Below, in pieces: positions 1 to 64,000 of a stretch of 64,000 bases of DNA. A program made the translations under genes and the position numbers. The DNA is from Nanobdellota archaeon (GTDB lineage Archaea > Nanobdellota > Nanobdellia > Pacearchaeales > GW2011-AR1). The notes under the pieces are model-generated. The model was given only the letters and a program-made list of their open reading frames with translations. It was not told the origin of the DNA and made no database searches. The number at the start of each line of letters is the position of its first letter. Positions within the stretch are counted from its first letter, which is position 1. Location of the stretch: NCBI GenBank assembly GCA_038046245.1, contig JBBSWO010000003.1, positions 13,879 through 77,878 on the forward strand, given 5' to 3'.

Positions 1-109
1 AATGTTTACGCTTAATGTAAGACTCATGCTTTGCGAAGGAATCTGGAGTTTAAAAATTCACTGTTTTTGTTGGGGAAAAGTTTAAAACATAGGATATTAA
101 GACATATTT

Positions 110-685
110 ATGGATGACGAATTTCAAAGAAATATTGTATTTTACGAACACAAAAGATTAGTCGTTGCAGGAACAACTGGAACTATGGAAGAAAGATTAA
201 TAGAGGTAGAAGATCAAATAATGAAAGGATGTTGGCCCATTGAAGTTGCTCCTAGCAGAATAGAACCAGATAGACTCTTTAAGGCACTTTTCAAATTTAA
301 TCCTAAGACACTTAAGCCTGAATTTGATATAACTATAGATCAATACGATTCTATTCATCAGTCCAACTTTACCAACAATTCAATTGTGGGATATGGTTTA
401 GACAAGCCAAGATTAGCCGAAGCTATTGAAGAAGTGGCAAAAGCTGTTGGATTTGTTTCTTATCCTGTGGAAAAACCAGTTAAAAAAACATGGAGTAGAG
501 AATTTGAAATTGAAAAAGAAGGTTATAAAATGTTGGAAGAATTAGTCAATTTATCAAAAATTCCTATCGAAGATGCTTTTGGATTGGTAAGATATACTCA
601 TTTTCTAATTGCGTATCAAAATATGCCAGAAGTAAAAGCCCAAATACAGGCGGCAGAAAGATTTGGTATATCTTCAGACCGGTGA
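110..685 (+). CDS. hypothetical protein (191 aa)
   Basis: Long ATG-initiated ORF without a competing frame; no family recognised by eye. Confidence 0.45.
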   Translation: MDDEFQRNIVFYEHKRLVVAGTTGTMEERLIEVEDQIMKGCWPIEVAPSRIEPDRLFKALFKFNPKTLKPEFDITIDQYDSIHQSNFTNNSIVGYGLDKPRLAEAIEEVAKAVGFVSYPVEKPVKKTWSREFEIEKEGYKMLEELVNLSKIPIEDAFGLVRYTHFLIAYQNMPEVKAQIQAAERFGISSDR

Positions 686-714
686 TTTGATTTATAAAAT
701 TCTTTGAAAATAAA

Positions 715-796
715 CGCCACCACCAGGAATTGAACCTGGGAGCCCCGAAGGGCGCGGATTAGCAATCCGCTGCAATAACCGCTATGCGATGGTGGC
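715..796 (-). tRNA. tRNA-Ser (anticodon GCU)
   Basis: The reverse complement reads GCCACCA...TGGTGGC+G and folds as a cloverleaf. Anticodon stem GCGGA/TCCGC with loop TTGCTAA. Long variable arm (GCCCTTCGGGGCT) typical of Ser; T-arm GGTTCAATTCC. Confidence 0.9.
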
Positions 797-838
797 TTGA
801 AATTAAACACAAATTATAGCTTATAAGGTTTTTTGTTG

Positions 839-1141
839 TCAGAATTTATACAAAACCTTCTCAAAGTCAACCACTCTATTATTCTCAATTCTGACCCCTT
901 CTTTTTTAAGTAGTTTAATTTTGTTTTCACAGCCAGACGCAAAACCCCCAAGATTCCCGTTAGAATTAACGACTCTATGGCAAGGCACTTCAGGAGCGTA
1001 AGGATTTTTATTCATGGCCGTTCCAACAGCCCTGTAAGCTTTTGTTTTCAAAGCGCGAGCAATTTCTTTGTATGTCGTGACTTTCCCTTTTGGAACTTTC
1101 CGCAGGACAGTGTAACATTTTTCAGAGAAGCTTTTTTCCAT
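839..1141 (-). CDS. ogt: methylated-DNA--protein-cysteine methyltransferase (MGMT/Ogt, single C-terminal domain)
   Basis: Active-site motif VPCHRVV within a ~100 aa protein with the MGMT DNA-binding-domain pattern (KVPKGKVTTYKEIA...NPYAPEVPCHRVVNSNG). The ATG at 1141 is preferred over the TTG at 1150. Confidence 0.8.
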   Translation of the reverse strand: MEKSFSEKCYTVLRKVPKGKVTTYKEIARALKTKAYRAVGTAMNKNPYAPEVPCHRVVNSNGNLGGFASGCENKIKLLKKEGVRIENNRVVDFEKVLYKF

Positions 1142-1172
1142 GCAAAACAATAGAAAGAGGAATTTATAAAAA

Positions 1173-1248
1173 TAGCGGGGGCGGGATTTGAACCACGCGA
1201 CCTCCGGGTTATGGGCCCGGCGAGCACTCCAGGCTGCTCCACCCCGCT
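1173..1248 (-). tRNA. initiator tRNA-Met (anticodon CAU)
   Basis: The reverse complement is AGCGGGG...CCCCGCT+A with an A1:U72 pair. The anticodon stem ends in three G:C pairs (CCGGG/CCCGG) and the loop is CCCATAA. These are the archaeal initiator hallmarks. Confidence 0.9.
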
Positions 1249-1345
1249 GTACATATTTCTGAGATTTTAGGCTCTTTTAAACTTAACTAAATATACCTTC
1301 AAAAAACACAAATCTTTTTTAACTATTTTTGCACTTCTGTTTTTT

Positions 1346-2248
1346 ATGGATGAGAGATATAAATTTGTTAGGGGTGGCCCTTTTGATGGTTTAGACGATT
1401 ATGCTTCTGCACCTGAAATAAACATGAAGAATAAGACATTGGTTTATCCAATTGTACAAAGAGAAGCACAAATATCTTTTCAGGGCTTTTATAGTCAAAG
1501 ACAACTAAATGAAAACTTGGGCTTCTTCTTTGAATTGATCGCCCAAGGAATTTACGGCGGTGAATTGACAAACAGGAATTTCATCAGCCCCCAAATTAAT
1601 TTGTTTACGGGCAGGGAAGAAATAATTTAGCAGGATCTAGTAATTGATGAAAGACATTATAAGGAAGTAAAAGGTTGTGAAACGGGTGAGCCCCTTAAAC
1701 TTCAAATTTTGCAACTTGGTAAATATAGATCAACTTTGCGTTCAATGGTGGTTGAAGGCCATATTCCTGAATTGGAGTTTGAGATATTTAGGCATTGCGT
1801 AAAAGACTTGGATGCGAATTTCAAAACAAAATCACTAGAAGAGTTAACAGCCTCACTTTGTTCGCAGGTTAAATACGGAGTCTCTCTTCCGGCCAGAGTA
1901 ATTTATGAAATATATGCTCATGGGGTAAATTACAGCAATACTTATGTCGCTATGGATAATCAAGAAAATGGTTCTAGAGTTAAGTTCAAATCACGAGGTC
2001 AGAATGATATCATTGCCTATACAGATGAAACTCTGAAAAAACTTGGGTTCAAAAACCCAGAAGAATTTGAAAAAATAAAATATAAATTTCCAAGCGATGT
2101 AACAGTGAATGGAATCCCCGTTGTTCCATTTCCATTTTTAGTAATAAAAGATAAAAAACATGAAGAGTGGACTAAAGCACTGGCAGGTATAAGCCCATCC
2201 GAAGCAGAGTTTATGACTGACTTGATGACATTAGAGCTCCCTTTCTAA
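1346..2248 (+). pseudogene. hypothetical ~300-codon ORF interrupted by one in-frame TAG (1628-1630)
   Basis: ORFs 1346-1630 and 1709-2248 are in the same frame. No other stop lies between 1631 and 2248. The downstream part has no ATG before 1745. Confidence 0.4.
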
Positions 2249-2280
2249 AACTTTAATAACTGACAAATCTTTTTTATGGC

Positions 2281-3471
2281 ATGCTAAAGAGGCCTATAGC
2301 TTTTGGAAAAAGAGAGCCGATAAAAAAATTAGGTTTCGTGATTTTTATTTTGACTATAGCGTTTGCTTTGACAAGCAGCGTCATGGCTTTGTACATAAAT
2401 TCGTTTTTACACAGTGAAGCAAAAGTCGGGCTGACATTTTCTTTTTTGATAGTGGTATCTTTTCTCTCTTTCTTTTTGATAATTCCTATTATTGAATCTT
2501 CCGACAAATATAGCTTGACGATAAAATCATTAATATTTTCAGTTGTTGGTTATTTCTTATATTACTTCATAGGAAATTTTTATTTATTTTTGGCTTTGGC
2601 AGCTATAATCTCTGTAATATCCACAGTAAGAATATCCGCAATGGGTCTGCTAGTCAAGGAAAATTCCAAAAGAAAAACTCTCTCAAAAAATGAAGGCTAC
2701 ATCTACTCTCTTTCAAACCTATCTTTCACAATAGGTTCCCTGCTGATTATCCCCCTGATCTTTTATCTTGGCCTAAGATCTGTTTTCCTTGCAGCTTCTT
2801 TAGTAATACTTATCTCAATGTTGTTGATTCATTTTTTAAAAATTAATCATGGCGGAAGAAAGAAAAGAGTTGATGGGAACGTTTTCAAAAATTTCGTCGC
2901 TTTTTTCAAGGATAAGGCAAGAGTTAAGTCATATCTTTTAAGGGCGGGTGTAACATTTTGGTGGTCATTGTCTTATGTCTATCTTCCTTTGCTCATAATA
3001 AAAAAGCTTCCAGAATTTTGGGTGGGAGTGTTTTTGGCTGCAATAACAATTCCTTTGATATTTTTAGAATATCCATTCGGAAAAATGGCCGGAAGACTAG
3101 GCTACAAGAAATTTTTCTTTTTAGGATTTTTAATCCCAGCAATAATGTCTCTGCTTTGCTTTATCTTTTACCAGAACATATTCTTCATAATGGGCGCAAT
3201 CACTTTAGCAAGCGTAGGCCTTGCTATGTTGGAACCAAACACAGAATCATATTTCTTTGATATTGTCAAAGGAAAAGAGCATCTTAGGTTTTATTCAGCT
3301 CACAACACTTCCCTAGAAATAGGCCATCTTGCCGGTCAATTCATTCCGGCTCTTGTCCTGTTGCTTCTCCCTCTTAAGTTCGTTTTCCTTGTTTTTGGAA
3401 TCGGAACATTGCTGCTTTCTTTCCTGGCATTAAGTATAAAAAATATAAAAGAATCAAGAAGAAAATCCTAA
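2281..3471 (+). CDS. multi-pass membrane transporter, MFS-like
   Basis: 396 aa with about 10-12 hydrophobic helices in two halves separated by a basic loop (HGGRKKRVDG). This is MFS-like topology; the family was not verified. Confidence 0.5.
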   Translation: MLKRPIAFGKREPIKKLGFVIFILTIAFALTSSVMALYINSFLHSEAKVGLTFSFLIVVSFLSFFLIIPIIESSDKYSLTIKSLIFSVVGYFLYYFIGNFYLFLALAAIISVISTVRISAMGLLVKENSKRKTLSKNEGYIYSLSNLSFTIGSLLIIPLIFYLGLRSVFLAASLVILISMLLIHFLKINHGGRKKRVDGNVFKNFVAFFKDKARVKSYLLRAGVTFWWSLSYVYLPLLIIKKLPEFWVGVFLAAITIPLIFLEYPFGKMAGRLGYKKFFFLGFLIPAIMSLLCFIFYQNIFFIMGAITLASVGLAMLEPNTESYFFDIVKGKEHLRFYSAHNTSLEIGHLAGQFIPALVLLLLPLKFVFLVFGIGTLLLSFLALSIKNIKESRRKS

Positions 3472-3481
3472 CTATTAATAA

Positions 3482-3682
3482 TTAGAATTTCTTATGTTTT
3501 TGGTAACAATCTTTGCAATAAACTGGTTTTCCTTCTGTTGGTTTGAAAGGAACTTCACAATCTTGCTTACATTCAGAGCAGACAGCTTTGTGCATTTCTC
3601 TTGGGCCAAAACTTCCGCCGAATCCGCCACTTCTGCTACCGCCGCCGAATCTTCCCTTACTTCGATTATCGAATCTATCCAT
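3482..3682 (-). CDS. small zinc-ribbon protein, CxxC-x17-CxxC type with an RGG-rich N-terminus
   Basis: CSECKQDCEVPFKPTEGKPVYCKDC gives two CxxC pairs 17 residues apart. It is preceded by a GRFGGGSRSGGFGGSFG tract. Confidence 0.7.
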   Translation of the reverse strand: MDRFDNRSKGRFGGGSRSGGFGGSFGPREMHKAVCSECKQDCEVPFKPTEGKPVYCKDCYQKHKKF

Positions 3683-3779
3683 TTTTAACTCCTGTTGTTT
3701 TATTTGTTTAAGAACTAGTCTTAAAGTTAAGACAGAAAAATATCTCGGGTTTAAAAATGTTTGTAGAGGGGTTTTTTCC

Positions 3780-4691
3780 CTAAATATTAGTCTGAATAGG
3801 CATTTCTCTTAGTCTCTTGTTTTTCATGTACTTAGCAAATAAAAATATCCCAATTATAGCAAACAATCCTAAAGTTATGTAGACGGCCACTTTTACTGTT
3901 CTTGTTGTGCTATCTTCTACACTCACGGCTTTTTGTGCACTGCCATTTGTCTCAGTAGCGTTTTGAGATGAATTAATATTCGAATCATTGGTGTTGGAGT
4001 TCAAACCGGTATCCGACGCATTCAACGTCTGATTGTTGACTGAAGCATTTGTTGCGTTGACTGTGTTTTGCGTTTGGACGGGCACATCTGCAACAAAATT
4101 TATTACTGCGCTTTCATTCACGCATTTGCTAATATCAATGATGGCGCTGCTTTGAGATGCAGAAAACAGTTGCAAAACGAATTTTTGATTATTAAAAGTT
4201 ATGATGGTGGCATTGGAATTTGGCAGAATAAGCTCATCTTTTCCAACCATGACAGTCACGCTTCCTGTTCCAGGAAAATCTCCAGTAGATTTTGCAAGGA
4301 AAACTTTGTAGCCCCCCATAGTTGCTATTTCTCCAACGTCAACCGCTTTTGTTTCTGAATTTATCTGAATAGCCGCATAACTGAATGTTGAATTCACTAG
4401 GCTGACATTATATTTTGTTAAATCAACAAATTCTCCTTCAACTATGCTATTATCTGTAAGTGTAAAACTTCTTGAGTCTAACAGCAATCTTGCCTCCATT
4501 TGTTTTATTACTGGAGTTTCTATTCCTCTCGTCAGTCCAGCGTAAACCCCATTCAAATTTCTGCTCTTCCATAAATCTATCTCTTCCCTGCTTTTTGAAA
4601 GATTGTTTCCATCAGAACAGACATAAGAAGCTGAAGCAAAACTTGCAGTAAGTACTAAAATTATTGCAAGAATATAAACCCCTTTTTTCAT
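3780..4691 (-). CDS. secreted, C-terminally membrane-anchored surface protein (Asn/Ser/Thr-rich stalk)
   Basis: N-terminal signal peptide (MKKGVYILAIILVLTASFASA). Many N-x-S/T sequons in an NATNASVNNQTLNAS tract. C-terminal TM helix plus basic tail. Confidence 0.6.
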   Translation of the reverse strand: MKKGVYILAIILVLTASFASASYVCSDGNNLSKSREEIDLWKSRNLNGVYAGLTRGIETPVIKQMEARLLLDSRSFTLTDNSIVEGEFVDLTKYNVSLVNSTFSYAAIQINSETKAVDVGEIATMGGYKVFLAKSTGDFPGTGSVTVMVGKDELILPNSNATIITFNNQKFVLQLFSASQSSAIIDISKCVNESAVINFVADVPVQTQNTVNATNASVNNQTLNASDTGLNSNTNDSNINSSQNATETNGSAQKAVSVEDSTTRTVKVAVYITLGLFAIIGIFLFAKYMKNKRLREMPIQTNI

Positions 4692-4741
4692 GACTGAATT
4701 AGTGAATTGGGGTTAAAAAATGTGACGATTGAAACAAAACT

Positions 4742-5881
4742 TTAATCTAAGAGCCCAACCAACTCTCCTTCTTCCATCAGCATGACTTCCTTGCCCAAAA
4801 TTTTTAAAACAGCTGTAGGATTTCTCATGACGTTATCGTAATGTGTGGATGCCTCAGCATCGTTGTCATAATTACTTCCAAATGCAAGATGTATTGTTCC
4901 CCTTACTTTTTCCGCTTCTAACATACTGTCTACTAATCTTGCTTTTTCATTAAGACCAATTCCTAGCTCTCCAATATGAAGACTATTTTTGATAAATCCT
5001 TCTGGCTTTCCTAACTCTCTTGATTTTGCCATTCCCATTTCTAAAGATTCTCTGACTTTTGATGCTTCTTCTCCAGCACCGCTAACTGATTCAAGTTGAA
5101 CATATCCTCCTTTAATACCCATCTGCACTGGATTTTTAACAATTATCGCTCTATCGTAAGCAGAAATAACTCCATCAAAAACAACAATACCTTCTGCAGT
5201 CTCATTGACTGGAGAAATAAAAGCTTCTCCTGCAGGAATATTGCCTCCTTTTACACCCTTTGAGCGATAGTTTCCATCATCTTTGAAAGCAACTCTACCT
5301 TCAAGATTAATTGTTAAATCGGTTCCTGCTTTAGAGGTAATCCTTATTGAGCTCGCATTAGTTAATAATTTATGAATTTTATCCGCATCTTTTTCAAGTT
5401 TAGTATAGTCTATATCTGCTGTTCTTATCCATGAGTCTAATGTTATCCCTGGAGACCAAAAGGCCCTTGAAGTTCCTTCACTTACAAGAACGTGTTGATA
5501 TTCAGATCCCACACCTCCTCTCGGTCCTCTATATACATGTCCTTTTAGTCCAAGCTCATCTTTTCCAAGTTTGTTTTTGCTTATGGATATCCAAACATCA
5601 GGGTTAGAAAAAAATGCCTGCTGAACAGCGAATTCTCTAAAATCTGACTGAGTTTTGGATGGTTGGTATATAATTGTTGGTTTACCTTCGCACTCAATGC
5701 AGGCGTGATAAAGGGAACGTGAAATAGTGTCAACGTCATAATCTGGGTTTGTAATAATTAGGACTGTTTCTTTTTGTTTTAGTCCAACAGACTCAAATAT
5801 AACTTTTCTAGATACTCTTATAGCATTAGCATAGTCTTCTTCAGAAACGGCGGGCAACTTTCCAAAATCAGTTGAGTCCAT
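4742..5881 (-). CDS. aminopeptidase, M29 (AmpS/PepS-like) family
   Basis: 379 aa with blocks resembling the thermophilic metalloprotease M29 family (GGNIPAGEAFISP, HIGELGIGLN, TIHLAFGSNYD). Confidence 0.7.
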   Translation of the reverse strand: MDSTDFGKLPAVSEEDYANAIRVSRKVIFESVGLKQKETVLIITNPDYDVDTISRSLYHACIECEGKPTIIYQPSKTQSDFREFAVQQAFFSNPDVWISISKNKLGKDELGLKGHVYRGPRGGVGSEYQHVLVSEGTSRAFWSPGITLDSWIRTADIDYTKLEKDADKIHKLLTNASSIRITSKAGTDLTINLEGRVAFKDDGNYRSKGVKGGNIPAGEAFISPVNETAEGIVVFDGVISAYDRAIIVKNPVQMGIKGGYVQLESVSGAGEEASKVRESLEMGMAKSRELGKPEGFIKNSLHIGELGIGLNEKARLVDSMLEAEKVRGTIHLAFGSNYDNDAEASTHYDNVMRNPTAVLKILGKEVMLMEEGELVGLLD

Positions 5882-5940
5882 ATCTTTCTGTAATTTAATT
5901 TCTTTAAAAAGATTTATGTTCTAGATAAGTTAAAGTAAAA

Positions 5941-6021
5941 CGCCTACTCCAGGAGTCGAACCTGGGCACCCCGAAGGGTCGGCCTTTCCAGGGCCGTGCA
6001 ATACCGTTATGCGAAGTAGGC
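5941..6021 (-). tRNA. tRNA-Ser (anticodon GGA)
   Basis: The reverse complement is GCCTACT...AGTAGGC+G. Anticodon stem CGGCC/GGCCG with loop CTGGAAA. Long variable arm; T-arm GGTTCGACTCC. Confidence 0.9.
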
Positions 6022-6117
6022 TTGATTAACTTTTATAAATTCAATCTTTTTAAAGTTATTTTAGTACATTTTCTAGAGACTAATTAAGTTTAAAAATGAA
6101 AAGCATTTTTCCCATTT

Positions 6118-6789
6118 ATGTTAACATTAGGAATTGACGATGCGGGCCGGGGTCCTGTCATAGGTCCAATGGTTCTTGCAGGTTGTTTAATCAATGATGA
6201 AGCCTCAAAGGAATTCAAAAAATTAGGCGTTAAGGATAGTAAGCAGTTAACCCAAAAAAGAAGAGAAATTCTTGTTGAGACAATAAAAGAAAAGGCTGAG
6301 ACATTTGAAGTGGTTGTAGTTTACCCCGAGCAGATTGACGGGACAGATGAGTTCAGAATAAATCTTAATGAATTGGAGGCTTTGGCATGTGCGGAAATAA
6401 TCAACAGGATAAACAAAGGATTTTCAAAAATAAAAGTCATTGTTGATTGTCCTTCAACCAATATAACCAAATGGACAGATTTTTTGAAGTCTAAAATAGA
6501 AAACCTTTCAAATTTGGAAATTTCTTGTGAGCACAAGGCAGACGTGAACCACATTTCAGTCTCAGCAGCATCTATAATAGCCAAATCATTAAGGGAAAAA
6601 GAAATGGATGATATAAAGAAAAAATACGGGAGCAAAGTCGGTTCTGGTTATTCTTCAGATCCTCTGACAAAAAAATTCATTGAAAATCATGGCAGTGAGT
6701 TTAAAGATCATGGAATAATAAGGAAAAGCTGGGCAACCTGGAAAAATTCTGTGGCTTTTAAAGAGCAGAAAAAATTGAACGAGTTTTGA
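6118..6789 (+). CDS. rnhB: ribonuclease HII
   Basis: N-terminal GIDDAGRGPVIGPMV catalytic block, DSKQLT, and downstream ADVNHISVSAASIIAK typical of RNase HII. Confidence 0.9.
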   Translation: MLTLGIDDAGRGPVIGPMVLAGCLINDEASKEFKKLGVKDSKQLTQKRREILVETIKEKAETFEVVVVYPEQIDGTDEFRINLNELEALACAEIINRINKGFSKIKVIVDCPSTNITKWTDFLKSKIENLSNLEISCEHKADVNHISVSAASIIAKSLREKEMDDIKKKYGSKVGSGYSSDPLTKKFIENHGSEFKDHGIIRKSWATWKNSVAFKEQKKLNEF

Positions 6790-6865
6790 AGCCGCGTTTA
6801 CACTTCCAAAAAACCTTTAAAAATAAGAGTTATTTCTTCTTATTGTACACTTTGTATATCTTACA

Positions 6866-9730
6866 ATGGCTTACATAAAAAGATTAGTGATGCATGGATT
6901 CAAGAGTTTCCCAAGAAAAATAGAAATACCTTTCACTCAGGGAATTAATGTAGTTCTTGGTCCGAATGGTTCAGGAAAATCAAACATTTCAGATGCTTTA
7001 TGCTTTGCTCTTGGAAGATTAAGCATCAAGTCGATGAGAGCTGAAAAAGCGCACAACTTGATTTTTTTGGGTTCTAAAGTGGCCTCACCTTCCAAAGAAG
7101 CAATTGTCGAAATGGTATTTGATAATTCTGACGAGACATTTTCAATAAATTCCAAAGAAATTTCAATAAAAAGAATTGTAAGAAGGAATGGTCAGAGTAT
7201 CTATAAAATCAATGACGAAACGAAAACCAGGCAGGAAATACTCGCTCTTTTGGCCCAGGCAGGAATAGATCCAAACGGGTTTAACATAATTTTGCAAGGG
7301 GAAATCCAGAATTTTGTAAACATGCACACAGAAGAGAGACGTAAGGTAATCGAGGAAGTTTCAGGAATCTCAGTCTATGAACTTAGAAAAGAAAAATCTC
7401 TTAAGGAACTAGAAAGAACCGAAGAGAAATTGAAAGAGGTCCAGGCGATATTAAGAGAAAGAACTGCTTACTTAGCAAATCTTGAAAAAGAAAGACAGCA
7501 GGCTTTGAAATTTAAAAAGCTCGAGGAGGATATAAAAAAATTCAAGGCAAGTATAATCAACTCTGATCTTGTAAAAAACAAAAAAGAAGTTGAAAGGATA
7601 ACTTCAGAAATTGAAAAGAAAAACAAAGAGCTCGAAAATTCAAGGAAAGCAATATCCGTTCTAAGAGCTTCAATAGATAATTTTCAGTCTAAGATAAGTT
7701 CCATAAATTCTGAAATACAAAAATCGACCGGTTTAGAACAGGAAAGACTGAATCAAGAGATTGCCAATATCCGGGCAGAGATTGCAGGAACTTCGGTAAG
7801 GATAGAAAATTTTGAGAACAAAATTTCAAATATCTTAAAACAAAAGCATGATCTGGAAGAAAGCATAAAAGAAAATGAGTCTTCTATAAAAGATTTGAAA
7901 AAAGATTCTGGAGTTGATGTTGCCAAGGGAAGCCAAAGAGCTTTGGAGGCAAAAAAACGTGAGCTTGAGGTCCTTGAAGACCAAAGAAAAAAATTTTATA
8001 CTTATAAATCAGAGTTTAAGTCAATCAAAGACAGAATAGATGATAAGAAAAGCTTGTTCCAAAGCTACTCGACAGAATCAGATTTCCTTCTAAACCAGAT
8101 GAAATCTTTGTCTCACGAACTTTTTGACAGAAACAGCGACGCCAATTTGCTTTCATCCTTGAGAATATCTCTCTCTGAGAAAAAAACAATGTTAGAGGAA
8201 CTTAATAAAAGGGAAAAAGAACTTGAAAAGTCATCTTCAACAAAAGAGTATGAGATAGAAAAACAGGGCTCTCTGGTGTCAAATATCGCTAAGATGGATG
8301 TCTGTCCGATATGTAAAAGTAAAATTACCAAAGATCATGTTCATAATATAGACAAAGAAGTAAAAGAAAAAATAACTCTCCTTAAAAAACAGATTGAGGA
8401 AGTCGACAAAGAACTTTCAGAAGTTTACAAAAAAAGGGATTTCATAATTAAAGACAGCGAGCAAATTTCCATTGAAACATCCAAAAGAGAAGCTGATTTG
8501 ATAAAGATTTCTTCGATAAACGAAAAAAAAGATCAGGTTAAAGTTCTTCGTGACAAAACAGAGAGTCTGAAGAGTGAGATTACTGAGTTAGAAAAAATAA
8601 GGAAAAGATTAGAGGAGAATATAGAACAAAATTCCAGCATAGAACAGAAATGCGAGACTGCAAGAGTTGAGTTTCAGGAAATATCAATAAGAAGTGATGA
8701 GACAGTAACGTCAGAGATTTCATTTAAACAAAGAGAGCTTGAAAGATCAAAAATCTCTCTTAAGCAGTTGGTAAGGGAAGAATCAGAAATAAGAGAAGAG
8801 CTTGATGCTGTAAAAAAAGATTTGGAAGAAAACGAAGAAATTTTGGCTAAAAAAAGAAAACAGGAAGAAGAGCTTACAAAAAAATTCGAGTCTTTGCTTT
8901 CTCAAAGAGATGAATTGCAAAGAAAGGTTAGAGACACAGAGATTGAAATTTCAAAAAAGCAAAATGATTTGCACAATGTTGAGATAAATATAAATGACTT
9001 TAAAATAGAAAAGGCAAAATTTGATGCAATGGTTGAAAACCTAGAGACGGAAATGCTCGGTTTTCCCGATGTAGAATTAATCAAAGCTCCCAAAGAATCT
9101 CTTTTGTCAAGATTGAGCAGCGCGCAAGACACTCTATCCAATCTTGGAACTGTCAATTTAAGGTCGCTTGAAGTTTATGATTCTGTCAAAAAAGAATACG
9201 ATACTGTCCAGGAAAAAGTTGACATAATAACAAAAGAGAAAGAAGGAGTAATGAGAATAATTCATGAGATTGATGTCAAGAAGAAAAAAACTTTCCTCAA
9301 GACTATTGATTCATTGAACGAAACTGTCTCAAGAAATTTCTCTCAACTAAGTCCTAAGGGAGAGGTTTCACTTGAGTTGGAAAACAGAAAAGAACCTTTT
9401 GAAGGGGGGGTTAATATAATTGTCAAAACCGGACATGGAAAATATTTCGATGTAAAATCTCTTTCGGGGGGAGAACAAACTCTAATTGCACTCTCTTTGA
9501 TATTTGCAATTCAAGAGTATAAGCCTTATTCATTCTATATTCTTGATGAAATTGACGCCGCGTTAGACAAAAGAAACTCAGAGAGACTTGCAGGATTGCT
9601 GAATAAGTACATGCAGAAAGGCCAGTATATAATAATAACTCACAATGATGAGGTTATTTCAAAAGCTACAACTCTTTATGGTGTCAGTATGCATGAAGGA
9701 GTTTCTAAAATAGTGAGCCTTAAATTATAG
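6866..9730 (+). CDS. smc: SMC-family chromosome ATPase (954 aa) with a CPxC motif at the coiled-coil apex
   Basis: The heads are SMC-type: GFKSF and GPNGSGKSN (Walker A) at the N-terminus, LSGGEQTLIALSLIFAIQ (signature) and FYILDEIDAALD (Walker B) at the C-terminus. The middle is ~700 aa of K/E-rich coiled coil. CPIC sits at residues 480-483 (nt 8303-8314). Confidence 0.85.
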   Translation: MAYIKRLVMHGFKSFPRKIEIPFTQGINVVLGPNGSGKSNISDALCFALGRLSIKSMRAEKAHNLIFLGSKVASPSKEAIVEMVFDNSDETFSINSKEISIKRIVRRNGQSIYKINDETKTRQEILALLAQAGIDPNGFNIILQGEIQNFVNMHTEERRKVIEEVSGISVYELRKEKSLKELERTEEKLKEVQAILRERTAYLANLEKERQQALKFKKLEEDIKKFKASIINSDLVKNKKEVERITSEIEKKNKELENSRKAISVLRASIDNFQSKISSINSEIQKSTGLEQERLNQEIANIRAEIAGTSVRIENFENKISNILKQKHDLEESIKENESSIKDLKKDSGVDVAKGSQRALEAKKRELEVLEDQRKKFYTYKSEFKSIKDRIDDKKSLFQSYSTESDFLLNQMKSLSHELFDRNSDANLLSSLRISLSEKKTMLEELNKREKELEKSSSTKEYEIEKQGSLVSNIAKMDVCPICKSKITKDHVHNIDKEVKEKITLLKKQIEEVDKELSEVYKKRDFIIKDSEQISIETSKREADLIKISSINEKKDQVKVLRDKTESLKSEITELEKIRKRLEENIEQNSSIEQKCETARVEFQEISIRSDETVTSEISFKQRELERSKISLKQLVREESEIREELDAVKKDLEENEEILAKKRKQEEELTKKFESLLSQRDELQRKVRDTEIEISKKQNDLHNVEININDFKIEKAKFDAMVENLETEMLGFPDVELIKAPKESLLSRLSSAQDTLSNLGTVNLRSLEVYDSVKKEYDTVQEKVDIITKEKEGVMRIIHEIDVKKKKTFLKTIDSLNETVSRNFSQLSPKGEVSLELENRKEPFEGGVNIIVKTGHGKYFDVKSLSGGEQTLIALSLIFAIQEYKPYSFYILDEIDAALDKRNSERLAGLLNKYMQKGQYIIITHNDEVISKATTLYGVSMHEGVSKIVSLKL

Positions 9731-9760
9731 TCATGACTTCGTAAACTTCGTTTCCGTCGT

Positions 9761-9802
9761 ATGCACGAGGGAGTTAGTAAAATCGTAAGTTTGAAACTAT
9801 AA
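9761..9802 (+). repeat. synonymously recoded duplicate of the last 13 codons plus stop of the SMC-like gene
   Basis: 9761-9802 translates to MHEGVSKIVSLKL*, identical to 9689-9730. 11 of 42 nt differ, all synonymous, and the copy is in the same frame as the gene. Confidence 0.85.
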
Positions 9803-9836
9803 CAATTTATTTATATCTGAACGTCTTCTATAATCG

Positions 9837-10445
9837 ATGGACAAAAGCGAACTTTTGGATTCTTTAAGAAAACAGGGTTTTTCTGAGAAAATCGTCAACG
9901 CTTTTTCTACAGTTGATAGAGAGAAATTTCTCCCGCAATTGATCAAATTCTTGGCTTATGATGACAATGCGTTGCCGATTGGTCATGGTCAGACAATTTC
10001 ACAGCCGCATACAATCGCAGTGATGTTAGACTTATTGCACCTAAAAAAAGACCAAAAAGTTTTGGAAGTTGGATGCGGTTCTGGTTATGTCTTGGCGTTA
10101 ATCTCGGAAATTGTTGGCGAAAATGGAAAAGTTTACGGTTTAGATATAATAAGAGATTTGGTTGAAAGATCAAAAAAACCTTTGTACAAATATCAAAATG
10201 TCCAGGCTCTTTACGGTGACGGTAGATTCGGCATGTATGAAAAAGCCCCATTTGACAGGATTTTAATCAGCGCAGCAGTTACTTCTATTCCTGATGCTCT
10301 GCTGGCCCAATTAAATGATGAAGGCATCCTTGTTGCTCCTCTTGGCTCTGATAATATGCAAAACTTAGTTTCATTCAAAAAATCGAAAGAAGGTTTGTCA
10401 ATCCTGGAACAAGTTCCAGGATTTGTTTTCGTGAAGTTCGTTTAA
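9837..10445 (+). CDS. pcm: protein-L-isoaspartate O-methyltransferase
   Basis: GQTISQPHTIAVML and the SAM-binding block VLEVGCGSGY; size (202 aa) is typical of PIMT. Confidence 0.85.
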   Translation: MDKSELLDSLRKQGFSEKIVNAFSTVDREKFLPQLIKFLAYDDNALPIGHGQTISQPHTIAVMLDLLHLKKDQKVLEVGCGSGYVLALISEIVGENGKVYGLDIIRDLVERSKKPLYKYQNVQALYGDGRFGMYEKAPFDRILISAAVTSIPDALLAQLNDEGILVAPLGSDNMQNLVSFKKSKEGLSILEQVPGFVFVKFV

Positions 10446-10520
10446 CAGAGCTCCCGCACTTTGTAAAAAATAAAAAAGAGTAAATAAAAATAAAAAAAGA
10501 AAAGTTAAAAATAAAAGATT

Positions 10521-11780
10521 TTAGTAATAACTTTCTCCAAATTCTCCTGATTTTTCAGGTTTCTTTCCAATTAATACTATCAAAACAATTAACAATACGA
10601 TAAAGATTATCGCAAGTACAACTGTTAAGATAACAATTGGGCTAGTCTTTGTTGCTGATTCTGTTTCTGTCTTTCCAGATGTGTTTCCGCTAAATTCTAT
10701 TGAGTTTAGGGTTTCACCTTTCAAGCTGAAAACATTAACTTTGAAGTTATATTCTCCGCTTGTGTTTGGATCAACTGTAACAGTTTTACTTCCGCCAGCA
10801 GGCACGAAAACGATTGTATCGCTTAGTGTAGCCGGTGATTCTGCAACAAGTCTGTAACCAATAACGCTGTCAGTTGGGTTTACAAGCCAGATGCTGTTTC
10901 CAGATTTGAAAACAGTGCTGTCAAAATCGTTTTGGACAACAACTTCAACATTTTGTGTTGATGTAGTGTCTTCGTTTTGGACAGTCAATTCTAGGTTGTA
11001 CTTACCAGCTTGAACGTCGTATGGTAATTCTAGATTCAATGTAGCGCTTACGCTGTCAGTCTTGTCCTCAACACATTTTCTGTTTATATCAAGGCCATAG
11101 TTATTTACAGCTGAATCGCCTTTAACACAACCCTCAATTGCAACAAGGTCTCCAAAGTAACCGCTCTTTTGAATTCCAAGAGTGGCTATTTTAGCTGTTA
11201 CGTAAAGGTCGTTTAAGTCATTGTAACCAATGTTTTTCAAAACAATCTGAACTGGGAATGTTTCTCCAGCTTTCAATGTTTGATCAACACTTACAGATTT
11301 TATAGCAACATCGTAAGGAGTTCTTTGGATGTAAAGAGGTATCGAAATTTCATCACTTTCGTGATCTTTTCCTTCAACCTTTATTTTAAGGCTAAAGTCG
11401 TTACTCAAATCATCCTTAAGCTCGTTTGGTACTACTAGTGTCAATGTTCTTTTGTAACTCTTGTTCTCTTCAACGTTGAAGGGATTTGAATCAACATTAA
11501 CATTAGAGCCATGTCCTTTAATTTCAGCGTTTATTACAACGTCCTGATCATATTGATTTGCAGTAAACCACACATCAATTTTCACAGTGTCGCCAGCTTG
11601 TACACTTAAGTCAGTTAAAGAGGTTCCATAGACAGTAGCACCATCTACATCAACTCTTGTAACGTCACCCAAGTTGTCAGCACTTACGCTAGAAATTACG
11701 CACAATATTGCCACAACCGCTAGGAAAGAAACCAAATATTTTTTGGCTTCCATTGTTTGTTTCATTAGATTTAATTGCAC
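10521..11780 (-). CDS. secreted surface protein with C-terminal membrane anchor (beta-rich, S-layer/adhesin-like)
   Basis: Signal/anchor helix (YLVSFLAVVAILCVISSVSA). Long beta-rich ectodomain. C-terminal TM (IVILTVVLAIIFIVLLIVLIVLI) followed by a short charged tail. Confidence 0.55.
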   Translation of the reverse strand: MQLNLMKQTMEAKKYLVSFLAVVAILCVISSVSADNLGDVTRVDVDGATVYGTSLTDLSVQAGDTVKIDVWFTANQYDQDVVINAEIKGHGSNVNVDSNPFNVEENKSYKRTLTLVVPNELKDDLSNDFSLKIKVEGKDHESDEISIPLYIQRTPYDVAIKSVSVDQTLKAGETFPVQIVLKNIGYNDLNDLYVTAKIATLGIQKSGYFGDLVAIEGCVKGDSAVNNYGLDINRKCVEDKTDSVSATLNLELPYDVQAGKYNLELTVQNEDTTSTQNVEVVVQNDFDSTVFKSGNSIWLVNPTDSVIGYRLVAESPATLSDTIVFVPAGGSKTVTVDPNTSGEYNFKVNVFSLKGETLNSIEFSGNTSGKTETESATKTSPIVILTVVLAIIFIVLLIVLIVLIGKKPEKSGEFGESYY

Positions 11781-11916
11781 AAAGAATCTTTATTCTTTGT
11801 TAAAAGTATGACCTAAAAATGATTTATAAACTTTATGGTGTTGTTGTAATGATGGAGTTACACTAGCACTGAAAGTACTGACATTTAGTGGCTTAAAATC
11901 AGGTTTTCACTGATTG

Positions 11917-12690
11917 TTATAACTTACCATAAACCTTAAGGCTTTTTACTGCATCAGCGACGGGATTTGGAGCTTCATTTATTATTATATAACTGTTGCT
12001 TTTAGGTAGGCTTGTTAAAAGTTTTTTTATTTCTGGCTCAGCAGTTTCTTTGTGTTTTTTCTCCCCTTTTTCACCATATTCAATACCTGAAAAATGGATA
12101 TGCCATTCTTTTTCTTTGGTAAAAAGCTTTGCGGCTTTTTCAAAATTGTAATCTTTTTCTCTGGCTAAAATATGTGCAAAATCAATACAAAAACTGCACC
12201 CAGTTTCATCAACAAGTTTCTGTATTTCTTCAAGACTTCCAAAAACATTCACTTTTCCAGTTGTTTCTGGTGCTAATTCTGGAGTATATTTTTTTTCTTT
12301 CCTTATTTTTTGTATTTCAATTATCTCGCTCTTTATTTTTTCGTACGTGTCTTCTTTTCCAGACTTCCCATAAAAACCAGGATGGAATATAACTCTTTTA
12401 GCTTTTAGCCATGTCCCAACTTTCAAGCAATCAAGTATCCTTTCTTTGCTTTTTTCTATCTTTTCTTTTTCAGTAGAATTTAGATTGATAAAATAAGGTG
12501 CATGGATGCTCAAATAAATTCCAAGTCTCTCTGCAGCTCGGCCAATTTCTTCAGCGACTTTTTGTTCCTTTATGTACACACCATAAGTGAATGCAATCTC
12601 ACATGCTCTTAATCCAAGCTTGTGATATTCTTCCAGATTTGAAATTGCCTCATTCACGCCACCGAGGCCCGAAGGGCCGAATTTTATCAT
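11917..12690 (-). CDS. nfo: AP endonuclease family 2 / endonuclease IV-like TIM-barrel protein
   Basis: Blocks LSIHAPYFINL, RVIFHPG, APETTGK and CIDFAHI resemble the metal-binding blocks of endonuclease IV. The start MIKFGPSG at 12690 is preferred. Confidence 0.65.
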   Translation of the reverse strand: MIKFGPSGLGGVNEAISNLEEYHKLGLRACEIAFTYGVYIKEQKVAEEIGRAAERLGIYLSIHAPYFINLNSTEKEKIEKSKERILDCLKVGTWLKAKRVIFHPGFYGKSGKEDTYEKIKSEIIEIQKIRKEKKYTPELAPETTGKVNVFGSLEEIQKLVDETGCSFCIDFAHILAREKDYNFEKAAKLFTKEKEWHIHFSGIEYGEKGEKKHKETAEPEIKKLLTSLPKSNSYIIINEAPNPVADAVKSLKVYGKL

Positions 12691-12740
12691 GTAAATAGTT
12701 GCTGGCAAAATTTTATAAAGCTTCTGCTCAAGGAACAATT

Positions 12741-13052
12741 ATGGATGAATCAAAAAAATTAGCTATTGAAATAGTTGGAGAGCTTGAACCTCAAGGCAGA
12801 GTTACAAAAGAAAACTTGCTGGCAAAAGTTGCCGAGTTAGGGGGAATAAGTGTAGAGGACTTAACAGATTACCATAAAAGAGAGCCAGCCAGGTCTTTAA
12901 GAAATGCTGCATATTATCTTGCATATAACTCTCTTGGTTTATCTCTTAGCGAAACTGCTTCTCTTTTGAACAGAAAAAATCATACGACTGTTATGAATGG
13001 AATTGGTGTAATGGCAACAAACATTTACGAATTCACTAGAAGAAGTTTCTAA
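12741..13052 (+). CDS. stand-alone DnaA domain IV-like helix-turn-helix protein (103 aa)
   Basis: ARSLRNAAYYLAYNSLGLSLSETASLLNRKNHTTVMNG parallels the bacterial DnaA C-terminal DNA-binding block (R..AMYL...SL.eIg..fg.rDHTTV.ha). Confidence 0.55.
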   Translation: MDESKKLAIEIVGELEPQGRVTKENLLAKVAELGGISVEDLTDYHKREPARSLRNAAYYLAYNSLGLSLSETASLLNRKNHTTVMNGIGVMATNIYEFTRRSF

Positions 13053-13070
13053 ATTTTAAAGAAGTTTTGA

Positions 13071-13583
13071 TTAATTCTTTCTCTTACCATGCACTTTTTC
13101 CCAATCCTCAAACTCATAAAAAGGTGTCACACAATGTTCCTTATTGGAATCTAAAATTCCGTCACAAACAACTCTTAATTCTAAGAAGCCGTTTCTAGAT
13201 GGGCTAAATGCATGTCTTCTCCCTTTAGGAATTTCAACTTCCGATTCATTGAATGAAGAAATATCTGGTGTGGATATTTCCCCTTTATATTTAGAAAAAA
13301 CATAACCTTTCCCACCAATAACTTTGACAAATTCATTTACATCTTCATGAAAATGCACATCTGTTGGTCTTAAAAATCCAACGTCAATTATTGTTTGGCT
13401 CATCTTTTGCAAAAATTCTTCACTAAAAAGTTTTCTAAAAAACAATCCTGATTTAGGATCAGCAGTATATCCTCTTGACTCTAAATCTTTAGCCATTCCA
13501 TTAATATTTGAAATTAAACAATGCTCATCATACCATCTTATAACATGTTCATTCTCAAGGCTATGAAAATAATCAACCATCAT
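13071..13583 (-). CDS. hypothetical protein, possibly cupin-fold
   Basis: 170 aa. HFHEDVNEFVKVIGGKGYV ... EIPKGRRHAF loosely resembles the two cupin motifs. Confidence 0.4.
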   Translation of the reverse strand: MMVDYFHSLENEHVIRWYDEHCLISNINGMAKDLESRGYTADPKSGLFFRKLFSEEFLQKMSQTIIDVGFLRPTDVHFHEDVNEFVKVIGGKGYVFSKYKGEISTPDISSFNESEVEIPKGRRHAFSPSRNGFLELRVVCDGILDSNKEHCVTPFYEFEDWEKVHGKRKN

Positions 13584-13624
13584 TTCTCAAATTTTTCTCC
13601 CTTTTTAAGAATTATTGTGTTTAA

Positions 13625-13915
13625 TCAGTTATGCTGAAAAGGATTTTCTAAATCTACTTGATGGCTGTCAACCTCAACAGTATTTTTAGGATCAAAATCT
13701 CTTAATTTTTTTGCTAAACCTTCAATAAACTCACTAGTCTCTGACACAAATTCTATTATCCCTTTTCCAGGCATTTTCCTCAAATCATATCCCACCAAAT
13801 GAGCTTGTTGTTCCTCTGCATAATCTATTGCAACCGCTGTTAACTTATCAATGTAATTTGATTCTCTTGCGTTATCAGATCTTACTATAACAACATGTCT
13901 CATATGTGGTTTCAT
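13625..13915 (-). CDS. hypothetical protein (96 aa)
   Basis: ATG ORF in the same orientation as, and directly downstream of, dnaG; no family recognised. Confidence 0.4.
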   Translation of the reverse strand: MKPHMRHVVIVRSDNARESNYIDKLTAVAIDYAEEQQAHLVGYDLRKMPGKGIIEFVSETSEFIEGLAKKLRDFDPKNTVEVDSHQVDLENPFQHN

Positions 13916-13961
13916 TTTTTGTATAGTATTTTATAAAAAATCATTTAAAAATCTTCTCTTT

Positions 13962-15149
13962 TCACAAACTGAACAATTGTATATTTGTGTCAGCCGTTGA
14001 GAAATTGTTCGCTACTATGACTTTTACTCTTGCATCTTCCGCAGCCCTTATTATCGGCGTTGTGGCTGCTCCGTCAATTATGATTATTGCAGGTTCAATC
14101 CTGTTTTTGTTTATGAATAATGTTAATGTTTTCAATGAGATTCTTTTTATTTCCTTGAAATTTTCGTCGAGTAATATTGCCTGCTTTGAACCCTGGTTCT
14201 CTTCTGAAAGTTTTTTTAATAGCTCAAGATTTTCTTCACTCAATATTTCTTTTTTCTGAGGGGGTCGATATTCTCTTCTCTCTTCTCTTTGATTATTACC
14301 TCTGGAAAAGCCAGAGAAGCTTCCGTTCCTTTTTTCCCTTGAAAAAAATTCTTCAGGTGTTACTCTTTTTCTAAGGTTCATTAGGATTTCTTTTCCCGTA
14401 AGCTCCTCTACTTCTTTTCCTTCAGGCGCAACACATATGTATTTGACTTTTGCGTTGTCAATGACATTCTGTGCAATGAGTTTTCCGCCTCTGTCGCCGT
14501 CTATAAATAAAATAATGTCCTTTTCATTGCTTAGTCCTTTGATCTCTTCAGGAAGCTTTGTTCCGTTCATTCCGATGACATTCTTGACCCCATTCTTAAG
14601 CAAGTTCAAAACATCTGCTCTTCCTTCAACAACGATAACTTCTGGGTCAGATAAATCTCCACATGGAAGTTTTCCTTCTCCATATTCTCTGAGTTCAGCC
14701 ATCTTGGTTGACTCTTTTATCTGGGTTGTTATCTCTCGGCTGTTTGTTCCTTCTTGAAGTCCCTGCATAAGTTTTTTCGCTCTGTCAATTATGTATTCTC
14801 TCTTGCTGCCTCTTACGTCCTCGATTTTCGTGACTTCAATCTGGGAATCGCAAGGTCCTATTCTTTCAATAGTCTCCACAGCAGCAGCTATCAATGTCGT
14901 TTCAGACTGGTCCAAGGCAGTTGGAATCATTATTTTTCCAGTGGTCTTCTTGTCGCTTCTTTCAAGCTCTACCTCAATTCTTCCGATTTTCCCTTCTTTC
15001 TGAAGCTCTCTCATTTCGAGATCAGATCCCAAAAGACCTTCTGTCTGTCCAAATATGGCCCCAATTATGTCTGGTTTTTCCAAAGCGCCTTCGGCAATAA
15101 AATTCGCATGAATCATGTATTTTATCGATACCGGGCTTATTTTTGCCAT
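13962..15149 (-). CDS. dnaG: archaeal DnaG-type primase (TOPRIM protein)
   Basis: Conserved archaeal DnaG N-terminus (IKYMIHANFIAEGALEKPDIIGAIFGQTEGLLG). TOPRIM blocks VVEGRADVLNL and FIDGDRGG. Confidence 0.85.
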   Translation of the reverse strand: MAKISPVSIKYMIHANFIAEGALEKPDIIGAIFGQTEGLLGSDLEMRELQKEGKIGRIEVELERSDKKTTGKIMIPTALDQSETTLIAAAVETIERIGPCDSQIEVTKIEDVRGSKREYIIDRAKKLMQGLQEGTNSREITTQIKESTKMAELREYGEGKLPCGDLSDPEVIVVEGRADVLNLLKNGVKNVIGMNGTKLPEEIKGLSNEKDIILFIDGDRGGKLIAQNVIDNAKVKYICVAPEGKEVEELTGKEILMNLRKRVTPEEFFSREKRNGSFSGFSRGNNQREERREYRPPQKKEILSEENLELLKKLSEENQGSKQAILLDENFKEIKRISLKTLTLFINKNRIEPAIIIIDGAATTPIIRAAEDARVKVIVANNFSTADTNIQLFSL

Positions 15150-15340
15150 GTTTTCTCCTATGTTTATTTAATTTGAAATCTATGATTTCTAGAAAAATAC
15201 CGCGTTTACTAACTAACTGACTTAAACTGTCTCACGAGAAATGAATGTGAGTGTGAAAGTGATGTGATAATATGATGATATTTTCCTGCGTCTATGAAGC
15301 GTGGAGCTTTTTTAAGGTTTGTGGTTTCTGTTGTTTATTA

Positions 15341-15826
15341 TTACTGCTTTAAAACGAATAAAATCGCCATCAAAGAGTCATCTATCGTTGAGAATACTTT
15401 TGCTTTGTGAAGTAACTTTGCTCTTTCAACAAGTTCTATAAATCTTGCTGGCTTGAAACATCTTATTTTATCGTCACAAATACTCTCAAAATCTCCTTCA
15501 TTCTCGCTTAAAATAATAACCTTTCTTGAATTAGATTCTGATTCAGCCACCCATCTTATTGCTTGAATAATATTATAATCAGTAACTCCTCTTGCAGAAT
15601 TATCAATACGATAAGTTTTTTCAAAAAATACTTTGTGGTCTGGAAGAAGTTTTGGTTCAATAATTTTTTCGTATAAAATGCCCTCAATTAAAACATCTAC
15701 ATCGCCTAAACTCATCAAGTCCGTAGATACATCAAAGGCCACCCTTCTTAATTCACCACCACTACTTTGAATATTATTATCAACATTAGCTTTCATAACT
15801 TCAATAGAGGGGATAATTGTAATCAT
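15341..15826 (-). CDS. hypothetical protein, weakly PIN/NYN-like
   Basis: 161 aa. Acidic residues are spaced as in PIN domains (AFDVSTD ... DYNIIQA ... LSENEGDF). Weak, by eye only. Confidence 0.35.
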   Translation of the reverse strand: MITIIPSIEVMKANVDNNIQSSGGELRRVAFDVSTDLMSLGDVDVLIEGILYEKIIEPKLLPDHKVFFEKTYRIDNSARGVTDYNIIQAIRWVAESESNSRKVIILSENEGDFESICDDKIRCFKPARFIELVERAKLLHKAKVFSTIDDSLMAILFVLKQ

Positions 15827-15848
15827 CTAAGTTTAACAAGAAAATGAG

Positions 15849-16055
15849 TTAATCTTTTTCAGCAACTTCTAAAAAATTGCCTTTACTTCGAAGGTACTCT
15901 CTTATTCCTCCCCCTTTAATTGCTATAATATTTTCTCTCAAATCAGGGTTTAGACTTTCAATTATGATAAGTCCTTCTTTTGGAAGTGAAAATTCTTTCC
16001 TTTTCTCATCAGACAAGTTTTCTGCCCTGCCCAACCTAATATTTTTTAAAGCCAT
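15849..16055 (-). CDS. hypothetical small protein (68 aa)
   Basis: ATG ORF 22 nt upstream of, and co-oriented with, 15341-15826. Confidence 0.35.
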   Translation of the reverse strand: MALKNIRLGRAENLSDEKRKEFSLPKEGLIIIESLNPDLRENIIAIKGGGIREYLRSKGNFLEVAEKD

Positions 16056-16185
16056 TTTAAAAACCAGTATAGCATCCTTTTAAAGATTTCTACAATCCAG
16101 AATAAGTGTACCTCCTTTTTATTATCATATCTTTCTGAGGCAGCACTAATATATAAACTTTATGAATGAGATAGTTTGTCACAAG

Positions 16186-16992
16186 TTATTGCTTAAAACA
16201 AGTAGCAGAATTAATTTTGTAATAAACTAAAGATGCTACGGGATTATTAAAGACCACTGCGTCATTAGAATTATCTCTTCCCATAATAAGGTTTATTTTA
16301 TAATATGTATTTGTTGTTTTTCCTATTGTACCCTCATTTGAAACATTAGTAACAGATTTTGAATAATCAAAACTACAATAAAAATAATTTATATTTTCTC
16401 CTTCTGACGAACCTTGATGACATGGTGGATTAAAAAAGTCGTATTCTATAGGGCTTCCATCATTCCAAGATGGAGTAACTGATCCAGCTTGTGTAAAAGT
16501 ATTTCCTGACGTTAAACTTAGTGTAAGCGTCGGTATCTTATTTTCAGTGATTAATAATTTGTCAGGTATAATTCCTTCAGGGCATGTATTTTTTGAGGCA
16601 GAGATACTACTATGTTGCTGGACATAACTAAATAGTATCACTAGTCCTATTATAATAACTAAATACACAAAAATTTTTTGAGTGTTTTTTTTGTTTAAAG
16701 TAAGAATTAAGTGGTAGATTATTATCAAAAAACATACAGTCATTATAACATAATAGAAAATTTCTAAAAGAACAATAAATACAATCTTAAAACCTAAAAA
16801 AAGTCCTGCTTGTAAAGATTGTCCAAGAATATTAATTGAATTTGTATAATTTTTCCAGAAAAAATTAACAAACACTAAATGATGGTTTTTTATTGATTGC
16901 CATACTATTCCTACTATTGAAGCAATTATAAACCAAATTAATGGTTTTCTAATTTCATTAGGAATGTATACTCTAAAATCTCTAGCCTTCAT
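16186..16992 (-). CDS. integral membrane protein with C-terminal extracytoplasmic domain
   Basis: Four to five hydrophobic helices in the first ~125 aa, then a Ser/Thr/Asn-rich soluble domain. Confidence 0.5.
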   Translation of the reverse strand: MKARDFRVYIPNEIRKPLIWFIIASIVGIVWQSIKNHHLVFVNFFWKNYTNSINILGQSLQAGLFLGFKIVFIVLLEIFYYVIMTVCFLIIIYHLILTLNKKNTQKIFVYLVIIIGLVILFSYVQQHSSISASKNTCPEGIIPDKLLITENKIPTLTLSLTSGNTFTQAGSVTPSWNDGSPIEYDFFNPPCHQGSSEGENINYFYCSFDYSKSVTNVSNEGTIGKTTNTYYKINLIMGRDNSNDAVVFNNPVASLVYYKINSATCFKQ

Positions 16993-17026
16993 TATCTTTC
17001 AAAAGAATTCTACTATAAAAAACTAT

Positions 17027-17698
17027 TCACAACCCCAACTCTTTATCCAAATCCCATTCATCACTAGATGCAGGTTTGGCAGCAGGCCTTTCAGTTCTTC
17101 TTTGCTCTCCTCTCGTCGTCTTGTTCTCTTTTATCGTGAAATATTCTTTTATCTTTCCGGTCTGTTCGTAAAGGGCCATTAACTTGCTTTTTATGTCCTG
17201 TCTTTCAGAATCAGAAAGTCTCATCTGCAAAAGTTTTTCATAAATTTTTATTGCATTTGCCCTTCTTCTCTCTTTGACATAAACTTCTGCCTGTCTTTTG
17301 CAAAAATCTTTCACAGCAGAAAAAAGCCCCTCTCTTTCTTTTAGCGGTGCTTCTCCAAGGGCCTTTTTCAAAGCTTCGTCAAGCATCATCAAATCTCCAC
17401 CCTTGACATAAAATTCAACTTCTTTCATGTGTGCATTCACTTTGTCTTTAAAAGTCGTTGAAAGAATAGAAACATTATTGTACATTTTGGCAGCCTCGAC
17501 AAACATACCTTTTTTATCATAAAGCTCAGCAAGTTTCATATACAAAAATTTCTTCTTATCTGTCGCTAAATCTTTTTCCTTGACCATTCGCGTCAAATGG
17601 TCTACTTGCACAAAATCTCCTTTGCCTTTCAAGAAAGCTTCAATCTCACTCTTAGACATATCACTTTTTGTCGTCTCTCTTTTTAACATAAAATACAT
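17027..17698 (-). CDS. hypothetical helical-repeat (TPR-like) protein with basic C-terminal tail
   Basis: 223 aa with repeated ~34-aa helical hairpin-like segments (..A.LY.K.G.F.EAAKMY..). No motif verified. Confidence 0.4.
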   Translation of the reverse strand: MYFMLKRETTKSDMSKSEIEAFLKGKGDFVQVDHLTRMVKEKDLATDKKKFLYMKLAELYDKKGMFVEAAKMYNNVSILSTTFKDKVNAHMKEVEFYVKGGDLMMLDEALKKALGEAPLKEREGLFSAVKDFCKRQAEVYVKERRRANAIKIYEKLLQMRLSDSERQDIKSKLMALYEQTGKIKEYFTIKENKTTRGEQRRTERPAAKPASSDEWDLDKELGL

Positions 17699-17742
17699 AA
17701 TAAAATCAGCTTTTTAAGCATTACTGATATTGAGAATATGAA

Positions 17743-18117
17743 TTAATTTTCTTCAACCATCTTTGTTATTTCAGCAGTGAATTGCAGCAAAAGACCGACA
17801 TTTCTTTCAAATGGTTTTTCTATTACTACTGCCCCAAGATCCCGTGCAGTTGTTTTTACAGCTTCTCTTAATCTCTCACCGGCCAATGCAACTGTTCTCA
17901 GGCCCTTTTTCTTTGATAGTCCCAAAATGTCTAAGTTTCGCTCATCTAAATTTCCAATAACCACTCCTAAAATTTCTCCATTGTTGCCATTAGCGAGTCT
18001 GCTTCTCAATTCGCTTGGGTCAGAAATTACTTCATAATCAAATCTGCCGTGATTATAACCTGCAGTTAAAGCAGCATCCAAAGGACTTCCATTTTCAAGA
18101 TATAGTATGCTCCTCAT
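17743..18117 (-). CDS. hypothetical protein (124 aa)
   Basis: ATG ORF immediately downstream of tuf on the same strand; no family recognised. Confidence 0.4.
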   Translation of the reverse strand: MRSILYLENGSPLDAALTAGYNHGRFDYEVISDPSELRSRLANGNNGEILGVVIGNLDERNLDILGLSKKKGLRTVALAGERLREAVKTTARDLGAVVIEKPFERNVGLLLQFTAEITKMVEEN

Positions 18118-18128
18118 TTTTCAAAGAA

Positions 18129-19406
18129 TTACTTCTGTTTGACAATCTCAATGCAGACGCCTGCAGCAACAGTTGAACCAGCATCTCTTACAGCGAATCT
18201 ACTCATGAATGGGTTGTTCTTCTGTGTTTCCAAAGCAAGGTTTCCCTGAGGCTTTATTCTTACTTTAGCAACGTCTCCATTTTTCAAGAAGTCAGGATTT
18301 TCCTTTATGACTTGCCCTGATTTTGGATCAATCTGTGCTATAAGCTCAGTGAACTGGCATGGCACTTGTGCTGTGTGAACGTGAAATACTGGTGTGTAAC
18401 CTTTAGCCAAAACAGTTGGGTGGTTTATTACTGCAATCTGTGCAATGAATTCCTCAACGATTGGAACTGGGTGGTCAGCTGCGCATATAACATCTCCTCT
18501 TGCAATATCTTTCTTTCCAACTCCTCTTACGTTTATTCCGACATTATCTCCTGCAAGTGCTTCAGGAAGTGATTCGTGGTGAGCTTCTATTGTTTTTATC
18601 TCGCCATCAATTCCTTTTCCTGTTCTTCCAGGCAATACTTTGACTTTCATTCCAACTTTCATCCTTCCAGTTTCAATCTTTCCTACTGGAACAGTTCCTA
18701 TTCCTGTAATTTCATAAACATCCTGAACCGGCATTCTCATTGGAAGTTCTGTTGGAAGCTCTGGTTGTGGGAACAAATCAAATTGCTCTAATATTGTTGG
18801 CCCAGTGTACCAAGACATGTTTGCAGATTTATTCTTAACATTATCTCCTTTAAGTCCAGAACATGCGACATAAGCAGCAGCGGTTATTCCAACCTGGCCC
18901 AAAAGCTTTGTAACGTCTTCTTTAACTTTGTTGAATCTAGCTTGATCATAATTTACAGCGTCCATCTTGTTTATTGCAATAGCAACTTGCTTGACTCCCA
19001 TTGTTCTCAAAAGCCACAAGTGTTCAGTTGTCTGAGGTTCGACTCCTGAAGGTGCAGCAACAACGAGGAAAGCACAGTCAGCCTGTGAGGCTCCAGTAAT
19101 CATGTTCTTAACAAAGTCTCTGTGTCCTGGTGCGTCAATGATTGTAATCTGGAATTTCTGGGTCATAATCTTCCTATAAGCTAAGTCAATTGTAACTCCT
19201 CTTTCTCTTTCTTCTTTAATCTTGTCCATAACATAAGCGAACTCGAAACCGACTTTACCGTGTTTTTCAGCTTCAGCTTTTAACTTTGCCATTTCCTGTT
19301 CAGTAACAGCTCCAGTATCGAAAAGCAATCTTCCGACTACAGTTGACTTTCCAGCGTCAACGTGACCGACGAAGACAACGTTCATGTTTGGTTTTTCTCT
19401 TGCCAT
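18129..19406 (-). CDS. tuf: translation elongation factor EF-1 alpha
   Basis: GHVDAGKST (G1), DAPGHRDF (G3) and NKMD (G4). The archaeal-type N-terminus MAREKPNMNVVFVGHVD places the start at 19406. Confidence 0.95.
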   Translation of the reverse strand: MAREKPNMNVVFVGHVDAGKSTVVGRLLFDTGAVTEQEMAKLKAEAEKHGKVGFEFAYVMDKIKEERERGVTIDLAYRKIMTQKFQITIIDAPGHRDFVKNMITGASQADCAFLVVAAPSGVEPQTTEHLWLLRTMGVKQVAIAINKMDAVNYDQARFNKVKEDVTKLLGQVGITAAAYVACSGLKGDNVKNKSANMSWYTGPTILEQFDLFPQPELPTELPMRMPVQDVYEITGIGTVPVGKIETGRMKVGMKVKVLPGRTGKGIDGEIKTIEAHHESLPEALAGDNVGINVRGVGKKDIARGDVICAADHPVPIVEEFIAQIAVINHPTVLAKGYTPVFHVHTAQVPCQFTELIAQIDPKSGQVIKENPDFLKNGDVAKVRIKPQGNLALETQKNNPFMSRFAVRDAGSTVAAGVCIEIVKQK

Positions 19407-19534
19407 TTTGTTTGTTTTTTGTATCAATTTTCCGTAGAAAATTTAAGTAATGATGTAAAAAAATTGTGGTTTATAAAGTTTTTGGTAATACTGATTTTAA
19501 CAAAATTTAAAAACACCCTTTAAGAATTCTAATT

Positions 19535-20027
19535 ATGCAAACTAAAACAAGATCTGAAAAAAGCGCAAACAAGGATTCCTGGAAACTTGTTCATACTAGC
19601 AAGTATTCTCACATATTCACGAGAGACCAAACTATTTTAGGTAAAAGTGTTATTGACGGGAATAATCATGTAAATAACGCAGGATATGCCGGATTTATTG
19701 AAACGATAAGACAAGACCAATTTTTGCCAAGTTATGGGTTTAGCGACCATATCTTTAATGAAATGGGCTGGCCAACAAATAAGAAGGAGCATTGAATTTA
19801 CTTTCGGACGAGGATTGCAAGAAGGGGAGAGAACAGAAGTCAATCTTGAGGTTTATGTTGAACCAAGAACACTTTTTCACATGGTTTTTGATTTTTACAA
19901 TTCTCACGGAAAACCAGCAGCACAAGCAGTAACCAATGATTTCTTCAAAAGAAATATCGGCGGAGCATGGACACTTTACTCTAAACCTGTTCCAGAATTT
20001 TTCTTAGAGAAAATCAGAAACGTTTGA
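19535..20027 (+). pseudogene. hotdog-fold acyl-CoA thioesterase (4HBT-like), apparently frameshifted near 19770-19795
   Basis: ORF 19535-19795 carries the N-terminal half (NNHVNNAGYAGFIETIRQDQFL). Overlapping ORF 19734-20027, in another frame, carries the C-terminal half (IEFTFGRGLQEGERTEVNLEVYVE...HMVFDFYNSHGKPAAQAVT). Confidence 0.5.
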
Positions 20028-20123
20028 TAAAACCAAATCATCTATTTTTATCATATAATTATTTAGAAAAATTCTTTTGATGGGTTGGTCTTGTTCAATC
20101 TTTTCTAAAAAGATTATTGTGTT

Positions 20124-22313
20124 TTACTGATTTTCACTCAAGCCCTTTCTAGTTCTTATCTTCCTTATTACATCGTCCTGCAAAGAGGCCGGTGTTTTCT
20201 CGAAGAACTGATCAGATAAAGATGAAACTCCTCTTCCCTCTGTTGCAGATCTCAAATCAGAACTCCATCCAAGCATTTCAGCGACGGGAAGTTTTGCTTC
20301 GATTGTGACTCCAGCATCGTCCTGCTTCACATCTAAAAGCTGTCCTCTTTTGCTGGATATTAACTTATTTACCTCTCCTAAAAATGAAGTTGGCGCTTCT
20401 ATTATGTGGACTTGAATAGGCTCAAACATTGACGGTGAAGCTTCTTTCATTGCTTCTTTGATTGACTCTCTTACAGCAGGATAAACCTGTGCAGGACCCC
20501 TGTGGATCGCGTCCTCGTGTAGTTTTATATCTGCCAAAGAAATTTTCATCTTCATACAAGGCTCTCTTGCCAAAGGCCCTTGGTCTATCACCATTTCAAA
20601 TGCGTCCAAAACCATTTCTATTACTTCACCAAGATGGACTTCTCCTCTCGTTTCATCAACCAACATGTTTCCTTTGTAAATATCTCTGACGCCTCTTATT
20701 GAATCTCCATCCCATCCTATTTTTGAAAGCACATCAAAGACTTCCTGGCTTTTCTTTTTTATTCTTCCTTCTCTTAATTCTCCATTCCTTATCGCCTGAT
20801 AAACATCATCTTCTAATGGCTCAACTTTCATGAAGAAACTATTGTGTTTGTTAGGACTTCTTCCCTCAACAGCGTCGGATTTTTTTAAAACTGTTTCTCT
20901 GTAAACAATAATTGGCGAGGAAGTTTTTATTGAAAGCCCCTTTTCAGTCCTTATCCTGTTTTCAATAATCTCTAAATGCAATTCTCCCATTCCAGACATA
21001 AGATTTTCTCCAGTCTGCTCGTTGATTTCAATTTTTATTGATGGATCTTCCTTTCCAACTTTTTTCAATATTTCAACAAGCTTTGGAAGATCAGCTGTTT
21101 TCTCAACTTCAATGGCTTTGGTAATAACTGGCTCAAAAATATGTTTCAATTCTTCAAATGGAGTTTCTGGTTCAAGTGTGATGGTCTCTCCAGCTTCGCC
21201 TGCAATTCCTGATATGGCCAAAACATTTCCTGCAACGATTTCGTCAATTTGTTCAGGCTTTATCCCATTATAGACAAACAGCTGCTGTATTTTCTGTCTT
21301 TGTTTCGCGAGATTAAGATAAACTTCTGTTCCAGACTTTAGCGTCCCTGAAAAAAGTCTTCCAGCAGAAATTTCTTTTCCAGACCTTGGCTCAATAACAA
21401 TTCTTGTAATGACAAAAGCGATTTCTCCTTTTGGATTACAATCCTTCAAATCTTTTCCGAAAGTGGTTTCAGAGTCCCCATGCCATATTTTTGGAATTCT
21501 GTATTTTTGGGCCTCTACAGGGTTTGGAAGATGCTTTACTACCATGTCCAAAAGAACCTCATAAAGAGGTGCGTTCTTCCAACACCACTCTTTTCTATCT
21601 TCTTCAGTCATTTCATAAAGTGCTAAAATATCTTTGAAATTAATTCCTTTTTTCTGCATGAATGGAACAGACATCGCCCAGTTTTCTCTTGCCGATCCGA
21701 ACGCAACACTTCCATCTTTTATGTCAACAGCCCAACTTTCTTTAAATTCACCTTCAGCAACTTTTCTTATCAATTCGTTGAATTCGTGGAAAATTTCAAC
21801 AAATCTTTGCTGCATTTGCTCCGGAGTCAACTTTAATTCTTTTATTAATCTGTCAACTTTGTTTATGAACAAGACCGGCCTCACTCTTTCCCTCAATGCT
21901 TGTTTGACCACTGTTTCTGTTTGGGGCATTATTCCTTCAACAGCGCAGACAAGAACAATAGTTCCGTCAATTGCTCTCATGGCTCTTGTAACATTTCCAG
22001 AGAAATCAACGTGTCCGGGGGTGTCAATTAAATTAATTAAATATTCTTCCCCATGATAGTCGTGGACCATTGAAACATTTGCAGCGTCAACAGTCATAAG
22101 CCTTTCCTGCTCGTCAGAGTGCTGCCATGTTGCCATTCCTGCCTCAAGATCTCCTGCAGATTTTGAAGCCATGTAACCTGATGCGGCAAGAAGATTGTCT
22201 GTCAAAGCAGTTTTACCATGGTGAATGTGTGCAGATGTTGCAATATTCCTAATATTCTTTTGATACTTGTTGATTCTCTTTATCTTGTCAAATTGTGATT
22301 CTTTGTCTGCCAT
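20124..22313 (-). CDS. fusA: translation elongation factor EF-2
   Basis: AHIHHGKTALTDNLL and DTPGHVDF GTPase blocks. The diphthamide-loop motif HEDAIHRGPAQ is diagnostic of archaeal/eukaryotic EF-2. Confidence 0.95.
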   Translation of the reverse strand: MADKESQFDKIKRINKYQKNIRNIATSAHIHHGKTALTDNLLAASGYMASKSAGDLEAGMATWQHSDEQERLMTVDAANVSMVHDYHGEEYLINLIDTPGHVDFSGNVTRAMRAIDGTIVLVCAVEGIMPQTETVVKQALRERVRPVLFINKVDRLIKELKLTPEQMQQRFVEIFHEFNELIRKVAEGEFKESWAVDIKDGSVAFGSARENWAMSVPFMQKKGINFKDILALYEMTEEDRKEWCWKNAPLYEVLLDMVVKHLPNPVEAQKYRIPKIWHGDSETTFGKDLKDCNPKGEIAFVITRIVIEPRSGKEISAGRLFSGTLKSGTEVYLNLAKQRQKIQQLFVYNGIKPEQIDEIVAGNVLAISGIAGEAGETITLEPETPFEELKHIFEPVITKAIEVEKTADLPKLVEILKKVGKEDPSIKIEINEQTGENLMSGMGELHLEIIENRIRTEKGLSIKTSSPIIVYRETVLKKSDAVEGRSPNKHNSFFMKVEPLEDDVYQAIRNGELREGRIKKKSQEVFDVLSKIGWDGDSIRGVRDIYKGNMLVDETRGEVHLGEVIEMVLDAFEMVIDQGPLAREPCMKMKISLADIKLHEDAIHRGPAQVYPAVRESIKEAMKEASPSMFEPIQVHIIEAPTSFLGEVNKLISSKRGQLLDVKQDDAGVTIEAKLPVAEMLGWSSDLRSATEGRGVSSLSDQFFEKTPASLQDDVIRKIRTRKGLSENQ

Positions 22314-22382
22314 TTTCTGATATACCTTAATTGAAAAAATGCTTTTTAAAGTTGTTGGTGAGAAAAATAAAGAAAGTGATGA

Positions 22383-22865
22383 TTAAGTACGTTTGTATCT
22401 TAATTCAAAATTATCAGGCAAATTACTTTGTATCTTTGCCATAGAATCCCCATTAGCCCCATAATCATCTACATTAACAACTCTACCTACAAGATCTATA
22501 TCAACTGACATTCCTCTTGAACCGTGAAGATTGCTTAGTCTTATATGCTCAATTTTTAATGTTTTTTTACCTTGCCAGGGTAGAGGAACTATTAGATTAA
22601 GATTTTCATTCTTCTCAGTCTCAGAACTAAACCATTCAGAGTACAGTCTTAAAACTTCTTTTTTTTTGCAGTATGACTCTCCTTTGATAGGTGTAGTTGC
22701 TAAGCTAACAGGCTCCTGAACAACTTGTCTGATCTGTTGAGCCAGATTATCAATGCCAAAATAATCAAAACCAGAATCTCTATCTATTGAAAATTCAACT
22801 TGTGCCTTTTCAATTGGGATAACTTTTAATATTTTTTCTAAATCAGGAAGTTTTATTGCATCCAT
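22383..22865 (-). CDS. hypothetical protein (160 aa)
   Basis: ATG ORF without a competing frame; no family recognised. Confidence 0.4.
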   Translation of the reverse strand: MDAIKLPDLEKILKVIPIEKAQVEFSIDRDSGFDYFGIDNLAQQIRQVVQEPVSLATTPIKGESYCKKKEVLRLYSEWFSSETEKNENLNLIVPLPWQGKKTLKIEHIRLSNLHGSRGMSVDIDLVGRVVNVDDYGANGDSMAKIQSNLPDNFELRYKRT

Positions 22866-22984
22866 TTTAAATTCACAATTTCTTCCTTTAAAAGAATTAT
22901 TGTGATAAGCTATGCTGTATCGTAACGCTCCTCAATTGACATTTTAGTGCAAAAACTTATAAATAAAATTCTGTCAAAGTTTAA

Positions 22985-23407
22985 ATGGAAGGAGTTAACA
23001 TATCTGGAATTTATCCTGCAGACTTAAATGACCCAAGAGGTATGACCTATGAATGGTGCAAGGGAATTCTAGGGCTTCAACTAACAGTGTTTGAGAGAAA
23101 AAAAGGTACAGTTTTCGGAGGCCATTATCATAAAGGATTAGACCCTTCAAAAAATCCTGAAAGATTATTTTTAATAAAAGGGCAGCTTAAACTTTTAGCA
23201 CACAACGGAATGATTGACTCGAGTCTGGAAGAGACAGTGAATGAGGGTGAAGAACTTTTAATTTTTCCAGGAATAATCCACAGCTTTCATTCATTGACAG
23301 ACATAATTATTTTAGAATACAGATCAACAATATTTGATAGAAATAATTCAGATACTTTTTCCCCTGAAACATACCAAACTTATATTGATTCAATGAAAAA
23401 ATTATAA
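22985..23407 (+). CDS. cupin-fold protein (sugar epimerase/WxcM-like)
   Basis: GGHYHKG ... LIFPGIIHSF fits the cupin two-motif pattern; 140 aa. Confidence 0.5.
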   Translation: MEGVNISGIYPADLNDPRGMTYEWCKGILGLQLTVFERKKGTVFGGHYHKGLDPSKNPERLFLIKGQLKLLAHNGMIDSSLEETVNEGEELLIFPGIIHSFHSLTDIIILEYRSTIFDRNNSDTFSPETYQTYIDSMKKL

Positions 23408-23408
23408 T

Positions 23409-24020
23409 TTACCTTGCAGAATCAGCCTGCGCTTCAGCTTCCTTTTTCTTCCTGACAGCAAAACTATCTCCGTTGTTGTCTGCGGCAAGCATTATTTCTT
23501 CAGACAAGCCCTGGACAATATTTTTCTTTTTTCCGAAAGCCTTATCTGATGCCCCGTGAACAATATGTTTTACTGCAAGGTTGACCCTTCTCAAAGGTGA
23601 GACATCAACAGCCTGAGGATATCTTGCTCCACCATATTCTATGACGGTGATTTCATCTCTAGGTGCAGAATTTTCTATAGCCTTTATTAAAACTTGAACC
23701 GGGTTCTTTCCAGTCTTTTCAGCAACTATTCTCAATGCGTCTAAAACAATACTCATGTTTTTCGTATATTTCCCGCTTGATCTTCCGAACATTATCCTGT
23801 GTTTCTTACCTCTGTGTCCTGCGACAGCAAGTTTATTCATTAGCCTTTCAACAATATTCACTTTTAACTGGCCCATTTTTTGCACGTTTCTTCCATAACT
23901 TTTTAGAATTAATTTTGGTTCAAGATTTATCACGTCTTTTAGTCCTGGATCTTCAACAACAATTTCTTGAATATCGTAAAGATCGAATATCTTGAAGACT
24001 GGAAGTTTATTGTGTGTCAT
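23409..24020 (-). CDS. rps7: 30S ribosomal protein S7 (uS7)
   Basis: Archaeal uS7 pattern (KLAVAGHRGKKHR ... ALRIVAEKTGKNPVQVLIKAIENSAPRDE ... GARYPQAVDVSPLRR) and its position in the str cluster. Confidence 0.9.
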   Translation of the reverse strand: MTHNKLPVFKIFDLYDIQEIVVEDPGLKDVINLEPKLILKSYGRNVQKMGQLKVNIVERLMNKLAVAGHRGKKHRIMFGRSSGKYTKNMSIVLDALRIVAEKTGKNPVQVLIKAIENSAPRDEITVIEYGGARYPQAVDVSPLRRVNLAVKHIVHGASDKAFGKKKNIVQGLSEEIMLAADNNGDSFAVRKKKEAEAQADSAR

Positions 24021-24184
24021 TTTTTTACCTCTCTATATTCTAAAAACACTCCACCACTCGAAGTTGTTACAACATTTAATTCTTTTCCCACCAACGTTGG
24101 AATTAATTTTCTGACTAATCCTTTTCCTAACTGAACTGTTCCAACCGTTTCATATTTTGTCTGATTATAATTATTCTCTGCCAT
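24017..24184 (-). CDS. small ORF (55 aa) between rps12 and rps7, weakly AbrB/SpoVT-like
   Basis: ATG at 24184, one nt after the upstream stop (TAAAATG). Its stop overlaps the rps7 start (ATGA). VQLGKGLVRKLIPTLVGKELNVVTTSSGGVFLE loosely resembles a swapped-hairpin motif. Confidence 0.45.
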   Translation of the reverse strand: MAENNYNQTKYETVGTVQLGKGLVRKLIPTLVGKELNVVTTSSGGVFLEYREVKK

Positions 24185-24185
24185 T

Positions 24186-24428
24186 TTAATCGAAAACTCC
24201 TTCTTCCACATGCAAGGGCGTAACAACAAGAGCCAATCCCTTTTTATTCCTTCTTTTGTTTTCTCTTTGTTCTACTGTTGCATTGTTGAATTGAGAAGGA
24301 TGGTAATTTTTACCCCTTATTCTAACATCATCAACGGCCAGGTGTTTTATTCCTCCGTGAACCGTTTGATTATTGACATATAATACCTCTTTAGGAACTA
24401 CGTCGTGTAGATAAAATTCTCTTGCCAT
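24186..24428 (-). CDS. small ORF (80 aa) between rps12 and rps7, unknown function
   Basis: It starts one nt after the rps12 stop codon (24430-24432) and fills the whole interval; no family recognised. Confidence 0.5.
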   Translation of the reverse strand: MAREFYLHDVVPKEVLYVNNQTVHGGIKHLAVDDVRIRGKNYHPSQFNNATVEQRENKRRNKKGLALVVTPLHVEEGVFD

Positions 24429-24429
24429 C

Positions 24430-24852
24430 TTATCTTCTACCCTTTTCTATTTTGCCTTGCACTAAAAGATGCAGAGGCTGATCATTTACTTGAATTACTT
24501 GGAATCTGACTCCAGGAATATCTCCTTTACTTCTCCCCTGTTTTCCACCGATTCTTTCTATAAGAACTTCATCGTGTTCATCAATGAATTTTTGTGCCAA
24601 ATTGCCCGGAATAAAAGCGGTCACGGATTTTCCATTCTTTTTAAGCTGGACCTTGCAGCATTTTCTCATTGCTGAGTTTGGCTGCTTCGCTTCTTTTTGA
24701 ATCTTTGAGAGAACAATTCCTCTTGCTTGATTCGCTCCTTCCAACGGATCTGATTTTGCATAAAGATTTAGAGTCCTAGATATGTAGTGTCTATCACTCC
24801 ATCTGAATCTTTTCCTGTCCTTTACTTTCTTTTTTGCAGCTTTTAATGACAT
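24430..24852 (-). CDS. rps12: 30S ribosomal protein S12 (uS12)
   Basis: [28 protein letters not shown] and GVRFQV blocks are typical of archaeal uS12. Confidence 0.9.
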
Positions 24853-24909
24853 ATGATTATACTATAAAATTAGTTTAAAAAGGTTTCCTTGGGAAAATCT
24901 GAAATGCAT

Positions 24910-25326
24910 TCACTGTATCCTAAACTCTTTGCCGAAAAAATCTTTTATGATTTTTTGCATTTCTAGAAGTCTTCTTTTGTTTCTTCCTATAAGCGCGGCT
25001 TTGTTCTGCGAGCTTGCGTTTAGCACAATTTCTCCTTCGTTTATGCTTAGATCCTTGAATGTTATTGGGTCAACAATATTTTGCACGAATTGTTTTGCAT
25101 ATTCAATCCCCTCAGGCATTGGAATAACTCTTATTCTTCTTCCGAGGATTTCGCTAAGCCTTCTTATATTTCTGGCCTTTTCCCCCAAAGCTCTTGCAAT
25201 AAGGGGTCTTGGAACACAGTAAAAAATTGTCTCATTATACCTAAAACAAAAATTAGTCCTTATTCTTGTGACTTTCTCAAACAAATTGAGATGTCTCATG
25301 ATCTGCATGTCAATAGTTGTATCCAT
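24910..25326 (-). CDS. nusA: archaeal NusA-like KH-domain transcription factor
   Basis: ~140 aa two-KH-domain pattern (LFEKVT...CF....IFYCVPRPLIARALGEKARNIRRLSEILGRRIRVI). Canonical position between rpoA and rps12. Confidence 0.8.
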   Translation of the reverse strand: MDTTIDMQIMRHLNLFEKVTRIRTNFCFRYNETIFYCVPRPLIARALGEKARNIRRLSEILGRRIRVIPMPEGIEYAKQFVQNIVDPITFKDLSINEGEIVLNASSQNKAALIGRNKRRLLEMQKIIKDFFGKEFRIQ

Positions 25327-25393
25327 AGTGTATTACTCTCTTAAAAAAATTTTGTTTATAAAACTTTGTAATTAGAAAAATTCAAATTAAATT

Positions 25394-28300
25394 TTACTTA
25401 TTTGCTCTATCAACAACTTCACTCTTTGCAGTCTTTAACTCTGACTCTTTTTTCTTCAAAGGCCCGACAACTTGCACAAGAAGTCCTGGTAATCCAGTCC
25501 CGACGGGAACAGGTTGATTCAAGATTATGTTTTCTATTACGCTTGTTAATTTATCCTTGCTTCCCTTTATTGTTGCATTGACAAATTGTTTTACAGGAGT
25601 TTCGAATGTCGCCCTTGCCAAAATAGAAGCTTTCTGTGCTATGATACCAATTCTTGTGACTCCTTTAACATCTCCAGTATTGGTCATCGCATCTGCAACA
25701 AGTTTCAAATGTCTTTCATCAATATCAAGCCCCTGAGGTTTTATGACTGCCCTGATTTCTTCAATAATCAATTGTCTTGCAACTTCGATTCCGAAAACTT
25801 CTGCAACTTCGTGAAGATCGTTTGAAATTGTCTTGTGAGGATTTATTTCTTTGAACAATAAAACTTTCTTCAGATTAGTCCCAAGTGTGACAATGACATA
25901 ATCTCCATCTCTCTTTACAATCAAAACTTGCCTGACCCCTTTTATTCCAGAGATGACTGTATCCTTTATTTTTTCCTTAAGATTGTAAATTTCTTTGAAT
26001 CCCTGATCTTCTAAACTCAAAGATATAGCGTCTCCCTTATCTTTAACTTTGAATCCAAGCTCGTTTAATCTTGACACAACGCTTCCAACAGACATATGGA
26101 CTTTTCTTAATCCTTCCTTATCAATTTTTATTTCAACTTTTTTGTCAGTAAAATCAAGATTGACTTCAGAGGCTATCTCTTTCATAGTGACTTCTTTAAT
26201 TTTCTCAGCAAGAACCTTGGCGTCTTTCTCATTGTTATACTCTTTTTTCAGATATATCTCCATCTTTGGTGAAGAAGGTTTTTTTCTTGCGTCAAATATT
26301 TCGATAAGTCTTGGCAGACCTTGTGTAACCTGCATTTCAGAGACTCCAGCATAGTGGAATGTTCTCAATACCATCTGCGTTGATGGCTCTCCGAATGATT
26401 GTGCAGTTACAATTCCTATTGCTTCCCCAGGTTCAAGTTGCTCTTTGGTGTATTGTTTTGCGACGTCGATTCCGTCGTCTCCGTAAATGAACTGTATTAT
26501 GTTATTATTGCTGTCTCTTATTGTTCCATCGTATTCCTTTCTCAGGTCTTGCAAAGCATTTGCCAATCTTCTATACAAATAACCGGATTTAGGAGTTCTC
26601 AGGGCAGTATCCATAAGTGTTGCTCTTCCTGTTATTGCTCCAAAGAAAAATTCGCTGGGCCTTAAGCCCTTAATGAATGAACTTGCAATAAACCCTCTTG
26701 ATTGAGGAGAAAGATCTCCTTTCTTGAAGAAAGATAAAGTTCTTCCAGTGTAACCGATGTCAATTCTTTTCCCTTCCAAGTCCTGTTGTCCAACGCAACA
26801 AGCCATCTGTGTTATGTTAAGTATGTTTCCGCCACCACCACTTCTTATCATGTATGTAACTGGGTTTTCTTCAGGGAACTGATCTTTTATCAGCTCTCCA
26901 ATCTTTGTTCTTACTTCATTCAATGTTCTAAGTATTTTTATCTCTCTTGATTCCTCTATACTTTTTCCAGGAAGCATCTCAAGTGTTCCGTTAGTGCATT
27001 CATCTATTATTTCATAAGATTTCTTTTCAGCTCTTTCTATAATCCTCTTAGACTCTTCAGATATTTTTTCATCGACGTCAAAATCCTCCAATGCAATTGT
27101 GATGCCCTTATCATTCAAATAGTTCTTTCCAAGATTGAATGCTTTTTTTATTGTCTCAAAAGTTTCGTATCTTCCGAATTTTCTGTCAAGCTCTCTTATC
27201 AACTCTCCATCTTCTTGTCCGAATAATGTTTTATCAATTATCCCTTTTATCACTTCTCCATCTTTTATCGTAATGGATTTGTTTGAAAAGGTGACTTTTG
27301 GAAGTATGTTCGAGAAGATTTCTAAACCAGAAATTGTTTTCTTGGAGAAAATGTTGTCTATTCCGGATTGATAAAACAGCTGATTGACATATTCTTTTGA
27401 AAAGTTTTCCAGGCCTAAAAGATAATTTCCAGTTATTGAATCGGCTATACATCCTATCTGATTCGTTCCATTCTTTGAAGAAATCAAATTTTCTTTTACA
27501 TCTAAAAGCACTTTTGCTTCTGCTCTTGCTTCCTCTGTCTGAGGCGAGTGTATGTTCATCTCATCTCCATCAAAATCCGCGTTATAAGGGGCAGCGACTG
27601 CAGGATGAAGCCTGAAAGTCCTGCCTGGCAAGACTCTTACATAATGCGCCATCAAACTTCCCTTGTGCAAACTTGGGTGTCTGTTGAATAGAACAATATC
27701 CCCATTTCTCAAATGTCTCTCGACTTTATATCCTGGTGACAATTCACTTATTATTTCATCTTTTAGATCTGCGGTTATTTTTTTTCTCTTTCCATCAGGT
27801 CTTATAACATAATTTGCTCCAGGGTATTCTTCACCCATTTTTATTAATCCTTTCATGTTTTCAAAATTAAGATCATTAACAGTTTCTGCAACTGTGACTA
27901 CCCTTGCAATTTCATATGGAATTCCGACTTCATTAATTTGGATTGATGGGTCAGGAGAAATGACTGTCCTTCCAGAATAGTTTACTCTTTTACCGGCAAG
28001 ATTCTTTCTTATTCTCCCCTCTTTACCTTTGATTCTTTCAGAAATTGTTTTTAATGGTTGACCGCTTCTGTGTCTTGCAGGAGGGATTCTTGCAACAGTG
28101 TTATCAAAGAAAGTTGTTACATGGAACTGCAATAAATCCCATAAATCTTCTATGATCACTTCGGGTGCTCCGGCGTTTAAGTTTTCCCATAATCTTTGAT
28201 TTGCTCTTATGATATCAGAAAGTTTATGTGTTAAATCATCTTCACTTCTTTCTCCAGTTTCAAGAATGATACTTGGTCTAACAGTTACTGGGGGGACTAA

Positions 28301-28882
28301 AAGTCCAGTTAAAACTCCCCACTCAGGTCTGCATGAACTTGGTTCAACTCCAATTTTTCTTAATTCAGCATCGGGAATATTGGAAAGAATTTCTCTTATT
28401 TCTGTTGGGAACATTCTTGATTTTCCTTTGTAAAAAGTTGTTGGTTTTTCAAGTTTAACTTTTTCATTAGGCGTTTGACAATGGGGGCACTTCTTGACGT
28501 CTTTTGCTTTTTTTACTCTTTGGCTTGGAGGATATTTTGTAAGGTCCTTGTCTTCAAGCATTAATTTTCCACAAGATTTGCAGAAACATCTTAATCCCAT
28601 TTCTATCAAAGGAACATAATTAAGGTGGATGACCGATCTTGCAAGGTCAATACTTCCAGGATGTCCTAAACATTCTTTTATTCTCCCGCCACAAGTTCTA
28701 CACCTTACTCCAGGATCAATTGCCCCGAGTCTTAAATCCATCAAACCACCATCAACTGGATAGCCGTCAATGTCATAAAGTTCTGGTGTTACAATCTTTG
28801 CGGCAGACAATTTTTTAATCTGCTCCGGGTTGAATAAGTTAAATCTTATTTCTCCGATTTTTTTTCTTAATTGTGTTTTCAT
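25394..28882 (-). CDS. rpoA: DNA-directed RNA polymerase largest subunit, unsplit (A' and A'' parts in one ORF)
   Basis: N-terminal zinc motifs (CRTCGG, CKSCG, CPHC) and the catalytic [10 protein letters not shown]. The A''-type block [17 protein letters not shown] follows in the same frame with no stop. The A'/A'' junction equivalent is near nt 26440. Start [14 protein letters not shown] at 28882. Confidence 0.9.
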   Translation of the reverse strand: [1162 protein letters not shown]

Positions 28883-28883
28883 T

Positions 28884-29144
28884 TTATTTATTTCCGAAAT
28901 TATAATCCTGGACTGTTTGATCCATTGGATTAGGATAATTTGAATGTGGTGGAACATTTACTCCTTCTGTTGATGCTGGAAAGTCTACTCCAGATGTTCT
29001 TACAAAGTGTGAAGGTAGCTGAGATTCAAGAGAGTCTCGTCTTCCAATTAGTGCTCTTGCTGTGATTCGAGGTGAATCAAGATCGCCTTCTCCAAGAGGC
29101 TCAAATCCATTCATATAGTGTTCATTTAATCTGTCTATTGTCAT
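28884..29144 (-). CDS. uncharacterised 86-aa ORF between rpoB and rpoA
   Basis: It starts 5 nt after the rpoB stop and ends 1 nt before the rpoA ATG, filling the whole interval; no family recognised. Confidence 0.55.
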   Translation of the reverse strand: MTIDRLNEHYMNGFEPLGEGDLDSPRITARALIGRRDSLESQLPSHFVRTSGVDFPASTEGVNVPPHSNYPNPMDQTVQDYNFGNK

Positions 29145-29149
29145 TTTAT

Positions 29150-32100
29150 TTATTCATACTTATTCTTTAATCCAAATGTTGTGTGAATGTGCAGTCCTTG
29201 CAATTCTTCAACTAGCAATTTAAATGCATATGAAATTTCAACAAATTCTACTTTTTCGCTGCCGCATATGGGGCATGAAACTTTCTTTCTTATGTTGTCG
29301 TCAACCGCCGTAGCTCCGCATTTAACACATATCGGTAAAACAACTTTGTCAGAGCTATATCTTTCTTTTAACAATAAAGCTGCTCCATGTGCAACTAAAA
29401 CCTGTTGCTCCATTTCTCCAAGTCTCAATGCTCCGCCTCTTGCTCTTCCCTCTACCGGCTGTCTTGTAAGCAATGCGATCTTTCCAGAAGCTCTTCCGTG
29501 AAGCTTGTTTCCGACCATGTATTTTAATTTCAAGTAATAAAGATTTCCTACAAATATCTTAGATTCTATTTTTCTTCCAGTGACTCCATTGTACATTATT
29601 TCTTTTCCGTCATACCTGAATCCCAGCGCCTTAAGCTGCTCTTCAAGTTCTTTTTTGCTTTCACCAGCAAAGCAAGTTCCGTCGATAACTTTTCCCCTCA
29701 AACATCCAACTTTTCCAGCAAGCAATTCCAAAAGATAACCTACAGTCATTCTAGATGGAAGTCCGTGAGGGTTGAACATTACATCTGGTCTGACTCCTCT
29801 TGCTGTGAATGGAACATCTTCTTCTGGGACTATCAATCCAAGAACTCCTTTCTGTCCGTGTGAAGTTGCAAATTTGTCCCCAACCTCTGGAATCCTTTGG
29901 TCCCTTGTTTTTACCTGTGCGATTTTGTTTCCTTCATTATCTTCGGTAATAAAAACAGACTCGACAGTTCCGTGCTCTTCCTGCCTCATCGTTACGCTTG
30001 ATTCTTTCTTTGTTCTGACGGAAATCTCTCTGGCCTCAGACAAGAACTTTGGCGGAGAAACTTTTCCTATCAAAACATCCCCTTCAGAGACTTCAGCTTC
30101 AGGGTATGTTATTCCGTCATCGTCTAAAAGTCTGTAACTTGTTTCTGTTCTGTATCCTGAAGAATCTTTTTCTGGAATTCCAACTTCATCACTTAATCCT
30201 CCAGCGTAATGCATTTCAACAGCCGAATAGGGTCTGTAATAGAAGCTTCTTCCAACTCCTCTGTCAACACTTCCCTTGTTGAACACGAGTGCATCTTCCA
30301 TATTGTATCCTTCATGGGTCATTATTGCAACAACAAGATTTTGTCCTGCAGGATAAATATTCAAAGTGTCATAGACGAAACTTTTTACAATCGGCTTTTG
30401 GGGATATTGCAAAATACTTACATCAGTGTCGATCCTGCACAAATAATTTGCAGCGTAAATTCCCAAAGCCTGCTTTTGAGTTTTACTTCCTCTGTTCAAT
30501 CTCGAGCTCTGGTCGTGATTACCATAAGGAACAAGACTTGTAACAACCCCAAACAAATCTAAAGGATCAATTTCAAGATGAGTATGTTCTGAAGTTATTT
30601 CTTCTTCATAAAGTGCAACCAATGAGTTTTCCTCTTCTGAAGCGTCTAAATACTCAATGATCCCATTTTCAGTCAAATACTGCCAATTAATTTCATCTTG
30701 TTCTAATCTTACAATGTGTTCGTTTTTCAGTCTTGAAGAACCATTGTCGACAATTATTAAAGGTCTCAAAACTCTTCCTGCTTCAGTGGATATCAAAACA
30801 GTCTGGAATTTGTCATTATCTCTCACATTGAGCTGGATGGGAAGCTGATTGTTTCTTCTTTTTTCTCTTATCTTGGTTACAAAATCTTTTGGATTTTCAA
30901 TAGTACCAATGAACATTCCGTTTAAAAAAACATCAGTCTCTTTTCTATTATTATTTTCATCTTCTTCTGTTCTTAATCCGAAATTTTGGAGGTCTTTTGT
31001 GAATTTTTCTTCGTCAAGCTCGATTCTCGTCGATACTCTGCTCAATATTGCAAGATTTTTTCTCAAACCGATTTCTGTTCCTTCAGGAGTTTCTATTGGA
31101 CAGAATCTTCCATAATGGGTTGGATGCAAAGTTCTTGCCTTGAAATTTTCTTGATCACTTGAAAGCATACTCGAAACTCTCTGAAGCTGTGAGATTGTTG
31201 CAAGATAGTTTGTCTTATCCATGTTCTGGGTTATTCCAGACCTCTCTCCTGTCCAGCTTCCTGTCGCAATTGCAGATTCAACCCTGTGTGAAAATAATGT
31301 GGACTTGGCGATTATCTTTATAGAAAAGAATTTTTTTCTTTTTGAAGATTTTTGCAGGGAATACTGTATGTCCCTAATCAAAATTCCCAAATTTACTCTG
31401 AATAAAGTTGCCAAAAGGTCTCCAGAAAGCCTTACTCTCTTGTTTGCATAATGGTCTTTGTCTGTTCTTAATTCTGGATTTTCCTTGGAAAGCAAAAACT
31501 GCTTTATTAATTTACAAAGTGTGACTGCTTTTTTTATTCTGTCTTCCTTCTTTTGTCCGATGTGGGGAAATAAGTATGAATCAATCCTTTGTTTTACTCT
31601 GTCAAGAATTTCTTTTTTTGTCCCCTGCAGACTTGTTTTTTCGGCAATAAACATCATGGCATCTTCTTTTGTTGCGATGTTGACGAATTCATACAGGTTA
31701 ACAATAACACTATCTGTTTCTTTCTTTATGTATTTGGCTATGTCTGATTCTTTTGTCAACCCTAAGGCTTTAAGCAGAACGATTGCAGGAATATTTTTGA
31801 ATTTGCCGAATGAGACTTCGAAAAGTCCTTTTTTGTCTTCAGTGATAGTTGTGGGGATTCTGTAAGTTCCCTTTAATGAGAAAAGCTTCAAAACTAAATT
31901 TCCTCTTGAGTCTGTTTCAACAAAAGGTTGGTTCTCGGCAAGGTCTTCAGCCATGACCATCACTCTTTCATTTCCTTTTATCAAGAAATATCCGCCCGGG
32001 TCTAAAGGGTCGACATAATTTGAAATCATGTCCTCTTTTCCCATACCCCATGTGTTGCATATCTTACTTCTTACCATGACTGGAATCTTTCCTATTTCAA

Positions 32101-32485
32101 CTTCCTCAGAATCGACTTGTCCGTCTTTCTTTACAGTCATTTCTAAATGAATGGGGGCAGCGTATGTAAGATTTCTGATTCTTGCATCAGACGGCATTAT
32201 CATTGAAGAGCTTCCGTCAGCTTCGGTTATAATGGGCCTGCCGATTTTTATTTTTCCAAGAGTTATTTCAAAATCATTGTTTTCTATTGTTGAAGCAATT
32301 TCGTCAACAATCTCCTGCATTCTTTTTTCTATAAAATTATTGAAAGAAATTACATTTGACTCTACGAGTGAGTGCTTTTCAAGATATTTTTTTACAATTA
32401 AATGTTGTGTATCTTTAGGCATTTTGTTTTCCTTTATTCTTATCAAAATGACTTTTGCGGAATCTTTTGATTCCAGCTTAGGCAT
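29150..32485 (-). CDS. rpoB: DNA-directed RNA polymerase subunit B (unsplit)
   Basis: GDKFATSHGQKGV, the hybrid-binding blocks, and a C-terminal zinc ribbon CVKCG...CPICG. An alternative start at 32422 (MPKDTQHL) is possible. Confidence 0.95.
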   Translation of the reverse strand: MPKLESKDSAKVILIRIKENKMPKDTQHLIVKKYLEKHSLVESNVISFNNFIEKRMQEIVDEIASTIENNDFEITLGKIKIGRPIITEADGSSSMIMPSDARIRNLTYAAPIHLEMTVKKDGQVDSEEVEIGKIPVMVRSKICNTWGMGKEDMISNYVDPLDPGGYFLIKGNERVMVMAEDLAENQPFVETDSRGNLVLKLFSLKGTYRIPTTITEDKKGLFEVSFGKFKNIPAIVLLKALGLTKESDIAKYIKKETDSVIVNLYEFVNIATKEDAMMFIAEKTSLQGTKKEILDRVKQRIDSYLFPHIGQKKEDRIKKAVTLCKLIKQFLLSKENPELRTDKDHYANKRVRLSGDLLATLFRVNLGILIRDIQYSLQKSSKRKKFFSIKIIAKSTLFSHRVESAIATGSWTGERSGITQNMDKTNYLATISQLQRVSSMLSSDQENFKARTLHPTHYGRFCPIETPEGTEIGLRKNLAILSRVSTRIELDEEKFTKDLQNFGLRTEEDENNNRKETDVFLNGMFIGTIENPKDFVTKIREKRRNNQLPIQLNVRDNDKFQTVLISTEAGRVLRPLIIVDNGSSRLKNEHIVRLEQDEINWQYLTENGIIEYLDASEEENSLVALYEEEITSEHTHLEIDPLDLFGVVTSLVPYGNHDQSSRLNRGSKTQKQALGIYAANYLCRIDTDVSILQYPQKPIVKSFVYDTLNIYPAGQNLVVAIMTHEGYNMEDALVFNKGSVDRGVGRSFYYRPYSAVEMHYAGGLSDEVGIPEKDSSGYRTETSYRLLDDDGITYPEAEVSEGDVLIGKVSPPKFLSEAREISVRTKKESSVTMRQEEHGTVESVFITEDNEGNKIAQVKTRDQRIPEVGDKFATSHGQKGVLGLIVPEEDVPFTARGVRPDVMFNPHGLPSRMTVGYLLELLAGKVGCLRGKVIDGTCFAGESKKELEEQLKALGFRYDGKEIMYNGVTGRKIESKIFVGNLYYLKLKYMVGNKLHGRASGKIALLTRQPVEGRARGGALRLGEMEQQVLVAHGAALLLKERYSSDKVVLPICVKCGATAVDDNIRKKVSCPICGSEKVEFVEISYAFKLLVEELQGLHIHTTFGLKNKYE

Positions 32486-32531
32486 TTTTTCTCTGTTTTA
32501 CTAAATAAATTTGATATTTATTTAACTCAAA

Positions 32532-32741
32532 CTAAACAACAACTCTGTAATATGACACAGTTTTGTCTTCGAATTTTCTTTCAATCTCTATTACGTCTCC
32601 GATTTGGCAGCCTTCTGGCAAACTTGGATCAGTTAAAAGTATTTTTGGGAGTTGTGCTTTAGAAACATTCAATTTTATAGTAATCTCTGAGACTTCTTTT
32701 TCAGATAATTTCACGTGTTTTGGTTGTAGAATATGTGACAT
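32532..32741 (-). CDS. rpoH: DNA-directed RNA polymerase subunit H (Rpb5-like)
   Basis: HILQPKHVKLSEKE...LPKILLTDP...GDVIEIER...YYRVV matches the RpoH/Rpb5 C-terminal domain pattern. It lies directly upstream of rpoB. Confidence 0.85.
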   Translation of the reverse strand: MSHILQPKHVKLSEKEVSEITIKLNVSKAQLPKILLTDPSLPEGCQIGDVIEIERKFEDKTVSYYRVVV

Positions 32742-32850
32742 ATTAGCAGTAAGTGGAAAATTTTAGCGAATCATCTTTGGGTTTAATTAGCAACTCTAGG
32801 ATAATAAAAGATAACAAAAAATGGTTTTTAAAGGTTTCTGTTTTTCGCTT

Positions 32851-33408
32851 TCAAACTTCTTTATACCTAAAACAAGAGGTCACATGGTCGTTTACCATTC
32901 CTGCCGCTTGCATGAATGCGTAGCAAATAGTGCTTCCAACAAACTTAAATCCTCTTTTCTTTAAATCTTCGCTCATTTTGTCAGATTCTTTTGAGGTTGC
33001 TGGGAGTTCCCTAGTTGTTTTGAAATTATGTCTTATTGTTTTGTGGCCTGTAAACTGCCATATATATCTAGCAAAACTGCCAAATTCTTTCCTAACTTCA
33101 AGAAATTTTTGTGCATTTGTTATTGTTGCTGTGATTTTTTGTCTGTTTCTTATGATATTAGCGTCACTTAGAAGCCTGTTCGTATCCTTTTCACCATATC
33201 TTGCAATTTTTACTGGGTTAAAATTATCAAACGCATTCTCAAAACCCTTTCTTTTTTTAAGAACGATTTCCCAGCTTAACCCTGCCTGAAATGCATCAAG
33301 AACCAAGAACTCAAATAGCTTTCTATCATCATGAAGCGGAACTCCCCACTCTTTGTCATGATAGTCAATCATCAATTCATTCTGGCCGGGCCATTCGCAT
33401 CTTTTCAT
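32851..33408 (-). CDS. tag: DNA-3-methyladenine glycosylase I
   Basis: DYHDKEWGVPLHDDRKLFEFLVLDAFQAGLSWEIVLKKR is the characteristic Tag N-terminal block; 185 aa. Confidence 0.85.
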   Translation of the reverse strand: MKRCEWPGQNELMIDYHDKEWGVPLHDDRKLFEFLVLDAFQAGLSWEIVLKKRKGFENAFDNFNPVKIARYGEKDTNRLLSDANIIRNRQKITATITNAQKFLEVRKEFGSFARYIWQFTGHKTIRHNFKTTRELPATSKESDKMSEDLKKRGFKFVGSTICYAFMQAAGMVNDHVTSCFRYKEV

Positions 33409-33453
33409 CTACTCTAAAATCGGAAGAAGTTTAAAAGGTTAGTTATTTTTTGT

Positions 33454-33762
33454 TTAGTGTCTTTGGAACTTCTTTTCCAAACCAAGTCTTTCTGCCGCAA
33501 GTTCAATGCGCACATTAAAACTAACTTCCTTAAGACTTAATCCCTTTGGGCTCTTTGGTAGTGTTGCATATTTATAATCAACATGCATTCTGTAATGCTC
33601 TAACCCAATTTCAGTTTTTCTGCTTATTTCATCTAAAAGTTCTTTGATAGAATAACTCTTACTTCCGCAAAACACGGTTTTTTCATCCTGGTTCTTAATC
33701 TGTAACAATTCACTTCTTAAGTTAGCTAAGATTACGGGATCATATTCAACATTATCTGCCAT
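33454..33762 (-). CDS. hypothetical protein (102 aa)
   Basis: ATG ORF without a competing frame; no family recognised. Confidence 0.4.
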   Translation of the reverse strand: MADNVEYDPVILANLRSELLQIKNQDEKTVFCGSKSYSIKELLDEISRKTEIGLEHYRMHVDYKYATLPKSPKGLSLKEVSFNVRIELAAERLGLEKKFQRH

Positions 33763-33824
33763 AATAAAACAAGGAAGTTTTCTGTTTTTAAGTTTTATTG
33801 CACTGAAGAATTAACAAAAAAACG

Positions 33825-33898
33825 TGGCCCCGATGGGATTTGAACCCACGACACCTGGATTAAAAGTCCAGTGCTCTACCAGGCTGAGCTACGGAGCC
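33825..33898 (-). tRNA. tRNA-Lys (anticodon UUU)
   Basis: The reverse complement is GGCTCCG...CGGGGCC+A. Anticodon stem CTGGA/TCCAG with loop CTTTTAA. T-arm GGTTCAAATCC. Confidence 0.9.
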
Positions 33899-33948
33899 AT
33901 ACAACTTGTAGATCAGATGGTTTTACGGAAAATTTTTGTTTTCCAGTT

Positions 33949-33972
33949 TACCAGGCTGAGCTACGGAGCCAT
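33949..33972 (-). repeat. exact 24-bp duplicate of the tRNA-Lys 5' end (acceptor + D-arm plus 2 upstream nt)
   Basis: taccaggctgagctacggagccat occurs at 33877-33900 (inside or abutting the tRNA) and again at 33949-33972, 48 bp upstream in the tRNA orientation. Confidence 0.85.
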
Positions 33973-33995
33973 CTAAATTAAGGATTAAAAATAGT

Positions 33996-34895
33996 TTATA
34001 AAATCTGTGGTTTAAAGTATTTTCTTCTTCCTCTCCCATTTTTGATGTTCCAGTATTTCCTAAACTCACACAAAGAGCTTTCAATGTTAGTCAATGATAA
34101 AAAAGGATAGTGAGAAAATGCGTTTTTGTAGGCAATTTCCTTCCAAGTTAAAGGCTCTTTTACTTTATTGTTAATATTTTCAAGCATTTTATCCTGAATA
34201 TTATAAAGATAAATCAATTTTTCTTCTTGTTCTTTTTCACCTAACTTTTTGCTATAAATAATTTCAAGCCCCCATTTTGCTCCAGGTCCAATATAAAAAA
34301 TATCATTATCCGTCCATTTTTGTCTAAAAAAATCAAAATATGTTAAATCAGTGATTATTTCATTGGCGAGAAATGGACCAACTAAAGGAATTTTTTGTAA
34401 TACCTGCGAGGCCTCGCCAAGTGAGCCAGAATTATCCACCTCTTTAATCAATTCTTTAAAATCAATTTTTTCTAAATTTTGCAGTATCTCTATATGTTTT
34501 TTACTTCCTTTTTTTCCAGAAGATATTAAATATGCGTTATTGAAAATTTTCAGGCCATTTTCCTTATATTTACTAAATTTCATTTCTAGATATTTAGTAT
34601 CAATTTTATCTAACAAAGAAATCTCCAAATTTTCATATAAACCAAATTGATTAAAAAACCTGTAAAAAATAACATTAATAAGAATCTTTTCTCTGTTTTT
34701 TATATTCTTTAATTTATTAACAAGATAAAGTGTGCATTTGTCAAGTTCCCTATAAACATTTATTATTTTATACTTTAATAGAACTTCATCATTAGTCCAT
34801 GGAGGTTTTTCTTTTAAAACAAATCTTTTATACCAAATTAATTGTCTTTTATAGACAAATCTGAAAAATTCTTCCTCAATTTGATTTAAAGCCAT
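33996..34895 (-). CDS. all-helical protein resembling the 5-hmdU DNA kinase helical / aGPT-pyrophosphorylase domain family (tentative)
   Basis: The N-terminal pattern FFRFVYKRQLIWYKRF...KPPWTNDEVLLKYKIINVYRELDKCTLYL resembles, from memory, the conserved ..eRq.I...R...PWT.D.iL..y.FtNvYR..Dr.sqyL block of that family. No clear P-loop. Confidence 0.35.
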   Translation of the reverse strand: MALNQIEEEFFRFVYKRQLIWYKRFVLKEKPPWTNDEVLLKYKIINVYRELDKCTLYLVNKLKNIKNREKILINVIFYRFFNQFGLYENLEISLLDKIDTKYLEMKFSKYKENGLKIFNNAYLISSGKKGSKKHIEILQNLEKIDFKELIKEVDNSGSLGEASQVLQKIPLVGPFLANEIITDLTYFDFFRQKWTDNDIFYIGPGAKWGLEIIYSKKLGEKEQEEKLIYLYNIQDKMLENINNKVKEPLTWKEIAYKNAFSHYPFLSLTNIESSLCEFRKYWNIKNGRGRRKYFKPQIL

Positions 34896-34928
34896 TAGTT
34901 GTAAAGAAACCGAGATATTAATTTCTTT

Positions 34929-35267
34929 CTAAGCAAACTTCTTCAGTTCTTCTTCAAAATCCTCTTCTGACCTAGAACCTATAAACTGCTTGGATATTTT
35001 TCCGTCTTTGAACAAAACAAAATTAGGTATGGACCTGACTCCAAATTTTTGTGCGAGTATTTGATTGTCTTCAATGTTGACTTTGCCGAATTTTATTTTT
35101 CCTTTGAATTTGCCATTAAGTTCCTCGATGACAGGAGCCATCATAACACACGGCATGCACCAATCTGCAAAAAAATCAACGAGTACTGTCCCACTTTTTA
35201 TGAAGCTTTCAAATTCTCCGTTAGTTAACTCAGGAACTTCATGATTTTTTGTCATTTTAATCTCCAT
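34929..35267 (-). CDS. trxA: thioredoxin
   Basis: Active site WCMPC in the context VDFFADWCMPCVMMAP, then IPNFVLFKDG; 112 aa. Confidence 0.8.
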   Translation of the reverse strand: MEIKMTKNHEVPELTNGEFESFIKSGTVLVDFFADWCMPCVMMAPVIEELNGKFKGKIKFGKVNIEDNQILAQKFGVRSIPNFVLFKDGKISKQFIGSRSEEDFEEELKKFA

Positions 35268-35346
35268 GTATATGTTTTAAGAAAGATCAGGATTTATAAA
35301 AGTTTTGAAAAGCTTGAGGTTTATCCAAATGCTTCCATCAAAGGTT

Positions 35347-35877
35347 CTACGGCTGTTTTTGCCCAAAGCTCAAATTAATATTTTTCCGGTCAAATTTTAA
35401 TGTTTCATATTTGACTTCAGCCGAATCAAACATTCTTTTTGCGGCAATGACATTATCGGCATTTGCATATTTATCTTCCAAATAAACAATCTTTTTTATT
35501 CCGACCTGGATTATCGCCTTTGCACATTCATTACATGGGAAAAGTGCCACGTAAAGTGTTGATCCATTAAGATTTCTTCCCATGCTGTTAAGAATCGCGT
35601 TTATTTCCGCATGGCACACATAAGCATATTTTGTTTCTAAATAATCTCCCTCTCTACTCCAGGGAAAATTTTCATCAGAACATCCTCTTGGAAAGCCATT
35701 ATACCCAATACCAACAATCTTTTTGTCAGAATCAACAACACAGGCTCCAACTTGCGTGTTCGGATCTTTACTTCTTTGAGCAGACAAAAGCGAAATTCCC
35801 ATAAAATATTCGTCCCATGAAAGATAATCTTCCCTTTTTTTTATTTTCATTTCATCCAGTGCATCCAGCACATCCAT
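35347..35877 (-). CDS. dCMP deaminase (cytidine/deoxycytidylate deaminase family)
   Basis: Zinc-binding motifs CHAEINAI and PCNECAKAI. The WDEYFMGISLLSAQRS N-terminus is typical of dCMP deaminases. Confidence 0.85.
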   Translation of the reverse strand: MDVLDALDEMKIKKREDYLSWDEYFMGISLLSAQRSKDPNTQVGACVVDSDKKIVGIGYNGFPRGCSDENFPWSREGDYLETKYAYVCHAEINAILNSMGRNLNGSTLYVALFPCNECAKAIIQVGIKKIVYLEDKYANADNVIAAKRMFDSAEVKYETLKFDRKNINLSFGQKQP

Positions 35878-38800
35878 TACTCATTTCTTCCGAGAATTTT
35901 ATCACTTTTCCATTTCTTAGGATAGATGGCCTACTGTCTCCATCTTCTTTTAATTCAACTTTACCCTTGGCAGCGATTATTTCTCTCAAAGTAACATCTC
36001 CCATATTATACCTGTCAAGTTTTTCTCTCATTGAGTCTTCATCGAAATTTGTTCCGTCTTCAGTCAGGTATCTCATAACATAAAGAGTATTTAGCCTTGC
36101 CTGACATGTCGTTGCTCCTGTAACCTCAAATCTTTTTCTTTCTTTCGAACCTTCGGGCATAACTGCCTCATCTACAACTAATCCTTGTTGTGCTCCACGT
36201 TGACTTATTTTTTCAAGGTCTCCTATCGCTTCCCCTATGGTTCTTCCTCCTTTGAATGATCTTGATTTTTCTATGTTTAGCTCTATCAATGAACTTAGTC
36301 TCTCAGGATCGACGTCAGATACTGCTTGGAACATTCCAGTCACTCCATGATTTTTTTCGTTATATGCTATTATTGTAAATACTCTATCTGGGTCAAAGTC
36401 CTGATCTCCTGCATGATTATTTGGCATACTTGATATATACGGAAGTTCAACAACCTTTGCGTCTTGAACCAGCGGTCTTCTTTTGCTTCTTGCTTTTGCT
36501 GCTTTGGTTTCTTTAACATCTACATTTAGTATCTGGAATTCTCTACTTTTGTCTCTGTACATAGTTCCTCCCTTTGCTCCAGACCTCCATATATCTAACC
36601 AAGCATCCCTTACCATATCAACCGTTGCACTCTTTGGTAAGTTGATAGTCTTACTTGTTGCACTGTCATTGTATCTTTGGAATGCAGACAGCATTGCAGC
36701 ATGCTGGGTGTGAGTTATCTCATAACTATTTTCATCTTCTCCACCAGCAGCAGTTACCAGAGCATCTCTGACATCCTCAGGAATTTGGCTTAAAACTTCT
36801 GCAGCCGCCTTTGGAGTATAAGAGTAAACAAATGCACTCCCACTATTTTCTTTTATTGCATTTAATGTCCTTTCAACATCAAAACCTTCTTGTTCTAAAA
36901 GCTGAGCTGCTGCCCCAGCCCAATCATACACTTCGGAGTTAAGTATATTTGACTGCTCTCTTATTGTGAATATAGGCTCAATCCCAGAAGAAATCACCAA
37001 ATTATCCAATCCATGATTTTTTTCTCCTGCGCTTCTTCTTATTGTTCCTGTTGGTGCTTGAGTTGTTCTTGCTGTATTTCTTATTGGGCCTCCTCCGTAT
37101 GTCATTACCTTATCTCTTTTGACCCTGTCGCTTAGTTTTCTACTTCCTCTAAATTTATCAGGAATTGTCTTTGGATTTGACATCAACCACCTATATAATT
37201 CTGAATTTGGATTGTGGAAGCTAGTTTCATACATTGGATAAGCTCCTCTTTCTCTTGCCAGCTGTTGGGACGCTATCATAGTTCCTTCATGAAGAACTTT
37301 CCCTAATTTTTCTGCAAATTTTATTGATTCTTCTGACCCATATCTCATTTTCATCAAAACCATAGCATCCCATGTCCCCATAAATCCAAGACCAGTGTTC
37401 CTATATTGTTTCACGGCTTGTTCTATTTTTTTAGAAGGAAAATCACTTCTGTCAATGACATTGTCTAAAAATCTTGCCGCGTTTGGGATAATTTCTTCCA
37501 ATCTGTTCCAATCAAATCTTCTGACACCTATTTTGCCATCTTTTCTTATTTGAGATTTAGCAAATTCATCTCCCTTCATTGCAAGCTCAGCATCTTCTGG
37601 CTTTTCATAGACCTCGTATCTCACAAATTTTCCTAAATTGATCGATCCTAAGTTACATGCATCATAAGGGGGCAAAGGTTGTTCACCGCAAGGATTCGTT
37701 GCTTCAATTTCTTCATCAAATAAATTTGGATTGAATTCATTCATTCTATCCAAGAATACCATTCCAGGTTCTCCATTTGAATGTGACAACTTTGCAAAAG
37801 TCTCGAAAATTTTTCTTGCATAAATTTTTACCTCTCCATCAATAATAATCCCGATAGATTCTCCGTTATATGCATTTACGACAGTTGTTCCATCATTATC
37901 AATATACATATTGGGTGTTGTTAAAGGATTGAAAGTATTCTTTTCATTCTTTTTTAGAATTTCTTCAAATTGCGATCGTGTAGCCAAATCTTCCTTCCTG
38001 ACAATCTCTGGATTTTGAACACCATATTTCTTTTGGAGAACTCTTTTGTTGTCGGGTTTTGCCCTTAGAGGATTATACAGAGTGTAAGTCCCATCATTCT
38101 CTACAGCTTCCATAAATTCATCTGTGACTGCAACGCTTAAGTTGAAATTTTTCATTCTACGTTCTTTTCTATGCTTGTCCCTGCCAAATTTAGCAAACAT
38201 ATGATCCAAGAAATCCATATGATCAATCCTTTGTATTCCCATGTTGGCACCTCTTCTGCTATTTCCTTGTTTTACGGCGTCCGTTGATGCATTAAAGTCG
38301 TGTTCTAAAAAAGATTCATATCCTGAAGAAACCCCTCTGCCACCTTCCCAGTTAATCGATCTCATACCATCAACAGCAGGATTATATCCGATCAATGAGC
38401 CTTTCGGTCTTAATCTCTGGAAGGAAAAACCCGTTCCACCTCCGCCCTTGTGAACTTGTTGTTGAGTTACCCAAGCTTCCAATATTCCATCCTGGAGATT
38501 TTCAACACTTTTTCCGAATGTATCCTCAACAGGGAGTACAAAACACGCAGAACCTAATTGACTAAGCTGATGATAAACTCCAGTTAATTCTCCATCTCTG
38601 TTATATTCTGGTTCCCACCTCCCCATATTTATATTAGTAGGAGTGTTTGCTCTGAATTCATTGGTTACATACATTTCAAGATTTGTTCTTGCCCTCTCTC
38701 TCACCCTTTGAATTTTTTCTTCTTGAGGCATATCTTGAGGCAGATATTTCATATCAGCGCTTGCAATGTCCACGGCCACAGCTGCCATTCTATAAGGGAC

Positions 38801-38953
38801 AGTTTCTTTGTCTCCACTTTCAAGATTTTTTAAATAAACTTCTTCAAATATCTTATATGCGTTAGAGCTTAGGTTCAATTTTTCTTCTGCATATTTCGCC
38901 AGCTCATTTCTTATCCCAGTAAATGTTTGGTAATCTAAAAATTGTTCAGGCAT
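35852..38953 (-). CDS. nrdJ: adenosylcobalamin-dependent (class II) ribonucleotide reductase
   Basis: Thiyl-radical loop NPCGEQPLPPYDACNLGSINL, the GGGTGFSFQRLRPKG block, and a C-terminal redox Cys pair (CAGC). Confidence 0.9.
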   Translation of the reverse strand: MPEQFLDYQTFTGIRNELAKYAEEKLNLSSNAYKIFEEVYLKNLESGDKETVPYRMAAVAVDIASADMKYLPQDMPQEEKIQRVRERARTNLEMYVTNEFRANTPTNINMGRWEPEYNRDGELTGVYHQLSQLGSACFVLPVEDTFGKSVENLQDGILEAWVTQQQVHKGGGGTGFSFQRLRPKGSLIGYNPAVDGMRSINWEGGRGVSSGYESFLEHDFNASTDAVKQGNSRRGANMGIQRIDHMDFLDHMFAKFGRDKHRKERRMKNFNLSVAVTDEFMEAVENDGTYTLYNPLRAKPDNKRVLQKKYGVQNPEIVRKEDLATRSQFEEILKKNEKNTFNPLTTPNMYIDNDGTTVVNAYNGESIGIIIDGEVKIYARKIFETFAKLSHSNGEPGMVFLDRMNEFNPNLFDEEIEATNPCGEQPLPPYDACNLGSINLGKFVRYEVYEKPEDAELAMKGDEFAKSQIRKDGKIGVRRFDWNRLEEIIPNAARFLDNVIDRSDFPSKKIEQAVKQYRNTGLGFMGTWDAMVLMKMRYGSEESIKFAEKLGKVLHEGTMIASQQLARERGAYPMYETSFHNPNSELYRWLMSNPKTIPDKFRGSRKLSDRVKRDKVMTYGGGPIRNTARTTQAPTGTIRRSAGEKNHGLDNLVISSGIEPIFTIREQSNILNSEVYDWAGAAAQLLEQEGFDVERTLNAIKENSGSAFVYSYTPKAAAEVLSQIPEDVRDALVTAAGGEDENSYEITHTQHAAMLSAFQRYNDSATSKTINLPKSATVDMVRDAWLDIWRSGAKGGTMYRDKSREFQILNVDVKETKAAKARSKRRPLVQDAKVVELPYISSMPNNHAGDQDFDPDRVFTIIAYNEKNHGVTGMFQAVSDVDPERLSSLIELNIEKSRSFKGGRTIGEAIGDLEKISQRGAQQGLVVDEAVMPEGSKERKRFEVTGATTCQARLNTLYVMRYLTEDGTNFDEDSMREKLDRYNMGDVTLREIIAAKGKVELKEDGDSRPSILRNGKVIKFSEEMSNGCAGCTG

Positions 38954-38954
38954 A

Positions 38955-39392
38955 CTACAACTCCTTTATCTCACGTTTAAAATCATTTATGTCTTTGAAG
39001 TCTCTATATACGGAAGCGAATCTTATGTAAGCCACGTTGTCGAGTTTTTTTATTTTTTTCATTGCAATCTCTCCTATGATAGAACTCTGCACCTCTTTTT
39101 TCCCCCTCTTTCTCATTTGTTCCTCGATTTCGTTTATCATCTTTTCAATTTCCTCTTTTGACACAGGTCTTTTTTCGAAAGCCCTATGGATCCCAGTCTC
39201 GAGTTTTTCCCTCTCAAATCTCTCTCGTCTGCCGTCTTTCTTTATCACGTAAAAGTCACCCTTACTCATTTTTTCGTAAGTTGTGAACCTTTTTCCGCAT
39301 TTCAGGCATTCTCTTCTCCTCCTTGTTCCCTCAGGCGAGTCTCTCTTGTCTGTAACTTTTGAATCTGAATGTGAGCAATATGGGCAAATCAT
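38955..39392 (-). CDS. nrdR: transcriptional repressor NrdR (zinc ribbon + ATP-cone)
   Basis: MICPYCSHSDSKVTDKR...CLKCGKRFTTYE zinc ribbon followed by an ATP-cone-like region (VIKKDGRRERFEREKL). It ends 1 nt before nrdJ starts. Confidence 0.9.
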   Translation of the reverse strand: MICPYCSHSDSKVTDKRDSPEGTRRRRECLKCGKRFTTYEKMSKGDFYVIKKDGRRERFEREKLETGIHRAFEKRPVSKEEIEKMINEIEEQMRKRGKKEVQSSIIGEIAMKKIKKLDNVAYIRFASVYRDFKDINDFKREIKEL

Positions 39393-39414
39393 GTATTTTT
39401 ATGACATCTCTCAA

Positions 39415-39463
39415 ATACAACAGGTTGTATGTCATTTTCTCCTAAACACCTATAGGTTGTGTT
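39415..39463 (-). promoter_or_regulatory. two palindromic NrdR-box-like sites upstream of nrdR-nrdJ
   Basis: ATACAACAGGTTGTAT (39415-39430) and AACACCTATAGGTTGTGTT (39445-39463, core palindrome ACCTATAGGT). Their centres are ~30 bp apart. A TATA-like CTTTAAATA lies at 39488-39496 on the coding strand. Confidence 0.45.
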
Positions 39464-39579
39464 TGCTATTTTTGAATATCTAAGTCGTATTTAAAGGTTT
39501 ATGATTATTTTTAAGTGATAAGACTGATGTTATACTTTTTCACACAAATCCTTAAATACAAGCTCCAAATCAAAAAAAC

Positions 39580-40086
39580 ATGGACTTGGAAATAATTACC
39601 AGATTCAGATTTGAAGATGGGAGAGCATATATTTTCAATTCAAATTTTGAAACAGCTTATAAGAGTATCTTTAATGCAGTAAATCATTTGGATGAAACGA
39701 TTCACAGCAAGAATATAGAAGAAGTTCAAGGTTATTTATTCAGCCTAACCCATGCAATAATGTGGGGAGATGATAATGGGAACAAAATGATAGACTTTTT
39801 TGGAATAGGTAAAAATTGTTCTTTAGATGGTGATTGGAATTCAAATCCAGATATTTTTTCTTGGGTTACTAGGGATGGGTTAATTGTTCCTCGTGAAAGT
39901 ATTTCAGAAGTTACATGCGGTAAAGGTTTTATTATCCTAGGTGAAGAAGAAAGATATAGAAGATCAACTTCACAAGAGACTTATCTTTCAATACCCCCCA
40001 AAATAGAAGGGTTGGTTCTTAGAGCAAAAGATTATTCGACTGAGCAAGGAAGAGTTGAACTGGGTCAGTTGATGAAATCCAGATAG
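39580..40086 (+). CDS. hypothetical protein (168 aa)
   Basis: ATG ORF without a competing frame; no family recognised. Confidence 0.4.
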   Translation: MDLEIITRFRFEDGRAYIFNSNFETAYKSIFNAVNHLDETIHSKNIEEVQGYLFSLTHAIMWGDDNGNKMIDFFGIGKNCSLDGDWNSNPDIFSWVTRDGLIVPRESISEVTCGKGFIILGEEERYRRSTSQETYLSIPPKIEGLVLRAKDYSTEQGRVELGQLMKSR

Positions 40087-40144
40087 CTTCAAACCAGTTT
40101 GAACCCTTCGCTTCATTTATAAATATCTTGTTCTTTTGTTTGTC

Positions 40145-40738
40145 ATGGCAGAAAAATACTTGATGTTTTCAATGGAAGACGAAAAGATAGAAAGTCTTGC
40201 AAAAGTCTTAAGCAATAAAACCTGCAAGAAGATTCTAGAATTTTTGGCAGAGACAAAAGAAGCAAGCGAACAGGATATTGCAAAATCTTTGGGTATGCCT
40301 CTGAATACAGTTGAGTACAATTTGAAAACTCTCTTGGAAGTCAAGCTTATTGAAAAAACAAAAAACTTTTTTTGGAGCCAAAAAGGAAAAAAAATTCCAA
40401 CTTATAAAGTTTCAAACAAATCAATAATTATTTCTCCAAAACATGATTTTTCAAAATTAAAGATGTTTTTGCCGACAGCACTAATATCTATAATTGGTGC
40501 GCTCATATTGAGGCAAATAGTCTCCTCAAAGGAAGCAGTAAATACTATTGCCCAGAAATCTACAGACATGATGGCAGCCGCTCCAAGTGCGGCGGGATCT
40601 TCAGCATCAGAATCAATAAGCATTGCATCTCAGCAGTCAATAAAGCTCATTCCAGCCGGAGATGTATGGGCCTGGTTCTTGTTTGGAACATTGTTTGCAG
40701 TGATACTCTTTATAGTTTTAAACTGGAGGAGAGCATAA
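40145..40738 (+). CDS. ArsR-type winged-helix protein with C-terminal transmembrane segments
   Basis: LAKVLSNKTCKKILEFLAETKEASEQDIAKSLGMPLNTVEYNLKTLLEVKLIE is a wHTH pattern. Two hydrophobic helices follow. A TATA-like TTTATAAATA sits ~25 nt upstream of the ATG at 40145. Confidence 0.55.
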   Translation: MAEKYLMFSMEDEKIESLAKVLSNKTCKKILEFLAETKEASEQDIAKSLGMPLNTVEYNLKTLLEVKLIEKTKNFFWSQKGKKIPTYKVSNKSIIISPKHDFSKLKMFLPTALISIIGALILRQIVSSKEAVNTIAQKSTDMMAAAPSAAGSSASESISIASQQSIKLIPAGDVWAWFLFGTLFAVILFIVLNWRRA

Positions 40739-41526
40739 TGCACAAAAATTCAATAATCAAGATGAAAGGAGGTAAGACACAAATGGATAAATCAGTATCA
40801 ATCGCTTTGATTGTAGTCATCGGTGTTCTAGCATTGGCAGGAATAAGCTACGCCGTTTTTTCTTCAATGAACCCGTCCATGTCAAAAACAATTACTGGAA
40901 ATGGCCAGGCTTCAATAGATGTAAACCCTGACTTAGTAAAAGTTTACTTCAATGCGGAAACAAGCGGAGCAACAAGCCAGGAAGCTAAAGACAAAAATTC
41001 TGAGATTGTTGACAACATGATAACGGCACTCTTGAAAGAAGGATTTGAAAGAAAAGACATCCAGACTCAAGGATTCAACATTTACCCAGATTACTCTTGG
41101 GACAATGGAAAACAAACTCTTAAAGGATACAAAGCCACACACTCAATTGTTGTACAGCTTTCAACTGCGCAAACAGACAAGATAGGAAAAGTAATAGATG
41201 CAGGAGTTGACTCTGGCGCTTTAATAAGTTACATAAATTTTGAACTTAGCACGGAAAAACAGAACGAATACAAAGCCCAGGCAATAAAACTTGCTGCAGA
41301 AGATGCAAGAGTCAAGGCTCAAGCATTGGCAGACGGATTGGGAAAAGAGCTTGGAAGTCTTATTTCCGTATCTGACAACAACTTTGATTATAGGCCTTGG
41401 CCAATGTATGCAGCTGCAGATTCTGGAGGAGCAAGCGTTGCAATGGCAAAAGAAGCAGCAACAAACATACAACCTGGAACAGAACAAGTCACAGCAAGCG
41501 TGACGGCAGTATTCAGAATCAAATAA
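40738..41526 (+). CDS. SIMPL/DUF541-family secreted protein
   Basis: Signal anchor, then ITGNGQASIDVNPDLVKVYFNAETSGATSQEAKDKNSEIVDNMITALLKEG...GYKATHSIVVQL, the typical DUF541 pattern. The start overlaps the upstream stop (TAATG). Confidence 0.65.
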   Translation: MHKNSIIKMKGGKTQMDKSVSIALIVVIGVLALAGISYAVFSSMNPSMSKTITGNGQASIDVNPDLVKVYFNAETSGATSQEAKDKNSEIVDNMITALLKEGFERKDIQTQGFNIYPDYSWDNGKQTLKGYKATHSIVVQLSTAQTDKIGKVIDAGVDSGALISYINFELSTEKQNEYKAQAIKLAAEDARVKAQALADGLGKELGSLISVSDNNFDYRPWPMYAAADSGGASVAMAKEAATNIQPGTEQVTASVTAVFRIK

Positions 41527-41545
41527 TTTTATTTTTTATTTTTAT

Positions 41546-42208
41546 TTATTTTAATTCCTCTAAAACATAAAGTTTCCAATTAAGGTTTTGAAATTTTTCT
41601 TCAAAAATATTTATTATCTGGTAATTGTATTTTTTAATCAATTCTAAAAGTTTCTTTTCATTAGCCACATCACCACTAGGGATAAAGATTTTTCCATTTT
41701 TGGTTAAGTGATTTTTTGCATCTTTTAATAATCTCTCATGAAGTTTAAAACCCGCATCAAACAAAAAATGTCCAACTTCACTTTTATAGTCTACATCTGC
41801 AAAAGGCAGTTGAGAAATTATTAGGTCAAATTTTTCTTCTTTTTTAATATTTTCAAACAAGTCACTTTTTCTTACTTCAATTATTTTGTTTAGTTTGTGA
41901 AAAGTGACATTTTCTTTTACATTTTGTAAAGAATTATTATCAATATCTATTGCTAAAACTTTTCTTGCCCCTCTTTTGGCAGAGATTATGGCTTGAACAC
42001 CAGTCCCTGTCCCAACATCTAAAACGGCCCCTGCATTATTAGGAATTCTTTTTGCAGTCATTTCAGAAGAAAATGAAAAGGGTGAGTCAACAGGAAAAAC
42101 ATTTTTATTAATGATTATTTCATATCCTAAAAAATCAACAACTCGTTTCTCTCGTGTTTGAATGTCTTTGATAAAATTTAATGTAATATCTTGTGGTTGT
42201 TTATACAT
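41546..42208 (-). CDS. class I SAM-dependent methyltransferase (PrmC/Mtq2-like)
   Basis: SAM-binding VLDVGTGTGVQAI, AIDID, and a degenerate NPPY-like motif (SQLPF). Confidence 0.6.
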   Translation of the reverse strand: MYKQPQDITLNFIKDIQTREKRVVDFLGYEIIINKNVFPVDSPFSFSSEMTAKRIPNNAGAVLDVGTGTGVQAIISAKRGARKVLAIDIDNNSLQNVKENVTFHKLNKIIEVRKSDLFENIKKEEKFDLIISQLPFADVDYKSEVGHFLFDAGFKLHERLLKDAKNHLTKNGKIFIPSGDVANEKKLLELIKKYNYQIINIFEEKFQNLNWKLYVLEELK

Positions 42209-42252
42209 TTAATATCTAAATATTTATTATTTATAATATTATTCTTTTTCCA

Positions 42253-42308
42253 AGTTACACCACCTCTCTTTTTCTCTATATGACAAATTTTATATAGTTA
42301 CACTACCT
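42253..42308 (+). promoter_or_regulatory. direct 13-mer repeat flanking a TATA-like element upstream of the surface-protein cluster
   Basis: AGTTACACCACCT (42253-42265) and AGTTACACTACCT (42296-42308), with TTTTATATA at 42288-42296 between them. The first gene starts (GTG) at 42341. Confidence 0.3.
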
Positions 42309-42340
42309 TATAAAATAAGTCAAAAAAGGGGTTTTGAAAA

Positions 42341-45300
42341 GTGAATTTTTACAAGAGGTATATAAACAAAAACGGCAAGAAGCTTGGCCCATATTATTAT
42401 TCTAGCAAGAAAGTTGACGGAAAAGTGATATCAACATATCTAGGTACAGAACCACCCAACAAACTCAGGCAGCTTAACCTTCCTAAATTTTCCAAAAAAA
42501 CTCTTACAATCTCTGCAATAGTCTTGTCATTAATAATAGTTGTCTTGTTAGTCAATCTTATATTTCATCTAGAATTATTTTCAACAGGAAACATTCCCTT
42601 GTCAACTGTTGATGATACAATACCTATAAAGGACATTCCAGAAAAAACATTAACACCTCCTATAACAACTCCTGCAGAAAACGCTCCAATAATTAACACA
42701 GTTCAGGAGCAGGCAACAATAAATCAGCCTGTAAAATGGCAGAAAGAAATATCTCTTTCCAACTCTGGAAAAACAACAGTTCAACTGCCAAGGGAAGCAC
42801 AAAATATAGCAGTTTACAAAATCAATTCAAATGGACAAAAAGAAAAAGTTAATGATCAGCAAGTATCAATCACTGCAAAAGCATCATCTGAGATAAATAT
42901 TGGGCAAATACAGGAAAACAAGGATACGCCAATACTAAAGTTCTTCAAAAAAATAATAAGCTTCATAACCGGAAAGGCGATAACAATTCAAGACACCCAA
43001 GAAATAAAAGAAGTCGTTATAAATGAAAATTCCAGAGAGTATTTAGTTGAATACGAAACTCCATTTCCTACAGTAACAGAACAAGAATCAGCAAACGGAA
43101 AAACAATTGCACTCTCTAATGCAGGCAGTGTAGCCTATCAAAATGTTTTAGTCTTCACTAATATCCCAGAAAACCTGAATGCAAAAGGTCCAGAGAATGT
43201 GAAGATTTACTGGGTTGAACAAAATGAGTTTATTCAACCTGAAAAAGTTGAAGATAAAGACAGCAACGGAATCTATGATTATGTCGAATTTATCGCTCCA
43301 TATTCAAACTCGACTTTCGAGATAATTGTGATAACAAAAGCTGAGCATCTTGATGGAAACAGGGTTTTCATCTCTGATATTTACAATCAGGTGAAAGAGC
43401 TTGACAACAATTGGAGTGAAGAAATACAAAGTACGGAATATGTGAGAGTCACATTTGAAAAAAATCTTACGAACCAAAATGACATCACTCTCTATCCAAG
43501 AATAATAAAAGGAAATCCAAAGATAGAAGTCTATGAAGAAAACTCTGATATAAAGATTGCAGAATTCACAGACATAATCCCGGAAGAATACAACACAGTT
43601 TATTTGACAGAGTTACAAGGGGAGCAAGATACTTTTGACCTTAGGATTTTAGGTGGAAGTCTTGAATTTAATCATATAATTGATCCGATAGTTGTTTTTG
43701 CAAACATTCAGGGAGTTAACGATATAGGCTTGACTCCTTTAGACAATGAAAGTTTTGTTGTTGCTTACATCAATATCTCCTCAAACAACGCAGAATTTGC
43801 GATTTGGTACACAAACGGAACGAGAAAATTAGCCCCAATAACAATCGCGGCAGCAGTTGGAACAACAGTCTCAAGAATCTCTGTCCTGTCTATAAATTCA
43901 ACTCACTTTGTTGTAGGATTCACAACATCAGGGGGTTTAGACAGGAGAGTTGGTTATACGACCTCAGGAGCAGCTTATTTCTCATTGGCAAGCGGAGATG
44001 GTGCGATAGGTGCAAATTTCCACGACATAAAACTGGCCTACATAGGCGGGAATATAATGTATTGCTATATAGATTCAACAGAAGGAGATTCTGACACAAG
44101 AATATACAACTCTATAACAGGCGCGCTCATTGGAGGGGAAGCAAACATAAATACAGCAGTCAGTCCATCAACAAATCTTAATAATATCTTAGACTGTGTT
44201 GGAGTTGGCTCTTCAGCTGTTGTATTGTTTGAATATGATGATGCTACGGATGACGATGCAACATACCACTTCATAAACAGCGCAAACACAGAGACTGTGC
44301 CAGACACAGATATAGACACAACTGTAGGAAATGCAGGCCAGATTACTGTAGCTTCTTTAGACCAAAACAAATTTGTTTTGTTATGGTATGACTCTGTTGA
44401 TCAGGATATTACAATGGCTATAAGAGATATAAATAATATTCCAATACTTGCTCCTACAGACATAGACACAACTGTGGGAACAAGCTCAAGGATTGCAGCA
44501 GCAACAGTAAAAAATCCAACAACAGGCCTGGACAATTTTGTAGTGACATGGTATGATCAGGCAACGACAGATATTTTGGCGGCAGTGTATGATTCTTCAG
44601 GAAGCGTTGTAACCTCTCAGTTCGTTGTTGATAGTAATCCTTCAACAACACCAAGATTGATGTATGCTCTTGGAGAAAACGATGCGACAGGAATATCTCT
44701 CTGCCCAGGAAATTTTATAATAGCCTACACAAATTCCACAGTTTCATCTGTTTTCAAGACATACAACATAAATGGCAGTGAATGGAACGGAAACTGTCCA
44801 ATTCCAAGTCTGCCTCCATCAGCGTATTCTGTCGAACCAATTCCAAGCATGCCTCCTTTGGAAGGCGCAATAAGGCCAATAACATTCAATGTCTCTGTCT
44901 CTGATTCAAACGGATATTTGGATATTACAAATGTTGCTGCACAGTTTAGCATGCTCGGAGAGCCAACAAGAATAAACTCGTCATGCATATTACAAAGTGG
45001 AGCAGGAAATAATGCTAACTATTCATGTACCATAAACATGCAGTATTATGACAAAGACGGAAATTGGAATGTGACAATTAATGCAACAGACTCTCAGGCA
45101 CAGCAGGGCACAAATACTTCACAAACATTTACATACCAGCTTTTGAAAGCAATGGTAATAAATTCTCCGGTTGGAGGATTGACGTGGCCAATACTCACGT
45201 CAGGCCAGACTAATATACAGTCTAACAACGATCCAACAATAATTGAGAACACAGGAAATTATGAAGGTCCCATAATAATAACATCCAAAGACTTAGTCGG

Positions 45301-45538
45301 AGAGACAACTCCAAGTGATGTAATTTTGGCATTGAACATAAAGGCAAGCCCAATATCGGGATCAGAATGTTCGGGAACACAACTCACAGACTCTTTCCAG
45401 ATAACAATTTCAGGTTCCAACTTGCCAAGAGGCCAGAGTGCAACAGAAGACATTTATTATTGCATGGCTTTTGTTCCAACAGTCACCGCACAGACATATT
45501 CTGCAAAAGGCGCAAATGCATGGATAATTGAAGTATAA
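42341..45538 (+). CDS. large (1065 aa) membrane-anchored surface protein
   Basis: Short basic cytoplasmic N-terminus (NGKKLGPYYYSSKKVDGKVISTYLG), a single TM (LTISAIVLSLIIVVLLVNLIF), then a long Thr/Asn/Ser-rich beta ectodomain. The last ~220 aa are paralogous to ORF 45573-46460. Confidence 0.65.
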   Translation: MNFYKRYINKNGKKLGPYYYSSKKVDGKVISTYLGTEPPNKLRQLNLPKFSKKTLTISAIVLSLIIVVLLVNLIFHLELFSTGNIPLSTVDDTIPIKDIPEKTLTPPITTPAENAPIINTVQEQATINQPVKWQKEISLSNSGKTTVQLPREAQNIAVYKINSNGQKEKVNDQQVSITAKASSEINIGQIQENKDTPILKFFKKIISFITGKAITIQDTQEIKEVVINENSREYLVEYETPFPTVTEQESANGKTIALSNAGSVAYQNVLVFTNIPENLNAKGPENVKIYWVEQNEFIQPEKVEDKDSNGIYDYVEFIAPYSNSTFEIIVITKAEHLDGNRVFISDIYNQVKELDNNWSEEIQSTEYVRVTFEKNLTNQNDITLYPRIIKGNPKIEVYEENSDIKIAEFTDIIPEEYNTVYLTELQGEQDTFDLRILGGSLEFNHIIDPIVVFANIQGVNDIGLTPLDNESFVVAYINISSNNAEFAIWYTNGTRKLAPITIAAAVGTTVSRISVLSINSTHFVVGFTTSGGLDRRVGYTTSGAAYFSLASGDGAIGANFHDIKLAYIGGNIMYCYIDSTEGDSDTRIYNSITGALIGGEANINTAVSPSTNLNNILDCVGVGSSAVVLFEYDDATDDDATYHFINSANTETVPDTDIDTTVGNAGQITVASLDQNKFVLLWYDSVDQDITMAIRDINNIPILAPTDIDTTVGTSSRIAAATVKNPTTGLDNFVVTWYDQATTDILAAVYDSSGSVVTSQFVVDSNPSTTPRLMYALGENDATGISLCPGNFIIAYTNSTVSSVFKTYNINGSEWNGNCPIPSLPPSAYSVEPIPSMPPLEGAIRPITFNVSVSDSNGYLDITNVAAQFSMLGEPTRINSSCILQSGAGNNANYSCTINMQYYDKDGNWNVTINATDSQAQQGTNTSQTFTYQLLKAMVINSPVGGLTWPILTSGQTNIQSNNDPTIIENTGNYEGPIIITSKDLVGETTPSDVILALNIKASPISGSECSGTQLTDSFQITISGSNLPRGQSATEDIYYCMAFVPTVTAQTYSAKGANAWIIEV

Positions 45539-45572
45539 AAAACTTTAAAAACAACTAAACCTTGAAACTATC

Positions 45573-46460
45573 ATGGAGAGTAAAAGAGGATTGTATTTTG
45601 CAATTTTAGTCTTTATTATTTTGGTTTCTCTTTCAATTGTCTCTGCAGGAATTCTTGACTGGTTTAAAGGAACAGGAAAAGCATCTTCGCAGTCTCAAAA
45701 TGTTTCAGTCACAGTCGCAGGTTCAAACACAGTAACAATAGAAGTGCCAACACTTTCTTTAAACCCAATTGAAAACAATCCAGTAACTTTTGTTTTCACA
45801 GCAAATGTTTCTGATGCAGATGGTGTAAGTGACATAAATGATTCAAGCGTGACAGCAAAGTTAACATTGGGTGCAACAACGAGGCAAGGATCATGCTCAT
45901 GGAGTGCAGATATAAGCTCAACAAAAGCAAACTATTCATGTTCAATAACCCTTTGGTATTTTGATTCTTCAGGTTCAGGATGGACCTTGAATGTTTCTGC
46001 AAGCGATTTTGGAACTGGAATCTTAATAAGCAATACATCCGTTTTCACATATAACGAGCTAAAGGCAATGGTTATCTCTCCTCTAACTTTAACTTGGGCA
46101 ACAGTTACTACAGGAGCAGTAAACCAGGCATCCAGTAACGATCCAACAATAATCAACAACACTGGAAATTACAACGGACCAATCTCTGTGACGGCAAAGG
46201 ATTTAATAGGAGAGACAAATGCCCTAGAATCAATTCCAGCTTCATCATTCACATCTGGGTCAACATCTGGCACAGAATGTATCTCAACGGCTTTGGTCAA
46301 TAATGTCGTCACATCTATCGCAGGAAGTAACTCAAATCCTGGAAACTTGAGTGCGGGAGGAGGGCAAGCAAATCTTTATTACTGTATTCCGTCTGTTCCA
46401 TTAGTCTCGTCACAAGTATACTCAACAACAGCAGGAGGAAGCTGGGCAGTACAATATTAA
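45573..46460 (+). CDS. secreted protein paralogous to the C-terminal module of the preceding gene
   Basis: N-terminal MESKRG + hydrophobic helix. Residues ~70-295 align by eye with 44876-45535 (FTYxxLKAMVI, NDPTIIxNTGNYxGPI, KDLxGET, YYC). Confidence 0.6.
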   Translation: MESKRGLYFAILVFIILVSLSIVSAGILDWFKGTGKASSQSQNVSVTVAGSNTVTIEVPTLSLNPIENNPVTFVFTANVSDADGVSDINDSSVTAKLTLGATTRQGSCSWSADISSTKANYSCSITLWYFDSSGSGWTLNVSASDFGTGILISNTSVFTYNELKAMVISPLTLTWATVTTGAVNQASSNDPTIINNTGNYNGPISVTAKDLIGETNALESIPASSFTSGSTSGTECISTALVNNVVTSIAGSNSNPGNLSAGGGQANLYYCIPSVPLVSSQVYSTTAGGSWAVQY

Positions 46461-46461
46461 A

Positions 46462-46986
46462 ATGAAAACAAAAACAGTCTTACCAATATTAATAGTCCTT
46501 TCTTTATTTAGTCTTATTGGCGCAGCAGGAATCGCCTCACCTTATTGGGAAAGCAATCCTCTAGAAATGCATTATGGTGAGACAAGAATAATAAGCCTGA
46601 ATCTTCAAAACATGGTTGGAAACGAGGATGTCACGGTCAAAGTAATAATCAAGCAAGGTTCTGACATCGTCACACTTCCAAAAGATACATACACTGCTAA
46701 AGTCGGGACATCTGACACAGTAATCCCCTTGACAATCGCAGTTCCAGAAAATTACGGAAAACAATTACAGACAGTTGAGATAGAGGCAAAAACCGTGACA
46801 TCTGGCGAGGGCGGGATGGTTACTCTTGGAACTGGATGGACAACCAAGTTTGACGTTGTTTTATCTCAAAAATCTTCTTCCACACAAAGCTCTTCTTCAA
46901 CAGGAAAGATAATTGCATTGATTATAGCGATAATAGTCTTGATTATTATGATTACATTCATCATGAAGAGGAAAAAAAGCGCCTGA
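46462..46986 (+). CDS. secreted protein with C-terminal membrane anchor (174 aa)
   Basis: Sec-type signal peptide, a beta-rich domain, a Ser-rich linker, then C-terminal TM (IIALIIAIIVLIIMITFIM) + KRKK. It starts 2 nt after the previous stop. Confidence 0.55.
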   Translation: MKTKTVLPILIVLSLFSLIGAAGIASPYWESNPLEMHYGETRIISLNLQNMVGNEDVTVKVIIKQGSDIVTLPKDTYTAKVGTSDTVIPLTIAVPENYGKQLQTVEIEAKTVTSGEGGMVTLGTGWTTKFDVVLSQKSSSTQSSSSTGKIIALIIAIIVLIIMITFIMKRKKSA

Positions 46987-47031
46987 GAATCTTCCCACAA
47001 AATTTATAATCTATTTTTACTGTTTTAATTG

Positions 47032-48234
47032 ATGAAAAGGTTTGTATCAATGTTCGCGATATTTCTTTTATTAACACTAATGCCAAATTTTGCCAAAGCA
47101 GAAATTACTGGAGGCATGGCTTCTCAACCCCAAAATGTTTCTATTTTTGTAATGTCTGGACCGCCAGTGATTAATATTTATTCTCCTCAAAACACAAATT
47201 ATACAAACACAAGCGTTTTACTAAACTATTCCATATCAAACAATTTCAGTTCAGCCTGGTACACTCTTGATAGTTCTGAGAATGTATCACTTCCAAACTC
47301 GCCAAATTATTCAACAGTACTAACAGCTTCTTTTGGAAGTCATGTTCTTTATTTATACGCCAATAACAGTCAAGGAATTAGTTTTTCAAGAGTTGATTTC
47401 GGTGTTTTGAGTCAATCCACACAACCCCCAAGTTCTGGCTCAAGCGGCGGTGCTGGAGGTGGTGGAGGAAGTGGGGGCTCATCCTCAGGGGTAACTGCAT
47501 TTGATCTTGAAAAAAATCTGCTTCAAACATCATTGACGCAGGGAGAATCTAAAACAGAAATTATAAAGATAAAAAATGTTGGAACTTCAAAGATTACAGT
47601 TTTAATAGAAACTTTAAACTTAGATAATTTTGTGTTGATTGAAGACAAAAATTTGACTCTTAATGTTGGAGAAACAAAAGAATTAGAGGCTCGTTTTTTT
47701 GCATTGTCAACTTTTCCTCCAGGAATTTATTTTGGAAAGATAATTTTTACTTCTGGAAGCTTTAAAGAATCAGTTGTTTCAGTTATTGATGTGAAGCAAA
47801 AAAATGCTCTTTTTGATGTCAATCTTGAAGTATTGCCAAACTACAAAACAACTTCTCCAGGAAAAAAGATTTCTACTCTCATAGACATGACTAATATTGC
47901 ATTTAGGGGGACAGCCGTTGACGTTGATTTATTTTTGAAGATAACAGATTTGGACAAAAAAATAGTCTACGAATCTTCAAAAGAGACAATTGCCGTAAGG
48001 GATAATTTGTCAATAACAAGGCAGCTTCAGTTGCCAAAAGATCTTGCATCTGGAACATATTTTGTCTTGGGAGAGATTTTGTACAATAATGTTTCTGCAA
48101 GCTCTTACGATACGATTGATGTCAAGAGTAATGCAGTTTCTATCTGGATTGTTTTGTTAGTCATCTTGGCTTTTATCGTTTGGGCATTTTTTATATGGCT
48201 GAAAGTTCACAAGAATAAGAAGAAGAGAAAGTGA
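47032..48234 (+). CDS. secreted protein with Gly/Ser linker and C-terminal membrane anchor
   Basis: Signal peptide (FAIFLLLTLMPNFAKA), SSGSSGGAGGGGGSGGSSSG linker, beta-rich domain, C-terminal TM + KNKKKRK. A TATA-like AATTTATAAT lies at 47001-47010. Confidence 0.55.
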   Translation: MKRFVSMFAIFLLLTLMPNFAKAEITGGMASQPQNVSIFVMSGPPVINIYSPQNTNYTNTSVLLNYSISNNFSSAWYTLDSSENVSLPNSPNYSTVLTASFGSHVLYLYANNSQGISFSRVDFGVLSQSTQPPSSGSSGGAGGGGGSGGSSSGVTAFDLEKNLLQTSLTQGESKTEIIKIKNVGTSKITVLIETLNLDNFVLIEDKNLTLNVGETKELEARFFALSTFPPGIYFGKIIFTSGSFKESVVSVIDVKQKNALFDVNLEVLPNYKTTSPGKKISTLIDMTNIAFRGTAVDVDLFLKITDLDKKIVYESSKETIAVRDNLSITRQLQLPKDLASGTYFVLGEILYNNVSASSYDTIDVKSNAVSIWIVLLVILAFIVWAFFIWLKVHKNKKKRK

Positions 48235-48239
48235 AAACC

Positions 48240-49022
48240 TCACTTCCATATTCCAAAACCATGACCACGCTCAAGGCCACTATAGCCTGCCCTAATAATA
48301 AGGGAATTGCTCGAGAATCTTGCGTGGATTGTAGACACTTCTTGTTCTAATGTGTAGATTAACCTCCTATCTTCAAGTGCAACAATATAAGGTTGATTTT
48401 TGAATTTGGTGGAAACTTCTGCAAGTTTTTGAGCTCCTTCTTCACCATAACTTGCAATAACAAACCCATTTTTTGCTAGAAAATCTGGAGTGTTAAACTC
48501 TAAGTTATAAGTCTCTTTTGGAGCAAATCTTACTTTTTCATCTTTGCTAAATCTAACTCCTCTAATCTCTTTACTATTTTCAAGCATTACTTCAAGCTCA
48601 TTTTGATCTAAATCCTGTTTTATTCCTATTGCTTCTGGATCTTGTTGGACAACATAAACTCCCTTTTTTGTCCATAAGGTTTTATTAAATACCCAAAAAC
48701 CTACAGTATCTGATGCTCCTTCTTCCATTATATTCCTAATTTCTCTAAATTCTGGCTCATTTTTAAGGTTAGAACAATACGCAGCATAAATGACTGAAGC
48801 TGTTTGGTCTCCTGTCGCAATCAATTGGTGTTGTTTAAGGATTTGTGATTTAACAGAAGGATCGGTACTAGCACCAGAAAAGTCTTGAGTCCACGATCTT
48901 GCTTTTCCATTACTATAAGGGTTAGCCCCAGAAAAAGGGTAAGCAACTTTTATTTCTTTTTCCCTATGGGGAATTATCAATTCGACTCTTCCTCTTACAA
49001 TTCTTGGTTCTTGCGTTTCCAT
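48240..49022 (-). CDS. hypothetical cytoplasmic protein (260 aa)
   Basis: ATG ORF without a competing frame; no family recognised. Confidence 0.45.
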   Translation of the reverse strand: METQEPRIVRGRVELIIPHREKEIKVAYPFSGANPYSNGKARSWTQDFSGASTDPSVKSQILKQHQLIATGDQTASVIYAAYCSNLKNEPEFREIRNIMEEGASDTVGFWVFNKTLWTKKGVYVVQQDPEAIGIKQDLDQNELEVMLENSKEIRGVRFSKDEKVRFAPKETYNLEFNTPDFLAKNGFVIASYGEEGAQKLAEVSTKFKNQPYIVALEDRRLIYTLEQEVSTIHARFSSNSLIIRAGYSGLERGHGFGIWK

Positions 49023-49077
49023 ATTTTTCCCAGAAATATCCTCTTTTTAAAGATTGTTATAAAATTATAAAATAACC

Positions 49078-51090
49078 CTAAATCCTTTTCTTTCTCAGCA
49101 AATTAGCGTTCATCACAACAGTTATGCTAGATGCAGCCATTGCTATCTCAGCAATTATTGGATGTAAAATTCCCGCAATGGCTGCTGGAATCGCAACAAC
49201 ATTATATGCAAAAGCCCAGAACAGATTCTGTTTTATCTTTGAGAATGTGGCTTTTGAAAGACTTATTGCTGCAACAACGCCCATCAAAGACCCTCTTGCC
49301 AAGACCAAATCTCCAGCCTCAATCGCGATATCTGTCCCAGTTCCCATCGCAATTGCAACATTGGCTTGCTTCAAAGCAGGAGCATCATTGATTCCATCTC
49401 CAACAAAAGCGACCATTCCAAATCTTTGAAGTTCTTCAACTTTTTTCGCTTTGTCTTCAGGAAGGACGTTTGCAATCACTTCTTTGATTCCGACCTCTCT
49501 GGCTATAGTTCTAGCAGTTCTTTCATTATCTCCGGTTATCATGACTGTTTTATATCCCTGAATGTTAAGTATGCTTATGGCCTTGACAGAGTCTTCTTTA
49601 ACCCCATCAGCAATTCCGATTATTCCAATTGCCTTCCCATTTTCTGAAACAGTGACAGTTGTGTAACCTCTGTTTTCAAATTCCTCGATTTTCTCACTTA
49701 AATCGTTTAACTTTATTTTTCTCTCATTCATGAGTGTAGAATTGCCAATAACAATAATTTTCTTACCGATTTTTCCTTCAACACCTCTTCCTCTCAAAAT
49801 TTTGAAACCTTTGACATCTTTGTATTTTTTCAGATTGGCTTTGTTGACAATAGCTTTTGACAGAGGATGTTCACTCAATTTTTCAAGACTTCCTGCAATT
49901 TCCATCAGATAATTCTCTTTCACTTTAGAATAAACGTCTCTGACTTCAGGCTTGCCTTTTGTTATTGTTCCCGTTTTATCAAAGACGATAATTTTTACTT
50001 TTTTCATCGTCTGAATCGCTTCCCCTTTTCTTATGAGTATTCCTTTTTTTGCGCCAATACCTGAACCAACAGTGAGGGCAATTGGCACAGCCAATCCCAA
50101 AGCACAAGGGCATGCAATGACCAGGACAGAAATTGCAACACCTAAAGATCTTCCCAGTTCTCCGTTAAAATACCACCATCCTAAAAAAGTTAAGACAGAA
50201 ACAATCAAAATTGTTGGTACGAAAATGCTTGTAATCTTGTCAGCAAGTTTTTGTATGGGGACTTTGGTTCCTTGAGCTTCCTCGACAAGTTCAATGATAT
50301 GTGACAAAAAAGTGTCTTTCCCGATTTTTGTAGCTTTGATGTAAAGGATTCCATCTTGATTTATAGTGGCCCCGATAACGTTGCTGTCTTTTGTTTTGTC
50401 AACAGGCAGACTTTCTCCCGTCACCATAGATTCGTCAACAGCACTTTCACCTTTGACAACAACACCGTCCGTCGGGATTTTTTCTCCAGGTTTGACAATT
50501 ATTATGTCTCCAATCTTTAATTCAGAAACGGGAATTTCAACTTCTTCTTTTCCTCTCAAGACTCTTGCATTTTTTGCTCCAAGTTCTAGAAGTTTTTTTA
50601 TTTCCTGGGTTGCTCTTCCCCTTGCTTTAGCTTCTATATATTTTCCAGTTACAAAAATGGCCATTATCATTGCAGCAACCCCCGAATAATCGTTTATCTT
50701 CATGACAAAAGTTAATATTCCTGTAAGATAAGCAATGAGTGTTCCCAAAGAAATCAAAGAGTCCATATTAAAGTAGAAAGTAAAAAGGCCTCTTAGCCCA
50801 GATTTTAATGTTGAAAATCCAAATACAAACACTACTGGAAATCCAAGGACTAATAAGATTGTTATTGAGATTTGCTCGTTAAACAATTCCATTCCAAAAA
50901 ATCTCATTAAAATCATTAATACTGCTACTGGAATTGCAAAAATCCAGCTTCCTATTAATTTTTTCTTCCAGTTCCTTATTTCAGAATCTTCTACTGGCGC
51001 AGAATGATCATGATCTTCATGCCCCATATTCTTCATGCCTGAATGATTGTGCTCAGACATTTTCTTCATGCCGTTATATTGATGTTCCAT
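49078..51090 (-). CDS. copA: copper-translocating P1B-type ATPase
   Basis: CPC in [10 protein letters not shown], phosphorylation site DKTGTIT, hinge [12 protein letters not shown] actuator motif. The N-terminus is His/Met-rich ([16 protein letters not shown]) instead of an HMA domain. Confidence 0.9.
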
Positions 51091-51092
51091 TA

Positions 51093-51305
51093 TTATTCTA
51101 TAGAAATTGCTTTGTAACCAGTTCTTGCAACAGCTTTTTTAAGTTCTTCGGGATCGGTTTTCTCATCAATCTCCACGAATGCTTTTTTTCCGATCAGACT
51201 GACGCTAACTTCTTTAACACCAGAAACTTTTTTCAAACTTCTTTCAACATTTGTTGCACAGCTTGCACAGTCCATTCCTTCTATGTTTATTTTAATTTTT
51301 TTCAT
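51093..51305 (-). CDS. copZ: copper chaperone (HMA domain)
   Basis: GMDCASC metal-binding motif; 70 aa ferredoxin-like pattern. It ends 2 nt before copA starts. Confidence 0.85.
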
Positions 51306-51315
51306 GTTACAAAGA

Positions 51316-51368
51316 TATGTATTTATTTATCATATGATAACGTAAACCATATGACTATTTAAATGTTT
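51316..51368 (-). promoter_or_regulatory. copZ-copA promoter/operator module: TATA + two TCATATGA-type palindromes
   Basis: The coding strand reads AAAACATTTAAATAG-TCATATGG-TTTACGTTA-TCATATGA-TAAATAAATACATA. It is ~85% identical over ~52 bp to the module at 53646-53697. Confidence 0.5.
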
Positions 51369-51452
51369 TGTTGCAAAAAAAGGGAGAGGTCATAAGGAAA
51401 ACCGTAGCTCTCTTAAGGGAAGCTTCATAAAAGAAACCGTAGGTGTCTTTTA

Positions 51453-51836
51453 TTAATTGACTACTAAAGTCCCATAACCCATTCCCATCCCACATTGGAA
51501 CTTATATGTTCCTGCCTTTGTTGGTGTGAACTCGACATAATCGCTCGTGGATTGAAGGCTTTTTCTTACATTAAGACTCGGTATTGTAAACGTTCTGTAA
51601 CATCCAACAACACTATTATCTAGACTTATTCTAACTGGTTCATTTGCCTTTACAGTTACAGTATTAGGATAATAATTGTAATCTTTCATGCTTAGGACAA
51701 CATTTTGTATTTGTCCTGGTTGAGTGTTTGGAGGTATGACTGAACTTCCTGCAGTATTATCCCCTTTATCTTTAAAGATAAATATCCCTCCAACAACTAA
51801 AACTATAAACAAAATAACATAGACATATGTTTTCAT
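51453..51836 (-). CDS. cupredoxin-like domain protein, membrane-anchored (127 aa)
   Basis: N-terminal TM, then a beta-sandwich pattern ending EFTPTKAGTYKFQCGMGMGYGTLVV. The start overlaps the upstream stop (ATGA). Confidence 0.5.
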   Translation of the reverse strand: MKTYVYVILFIVLVVGGIFIFKDKGDNTAGSSVIPPNTQPGQIQNVVLSMKDYNYYPNTVTVKANEPVRISLDNSVVGCYRTFTIPSLNVRKSLQSTSDYVEFTPTKAGTYKFQCGMGMGYGTLVVN

Positions 51837-52315
51837 AGTAAGGCGGCTCCCCCGCAACCACATCCGCCGCCTGAGCCGCCACAGCTAGCTCCTGCTGCAA
51901 GAGGTTGTTCGGCGTATGCTGATTTGCTCCCATCATTTTCCAATACTGTGAAAGTTCCTTTGTACATGTTCATTGAGCACGCAATATTGAAAGTTCCAGC
52001 TTTGTCAGGAGTGAATTCTATTGTATTATCATTGCTGTTTAAATTTTTTCTAACATTGAATGAAGGTATGACCACTGATTTTGAGCATCCCGGCATTTTT
52101 GAAACATCTCCTTCAATTCTTACTGGAACACCTTTTGTCACAGTTGATGGTGTTAAAACATATTTTCCTCCTTCGACATACATCTTTATGATCTGGACAT
52201 TTCCCTGTGCTGGAAGTTTTTGTTCAATTGCTGAAACACTTTGGGAAAACACAAAGTAGCCAACTATAAAAATCACAAGAATGCTTAGCGCTCCAAACAC
52301 AGTACTTTTTTTCAT
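51833..52315 (-). CDS. cupredoxin-like domain protein with Cys/Gly-rich C-terminal tail
   Basis: Paralogue of the downstream gene (EFTPDKAGTFNIACSMNMYKGTFTV). The tail is GASCGGSGGGCGCGGAALL. The start overlaps the upstream stop (ATGA). Confidence 0.5.
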   Translation of the reverse strand: MKKSTVFGALSILVIFIVGYFVFSQSVSAIEQKLPAQGNVQIIKMYVEGGKYVLTPSTVTKGVPVRIEGDVSKMPGCSKSVVIPSFNVRKNLNSNDNTIEFTPDKAGTFNIACSMNMYKGTFTVLENDGSKSAYAEQPLAAGASCGGSGGGCGCGGAALL

Positions 52316-52995
52316 CCGAATAATAAACTCCTTGGTCCGAAGACCATTAGCCATGCAGTCACCGCAGTTAAAATAAAGCTCACGACTATTGTTGAAAAAT
52401 GATCAGCGAAATGTTCCCTGTCTTTTTCTTTAGTCTCTCCGTAAATCATATAGCTTAAACCAACCAATATAACTCCGCAGACTCCAAATATTATTATAGA
52501 CGCATATTTAAGATTATCGTTTAGCATCATGACTGCAGTCATAGCTCCCATTAGCCCTCCCATAAACCCGGCCATTGCTCCTTCCATAAATCCCATCACT
52601 CCACAGGTTAATCCATTCCAAATTCCTAATGCCATTCCTATGACAATCCCAAAGACACTTCCCCAGAACATTCCGTTAGTTGCTCCAATATAGAACCCTG
52701 CCAAAAATCCAGCAATCATTCCAATAGTCATCCCAATCATCATTCCAGACATGCATGAGAAAAACTTGTAAGCCTGAACCTGCCTTACAGTTGGAAGAAT
52801 AAGAGCATAGCTCAAAACAGCAAAAAACAAATAGAACCCATATTTGGGCATAAAGTTTTCAATAAACCTGAATCTGAGATAATACATAACTGCCAAGAGA
52901 ACAAACGAAGTTATCAAAGATATGAAAATAGTCTTGACAATTTCTCCTTCGACTCTCTTGCCATTTAACTCCTTGATGAATTCTTTTACGGCCAT
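52312..52995 (-). CDS. Met/Gly-rich polytopic membrane protein
   Basis: 227 aa, about 6 TM. The helices are dominated by G, M and A (MSGMMIGMTIGMIAGFLAGF..., MEGAMAGFMGGLMGAMTAVMM). Confidence 0.5.
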   Translation of the reverse strand: MAVKEFIKELNGKRVEGEIVKTIFISLITSFVLLAVMYYLRFRFIENFMPKYGFYLFFAVLSYALILPTVRQVQAYKFFSCMSGMMIGMTIGMIAGFLAGFYIGATNGMFWGSVFGIVIGMALGIWNGLTCGVMGFMEGAMAGFMGGLMGAMTAVMMLNDNLKYASIIIFGVCGVILVGLSYMIYGETKEKDREHFADHFSTIVVSFILTAVTAWLMVFGPRSLLFG

Positions 52996-52996
52996 T

Positions 52997-53308
52997 TTAT
53001 TTTTGTATTTGTTTAATAAGCCAGACTATGAGCAAAATTATCGCTATCGTTATCAAAATCATAAAAAACCACCCAAACGCATTCATTCCATATCCGCCAT
53101 AAAAACCACTCATCATGCCGCCGTACCCGCCATAACCCATCATCCCATATCCAAAACCCCCGATTAAAATGAGTCCAAATAAGGCAATCAATACAATAAC
53201 TAAAGTGTTGTTGGTTTTAGCAGATTTATTGAATTTTCTGGTTGCAGGATTATTGTACTTTCCGGTTGCAGGATTCATAAAAACCCGCCGGTGGTTTTTA
53301 TTTTTCAT
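52997..53308 (-). CDS. small membrane protein with Gly/Tyr/Met-rich loop
   Basis: Two TM helices flank GYGMMGYGGYGGMMSGFYGGYGMN. It overlaps the arsR stop by 11 nt. Confidence 0.5.
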   Translation of the reverse strand: MKNKNHRRVFMNPATGKYNNPATRKFNKSAKTNNTLVIVLIALFGLILIGGFGYGMMGYGGYGGMMSGFYGGYGMNAFGWFFMILITIAIILLIVWLIKQIQK

Positions 53309-53663
53309 ATTTCATTTCCCTCAATATATGGATGCAATTTCCAGCCATGTGTTTCTCAATAATGTCCATCATGGGCTTTATAGTCTCTTCGTTCAGCTCG
53401 TAATACCTGAACTTTCCTTCACTTTCAACTTTTACAAAACCACATCTTTTTAATCTTGCCAGATCATGTGAGGCTGATGTTTGGTCCAAATCCAATTCCT
53501 GCATAATTTCAGAAACATTCTTTTTTCCTTTTCTTAAAAAATTGATTATTTTAAGCCTTGATTCTGAGACAAGAGTTCCGAAAAATATTTTGTATGCTCC
53601 GTAAAGTTCATTCTCGTTATAACCTTCATGGTGGGCGTGATGCAGTATGTTTTTGTTTATCAT
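53298..53663 (-). CDS. ArsR/SmtB-family metalloregulator
   Basis: wHTH block LKIINFLRKGKKNVSEIMQELDLDQTSASHDLARLKRCGFVKVESEGKFRYYEL with a His-rich N-terminus (HHAHHEG). ATG at 53663 (MINKNILHH) is preferred over the TTG at 53675. Confidence 0.75.
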   Translation of the reverse strand: MINKNILHHAHHEGYNENELYGAYKIFFGTLVSESRLKIINFLRKGKKNVSEIMQELDLDQTSASHDLARLKRCGFVKVESEGKFRYYELNEETIKPMMDIIEKHMAGNCIHILREMKYEK

Positions 53664-53697
53664 ATGAGAGCCCAAATCATATGACTATTTAAAGTTT
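53646..53697 (-). promoter_or_regulatory. arsR-operon promoter/operator module: TATA + two TCATATGA palindromes, the second containing the start codon
   Basis: The coding strand reads AAAACTTTAAATAG-TCATATGA-TTTGGGCTC-TCATATGA-TAAAC. The ATG lies ~22 nt after the TATA element, which implies a leaderless mRNA. Confidence 0.5.
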
Positions 53698-53747
53698 TCT
53701 CTAAGAACAAAAAATAAGAATTAAAATTATAAAACAAAAATAAAAAA

Positions 53748-54488
53748 TTAAGCAGCCAAAGCCGCGTCAATAGCACTCTGGAATGCAGCAAAAGGCTGTG
53801 CACCGCTTATTAATCTGCCATCTACAAAGAATGCAGGCGTACCCTGAACTCCATAGTTCTGGCCTTCTGTAGAATCTTTTTGAACTTCAGCGGTCATTGC
53901 TCCAGAATCTAGACATGTGGCAAATTTAGTTGCGTCAAGCCCTGATTCCTGTGCATACTTCTTAAGGCTGGCAACATCCAAAGCTCCCTGATTTGCGAAC
54001 ATTTTATCATGCATCTTGAAGTAGGCACTGTCTCCGCCCTGTTCTCCAGCACATTCAGCAGCTTCTGCAGCTTTTTGTGCAAAGGGATGTATACTATTCA
54101 AAGGAAAGTCTCTAAAGACTAACCTGACTTTTCCAGTATCAATATAGTTTTTTTGTATCTGAGGTAACGTGTCTGTCCAGAATCTTCCACAGAATGGACA
54201 TTGGTAATCAGAGAATTCAACTATTGTGACTTTGGCATCTTTTTTTCCAGTCATTGCATCGTCATCAATGCTTACTTTAACAGCGCTTGGCGTTGGTGCA
54301 GTAGGATTTGCAGTAGGTGTTGGCGCGACAGCTGCTCCTGTTGTTGGAACCCCGTTTTTTCCCAATCCGAAACCTCCTGTAAAAAGGCTTATCACTAAAA
54401 GTGCAGCGAAAACAAAAGTTGCTCCTTTCCACAGACTATCTTTCTTTATCGTTATTGCTCCACTTTCTTCGTTTTTTTCTTCACTCAT
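53748..54488 (-). CDS. membrane-anchored DsbA-family thiol:disulfide oxidoreductase
   Basis: N-terminal TM, Ala/Pro/Thr linker, then a thioredoxin-fold domain with CPFC (EFSDYQCPFCGRF) and the GTPAFFV cis-Pro region. Confidence 0.75.
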   Translation of the reverse strand: MSEEKNEESGAITIKKDSLWKGATFVFAALLVISLFTGGFGLGKNGVPTTGAAVAPTPTANPTAPTPSAVKVSIDDDAMTGKKDAKVTIVEFSDYQCPFCGRFWTDTLPQIQKNYIDTGKVRLVFRDFPLNSIHPFAQKAAEAAECAGEQGGDSAYFKMHDKMFANQGALDVASLKKYAQESGLDATKFATCLDSGAMTAEVQKDSTEGQNYGVQGTPAFFVDGRLISGAQPFAAFQSAIDAALAA

Positions 54489-54587
54489 TTTTATACCTCC
54501 TTACATTGATTAAGTATCACAAAATTTCACCAAAATAAGTAAAAATCCTAATAACTTATTTTTTATAAACTTTCTGGTTCTTCAAAG

Positions 54588-55256
54588 CTATTTTTCAGTT
54601 ATTATAAAGTCCTCTTCAGCACCAAGTTCCAAAAGGCTGTTTTTTATGTCTTTCACAAAAAATGGCGGGCCGCATATGTAAAAATGCTGGCCAAAATCTT
54701 TTATTCTGTCTTTTAAAAATTTCTTGTTTATTTTTCCATATTCATAACCTTTTTTCTTCTCTTCAGTCAAAACCAAAACCAAATTTTCCTTAAACATATC
54801 AACCAATTCTTTTTCAAAAAGAATGTCTTCCTTTTTTTTATTCGAGAATATCAAAGTGTTCCCATCCAACTTATTTTCTTTTTTAAGCTGTCTTGATATT
54901 GCGATAAATGGAGTGACTCCCGCCCCTCCAGCGATGAAAACTCCTTTTCCTTTGTAGCTTATTGTTCCAAACGGGTCTTCTATGATAAGTTCATCTCCAG
55001 GTTTTAATTCATGAAGCTTTTCAGTGACTCCATCTTTGTATTTTTTTATTGTGAACTCAAGGACTAAATCATCATTTAAGCCACATATCGTGAAAGCTCT
55101 TTTTTTCATCTCAAATCCTGGTTTGTTTATCGAGACATCCGCAGCCTGTCCGGGCATAAATCTGTAACCATTTGGTTTTTCAACAATGAAACTTTTGACA
55201 TTGTGGCTTACAAAATCTGTTTTCATGACTTTTAGAATTTTAACCTTATGCTGCAT
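54588..55256 (-). CDS. FNR-like FAD/NAD(P)-binding oxidoreductase
   Basis: RAFTI (RxYS-type FAD motif) and GGAGVTPF (NAD(P) motif); 222 aa, two-domain size. Confidence 0.7.
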   Translation of the reverse strand: MQHKVKILKVMKTDFVSHNVKSFIVEKPNGYRFMPGQAADVSINKPGFEMKKRAFTICGLNDDLVLEFTIKKYKDGVTEKLHELKPGDELIIEDPFGTISYKGKGVFIAGGAGVTPFIAISRQLKKENKLDGNTLIFSNKKKEDILFEKELVDMFKENLVLVLTEEKKKGYEYGKINKKFLKDRIKDFGQHFYICGPPFFVKDIKNSLLELGAEEDFIITEK

Positions 55257-55492
55257 TATTTTCCCTTTCTCCTATTCAGCTCTTTCACCAATTCTTCAAC
55301 ATCTTTTTTTGTCATGCCATGCACAGCTGCTCCCTGCTCGATTGTTTCATGAACAGACATTGGGCATCCAACACAACCAAATCCAACATCATAAAGTGTT
55401 TCCATTGCCTCCGGATTTTCCTCAATAAGATCTCCGATTTTCATGTCCGCAGTTATTTTTTTCTTGACTTTTGTAGTTTTTTTTGTTCTCAT
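55256..55492 (-). CDS. DUF1858-type small redox protein
   Basis: IGDLIEENPEAMETLYDVGFGCVGCPMSVHETIEQGAAVHGM matches the DUF1858 pattern. It overlaps both neighbours by 1-4 nt. Confidence 0.65.
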   Translation of the reverse strand: MRTKKTTKVKKKITADMKIGDLIEENPEAMETLYDVGFGCVGCPMSVHETIEQGAAVHGMTKKDVEELVKELNRRKGK

Positions 55493-56625
55493 TTCAGCAC
55501 CTTCCTCAACTTCTCAACGATTCTATTTAATTTTTCCAAGAAATAATCAACATCTTCTTTTGTTGTGTACTTGCTTATGCTTATTCTTATAGAGCCTGCT
55601 AGTTGTTTTTGATTTAATCCTATTGCCTTCAAGACATGGCTTGATTCTCCGGAATGTGAAGAGCACGCAGAGCCTGTTGAAACATATATTCCATCATTTT
55701 CTAAATATCCTCCCAAAGCCTCTCCATCTATGTTGCCGAATGAAACATTTACATTGTTGCAAAGCCTTTTTTCTTTCGGTCCGTTGAGGTTTGTGTTAGG
55801 AATTTTCAAGATTTTTTCCATTAAATAATTTCTTAACTCTGTCATATTTTTCACATCTTTTTGATTTGCAACTTCGACAGCCTTGGCAAACCCAACAATT
55901 CCAGAAACATTTTCTGTTCCTGACCTCAATTTTTTTTCGTGTCCTCCCCCATGTAATAAAGGATCAATCTTTATTCCTTCTCTTATGTACAAGGCCCCAA
56001 CTCCCTTTGGTCCGTGAATTTTGTGGGAATTTATTGTCATCAAATCAATATTCATTTTTTTCACATCAATTGGAACTTTCGTGAAACTCTGGCAAGCGTC
56101 TGTGTGAAATAAAACTCCCTTTGCCTTGCATATTTTTCCAATCTCTTCTATATTCTGTATAGTACCTATCTCATTGTTGCCATGAATTATTGAAACAAGG
56201 AAAGTCTTTGAAGTAATTGCTCTTTCAACGTCTTTAAGATTTACAAAACCCTCTTTATCAACATCTAAATAAGTCACTTGTGCGACATGTTTTTCAAGAT
56301 ATTTGCAGGTATTTAGCACACAGTCATGTTCTATTTTAGAAGTTATTATGTGTGTTTTGGAAGGATAGTTTGCATAGCTTAATCCCGTGATCGCAAAATT
56401 ATTGCTCTCTGTTCCTCCAGAAGTAAAAATAATCTCCGAAGGTTTTGCATTTATTGATTTGGCTATCACTCGCCTGGAATTTTCCAGAGCGTTTTTTGCT
56501 TCAACTCCAAAAGCGTGGACAGAAGAAGCGTTTCCATACTTCTCGCTAAAATAAGAAAGCATCTCTTTCAAAACTTTTTCGTCAACTTTTGTAGTTGCTG
56601 CGTTATCAAGATAAATTTGTTTCAT
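55489..56625 (-). CDS. nifS: cysteine desulfurase (NifS/IscS class V aminotransferase)
   Basis: PLP-lysine block INSHKIHGPKGVG and active-site loop STGSACSSHSGE; the N-terminus IYLDNAATT is typical. Confidence 0.9.
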   Translation of the reverse strand: MKQIYLDNAATTKVDEKVLKEMLSYFSEKYGNASSVHAFGVEAKNALENSRRVIAKSINAKPSEIIFTSGGTESNNFAITGLSYANYPSKTHIITSKIEHDCVLNTCKYLEKHVAQVTYLDVDKEGFVNLKDVERAITSKTFLVSIIHGNNEIGTIQNIEEIGKICKAKGVLFHTDACQSFTKVPIDVKKMNIDLMTINSHKIHGPKGVGALYIREGIKIDPLLHGGGHEKKLRSGTENVSGIVGFAKAVEVANQKDVKNMTELRNYLMEKILKIPNTNLNGPKEKRLCNNVNVSFGNIDGEALGGYLENDGIYVSTGSACSSHSGESSHVLKAIGLNQKQLAGSIRISISKYTTKEDVDYFLEKLNRIVEKLRKVLK

Positions 56626-56626
56626 T

Positions 56627-56959
56627 TTAGGCTAGCTTATGACTGACTTTTCCACACTTAGAACAAGGAGTTTTGCAAAAATTAGTGGAATGTTTGTTGA
56701 TTAAATCTAACATGGGCAATATTGTTTTTCTGTTCAAGAAATAAATCCTTTCTTTTCCTTTCTTTTTGGATTCAACAATATTGCAGCATCTTAACGCAGC
56801 CAAAGCATGAGAGAGCTTGCTCTGTTCAACTCCAAGTTCTTTATACAATTTAGTTACACTTTTCTCTTTGTCCCTTAAACTCAAGATTATATCAATCCTT
56901 AATGGGTTTGCAAGATTGCTGAAAAAGAAGTGATAAGCTCCATTGGCTGAATTACTCAT
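56627..56959 (-). CDS. ArsR-family wHTH regulator with C-terminal Cys cluster
   Basis: LANPLRIDIILSLRDKEKSVTKLYKELGVEQSKLSHALAALRCCNIV wHTH, and a C-terminal CKTPCSKCGK. It ends 1 nt before nifS starts. Confidence 0.7.
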   Translation of the reverse strand: MSNSANGAYHFFFSNLANPLRIDIILSLRDKEKSVTKLYKELGVEQSKLSHALAALRCCNIVESKKKGKERIYFLNRKTILPMLDLINKHSTNFCKTPCSKCGKVSHKLA

Positions 56960-56990
56960 ATGAAGCCATATTCATATATATTTATAAATG
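56956..56990 (-). promoter_or_regulatory. third TATA + TCATATGA-type module (arsR-nifS operon)
   Basis: The coding strand reads CATTTATAAATATA-TATGAATA-TGGCT-TCATATGA-GTAAT. The ATG start lies inside the proximal palindrome, the same geometry as at 53660-53667. Confidence 0.4.
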
Positions 56991-57005
56991 TTTGGATAAC
57001 AAAGC

Positions 57006-60000
57006 CTACGCAATCATTTTTCCCGTAAGAGAAGCCTTGTTTTCCCAGGATTCTGGTTGTTCGTTTTCATCCATAAATTGTTTGCACTCTTCTGCGTTCT
57101 TTGAATCTTCGCAGTATTCTGTGCATTCTTCTTCGCTCTGGCATCCTCCTGGTCCCTCTCTTCCCTCATCTTTCTTTTCACCGCCCCCCATGACTTTCTC
57201 AAAAAATTGTTTTGCAAAGAATTTTCCACTATTCTTTGCGCCTTCAGGGGTGACTTTTATAGAATTCATCAGGCTTGAAAACATGAAATACATTTTTGCA
57301 CCGTCGACAACGCCTTTTACCAGCCCGGTTTCCTGTCTTCTATCCCAAGGAGGGCTTTGAAGCTCGACTCTTCCGCTTTCTTCAAACTCAATTATGTCAA
57401 GCAGTTTGTTAACATCCAGCTCAACTTTAACATTTTCTGCAGGGTTTTGCTCAGGAGGCATTGGTTCAAAATAAATCAGATCATTTTCGTTTATTCTCAT
57501 GTAAACATTGAATGCAATTTCTCCGGTTTCAAAATCCTTCAGCTGAAGCACAAGATTCTCCCCGTATTTTTCATTGAGATTCCTTACCTCTTTCATAAAC
57601 TTATCATCACTCCTTAAATCCTGTTTTTGCTCTTCAGAAAGAGTGTCCATTTTTTCACCTTCTGGGCCAGGAAGCTCGTGATCCTCCATTGATTTTTGCA
57701 TCTCGAACTTGAAGAATTCTCTTGAAGGGAAAAGCCACGTCCTCATGTAAGGTGAAATAATTTCTTTTTGCTCTCCAAATTCATTTGTTGTTTTTATCTC
57801 TTCCCAAAATTCAACACTTCCATATTCTGTCTCGTACTTGAAATTTATCAGGTTGTAAGCAGGAAGCGAATTCTCATTCAAGCATCCAATCCTTTCTGTA
57901 ATCTGCCTAGACAAATCAACATCTCTCCAGTAAAGCTCGAATATACCTGAAATGTGTTCTTCCCATTTTTCAGCAGAATTTGCAACATATTTCTCAAAGA
58001 ACCATGCAGCGAACTCTTCATTTAATGATTTTTCAAGCTCTTTTCTCTGCTTTACTAAATTTTCAAGATCTTCCTTGCACCAGTCATTTCCTCCTTGAGA
58101 ATAATACTTGTTTTTTATTAGATGGAAATTGCTGAATTCATCATTTTGGTTTCCGGCCCATCCACCAAACCAGATAAATCCCTCTGTCTTTCCCTGCGCT
58201 TCTCTGCACGAACCACCGACGGTAAACACAAACCTTTCTTCCTTGTACTCTTCTTTTTCAGGCTCAACCCATGTATCTTCCCCTTTAAGGCATTTTCCAG
58301 AGCATTCTTCTGTGCACGAGCTGATATCATTTTCTTTGCATTTTGCCTCGCAGCTCACTCTTACTTCATCAACATTGCACTCCAGCTCCTCCCCGCAATC
58401 TTCTCTGATGCATTTTTCAACACACGGCCTTACTTCCCTGTCATAACACTCTCTGTCACATCTCTCGCCGCACTCATTTTCTCTTCTTTCTCTTTCATCT
58501 TCCCTTTGTCTGTCTCTGTCTTCATCTCTGTTTTGTTCTTCAGGCTGTGCAAAGTTTTCTTCTGGTCCCTGGACAGGAGGTTGCTCTCCCTGCTGTTGTT
58601 CGCTGCTAGGCTCACTGGCTGTATTTTCTCCAGGATTGCTCGTGCTTTCACTCGAGCCACTTGAACTGCTATCTGGGCTTCCGGAATTACTTCCACTGTC
58701 TCCAGAACCACTGCTTGCCTCATCTCCGACGGCAAATCCTGTTACTTTGGCAATTGACCTGAAAAAAGAGAAAATTACATTTCCTGTCACGCTGCTTTGC
58801 TCTCCACTGGCTTCTTGCGGCTCTGGTTCAGATTCCCGAGTTCCTTGTTGCTCCGATGCGGGCTCTGTTGTTTCCTCTGCATTAGTTTCTGGTTCTCTTG
58901 TTTGTTCTTCTTCAGTATTAGTTTCAGGCTCTTCCTGCACTTCAATTTCTCCCTCACTTTCTACCTCTTCAGCTTGAGGAATTGTGACACATCTTCTGTT
59001 GCTGCAGACATCATTTTCATTCCCACAATCACTGATTACAGAGCACTCATCCCCAACAACTTCTGCTTCTTCAACTTTTGCCTCTTCTGTTTCTGCAGCA
59101 CCTTCCTCACACTCAACACCAGTTTCTGCCCACAATCCATTGACACATCCTTCTACCACAATATCTTCTCCTGATGAACAATGGTTTATTTTTTCCTCGC
59201 CATCAACACACTCTGCTTCTCTGCATTCTGTTAACTCTGTGATTTGGCACACACCTTCTACACAAGACGCATTTCCACACAAAGGATTAGTGCAGTCATC
59301 ATCTGTTGTGCACGTTAAATTTTCAGCCAAACATACTGGCTCAAGCGGGCATCCGTCCTCGCCTGTCCCTGAAAATATGACATTGCCTGAACATTCTAAT
59401 GCATCATATTGGACGCAGGTTGCGCAGTCATCAGGGCAGGTTGTTTGCTCATTCTCCTCGCAAATATGGTTTCCGCAAACAGACACATTCACTTCATGAA
59501 CAATCTCCTCTTTTGCCTGGCATGTGCTTGCAATGCAGTACAATTCCACTTTTTCCTCTACTGTCTGGTTATTCTCATCAAGGCCTGTTCTAGTTTCATA
59601 TCCGCAGACTTTTCCTCCGCACTGCGAGTCACCACAATCTATCTGTTCGTTTTCATTGTCATCAACATTATTATTGCATATTTCCTCTCCTCTTTCCTTG
59701 AACTCTTCAACAAGCCTTTTTTCCCACTGCTCCTGTTCGTAATAAGATTCTTTCTTTTCATAGCTTGAGAACAACTCAATGTAGAAGTTTTTTCTTTCTT
59801 CATAATTTGCTTTTCTTAGTCTGGTTTCTTCCTGCCTTCTCTCTTGATCCTTTTTAATCCAGCAGTAGGTTTCTCCGCATTTCATTCTCTCCTCTTCAGA
59901 CATAGTGTTCCAGAAATCCTGGTATTTTTTGTCAAGAGTCTGCCAGACATTGTTTGACTGCTCGTTCCAGGCCTCTGTCAACATTCTCAGCTCATTGGAT

Positions 60001-60980
60001 TTTCTCATTGCTGATTCATAATTTCCAGAAGCTATCAGGCTTTTTATCTCTTCAATCATATCTTTAGTGCCTTGCTTGAAACTTTCTGTTGTGTAGCTGG
60101 AATATTTTTCCCTCGAGAAATCACCGTTTTCTTGATTTTCAGGCTGCTTGAATCCTTTCCCTCTTCCCTCGATCCACATGTTTAGGTTTATCCAGTTCCA
60201 CATGCAGTCATCACACATCTCAAACCTCATCATTGCATCAAAATTTTCTCCCTCGTAGAAATCAATCTCCCACATTATCAGGTTTTGGTTTTCTCTCTTG
60301 TTTTCAGAGCCAATGACTTCATTCATTAATTCTCTGCATTGTGAAGGATTTTGATTAAAGTATTTATTGAAGGCTTGCTCTATGCCCACAGTTTTGCTTG
60401 CAAGGTTTTCCAAAATTTCCTTGCTTGGGTTTTTGGAATATCCCTCGGCCAGAGTTTTTGCCTCTTCTATTTTTTCCTTTATATTAAGCTGCTCTTCAGG
60501 GCTTTTGAACCTTGTTTCAAGATTCAGCCTATAATACAAAACATCTTCATTATTTTTTGCAATAATACTTGGCCAAGCACCAAGCCATATCTGCATCTTC
60601 TTGCCGTCGAATATCAGTTTTCTCCATGCAGAGACTCCGTTTTCAACTTTTTTTTCATGACCATTGCCATTTCCTTCCTCAACCCAAACCCATCTTGTCG
60701 TCTCCGTGGGTTTTCCAAGGGCTTTTTCAAGCTGCTCTGTTTTTAGAACTGGATCGTGTTCCTGAAAACTAGCCCCCATTGCCTTAGAAAGGTCCTGCCT
60801 CAAAGAAGCTGTGTACACTATAAGCTGTGCATAATTTATATTCCCTGCTTCGTATTGTTCTGCCTGGTATGTTACTTTTTCAATTGAATCTTCTATTTCG
60901 CTGGCAGCAACAGGCTTGATTAAAATGGATATAGTTAAAAATAGAATTACAAAAAACAGAATCAAGCCCCTCTTTTTCAT
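57006..60980 (-). CDS. giant (1324 aa) secreted Cys-rich, highly acidic protein
   Basis: Signal peptide MKKRGLILFFVILFLTISILIKPVAASE. Two clusters of closely spaced Cys (for example CGNHICEENEQTTCPDDC, CTTDDDCTNPLCGNASCVEGVC, CGERCDRECYDREVRPCVEKC). These are separated by Glu/Ser/Thr/Pro low-complexity linkers. No C-terminal TM. Confidence 0.7.
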   Translation of the reverse strand: MKKRGLILFFVILFLTISILIKPVAASEIEDSIEKVTYQAEQYEAGNINYAQLIVYTASLRQDLSKAMGASFQEHDPVLKTEQLEKALGKPTETTRWVWVEEGNGNGHEKKVENGVSAWRKLIFDGKKMQIWLGAWPSIIAKNNEDVLYYRLNLETRFKSPEEQLNIKEKIEEAKTLAEGYSKNPSKEILENLASKTVGIEQAFNKYFNQNPSQCRELMNEVIGSENKRENQNLIMWEIDFYEGENFDAMMRFEMCDDCMWNWINLNMWIEGRGKGFKQPENQENGDFSREKYSSYTTESFKQGTKDMIEEIKSLIASGNYESAMRKSNELRMLTEAWNEQSNNVWQTLDKKYQDFWNTMSEEERMKCGETYCWIKKDQERRQEETRLRKANYEERKNFYIELFSSYEKKESYYEQEQWEKRLVEEFKERGEEICNNNVDDNENEQIDCGDSQCGGKVCGYETRTGLDENNQTVEEKVELYCIASTCQAKEEIVHEVNVSVCGNHICEENEQTTCPDDCATCVQYDALECSGNVIFSGTGEDGCPLEPVCLAENLTCTTDDDCTNPLCGNASCVEGVCQITELTECREAECVDGEEKINHCSSGEDIVVEGCVNGLWAETGVECEEGAAETEEAKVEEAEVVGDECSVISDCGNENDVCSNRRCVTIPQAEEVESEGEIEVQEEPETNTEEEQTREPETNAEETTEPASEQQGTRESEPEPQEASGEQSSVTGNVIFSFFRSIAKVTGFAVGDEASSGSGDSGSNSGSPDSSSSGSSESTSNPGENTASEPSSEQQQGEQPPVQGPEENFAQPEEQNRDEDRDRQREDERERRENECGERCDRECYDREVRPCVEKCIREDCGEELECNVDEVRVSCEAKCKENDISSCTEECSGKCLKGEDTWVEPEKEEYKEERFVFTVGGSCREAQGKTEGFIWFGGWAGNQNDEFSNFHLIKNKYYSQGGNDWCKEDLENLVKQRKELEKSLNEEFAAWFFEKYVANSAEKWEEHISGIFELYWRDVDLSRQITERIGCLNENSLPAYNLINFKYETEYGSVEFWEEIKTTNEFGEQKEIISPYMRTWLFPSREFFKFEMQKSMEDHELPGPEGEKMDTLSEEQKQDLRSDDKFMKEVRNLNEKYGENLVLQLKDFETGEIAFNVYMRINENDLIYFEPMPPEQNPAENVKVELDVNKLLDIIEFEESGRVELQSPPWDRRQETGLVKGVVDGAKMYFMFSSLMNSIKVTPEGAKNSGKFFAKQFFEKVMGGGEKKDEGREGPGGCQSEEECTEYCEDSKNAEECKQFMDENEQPESWENKASLTGKMIA

Positions 60981-61060
60981 TCCTTTACCGAGGAAACACT
61001 GGTATTTAAATTATATGATAATAACCTTAATAAATCCAACATCGTTGATAAAAACCCAAC

Positions 61061-63646
61061 ATGACACAAATCCTCGAAGCAAAACAAAGAAATGCAGAAG
61101 AAGTCAAAGAGATACTCCACCCTCTTGTAAAGGAATGGTTTTTCACAAAGTTTGAAGACTTATCTTTAACACAGAAATATGGAGTTTTGAATATTTGGGA
61201 AAGGAAAAATATTCTTATTTCAGCACCAACAGGAGGAACAAAAACCCTCACGGCTTTTCTTTCCATACTAAATTACCTTGTAATAAAAGCTGAAAAAGGA
61301 GAATTAGAAGACAAAATTTATGCAGTCTATGTCAGCCCTCTTAAAGCTCTCTCTAATGACATACAAAAAAACCTTGTTGAACCTTTAAACGAGATAAACG
61401 AACTGGCAAAATCAAAAGACATTAAACTTCAAAAAATAAGAGTTGCCCTGAGAACAGGAGATACAACTGCCTCAGAGAAATCAAAGATGTCGAAAACCTC
61501 CCCGCATATAATGATAACGACTCCGGAGTCTTTGGCAATAGTGCTCACATCAAAAAAGTTCGTTGAAAACCTTCATGATGTTGAGTTTTGCATTGTTGAC
61601 GAAATCCACGCTTTGGATAATAAAAGAGGAACATATCTAAGCTTGAGTTTGGAAAGACTTAACGAAGTTTCCAAAACATTTCCATCAAAAATAGGATTAA
61701 GTGCAACAATAGCTCCTTTGGAAGAGGTTGCAAAGTTTTTAGTTGGAATTTCTGATGACAGAAAAGTCCACATTGCAGAAGTCCCTTTGGACAAGAAAAT
61801 AGACATACAGGTCCTCACTCCTGTAAAAGACTTGGTTGAAGACGGAGAGGTTCACACAAAGATGTATTCTTTAATGTCAGATTTGATAAAAGAGCACAAA
61901 ACCACTTTGATTTTCACAAACACAAGATCGGCAACAGAAAGGGTTGTAAACTATCTTAAAGAGAAATTTCCAACAGAATATGGGGACGACAACATTGCAG
62001 CACATCATTCTTCTTTAAGCAAGATTCATAGGTTTGATATTGAAGAAAGATTGAGACAAGGAAAACTGAAAGTTGTTGTTTGTTCAACTTCTTTAGAATT
62101 GGGAATTGACATCGGTTATATTGACTTGGTAATAATGTTAGGCTCGCCAAAATCTTCTGCAAGGGCCTTACAAAGGCTTGGAAGATCAGGCCACAAACTC
62201 CACGATGTCGCAAAAGGAAACTTTATAGTTGTTGATAGAGATGACCTTGTTGAATGTGCCATAATACAGAAAGAGATGATTGAAAGGAAAATAAACAAAA
62301 TAAGATTCCCTAAAAACTGCCTTGATGTCTTGAGCCAGCAGATTTTCGGCATGGCCATATACAAAGTATGGAAAATAGATGAGTTGTTAAATGTAATAAG
62401 AAAAAGCTATTGTTATTCTGATTTGCCAAAAAATGATTTCCTTGACATTATAAGCTACCTTTCTGGAGAATATGACCTTGAAAAAAACTCTGTCTATGGA
62501 AAAGTTTGGTATGACAAAGATTCTGGAGAGGTAGGCAAGAGGGGAAAGATGGCAAGAGTTTTGTATATGACAAATCTTGGAACGATTCCTGACGAATCTT
62601 TCATAACAGTAAAACTTGCAGGAGGAAGCGATGAGCATATTGGAGTTATAGACGAAGGGTTCATGGAAAGGATGAAAAAAGGAGATGTTTTTGTTCTCGG
62701 AGGAAAAAAATATATCTATCAATACACAAAAGGAATGAATCTTTATGTAAGGGGAACAGTTGACAGGTCTCCCACAATTCCATCATGGTTTTCAGAGATG
62801 CTTCCTTTAAGTTTTGATTCTGCTTTGGAGATAAATGAGTTCAGAAAACTCATGAGAGAAAAACTTGGCTCAGACCAGCCAAAGTCAAAAATCGTACAAT
62901 TCATTAAATCTTATCTTTACCTTCCAGACCAGACAGCAGAGGCAATATACAATTATTTTTTAGAGCAGGCGAGTTTCCTTGAAATTCCTGACAGGAACAA
63001 TATTCTTATTGAAAAATTCATAGATAATGAGAAAAAATATCTTTTGTTCCATTCTCTTTTTGGAAGAAGGGTTAACGATGCCCTGTCAAGGGCAATGGCT
63101 TACATTATAGGATTTTTAGGTGGAAGAGATGTTGAAGTAGGAATAACTGACAATGGATTTTATCTTTCTGGTGGGAACATGCCTTTGAACAGGGCTCTCG
63201 CGGAACTTAAAGAAAAAGATTTGGAAAAAATACTGAAAGAGGCTTTGGATAAAACAGATGTTCTGGCTAGGCGTTTTCGCCATTGTGCAACACGTTCTTT
63301 GATGATATTAAGAAGTTACAAGGGCAGGAGAAAAACAGTGGGAAAACAGCAGATGAAATCACACTTCCTTTTAGCAGCAGTAAAGAAAATATCAAACGAA
63401 TTCCCCATACTGAGAGAAGCAAGAAGAGAAGTCTTGGAAGATTTGATGGATATTGAGAACACAAAGTTAGTTTTAAGGGAAATAGAGTCCGGCAAAATAA
63501 AAATAAAAGTCGTTGAAACTTCCCTCCCTTCTCCATTCGCATTAAATCTCATTTTGCAAGGCCATACTGACCTAATAAGGATTGAGGACAAGCAGGCATT
63601 CTTGCGAAGAATGCATGAACTGCATGTGAAGAAGTTATTGGGGTGA
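61061..63646 (+). CDS. lhr: Lhr-family ATP-dependent DNA helicase (superfamily 2)
   Basis: APTGGTKT (motif I), VDEIH (DExH), TSLELGIDIG, QRLGRSGH (motif VI), and a long C-terminal Lhr-type extension; 861 aa. Confidence 0.85.
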   Translation: MTQILEAKQRNAEEVKEILHPLVKEWFFTKFEDLSLTQKYGVLNIWERKNILISAPTGGTKTLTAFLSILNYLVIKAEKGELEDKIYAVYVSPLKALSNDIQKNLVEPLNEINELAKSKDIKLQKIRVALRTGDTTASEKSKMSKTSPHIMITTPESLAIVLTSKKFVENLHDVEFCIVDEIHALDNKRGTYLSLSLERLNEVSKTFPSKIGLSATIAPLEEVAKFLVGISDDRKVHIAEVPLDKKIDIQVLTPVKDLVEDGEVHTKMYSLMSDLIKEHKTTLIFTNTRSATERVVNYLKEKFPTEYGDDNIAAHHSSLSKIHRFDIEERLRQGKLKVVVCSTSLELGIDIGYIDLVIMLGSPKSSARALQRLGRSGHKLHDVAKGNFIVVDRDDLVECAIIQKEMIERKINKIRFPKNCLDVLSQQIFGMAIYKVWKIDELLNVIRKSYCYSDLPKNDFLDIISYLSGEYDLEKNSVYGKVWYDKDSGEVGKRGKMARVLYMTNLGTIPDESFITVKLAGGSDEHIGVIDEGFMERMKKGDVFVLGGKKYIYQYTKGMNLYVRGTVDRSPTIPSWFSEMLPLSFDSALEINEFRKLMREKLGSDQPKSKIVQFIKSYLYLPDQTAEAIYNYFLEQASFLEIPDRNNILIEKFIDNEKKYLLFHSLFGRRVNDALSRAMAYIIGFLGGRDVEVGITDNGFYLSGGNMPLNRALAELKEKDLEKILKEALDKTDVLARRFRHCATRSLMILRSYKGRRKTVGKQQMKSHFLLAAVKKISNEFPILREARREVLEDLMDIENTKLVLREIESGKIKIKVVETSLPSPFALNLILQGHTDLIRIEDKQAFLRRMHELHVKKLLG

Positions 63647-63667
63647 AGTGGAGAGAGCTTAATGATC

Positions 63668-63946
63668 TTAGATTAAACCCCATTTTCTTTCGAGAAAGCT
63701 TATTTCATCAAATAATTTCTTTTTTAAATCAAATTCTTTTTCTGCAAGTTCTATTTTTTGTTCTCTAGGCATAACTTTTCCAGGCTCATATCTTTTTTCT
63801 TCAACTTCTTTCTGCAATTTTTGGCTTAAATATGGCTTAATGCTTGCATAGAAAGAAGTTTCTTTGAATATATCTGGGTTAAACCGATTTTTGTTTATTA
63901 TTTCTTTACATCTACTTATTAATTCCTTTCTCCACCGGAGTTTCAT
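63668..63946 (-). CDS. hypothetical protein (92 aa)
   Basis: ATG ORF convergent with lhr; no family recognised. Confidence 0.35.
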   Translation of the reverse strand: MKLRWRKELISRCKEIINKNRFNPDIFKETSFYASIKPYLSQKLQKEVEEKRYEPGKVMPREQKIELAEKEFDLKKKLFDEISFLERKWGLI

Positions 63947-64000
63947 TTTTTTCTTTTCTACTCCCCATTTACTCCATGGTGCAACTAATGATGCAATAGT

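Follow-up and report, generated by a model that had tools for sequence, protein, structure and literature searches.

The window, the whole 64,000-nucleotide stretch analysed here, derives from a DPANN (Nanoarchaeota) archaeon and carries, on its minus strand, a copZ-copA pair and two operons that open with ArsR/SmtB-family genes. The genes were assigned with Pfam. The copA gene (49078-51090) encodes a P1B-type ATPase in whose translation the CPC, YN and MxxSS motifs can be read, and copZ (51093-51305) encodes an HMA domain. The first repressor gene, arsR1 (53298..53663; 121 aa), heads an operon of overlapping or abutting ORFs, the remainder of which (51453..53308) comprises a Gly/Tyr/Met-rich small membrane protein (52997-53308), a Met-rich membrane protein (52312-52995) and two cupredoxin-like proteins (51833-52315 and 51453-51836; Cupredoxin_1; start positions uncertain). 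The second operon (54588..56959), in which the genes also abut or overlap, comprises arsR2 (56627-56959; 110 aa, with a Cys-rich C-terminus), a NifS-type cysteine desulfurase (55489-56625), a DUF1858 protein (55256-55492) and an FNR-like FAD/NAD oxidoreductase (54588-55256). ArsR1 and ArsR2 are 41% identical, and both match HTH_5 above the cutoff.

A promoter module lies upstream of each of copZ, arsR1 and arsR2. On the minus strand the copZ module reads AAAACATTTAAATAG TCATATGG TTTACGTTA TCATATGA TAAATAAATACATATC (boxes at 51347-51354 and 51330-51337), the arsR1 module reads GAAAACTTTAAATAG TCATATGA TTTGGGCTC TCATATGA TAAACAAAAACATAC (boxes at 53677-53684 and 53660-53667), and the arsR2 module reads AAACATTTATAAATAT ATATGAAT ATGGCT TCATATGA (proximal box at 56956-56963). 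The box starts are 17 bp apart at copZ and arsR1, and 16 bp apart at arsR2. By hand count on the aligned strings, the copZ and arsR1 copies are identical at 41 of 48 positions, from TTTAAATAG through ACATA. Re-reading of the window sequence confirmed the three modules described in an earlier note and all of its statements about the sequence. The arsR1 operon has a TATA box, TTTAAATA, at 53686-53693, which with its BRE (GAAAAC; together 53686..53699) fits the genome-wide BRE/TATA consensus. The same TATA box precedes copZ-copA at 51356-51363 (BRE AAAACA; 51356..51369), likewise in agreement with the consensus, and the arsR2 operon has TTTATAAA at 56981-56988 (BRE CCAAACA; 56981..56995). The AAAC(A/T)TTTAWAWA segment corresponds to the BRE/TATA consensus seen throughout this genome and is uninformative on paralogy. 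The DsbA-like gene situated between the two operons is preceded in the window sequence by a separate promoter, in which no site of this type is present.

The start codons lie 22 nt (arsR1) and 21 nt (arsR2) past the TTTAWAWA octamer. In this genome 110 ORFs begin exactly 21 nt past such an octamer, the modal leaderless spacing. The ATG forms bases 5-7 of the proximal box at both arsR genes; as these genes appear to be leaderless, the start codon would lie inside the putative operator, as the earlier note had proposed. In both circuits the operator would thus occupy the gap between the TATA box and the predicted transcription start, so a bound repressor would be expected to prevent either the recruitment of RNA polymerase or the opening of the promoter. 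Such a block of polymerase recruitment is documented for archaeal repressors bound downstream of TATA (PMC2995911).

The three modules are not due to chance. Allowing up to two mismatches, the dyad pattern matched five times in the window against 0.25 expected, and dyads occurred seven times genome-wide against 2.6 in Markov simulations. The box octamer by itself was weakly enriched in the window (4 against 1.56 expected), and four of its 15 copies in the 705-kb genome fall within these modules. Whole-genome scans with class-specific PWMs separated the sites cleanly. ArsR1-type sites were found at the arsR1 and copZ promoters only, and ArsR2-type sites at the arsR2, sod-sufB-nifU and doxX-Pyr_redox_2 promoters. 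The sod-sufB-nifU and doxX-oxidoreductase sites fall outside the window.

The architecture was compared across more than 100 related Nanoarchaeota (Pacearchaeota/Woesearchaeota) genomes. In the promoters of 71 ArsR1 orthologues, ATATG at -19 to -15 and CATATG at -3 to +2 are invariant and CATAT at +14 to +18 is near-invariant, with variable spacers between them, as one would expect for a phylogenetic footprint. This class has three CATATG-type boxes at 17 bp phasing, in which box 1 follows the TATA box, box 2 holds the ATG and box 3 spans codons 5-7. The putative arsR1 operator (53644..53684) is the best ArsR1-type site of the genome (PWM score 27.5), with box 1 at 53677-53684, box 2 at 53660-53667 (ATG at 53663-53661) and box 3, ACATACT, at 53644-53650; in this genome box 3 of arsR1 is degenerate (CATAC). 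The putative copZ-copA operator (51314..51354; PWM score 19.9) is the second and only other such site, with box 1, here TCATATGG, at 51347-51354, box 2 at 51330-51337 and box 3, ACATATC, at 51314-51320. The earlier proposal of an arsR1-type operator at copZ is thus supported, as is that of promoter/operator modules belonging to ArsR-family autoregulators; the twin TCATATGA palindromes described in the note are not the conserved unit, since the distal box lacks a conserved TC. The units conserved are instead the array ATATG...CAT|ATG...CATAT in ArsR1 promoters and ATATGAA-N6-TTCATAT in ArsR2 promoters.

With the start codon within box 2, and box 3 in coding sequence for a conserved peptide (MINKxIL), the boxes might be read as basal signals, serving as initiator or promoter-proximal element or in leaderless translation, or as a consequence of coding constraint. 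We consider this extremely improbable. Of 120 leaderless-type genes, just 4 have CAT ahead of the ATG, which means that CATATG does not serve as a start signal in general; both boxes are combined only at the two arsR genes. Codon 5 of arsR1 specifies at least eight amino acids (N, T, S, D, A, G, Y, P), but its last base is C in 67 of 71 orthologues, whereas in the rest of these genes those residues are encoded by C-ending codons 17% of the time; such a fixed third base under a varying amino acid indicates nucleotide-level constraint on box 3. Box 3 is also kept where it is non-coding, ahead of copZ, of copA and of the Met-rich membrane gene. Around the midpoint of box 2, boxes 1 and 3 are mirror images, with 81-99% of the sequences in agreement at each position, a dyad symmetry expected for a dimeric DNA-binding protein. 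The ArsR1 operator is best described as a putative pseudo-palindrome of ~40 bp centred on the ATG; one may see in it a pair of overlapping ATATG-N11-CATAT inverted repeats, and it would probably bind two dimers. The ArsR1 N-terminus and its operator would be dual-coded.

Since box 3 lies in arsR1 codons 5-7, any transplanted module would carry an arsR-like 5' coding stub. Such a stub is present at copZ, where a leaderless-type mini-ORF, MINKYISL* (51307..51333), begins at the box-2 ATG and stops 1 nt short of the copZ ATG. The mini-ORF is real and is not conserved; at equivalent modules it varies (MISKSILKWQ*, MTNKLI*, MII*) or is missing (ATG to ATT). The earlier note had seen here a duplicated arsR promoter with a relic of its coding sequence. 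The resemblance to arsR stands; the stub is, on the evidence of these alignments, better explained as the box 3 operator element, and the copZ module matches its own arsR1 promoter at 44/58, no better than it matches foreign ones (up to 48/58, mean 39.9). A recent duplication from arsR1 is unproven.

That a recent rearrangement copied the promoter and first codons of arsR1 and left the copZ module as a non-functional scar is also very improbable. A rearrangement did occur in this lineage, as gene order differs from that of a same-genus genome, where arsR1-GYG-copZ-copA form a single operon with the Met-rich/cupredoxin cassette upstream. Besides the lack of a closer match to the resident arsR1 promoter, the TATA box and all three boxes are intact at copZ, and a T7 run precedes the module, so that copZ-copA would otherwise be promoterless after the rearrangement. 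Equivalent modules stand ahead of copper genes in at least three other genomes; across the relatives, three-box modules are found ahead of copA/copZ, of the Met-rich membrane gene and of one further gene, and arsR1 is otherwise co-operonic with copZ-copA. The Met-rich/cupredoxin cassette is located elsewhere in relatives.

The ArsR2 class has one inverted repeat, ATATGAA-N6-TTCATAT, with 16-bp spacing. In this genome it reads ATATGAATATGGCTTCATAT (56958..56977) and overlaps the arsR2 ATG (56959-56957). The putative operator is invariant in 32 distinct promoter sequences from different genera, in all of which ATATGAA and TTCATATG are kept. The exact repeat occurs in 57 of 151 family genomes, against one genome for a reversed-pattern control. 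A point against the proposed regulon is that exact additional sites occur in just a minority of genomes, mostly one per genome. Among relatives, ArsR2-type repeats beside TATA boxes precede sod (three genera) and a peroxiredoxin, and repeats without a recognisable TATA precede sufB and a dsbA-like gene. A nifS-like ORF directly follows arsR2 in at least one relative, as read from translations without homology search. ArsR2 would bind this single repeat at its own arsR2-nifS-DUF1858-FNR-like operon and at the sod-sufB-nifU and doxX-flavoprotein promoters.

Two operator classes, each specific to one paralogue across the more than 100 related genomes, rule out three copies of a single operator. 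The earlier note had predicted that one ArsR-type repressor, acting on TCATATGA dyads, co-regulates the copper export, cupredoxin and nifS operons. CATATG boxes beside TATA at all three modules and the similar recognition helices of the paralogues would favour such wiring, which we nevertheless judge improbable. Spacing follows the paralogue (17 bp in 69 of 70 ArsR1 promoters, 16 bp in 32 of 32 ArsR2 promoters), as do the flanking bases, over ~100 promoters, and the class-specific PWMs divide the sites. A third box is separable from coding constraint only in ArsR1-type sites; CATA[TC] is seen at +16 in 21 of 32 ArsR2 promoters, but inside conserved TYH codons. Many genomes have ArsR2 and its operator without ArsR1, and the predicted target sets differ in function (copper genes against nifS, sod, suf and prx). 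The wiring of the island by one repressor is thus not supported, and two separate autoregulated ArsR/SmtB-type circuits are the probable arrangement.

Partial cross-talk, in which each paralogue or a heterodimer binds both classes with different affinities, is rather unlikely, and would link copper stress to the Fe-S/oxidative-stress response. The common ATATG core, spacings that differ by just 1 bp, and recognition helices alike in both paralogues (Q-[TS]-x-x-S-H-x-L) would permit cross-binding, and the two operons are 3 kb apart in this genome. Fe-S clusters are a known target of copper toxicity, so the coupling would be physiologically sensible. However, strict spacing within each class suggests that geometry discriminates, and proximity is no general feature, since the distance from arsR1 to arsR2 exceeds 11 kb in the same-genus genome and the two genes fall on different contigs in other relatives.

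For the two separate circuits, the metal and redox specificities are read only from gene context and conserved Cys/His residues. The AlphaFold model of ArsR1 (pLDDT 87) has the ArsR/SmtB fold, with best fold matches to CzrA, HlyU, SqrR and SmtB. The conserved candidate ligands are H11 (C10 in most orthologues), C74, H105, M106, C110 and H112, and the His/Cys/Met candidates would sit in the N-terminal arm and helix alpha-5. The otherwise common Cys10 is absent from ArsR1 of this genome, which, like the degenerate box 3 of its gene and the TCATATGG of box 1 at copZ, speaks against the proposed circuits. ArsR1, with one predicted operator at its own operon and the other at copZ-copA, most likely controls copper genes, with Cu(I) or Ag(I) as the likeliest inducer. 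ArsR2, in which C59, H90, C95, C99 and C102 are conserved, most likely controls an Fe-S/oxidative-stress regulon and probably senses oxidation or Fe-S status. It speaks against these assignments that the solved relatives nearest in sequence count among them persulfide sensors (SqrR, BigR) besides metal sensors.

The copper regulators CopR and CopT of archaea combine an Lrp-like HTH with a TRASH domain and are encoded beside copA-copZ. The gene neighbourhood and predicted copper response are alike here, whereas the regulator is of ArsR/SmtB type and had no TRASH domain in the Pfam search. ArsR2 resembles SufR, the [4Fe-4S] suf repressor of cyanobacteria and actinobacteria, in adjoining Fe-S biogenesis genes, in its Cys cluster and in its predicted targets, suf and cysteine desulfurase genes (PMC6034842; bioRxiv 2025 preprint). 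SufR belongs to another domain family (COG2345), while ArsR2 consists of HTH_5 and a short Cys-rich tail only.

MsvR of methanogens, with an ArsR-like DNA-binding domain, and SurR of Thermococcales are archaeal winged-helix proteins whose cysteines modulate DNA binding; they share autoregulation, oxidative-stress targets, boxes overlapping promoter elements and leaderless or short-leader transcripts (PMC3729527). By contrast, ArsR2 is a 110-aa single-domain protein, with no V4R domain in the Pfam search, and ATATGAA-N6-TTCATAT lies downstream of TATA, whereas the M. acetivorans MsvR boxes lie upstream. MDR1 of Archaeoglobus and LrpA and Phr of Pyrococcus have the same operator position relative to TATA and start, and the same expected mechanism (PMC2995911); MDR1, too, autoregulates a transporter operon in a metal-dependent manner. 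The families differ (MDR1 is DtxR-like, LrpA Lrp-like), and the present system is known from sequence alone.

The bacterial regulators SmtB, CzrA, ZiaR, AztR and CadC share the fold and Pfam family. Neither the classical alpha-3N (CxC) nor the alpha-5 (DxHx10Hx2E) ligand motif is present here; in their place are H-x4-C-x-H in alpha-5, a Cys that follows the recognition helix and a C-H pair at the N-terminus. In the bacterial systems the operator lies over -35/-10; here, with archaeal BRE/TATA, it would lie between TATA and start, the genes appear leaderless with the ATG inside the putative operator, and the ArsR1 three-box array runs 20 bp into coding sequence. As in bacteria, the repressor would be autoregulated and is encoded by the first gene of an efflux operon, and an inverted-repeat operator, putative here, covers promoter and transcription start; one or two repeats per promoter are known there as well. 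The ArsR2-type core, TGAA-N6-TTCA, is that of the published SmtB/ArsR 12-2-12 operators, e.g., AATACCTGAACA-GA-TGTTCAAGTATT (PMC8790569). The two circuits, rather than forming a single master switch, would thus follow ordinary repressor logic, with the twist of an operator built around a leaderless start codon.

The genome that contains the window (G000) was 705 kb in 11 contigs, with a GC content of 35%. The MAGs of its relatives were deposited under Nanoarchaeota, Pacearchaeota or Woesearchaeota, which places the organism among the DPANN archaea. To our knowledge, the DPANN archaea are uncultured and almost none of their transcription factors have been studied experimentally. The two ArsR proteins of the window, ArsR1 (heading the Met-rich/cupredoxin operon) and ArsR2 (heading the nifS-DUF1858-FNR-like operon), were 41% identical. 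Both belong to the ArsR/SmtB family by their HTH_5 winged-helix domain (PF01022), with Pfam scores of 46.8 and 39.6 bits, respectively, against a cutoff of 22. The structural model of ArsR1 (pLDDT 87) had its helices and wing in the canonical order of the alpha1-alpha5 plus beta-hairpin fold. In Foldseek, the model matched CzrA, HlyU, SqrR and SmtB best (target-normalised TM-scores, 0.7-0.84), and ArsR1 is thus predicted to have an ArsR/SmtB fold that is superposable on solved family members.

The Pfam analysis identified CopZ as an HMA-domain protein, two cupredoxin-like proteins (the start coordinates of their genes are uncertain) and a DsbA-like protein. The products of the arsR2 operon were identified as an FNR-like reductase, a DUF1858 protein and a class-V aminotransferase (NifS). 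CopA matched E1-E2_ATPase and Hydrolase, and was of the P1B-1 type, with the CPC, YN and MxxSS motifs present in the translation (MAASSITV was read there). The signature of the P1B-1 Cu(I)/Ag(I) ATPases comprises CPC in TM6, YN in TM7 and MxxSS in TM8, and the rule relating these motifs to specificity is established.

Three promoter modules, each consisting of a TATA element and CATATG-type boxes on the minus strand, were present as claimed in the earlier note; every gene concerned is encoded on that strand. The copZ promoter reads AAAACATTTAAATAG-TCATATGG-TTTACGTTA-TCATATGA-TAAATAAATACATATCTTTGTAAC-ATG, ending in the copZ start codon; the arsR1 promoter reads GAAAACTTTAAATAG-TCATATGA-TTTGGGCTC-TCATATGA-TAAACAAAAACATAC, and the arsR2 promoter CCAAACATTTATAAATAT-ATATGAAT-ATGGCT-TCATATGA-GTAAT. 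The box starts were 17 bp apart at copZ and arsR1 and 16 bp apart at arsR2, and both arsR ATGs formed bases 5-7 of the proximal box. At copZ, a mini-ORF (MINKYISL) had its stop codon 1 nt ahead of the start of the gene. The box that follows the TATA element is designated box 1, the box with the ATG box 2, and the box in arsR1 codons 5-7 box 3. With at most two mismatches, the dyad was found five times in the window against 0.25 expected; across the genome, seven dyads were found against 2.6 in simulations, which represents an enrichment. The TCATATGA octamer had only 15 copies in the 705-kb genome, four of them within the modules. The AAAACATTTAAATAG element was rejected as a mark of paralogy, as AAAC(A/T)TTTAWAWA represents a general BRE/TATA consensus in this organism. 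The CATATG hexamer (an NdeI site) was present 125 times in G000 relative to approximately 240 by a rough base-composition estimate, a depletion of about two-fold.

A genome-wide count of ORFs with 80 or more codons gave 110 that started exactly 21 nt past a TTTAWAWA octamer, compared to a background of approximately 3 per offset. The arsR2 ATG was 21 nt, and the arsR1 ATG and the copZ box-2 ATG were 22 nt, from the TATA octamer; this spacing is strong, though indirect, evidence for leaderless transcripts that would begin at these three ATGs. Genes of the predicted leaderless type are very common in this compact genome, and the start codon can thereby be placed inside a predicted operator. The possibility that CATATG serves generally as an initiator, or as the context of leaderless starts, was rejected, as CAT preceded the ATG in just 4 of 120 genes with leaderless architecture.

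The promoters of orthologues were collected from relatives, giving 32 distinct promoters for ArsR2, from different genera, and 71 for ArsR1. In the ArsR2 promoters, the TATA element was present at -29 to -22, and ATATGAA at -18 to -12 and TTCATATG at -5 to +2 were invariant. The six bases between these half-sites varied freely, and the TC of the distal box that is needed for the full TCATATGA was unconserved. The ArsR2 unit is therefore an inverted repeat, ATATGAA-N6-TTCATAT, an exact copy of which was present in 57 of 151 family genomes, compared to one for the reversed control pattern. Published SmtB/ArsR 12-2-12 operators have the core TGAA-N6-TTCA (PMC8790569). The ArsR2 operator has this same core and, by sequence match, is an inverted repeat that overlaps the promoter. 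A possible third box, CATA[TC] at +16, was observed in 21 of the 32 promoters, but within conserved T-Y-H codons, and was not found at the arsR2 of G000 itself.

The ArsR1 class departs from the TGAA-N6-TTCA form, reading ATATGTAT...TCATATGA with one extra bp. Box spacing differed between the classes, at 17 bp for ArsR1 (69/70 promoters) and 16 bp for ArsR2 (32/32). The ArsR1 consensus, TTTAAATAgtcATATGTAT...attaTCATATGATAAAtAAAa.CATATTA (n = 71), included three boxes at a spacing of exactly 17 bp, the third inside codons 5-7. Codon 5 encoded N, T, S, D, A, G, Y or P, and its third base was C in 67 of the 71 orthologues, while C-ending codons accounted for 17% of the codons for those same amino acids elsewhere in the arsR1 genes. 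Box 1 (ATATG) and box 3 (CATAT) were mirror images with the midpoint of box 2 as the axis of symmetry; position by position, this was the case in 81-99% of the sequences. This symmetry makes the ArsR1 operator a pseudo-palindrome of approximately 38 bp or, viewed differently, a pair of overlapping ATATG-N11-CATAT repeats with the start-codon box in common.

Box 3 was also present where it does not encode ArsR. It was found as ACATATC in the copZ promoter of the window, as GCATATT before a Met-rich membrane gene in a genome of the same genus, and in copA or copZ promoters of two further genera. It was likewise present in a relative (L157:4737-4800), as part of a three-box ArsR1-type module that precedes the gene for an unrelated 99-aa protein and has ATT instead of the box-2 ATG. 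This protein is a Cys/His-rich membrane protein with no Pfam match. On this evidence, box 3 is predicted to be a DNA-level element, and its retention where no ArsR is encoded indicates that the arsR-like "stub" at copZ would be functional operator sequence. Another relative (L111:2918-3010) has a tandem duplication at arsR1: the real start of the gene has a box 2 and a box 3 of its own, and 62 nt further upstream there is a complete three-box module that includes a 5' stub of arsR1. The arsR1 gene represents a protein-coding region with a second, DNA-level code, in which a synonymous position is fixed over approximately 70 lineages while the amino acid varies. This dual-coded, start-codon-centred three-box operator is the most interesting feature of the locus.

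In the genome of the same genus and in other relatives, a single operon contained arsR1, a gene for a Gly/Tyr/Met-rich small membrane protein (GYG), copZ and copA, with the Met-rich/cupredoxin cassette upstream. In G000, the cassette was located between GYG and copZ, and copZ had its own module; judged by this difference in gene order, a rearrangement of the copper locus clearly occurred. The copZ promoter had earlier been interpreted as a duplicated arsR promoter with a coding stub. The arsR-like stretch is real, but the stub corresponds to operator box 3 and a recent duplication was not demonstrable. The copZ module matched its own arsR1 promoter at 44/58 and foreign arsR1 promoters at up to 48/58 (mean 39.9 over 71 promoters); the copy in its own genome thus ranked no higher than foreign ones, and constraint on the consensus is enough to account for the identity of ~85%.

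The mini-ORF differed between modules (MINKYISL, MISKSILKWQ, MTNKLI or MII, each followed by a stop codon, or none). A conserved mini-ORF was rejected, as both length and presence varied and one module has ATT in place of the ATG, which removes it. The peptide itself is unlikely to be of importance, and the mini-ORF is probably a by-product. The copZ ATG had no Shine-Dalgarno sequence, and translational coupling from the adjoining mini-ORF stop is possible.

A more speculative reading, which we regard as improbable, is that the ArsR1 operator and the N-terminal sensory arm of the repressor share 20 nt and constrain each other, and that the TATA-plus-three-box unit of ~55 bp is a portable cassette with coupling mini-ORFs. 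Codons 1-7 would then comprise box 2, the spacer and box 3, and encode M-I-N-K-x-I-L directly before the candidate ligands C10/H11. Genes such as copZA and those of the Met-rich/cupredoxin cassette would join the copper regulon by acquiring the module; on every such occasion a leaderless mini-ORF ending near the next ATG would arise, providing coupling for genes without a Shine-Dalgarno sequence. 

An imperfect direct repeat, CTACGGTTTCTTTTATGA / CTACGGTTTTCCTTATGA, was observed in the stretch that separates the cupredoxin gene from the copZ promoter (51380-51445, minus strand), with a T7 run after it, directly upstream of the copZ BRE. These elements may act as a terminator or insulator; alternatively, they may be what is left of the membrane-protein gene that is located after the cupredoxins in relatives.

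Class-specific PWMs were run over the whole genome and cleanly separated the two classes. Only two promoters, those of arsR1 (27.5) and copZ (19.9), had high scores with the ArsR1-type PWM, and no further ArsR1-type site in the genome scored above these two. The ArsR2-type PWM identified three high-scoring promoters, those of arsR2, a sod-sufB-nifU-like operon and a doxX-oxidoreductase operon. The repeat ATATGAAAAATCATTCATAT (G000:C1:141596-141615) abuts the TATA element of the operon for an Fe/Mn superoxide dismutase, SufB and a NifU-like scaffold. The repeat ATATGAAATTTTTTTCATAT (G000:C3:84321-84342, about 6.5-13 kb past the window) abuts that of the operon for DoxX and a pyridine-nucleotide-disulfide oxidoreductase, which has a GGGAGG Shine-Dalgarno sequence. 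Among relatives, an ArsR2-type repeat adjoined a TATA element upstream of sod (three genera) and of an AhpC/TSA peroxiredoxin gene; the repeat was found before sufB as well, and before a dsbA-like gene from a different genus, in both cases with no TATA element recognised. The DsbA-like gene of the window had its own AAAGTTTATAAAA promoter and AAGGAGGT Shine-Dalgarno sequence (54489-54587, minus strand) and no ArsR-type site, and therefore lies outside both circuits in this window.

The earlier note had predicted a single repressor for one metal/redox island. The PWM separation, the spacing and the different target sets do not support this, and point instead to a copper circuit (ArsR1) that is predicted to be separate from an Fe-S/oxidative-stress circuit (ArsR2). 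For annotation, this means that two circuits that look like one island from a single window are separated by the analysis. Approximately 2 kb past the window (G000:C3:79968-80030), the same BRE/TATA consensus was followed by another palindrome pair, GTTATAAC-TT-GTTATAAC, presumably the operator of another regulator.

The conservation of residues in orthologues identified C10/H11, C74, H105, M106, C110 and H112 as candidate sensory residues of ArsR1, and C59, H90, C95, C99 and C102 as those of ArsR2. The ArsR1 of G000 has A10-H11, inside an HHAHH run. Neither protein had a classical alpha-3N (CxC in helix 3) or alpha-5 (DxHx10Hx2E) site by residue conservation, or a conserved Cys in helix 3; with other Cys and His residues conserved, a different sensory site is indicated. 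Non-classical sensory sites are common in the ArsR/SmtB family, and the nearest solved relatives included persulfide sensors as well as metal sensors. Cu(I)/Ag(I) is the most likely inducer of ArsR1, as its predicted targets comprise a P1B-1 ATPase, CopZ and cupredoxin-like proteins. For ArsR2, a response to oxidation or to Fe-S status is more plausible.

Literature searches found nothing specific on a described DPANN ArsR operator or on an archaeal ArsR-type copper regulator by copA. The two DPANN regulator-operator pairs are high-confidence predictions from sequence and come with consensus sites, spacing rules and candidate regulons; they are directly testable with recombinant proteins. The boxes span -20 to +3 plus +13 to +20 relative to the ATG in the ArsR1 class, and -18 to +2 in the ArsR2 class; in both, the operator lies between the TATA element and the inferred start site or overlaps the start. 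In archaea, repressors such as MDR1 and LrpA bind downstream of the TATA element and exclude RNA polymerase, with TBP/TFB still bound (PMC2995911). Both predicted operators resemble these in position, filling the TATA-to-start interval, and by analogy both repressors would exclude RNA polymerase; at ArsR1-type promoters, the second repeat would present a further obstacle shortly after the start. The Fe-S repressor SufR (COG2345) has two domains with a C-terminal cluster-binding one, whereas ArsR2 is 110 aa with HTH_5-type matches only, and the resemblance to SufR is in genomic context only. The V4R domain, which is fused to an ArsR-like HTH in MsvR, had no Pfam match in ArsR1 or ArsR2. ArsR2 has functional analogues in MsvR and SufR, to which it is not related in architecture. 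Both ArsR1 and ArsR2 are new additions to the ArsR/SmtB family, so far uncharacterised and with known regulatory logic.
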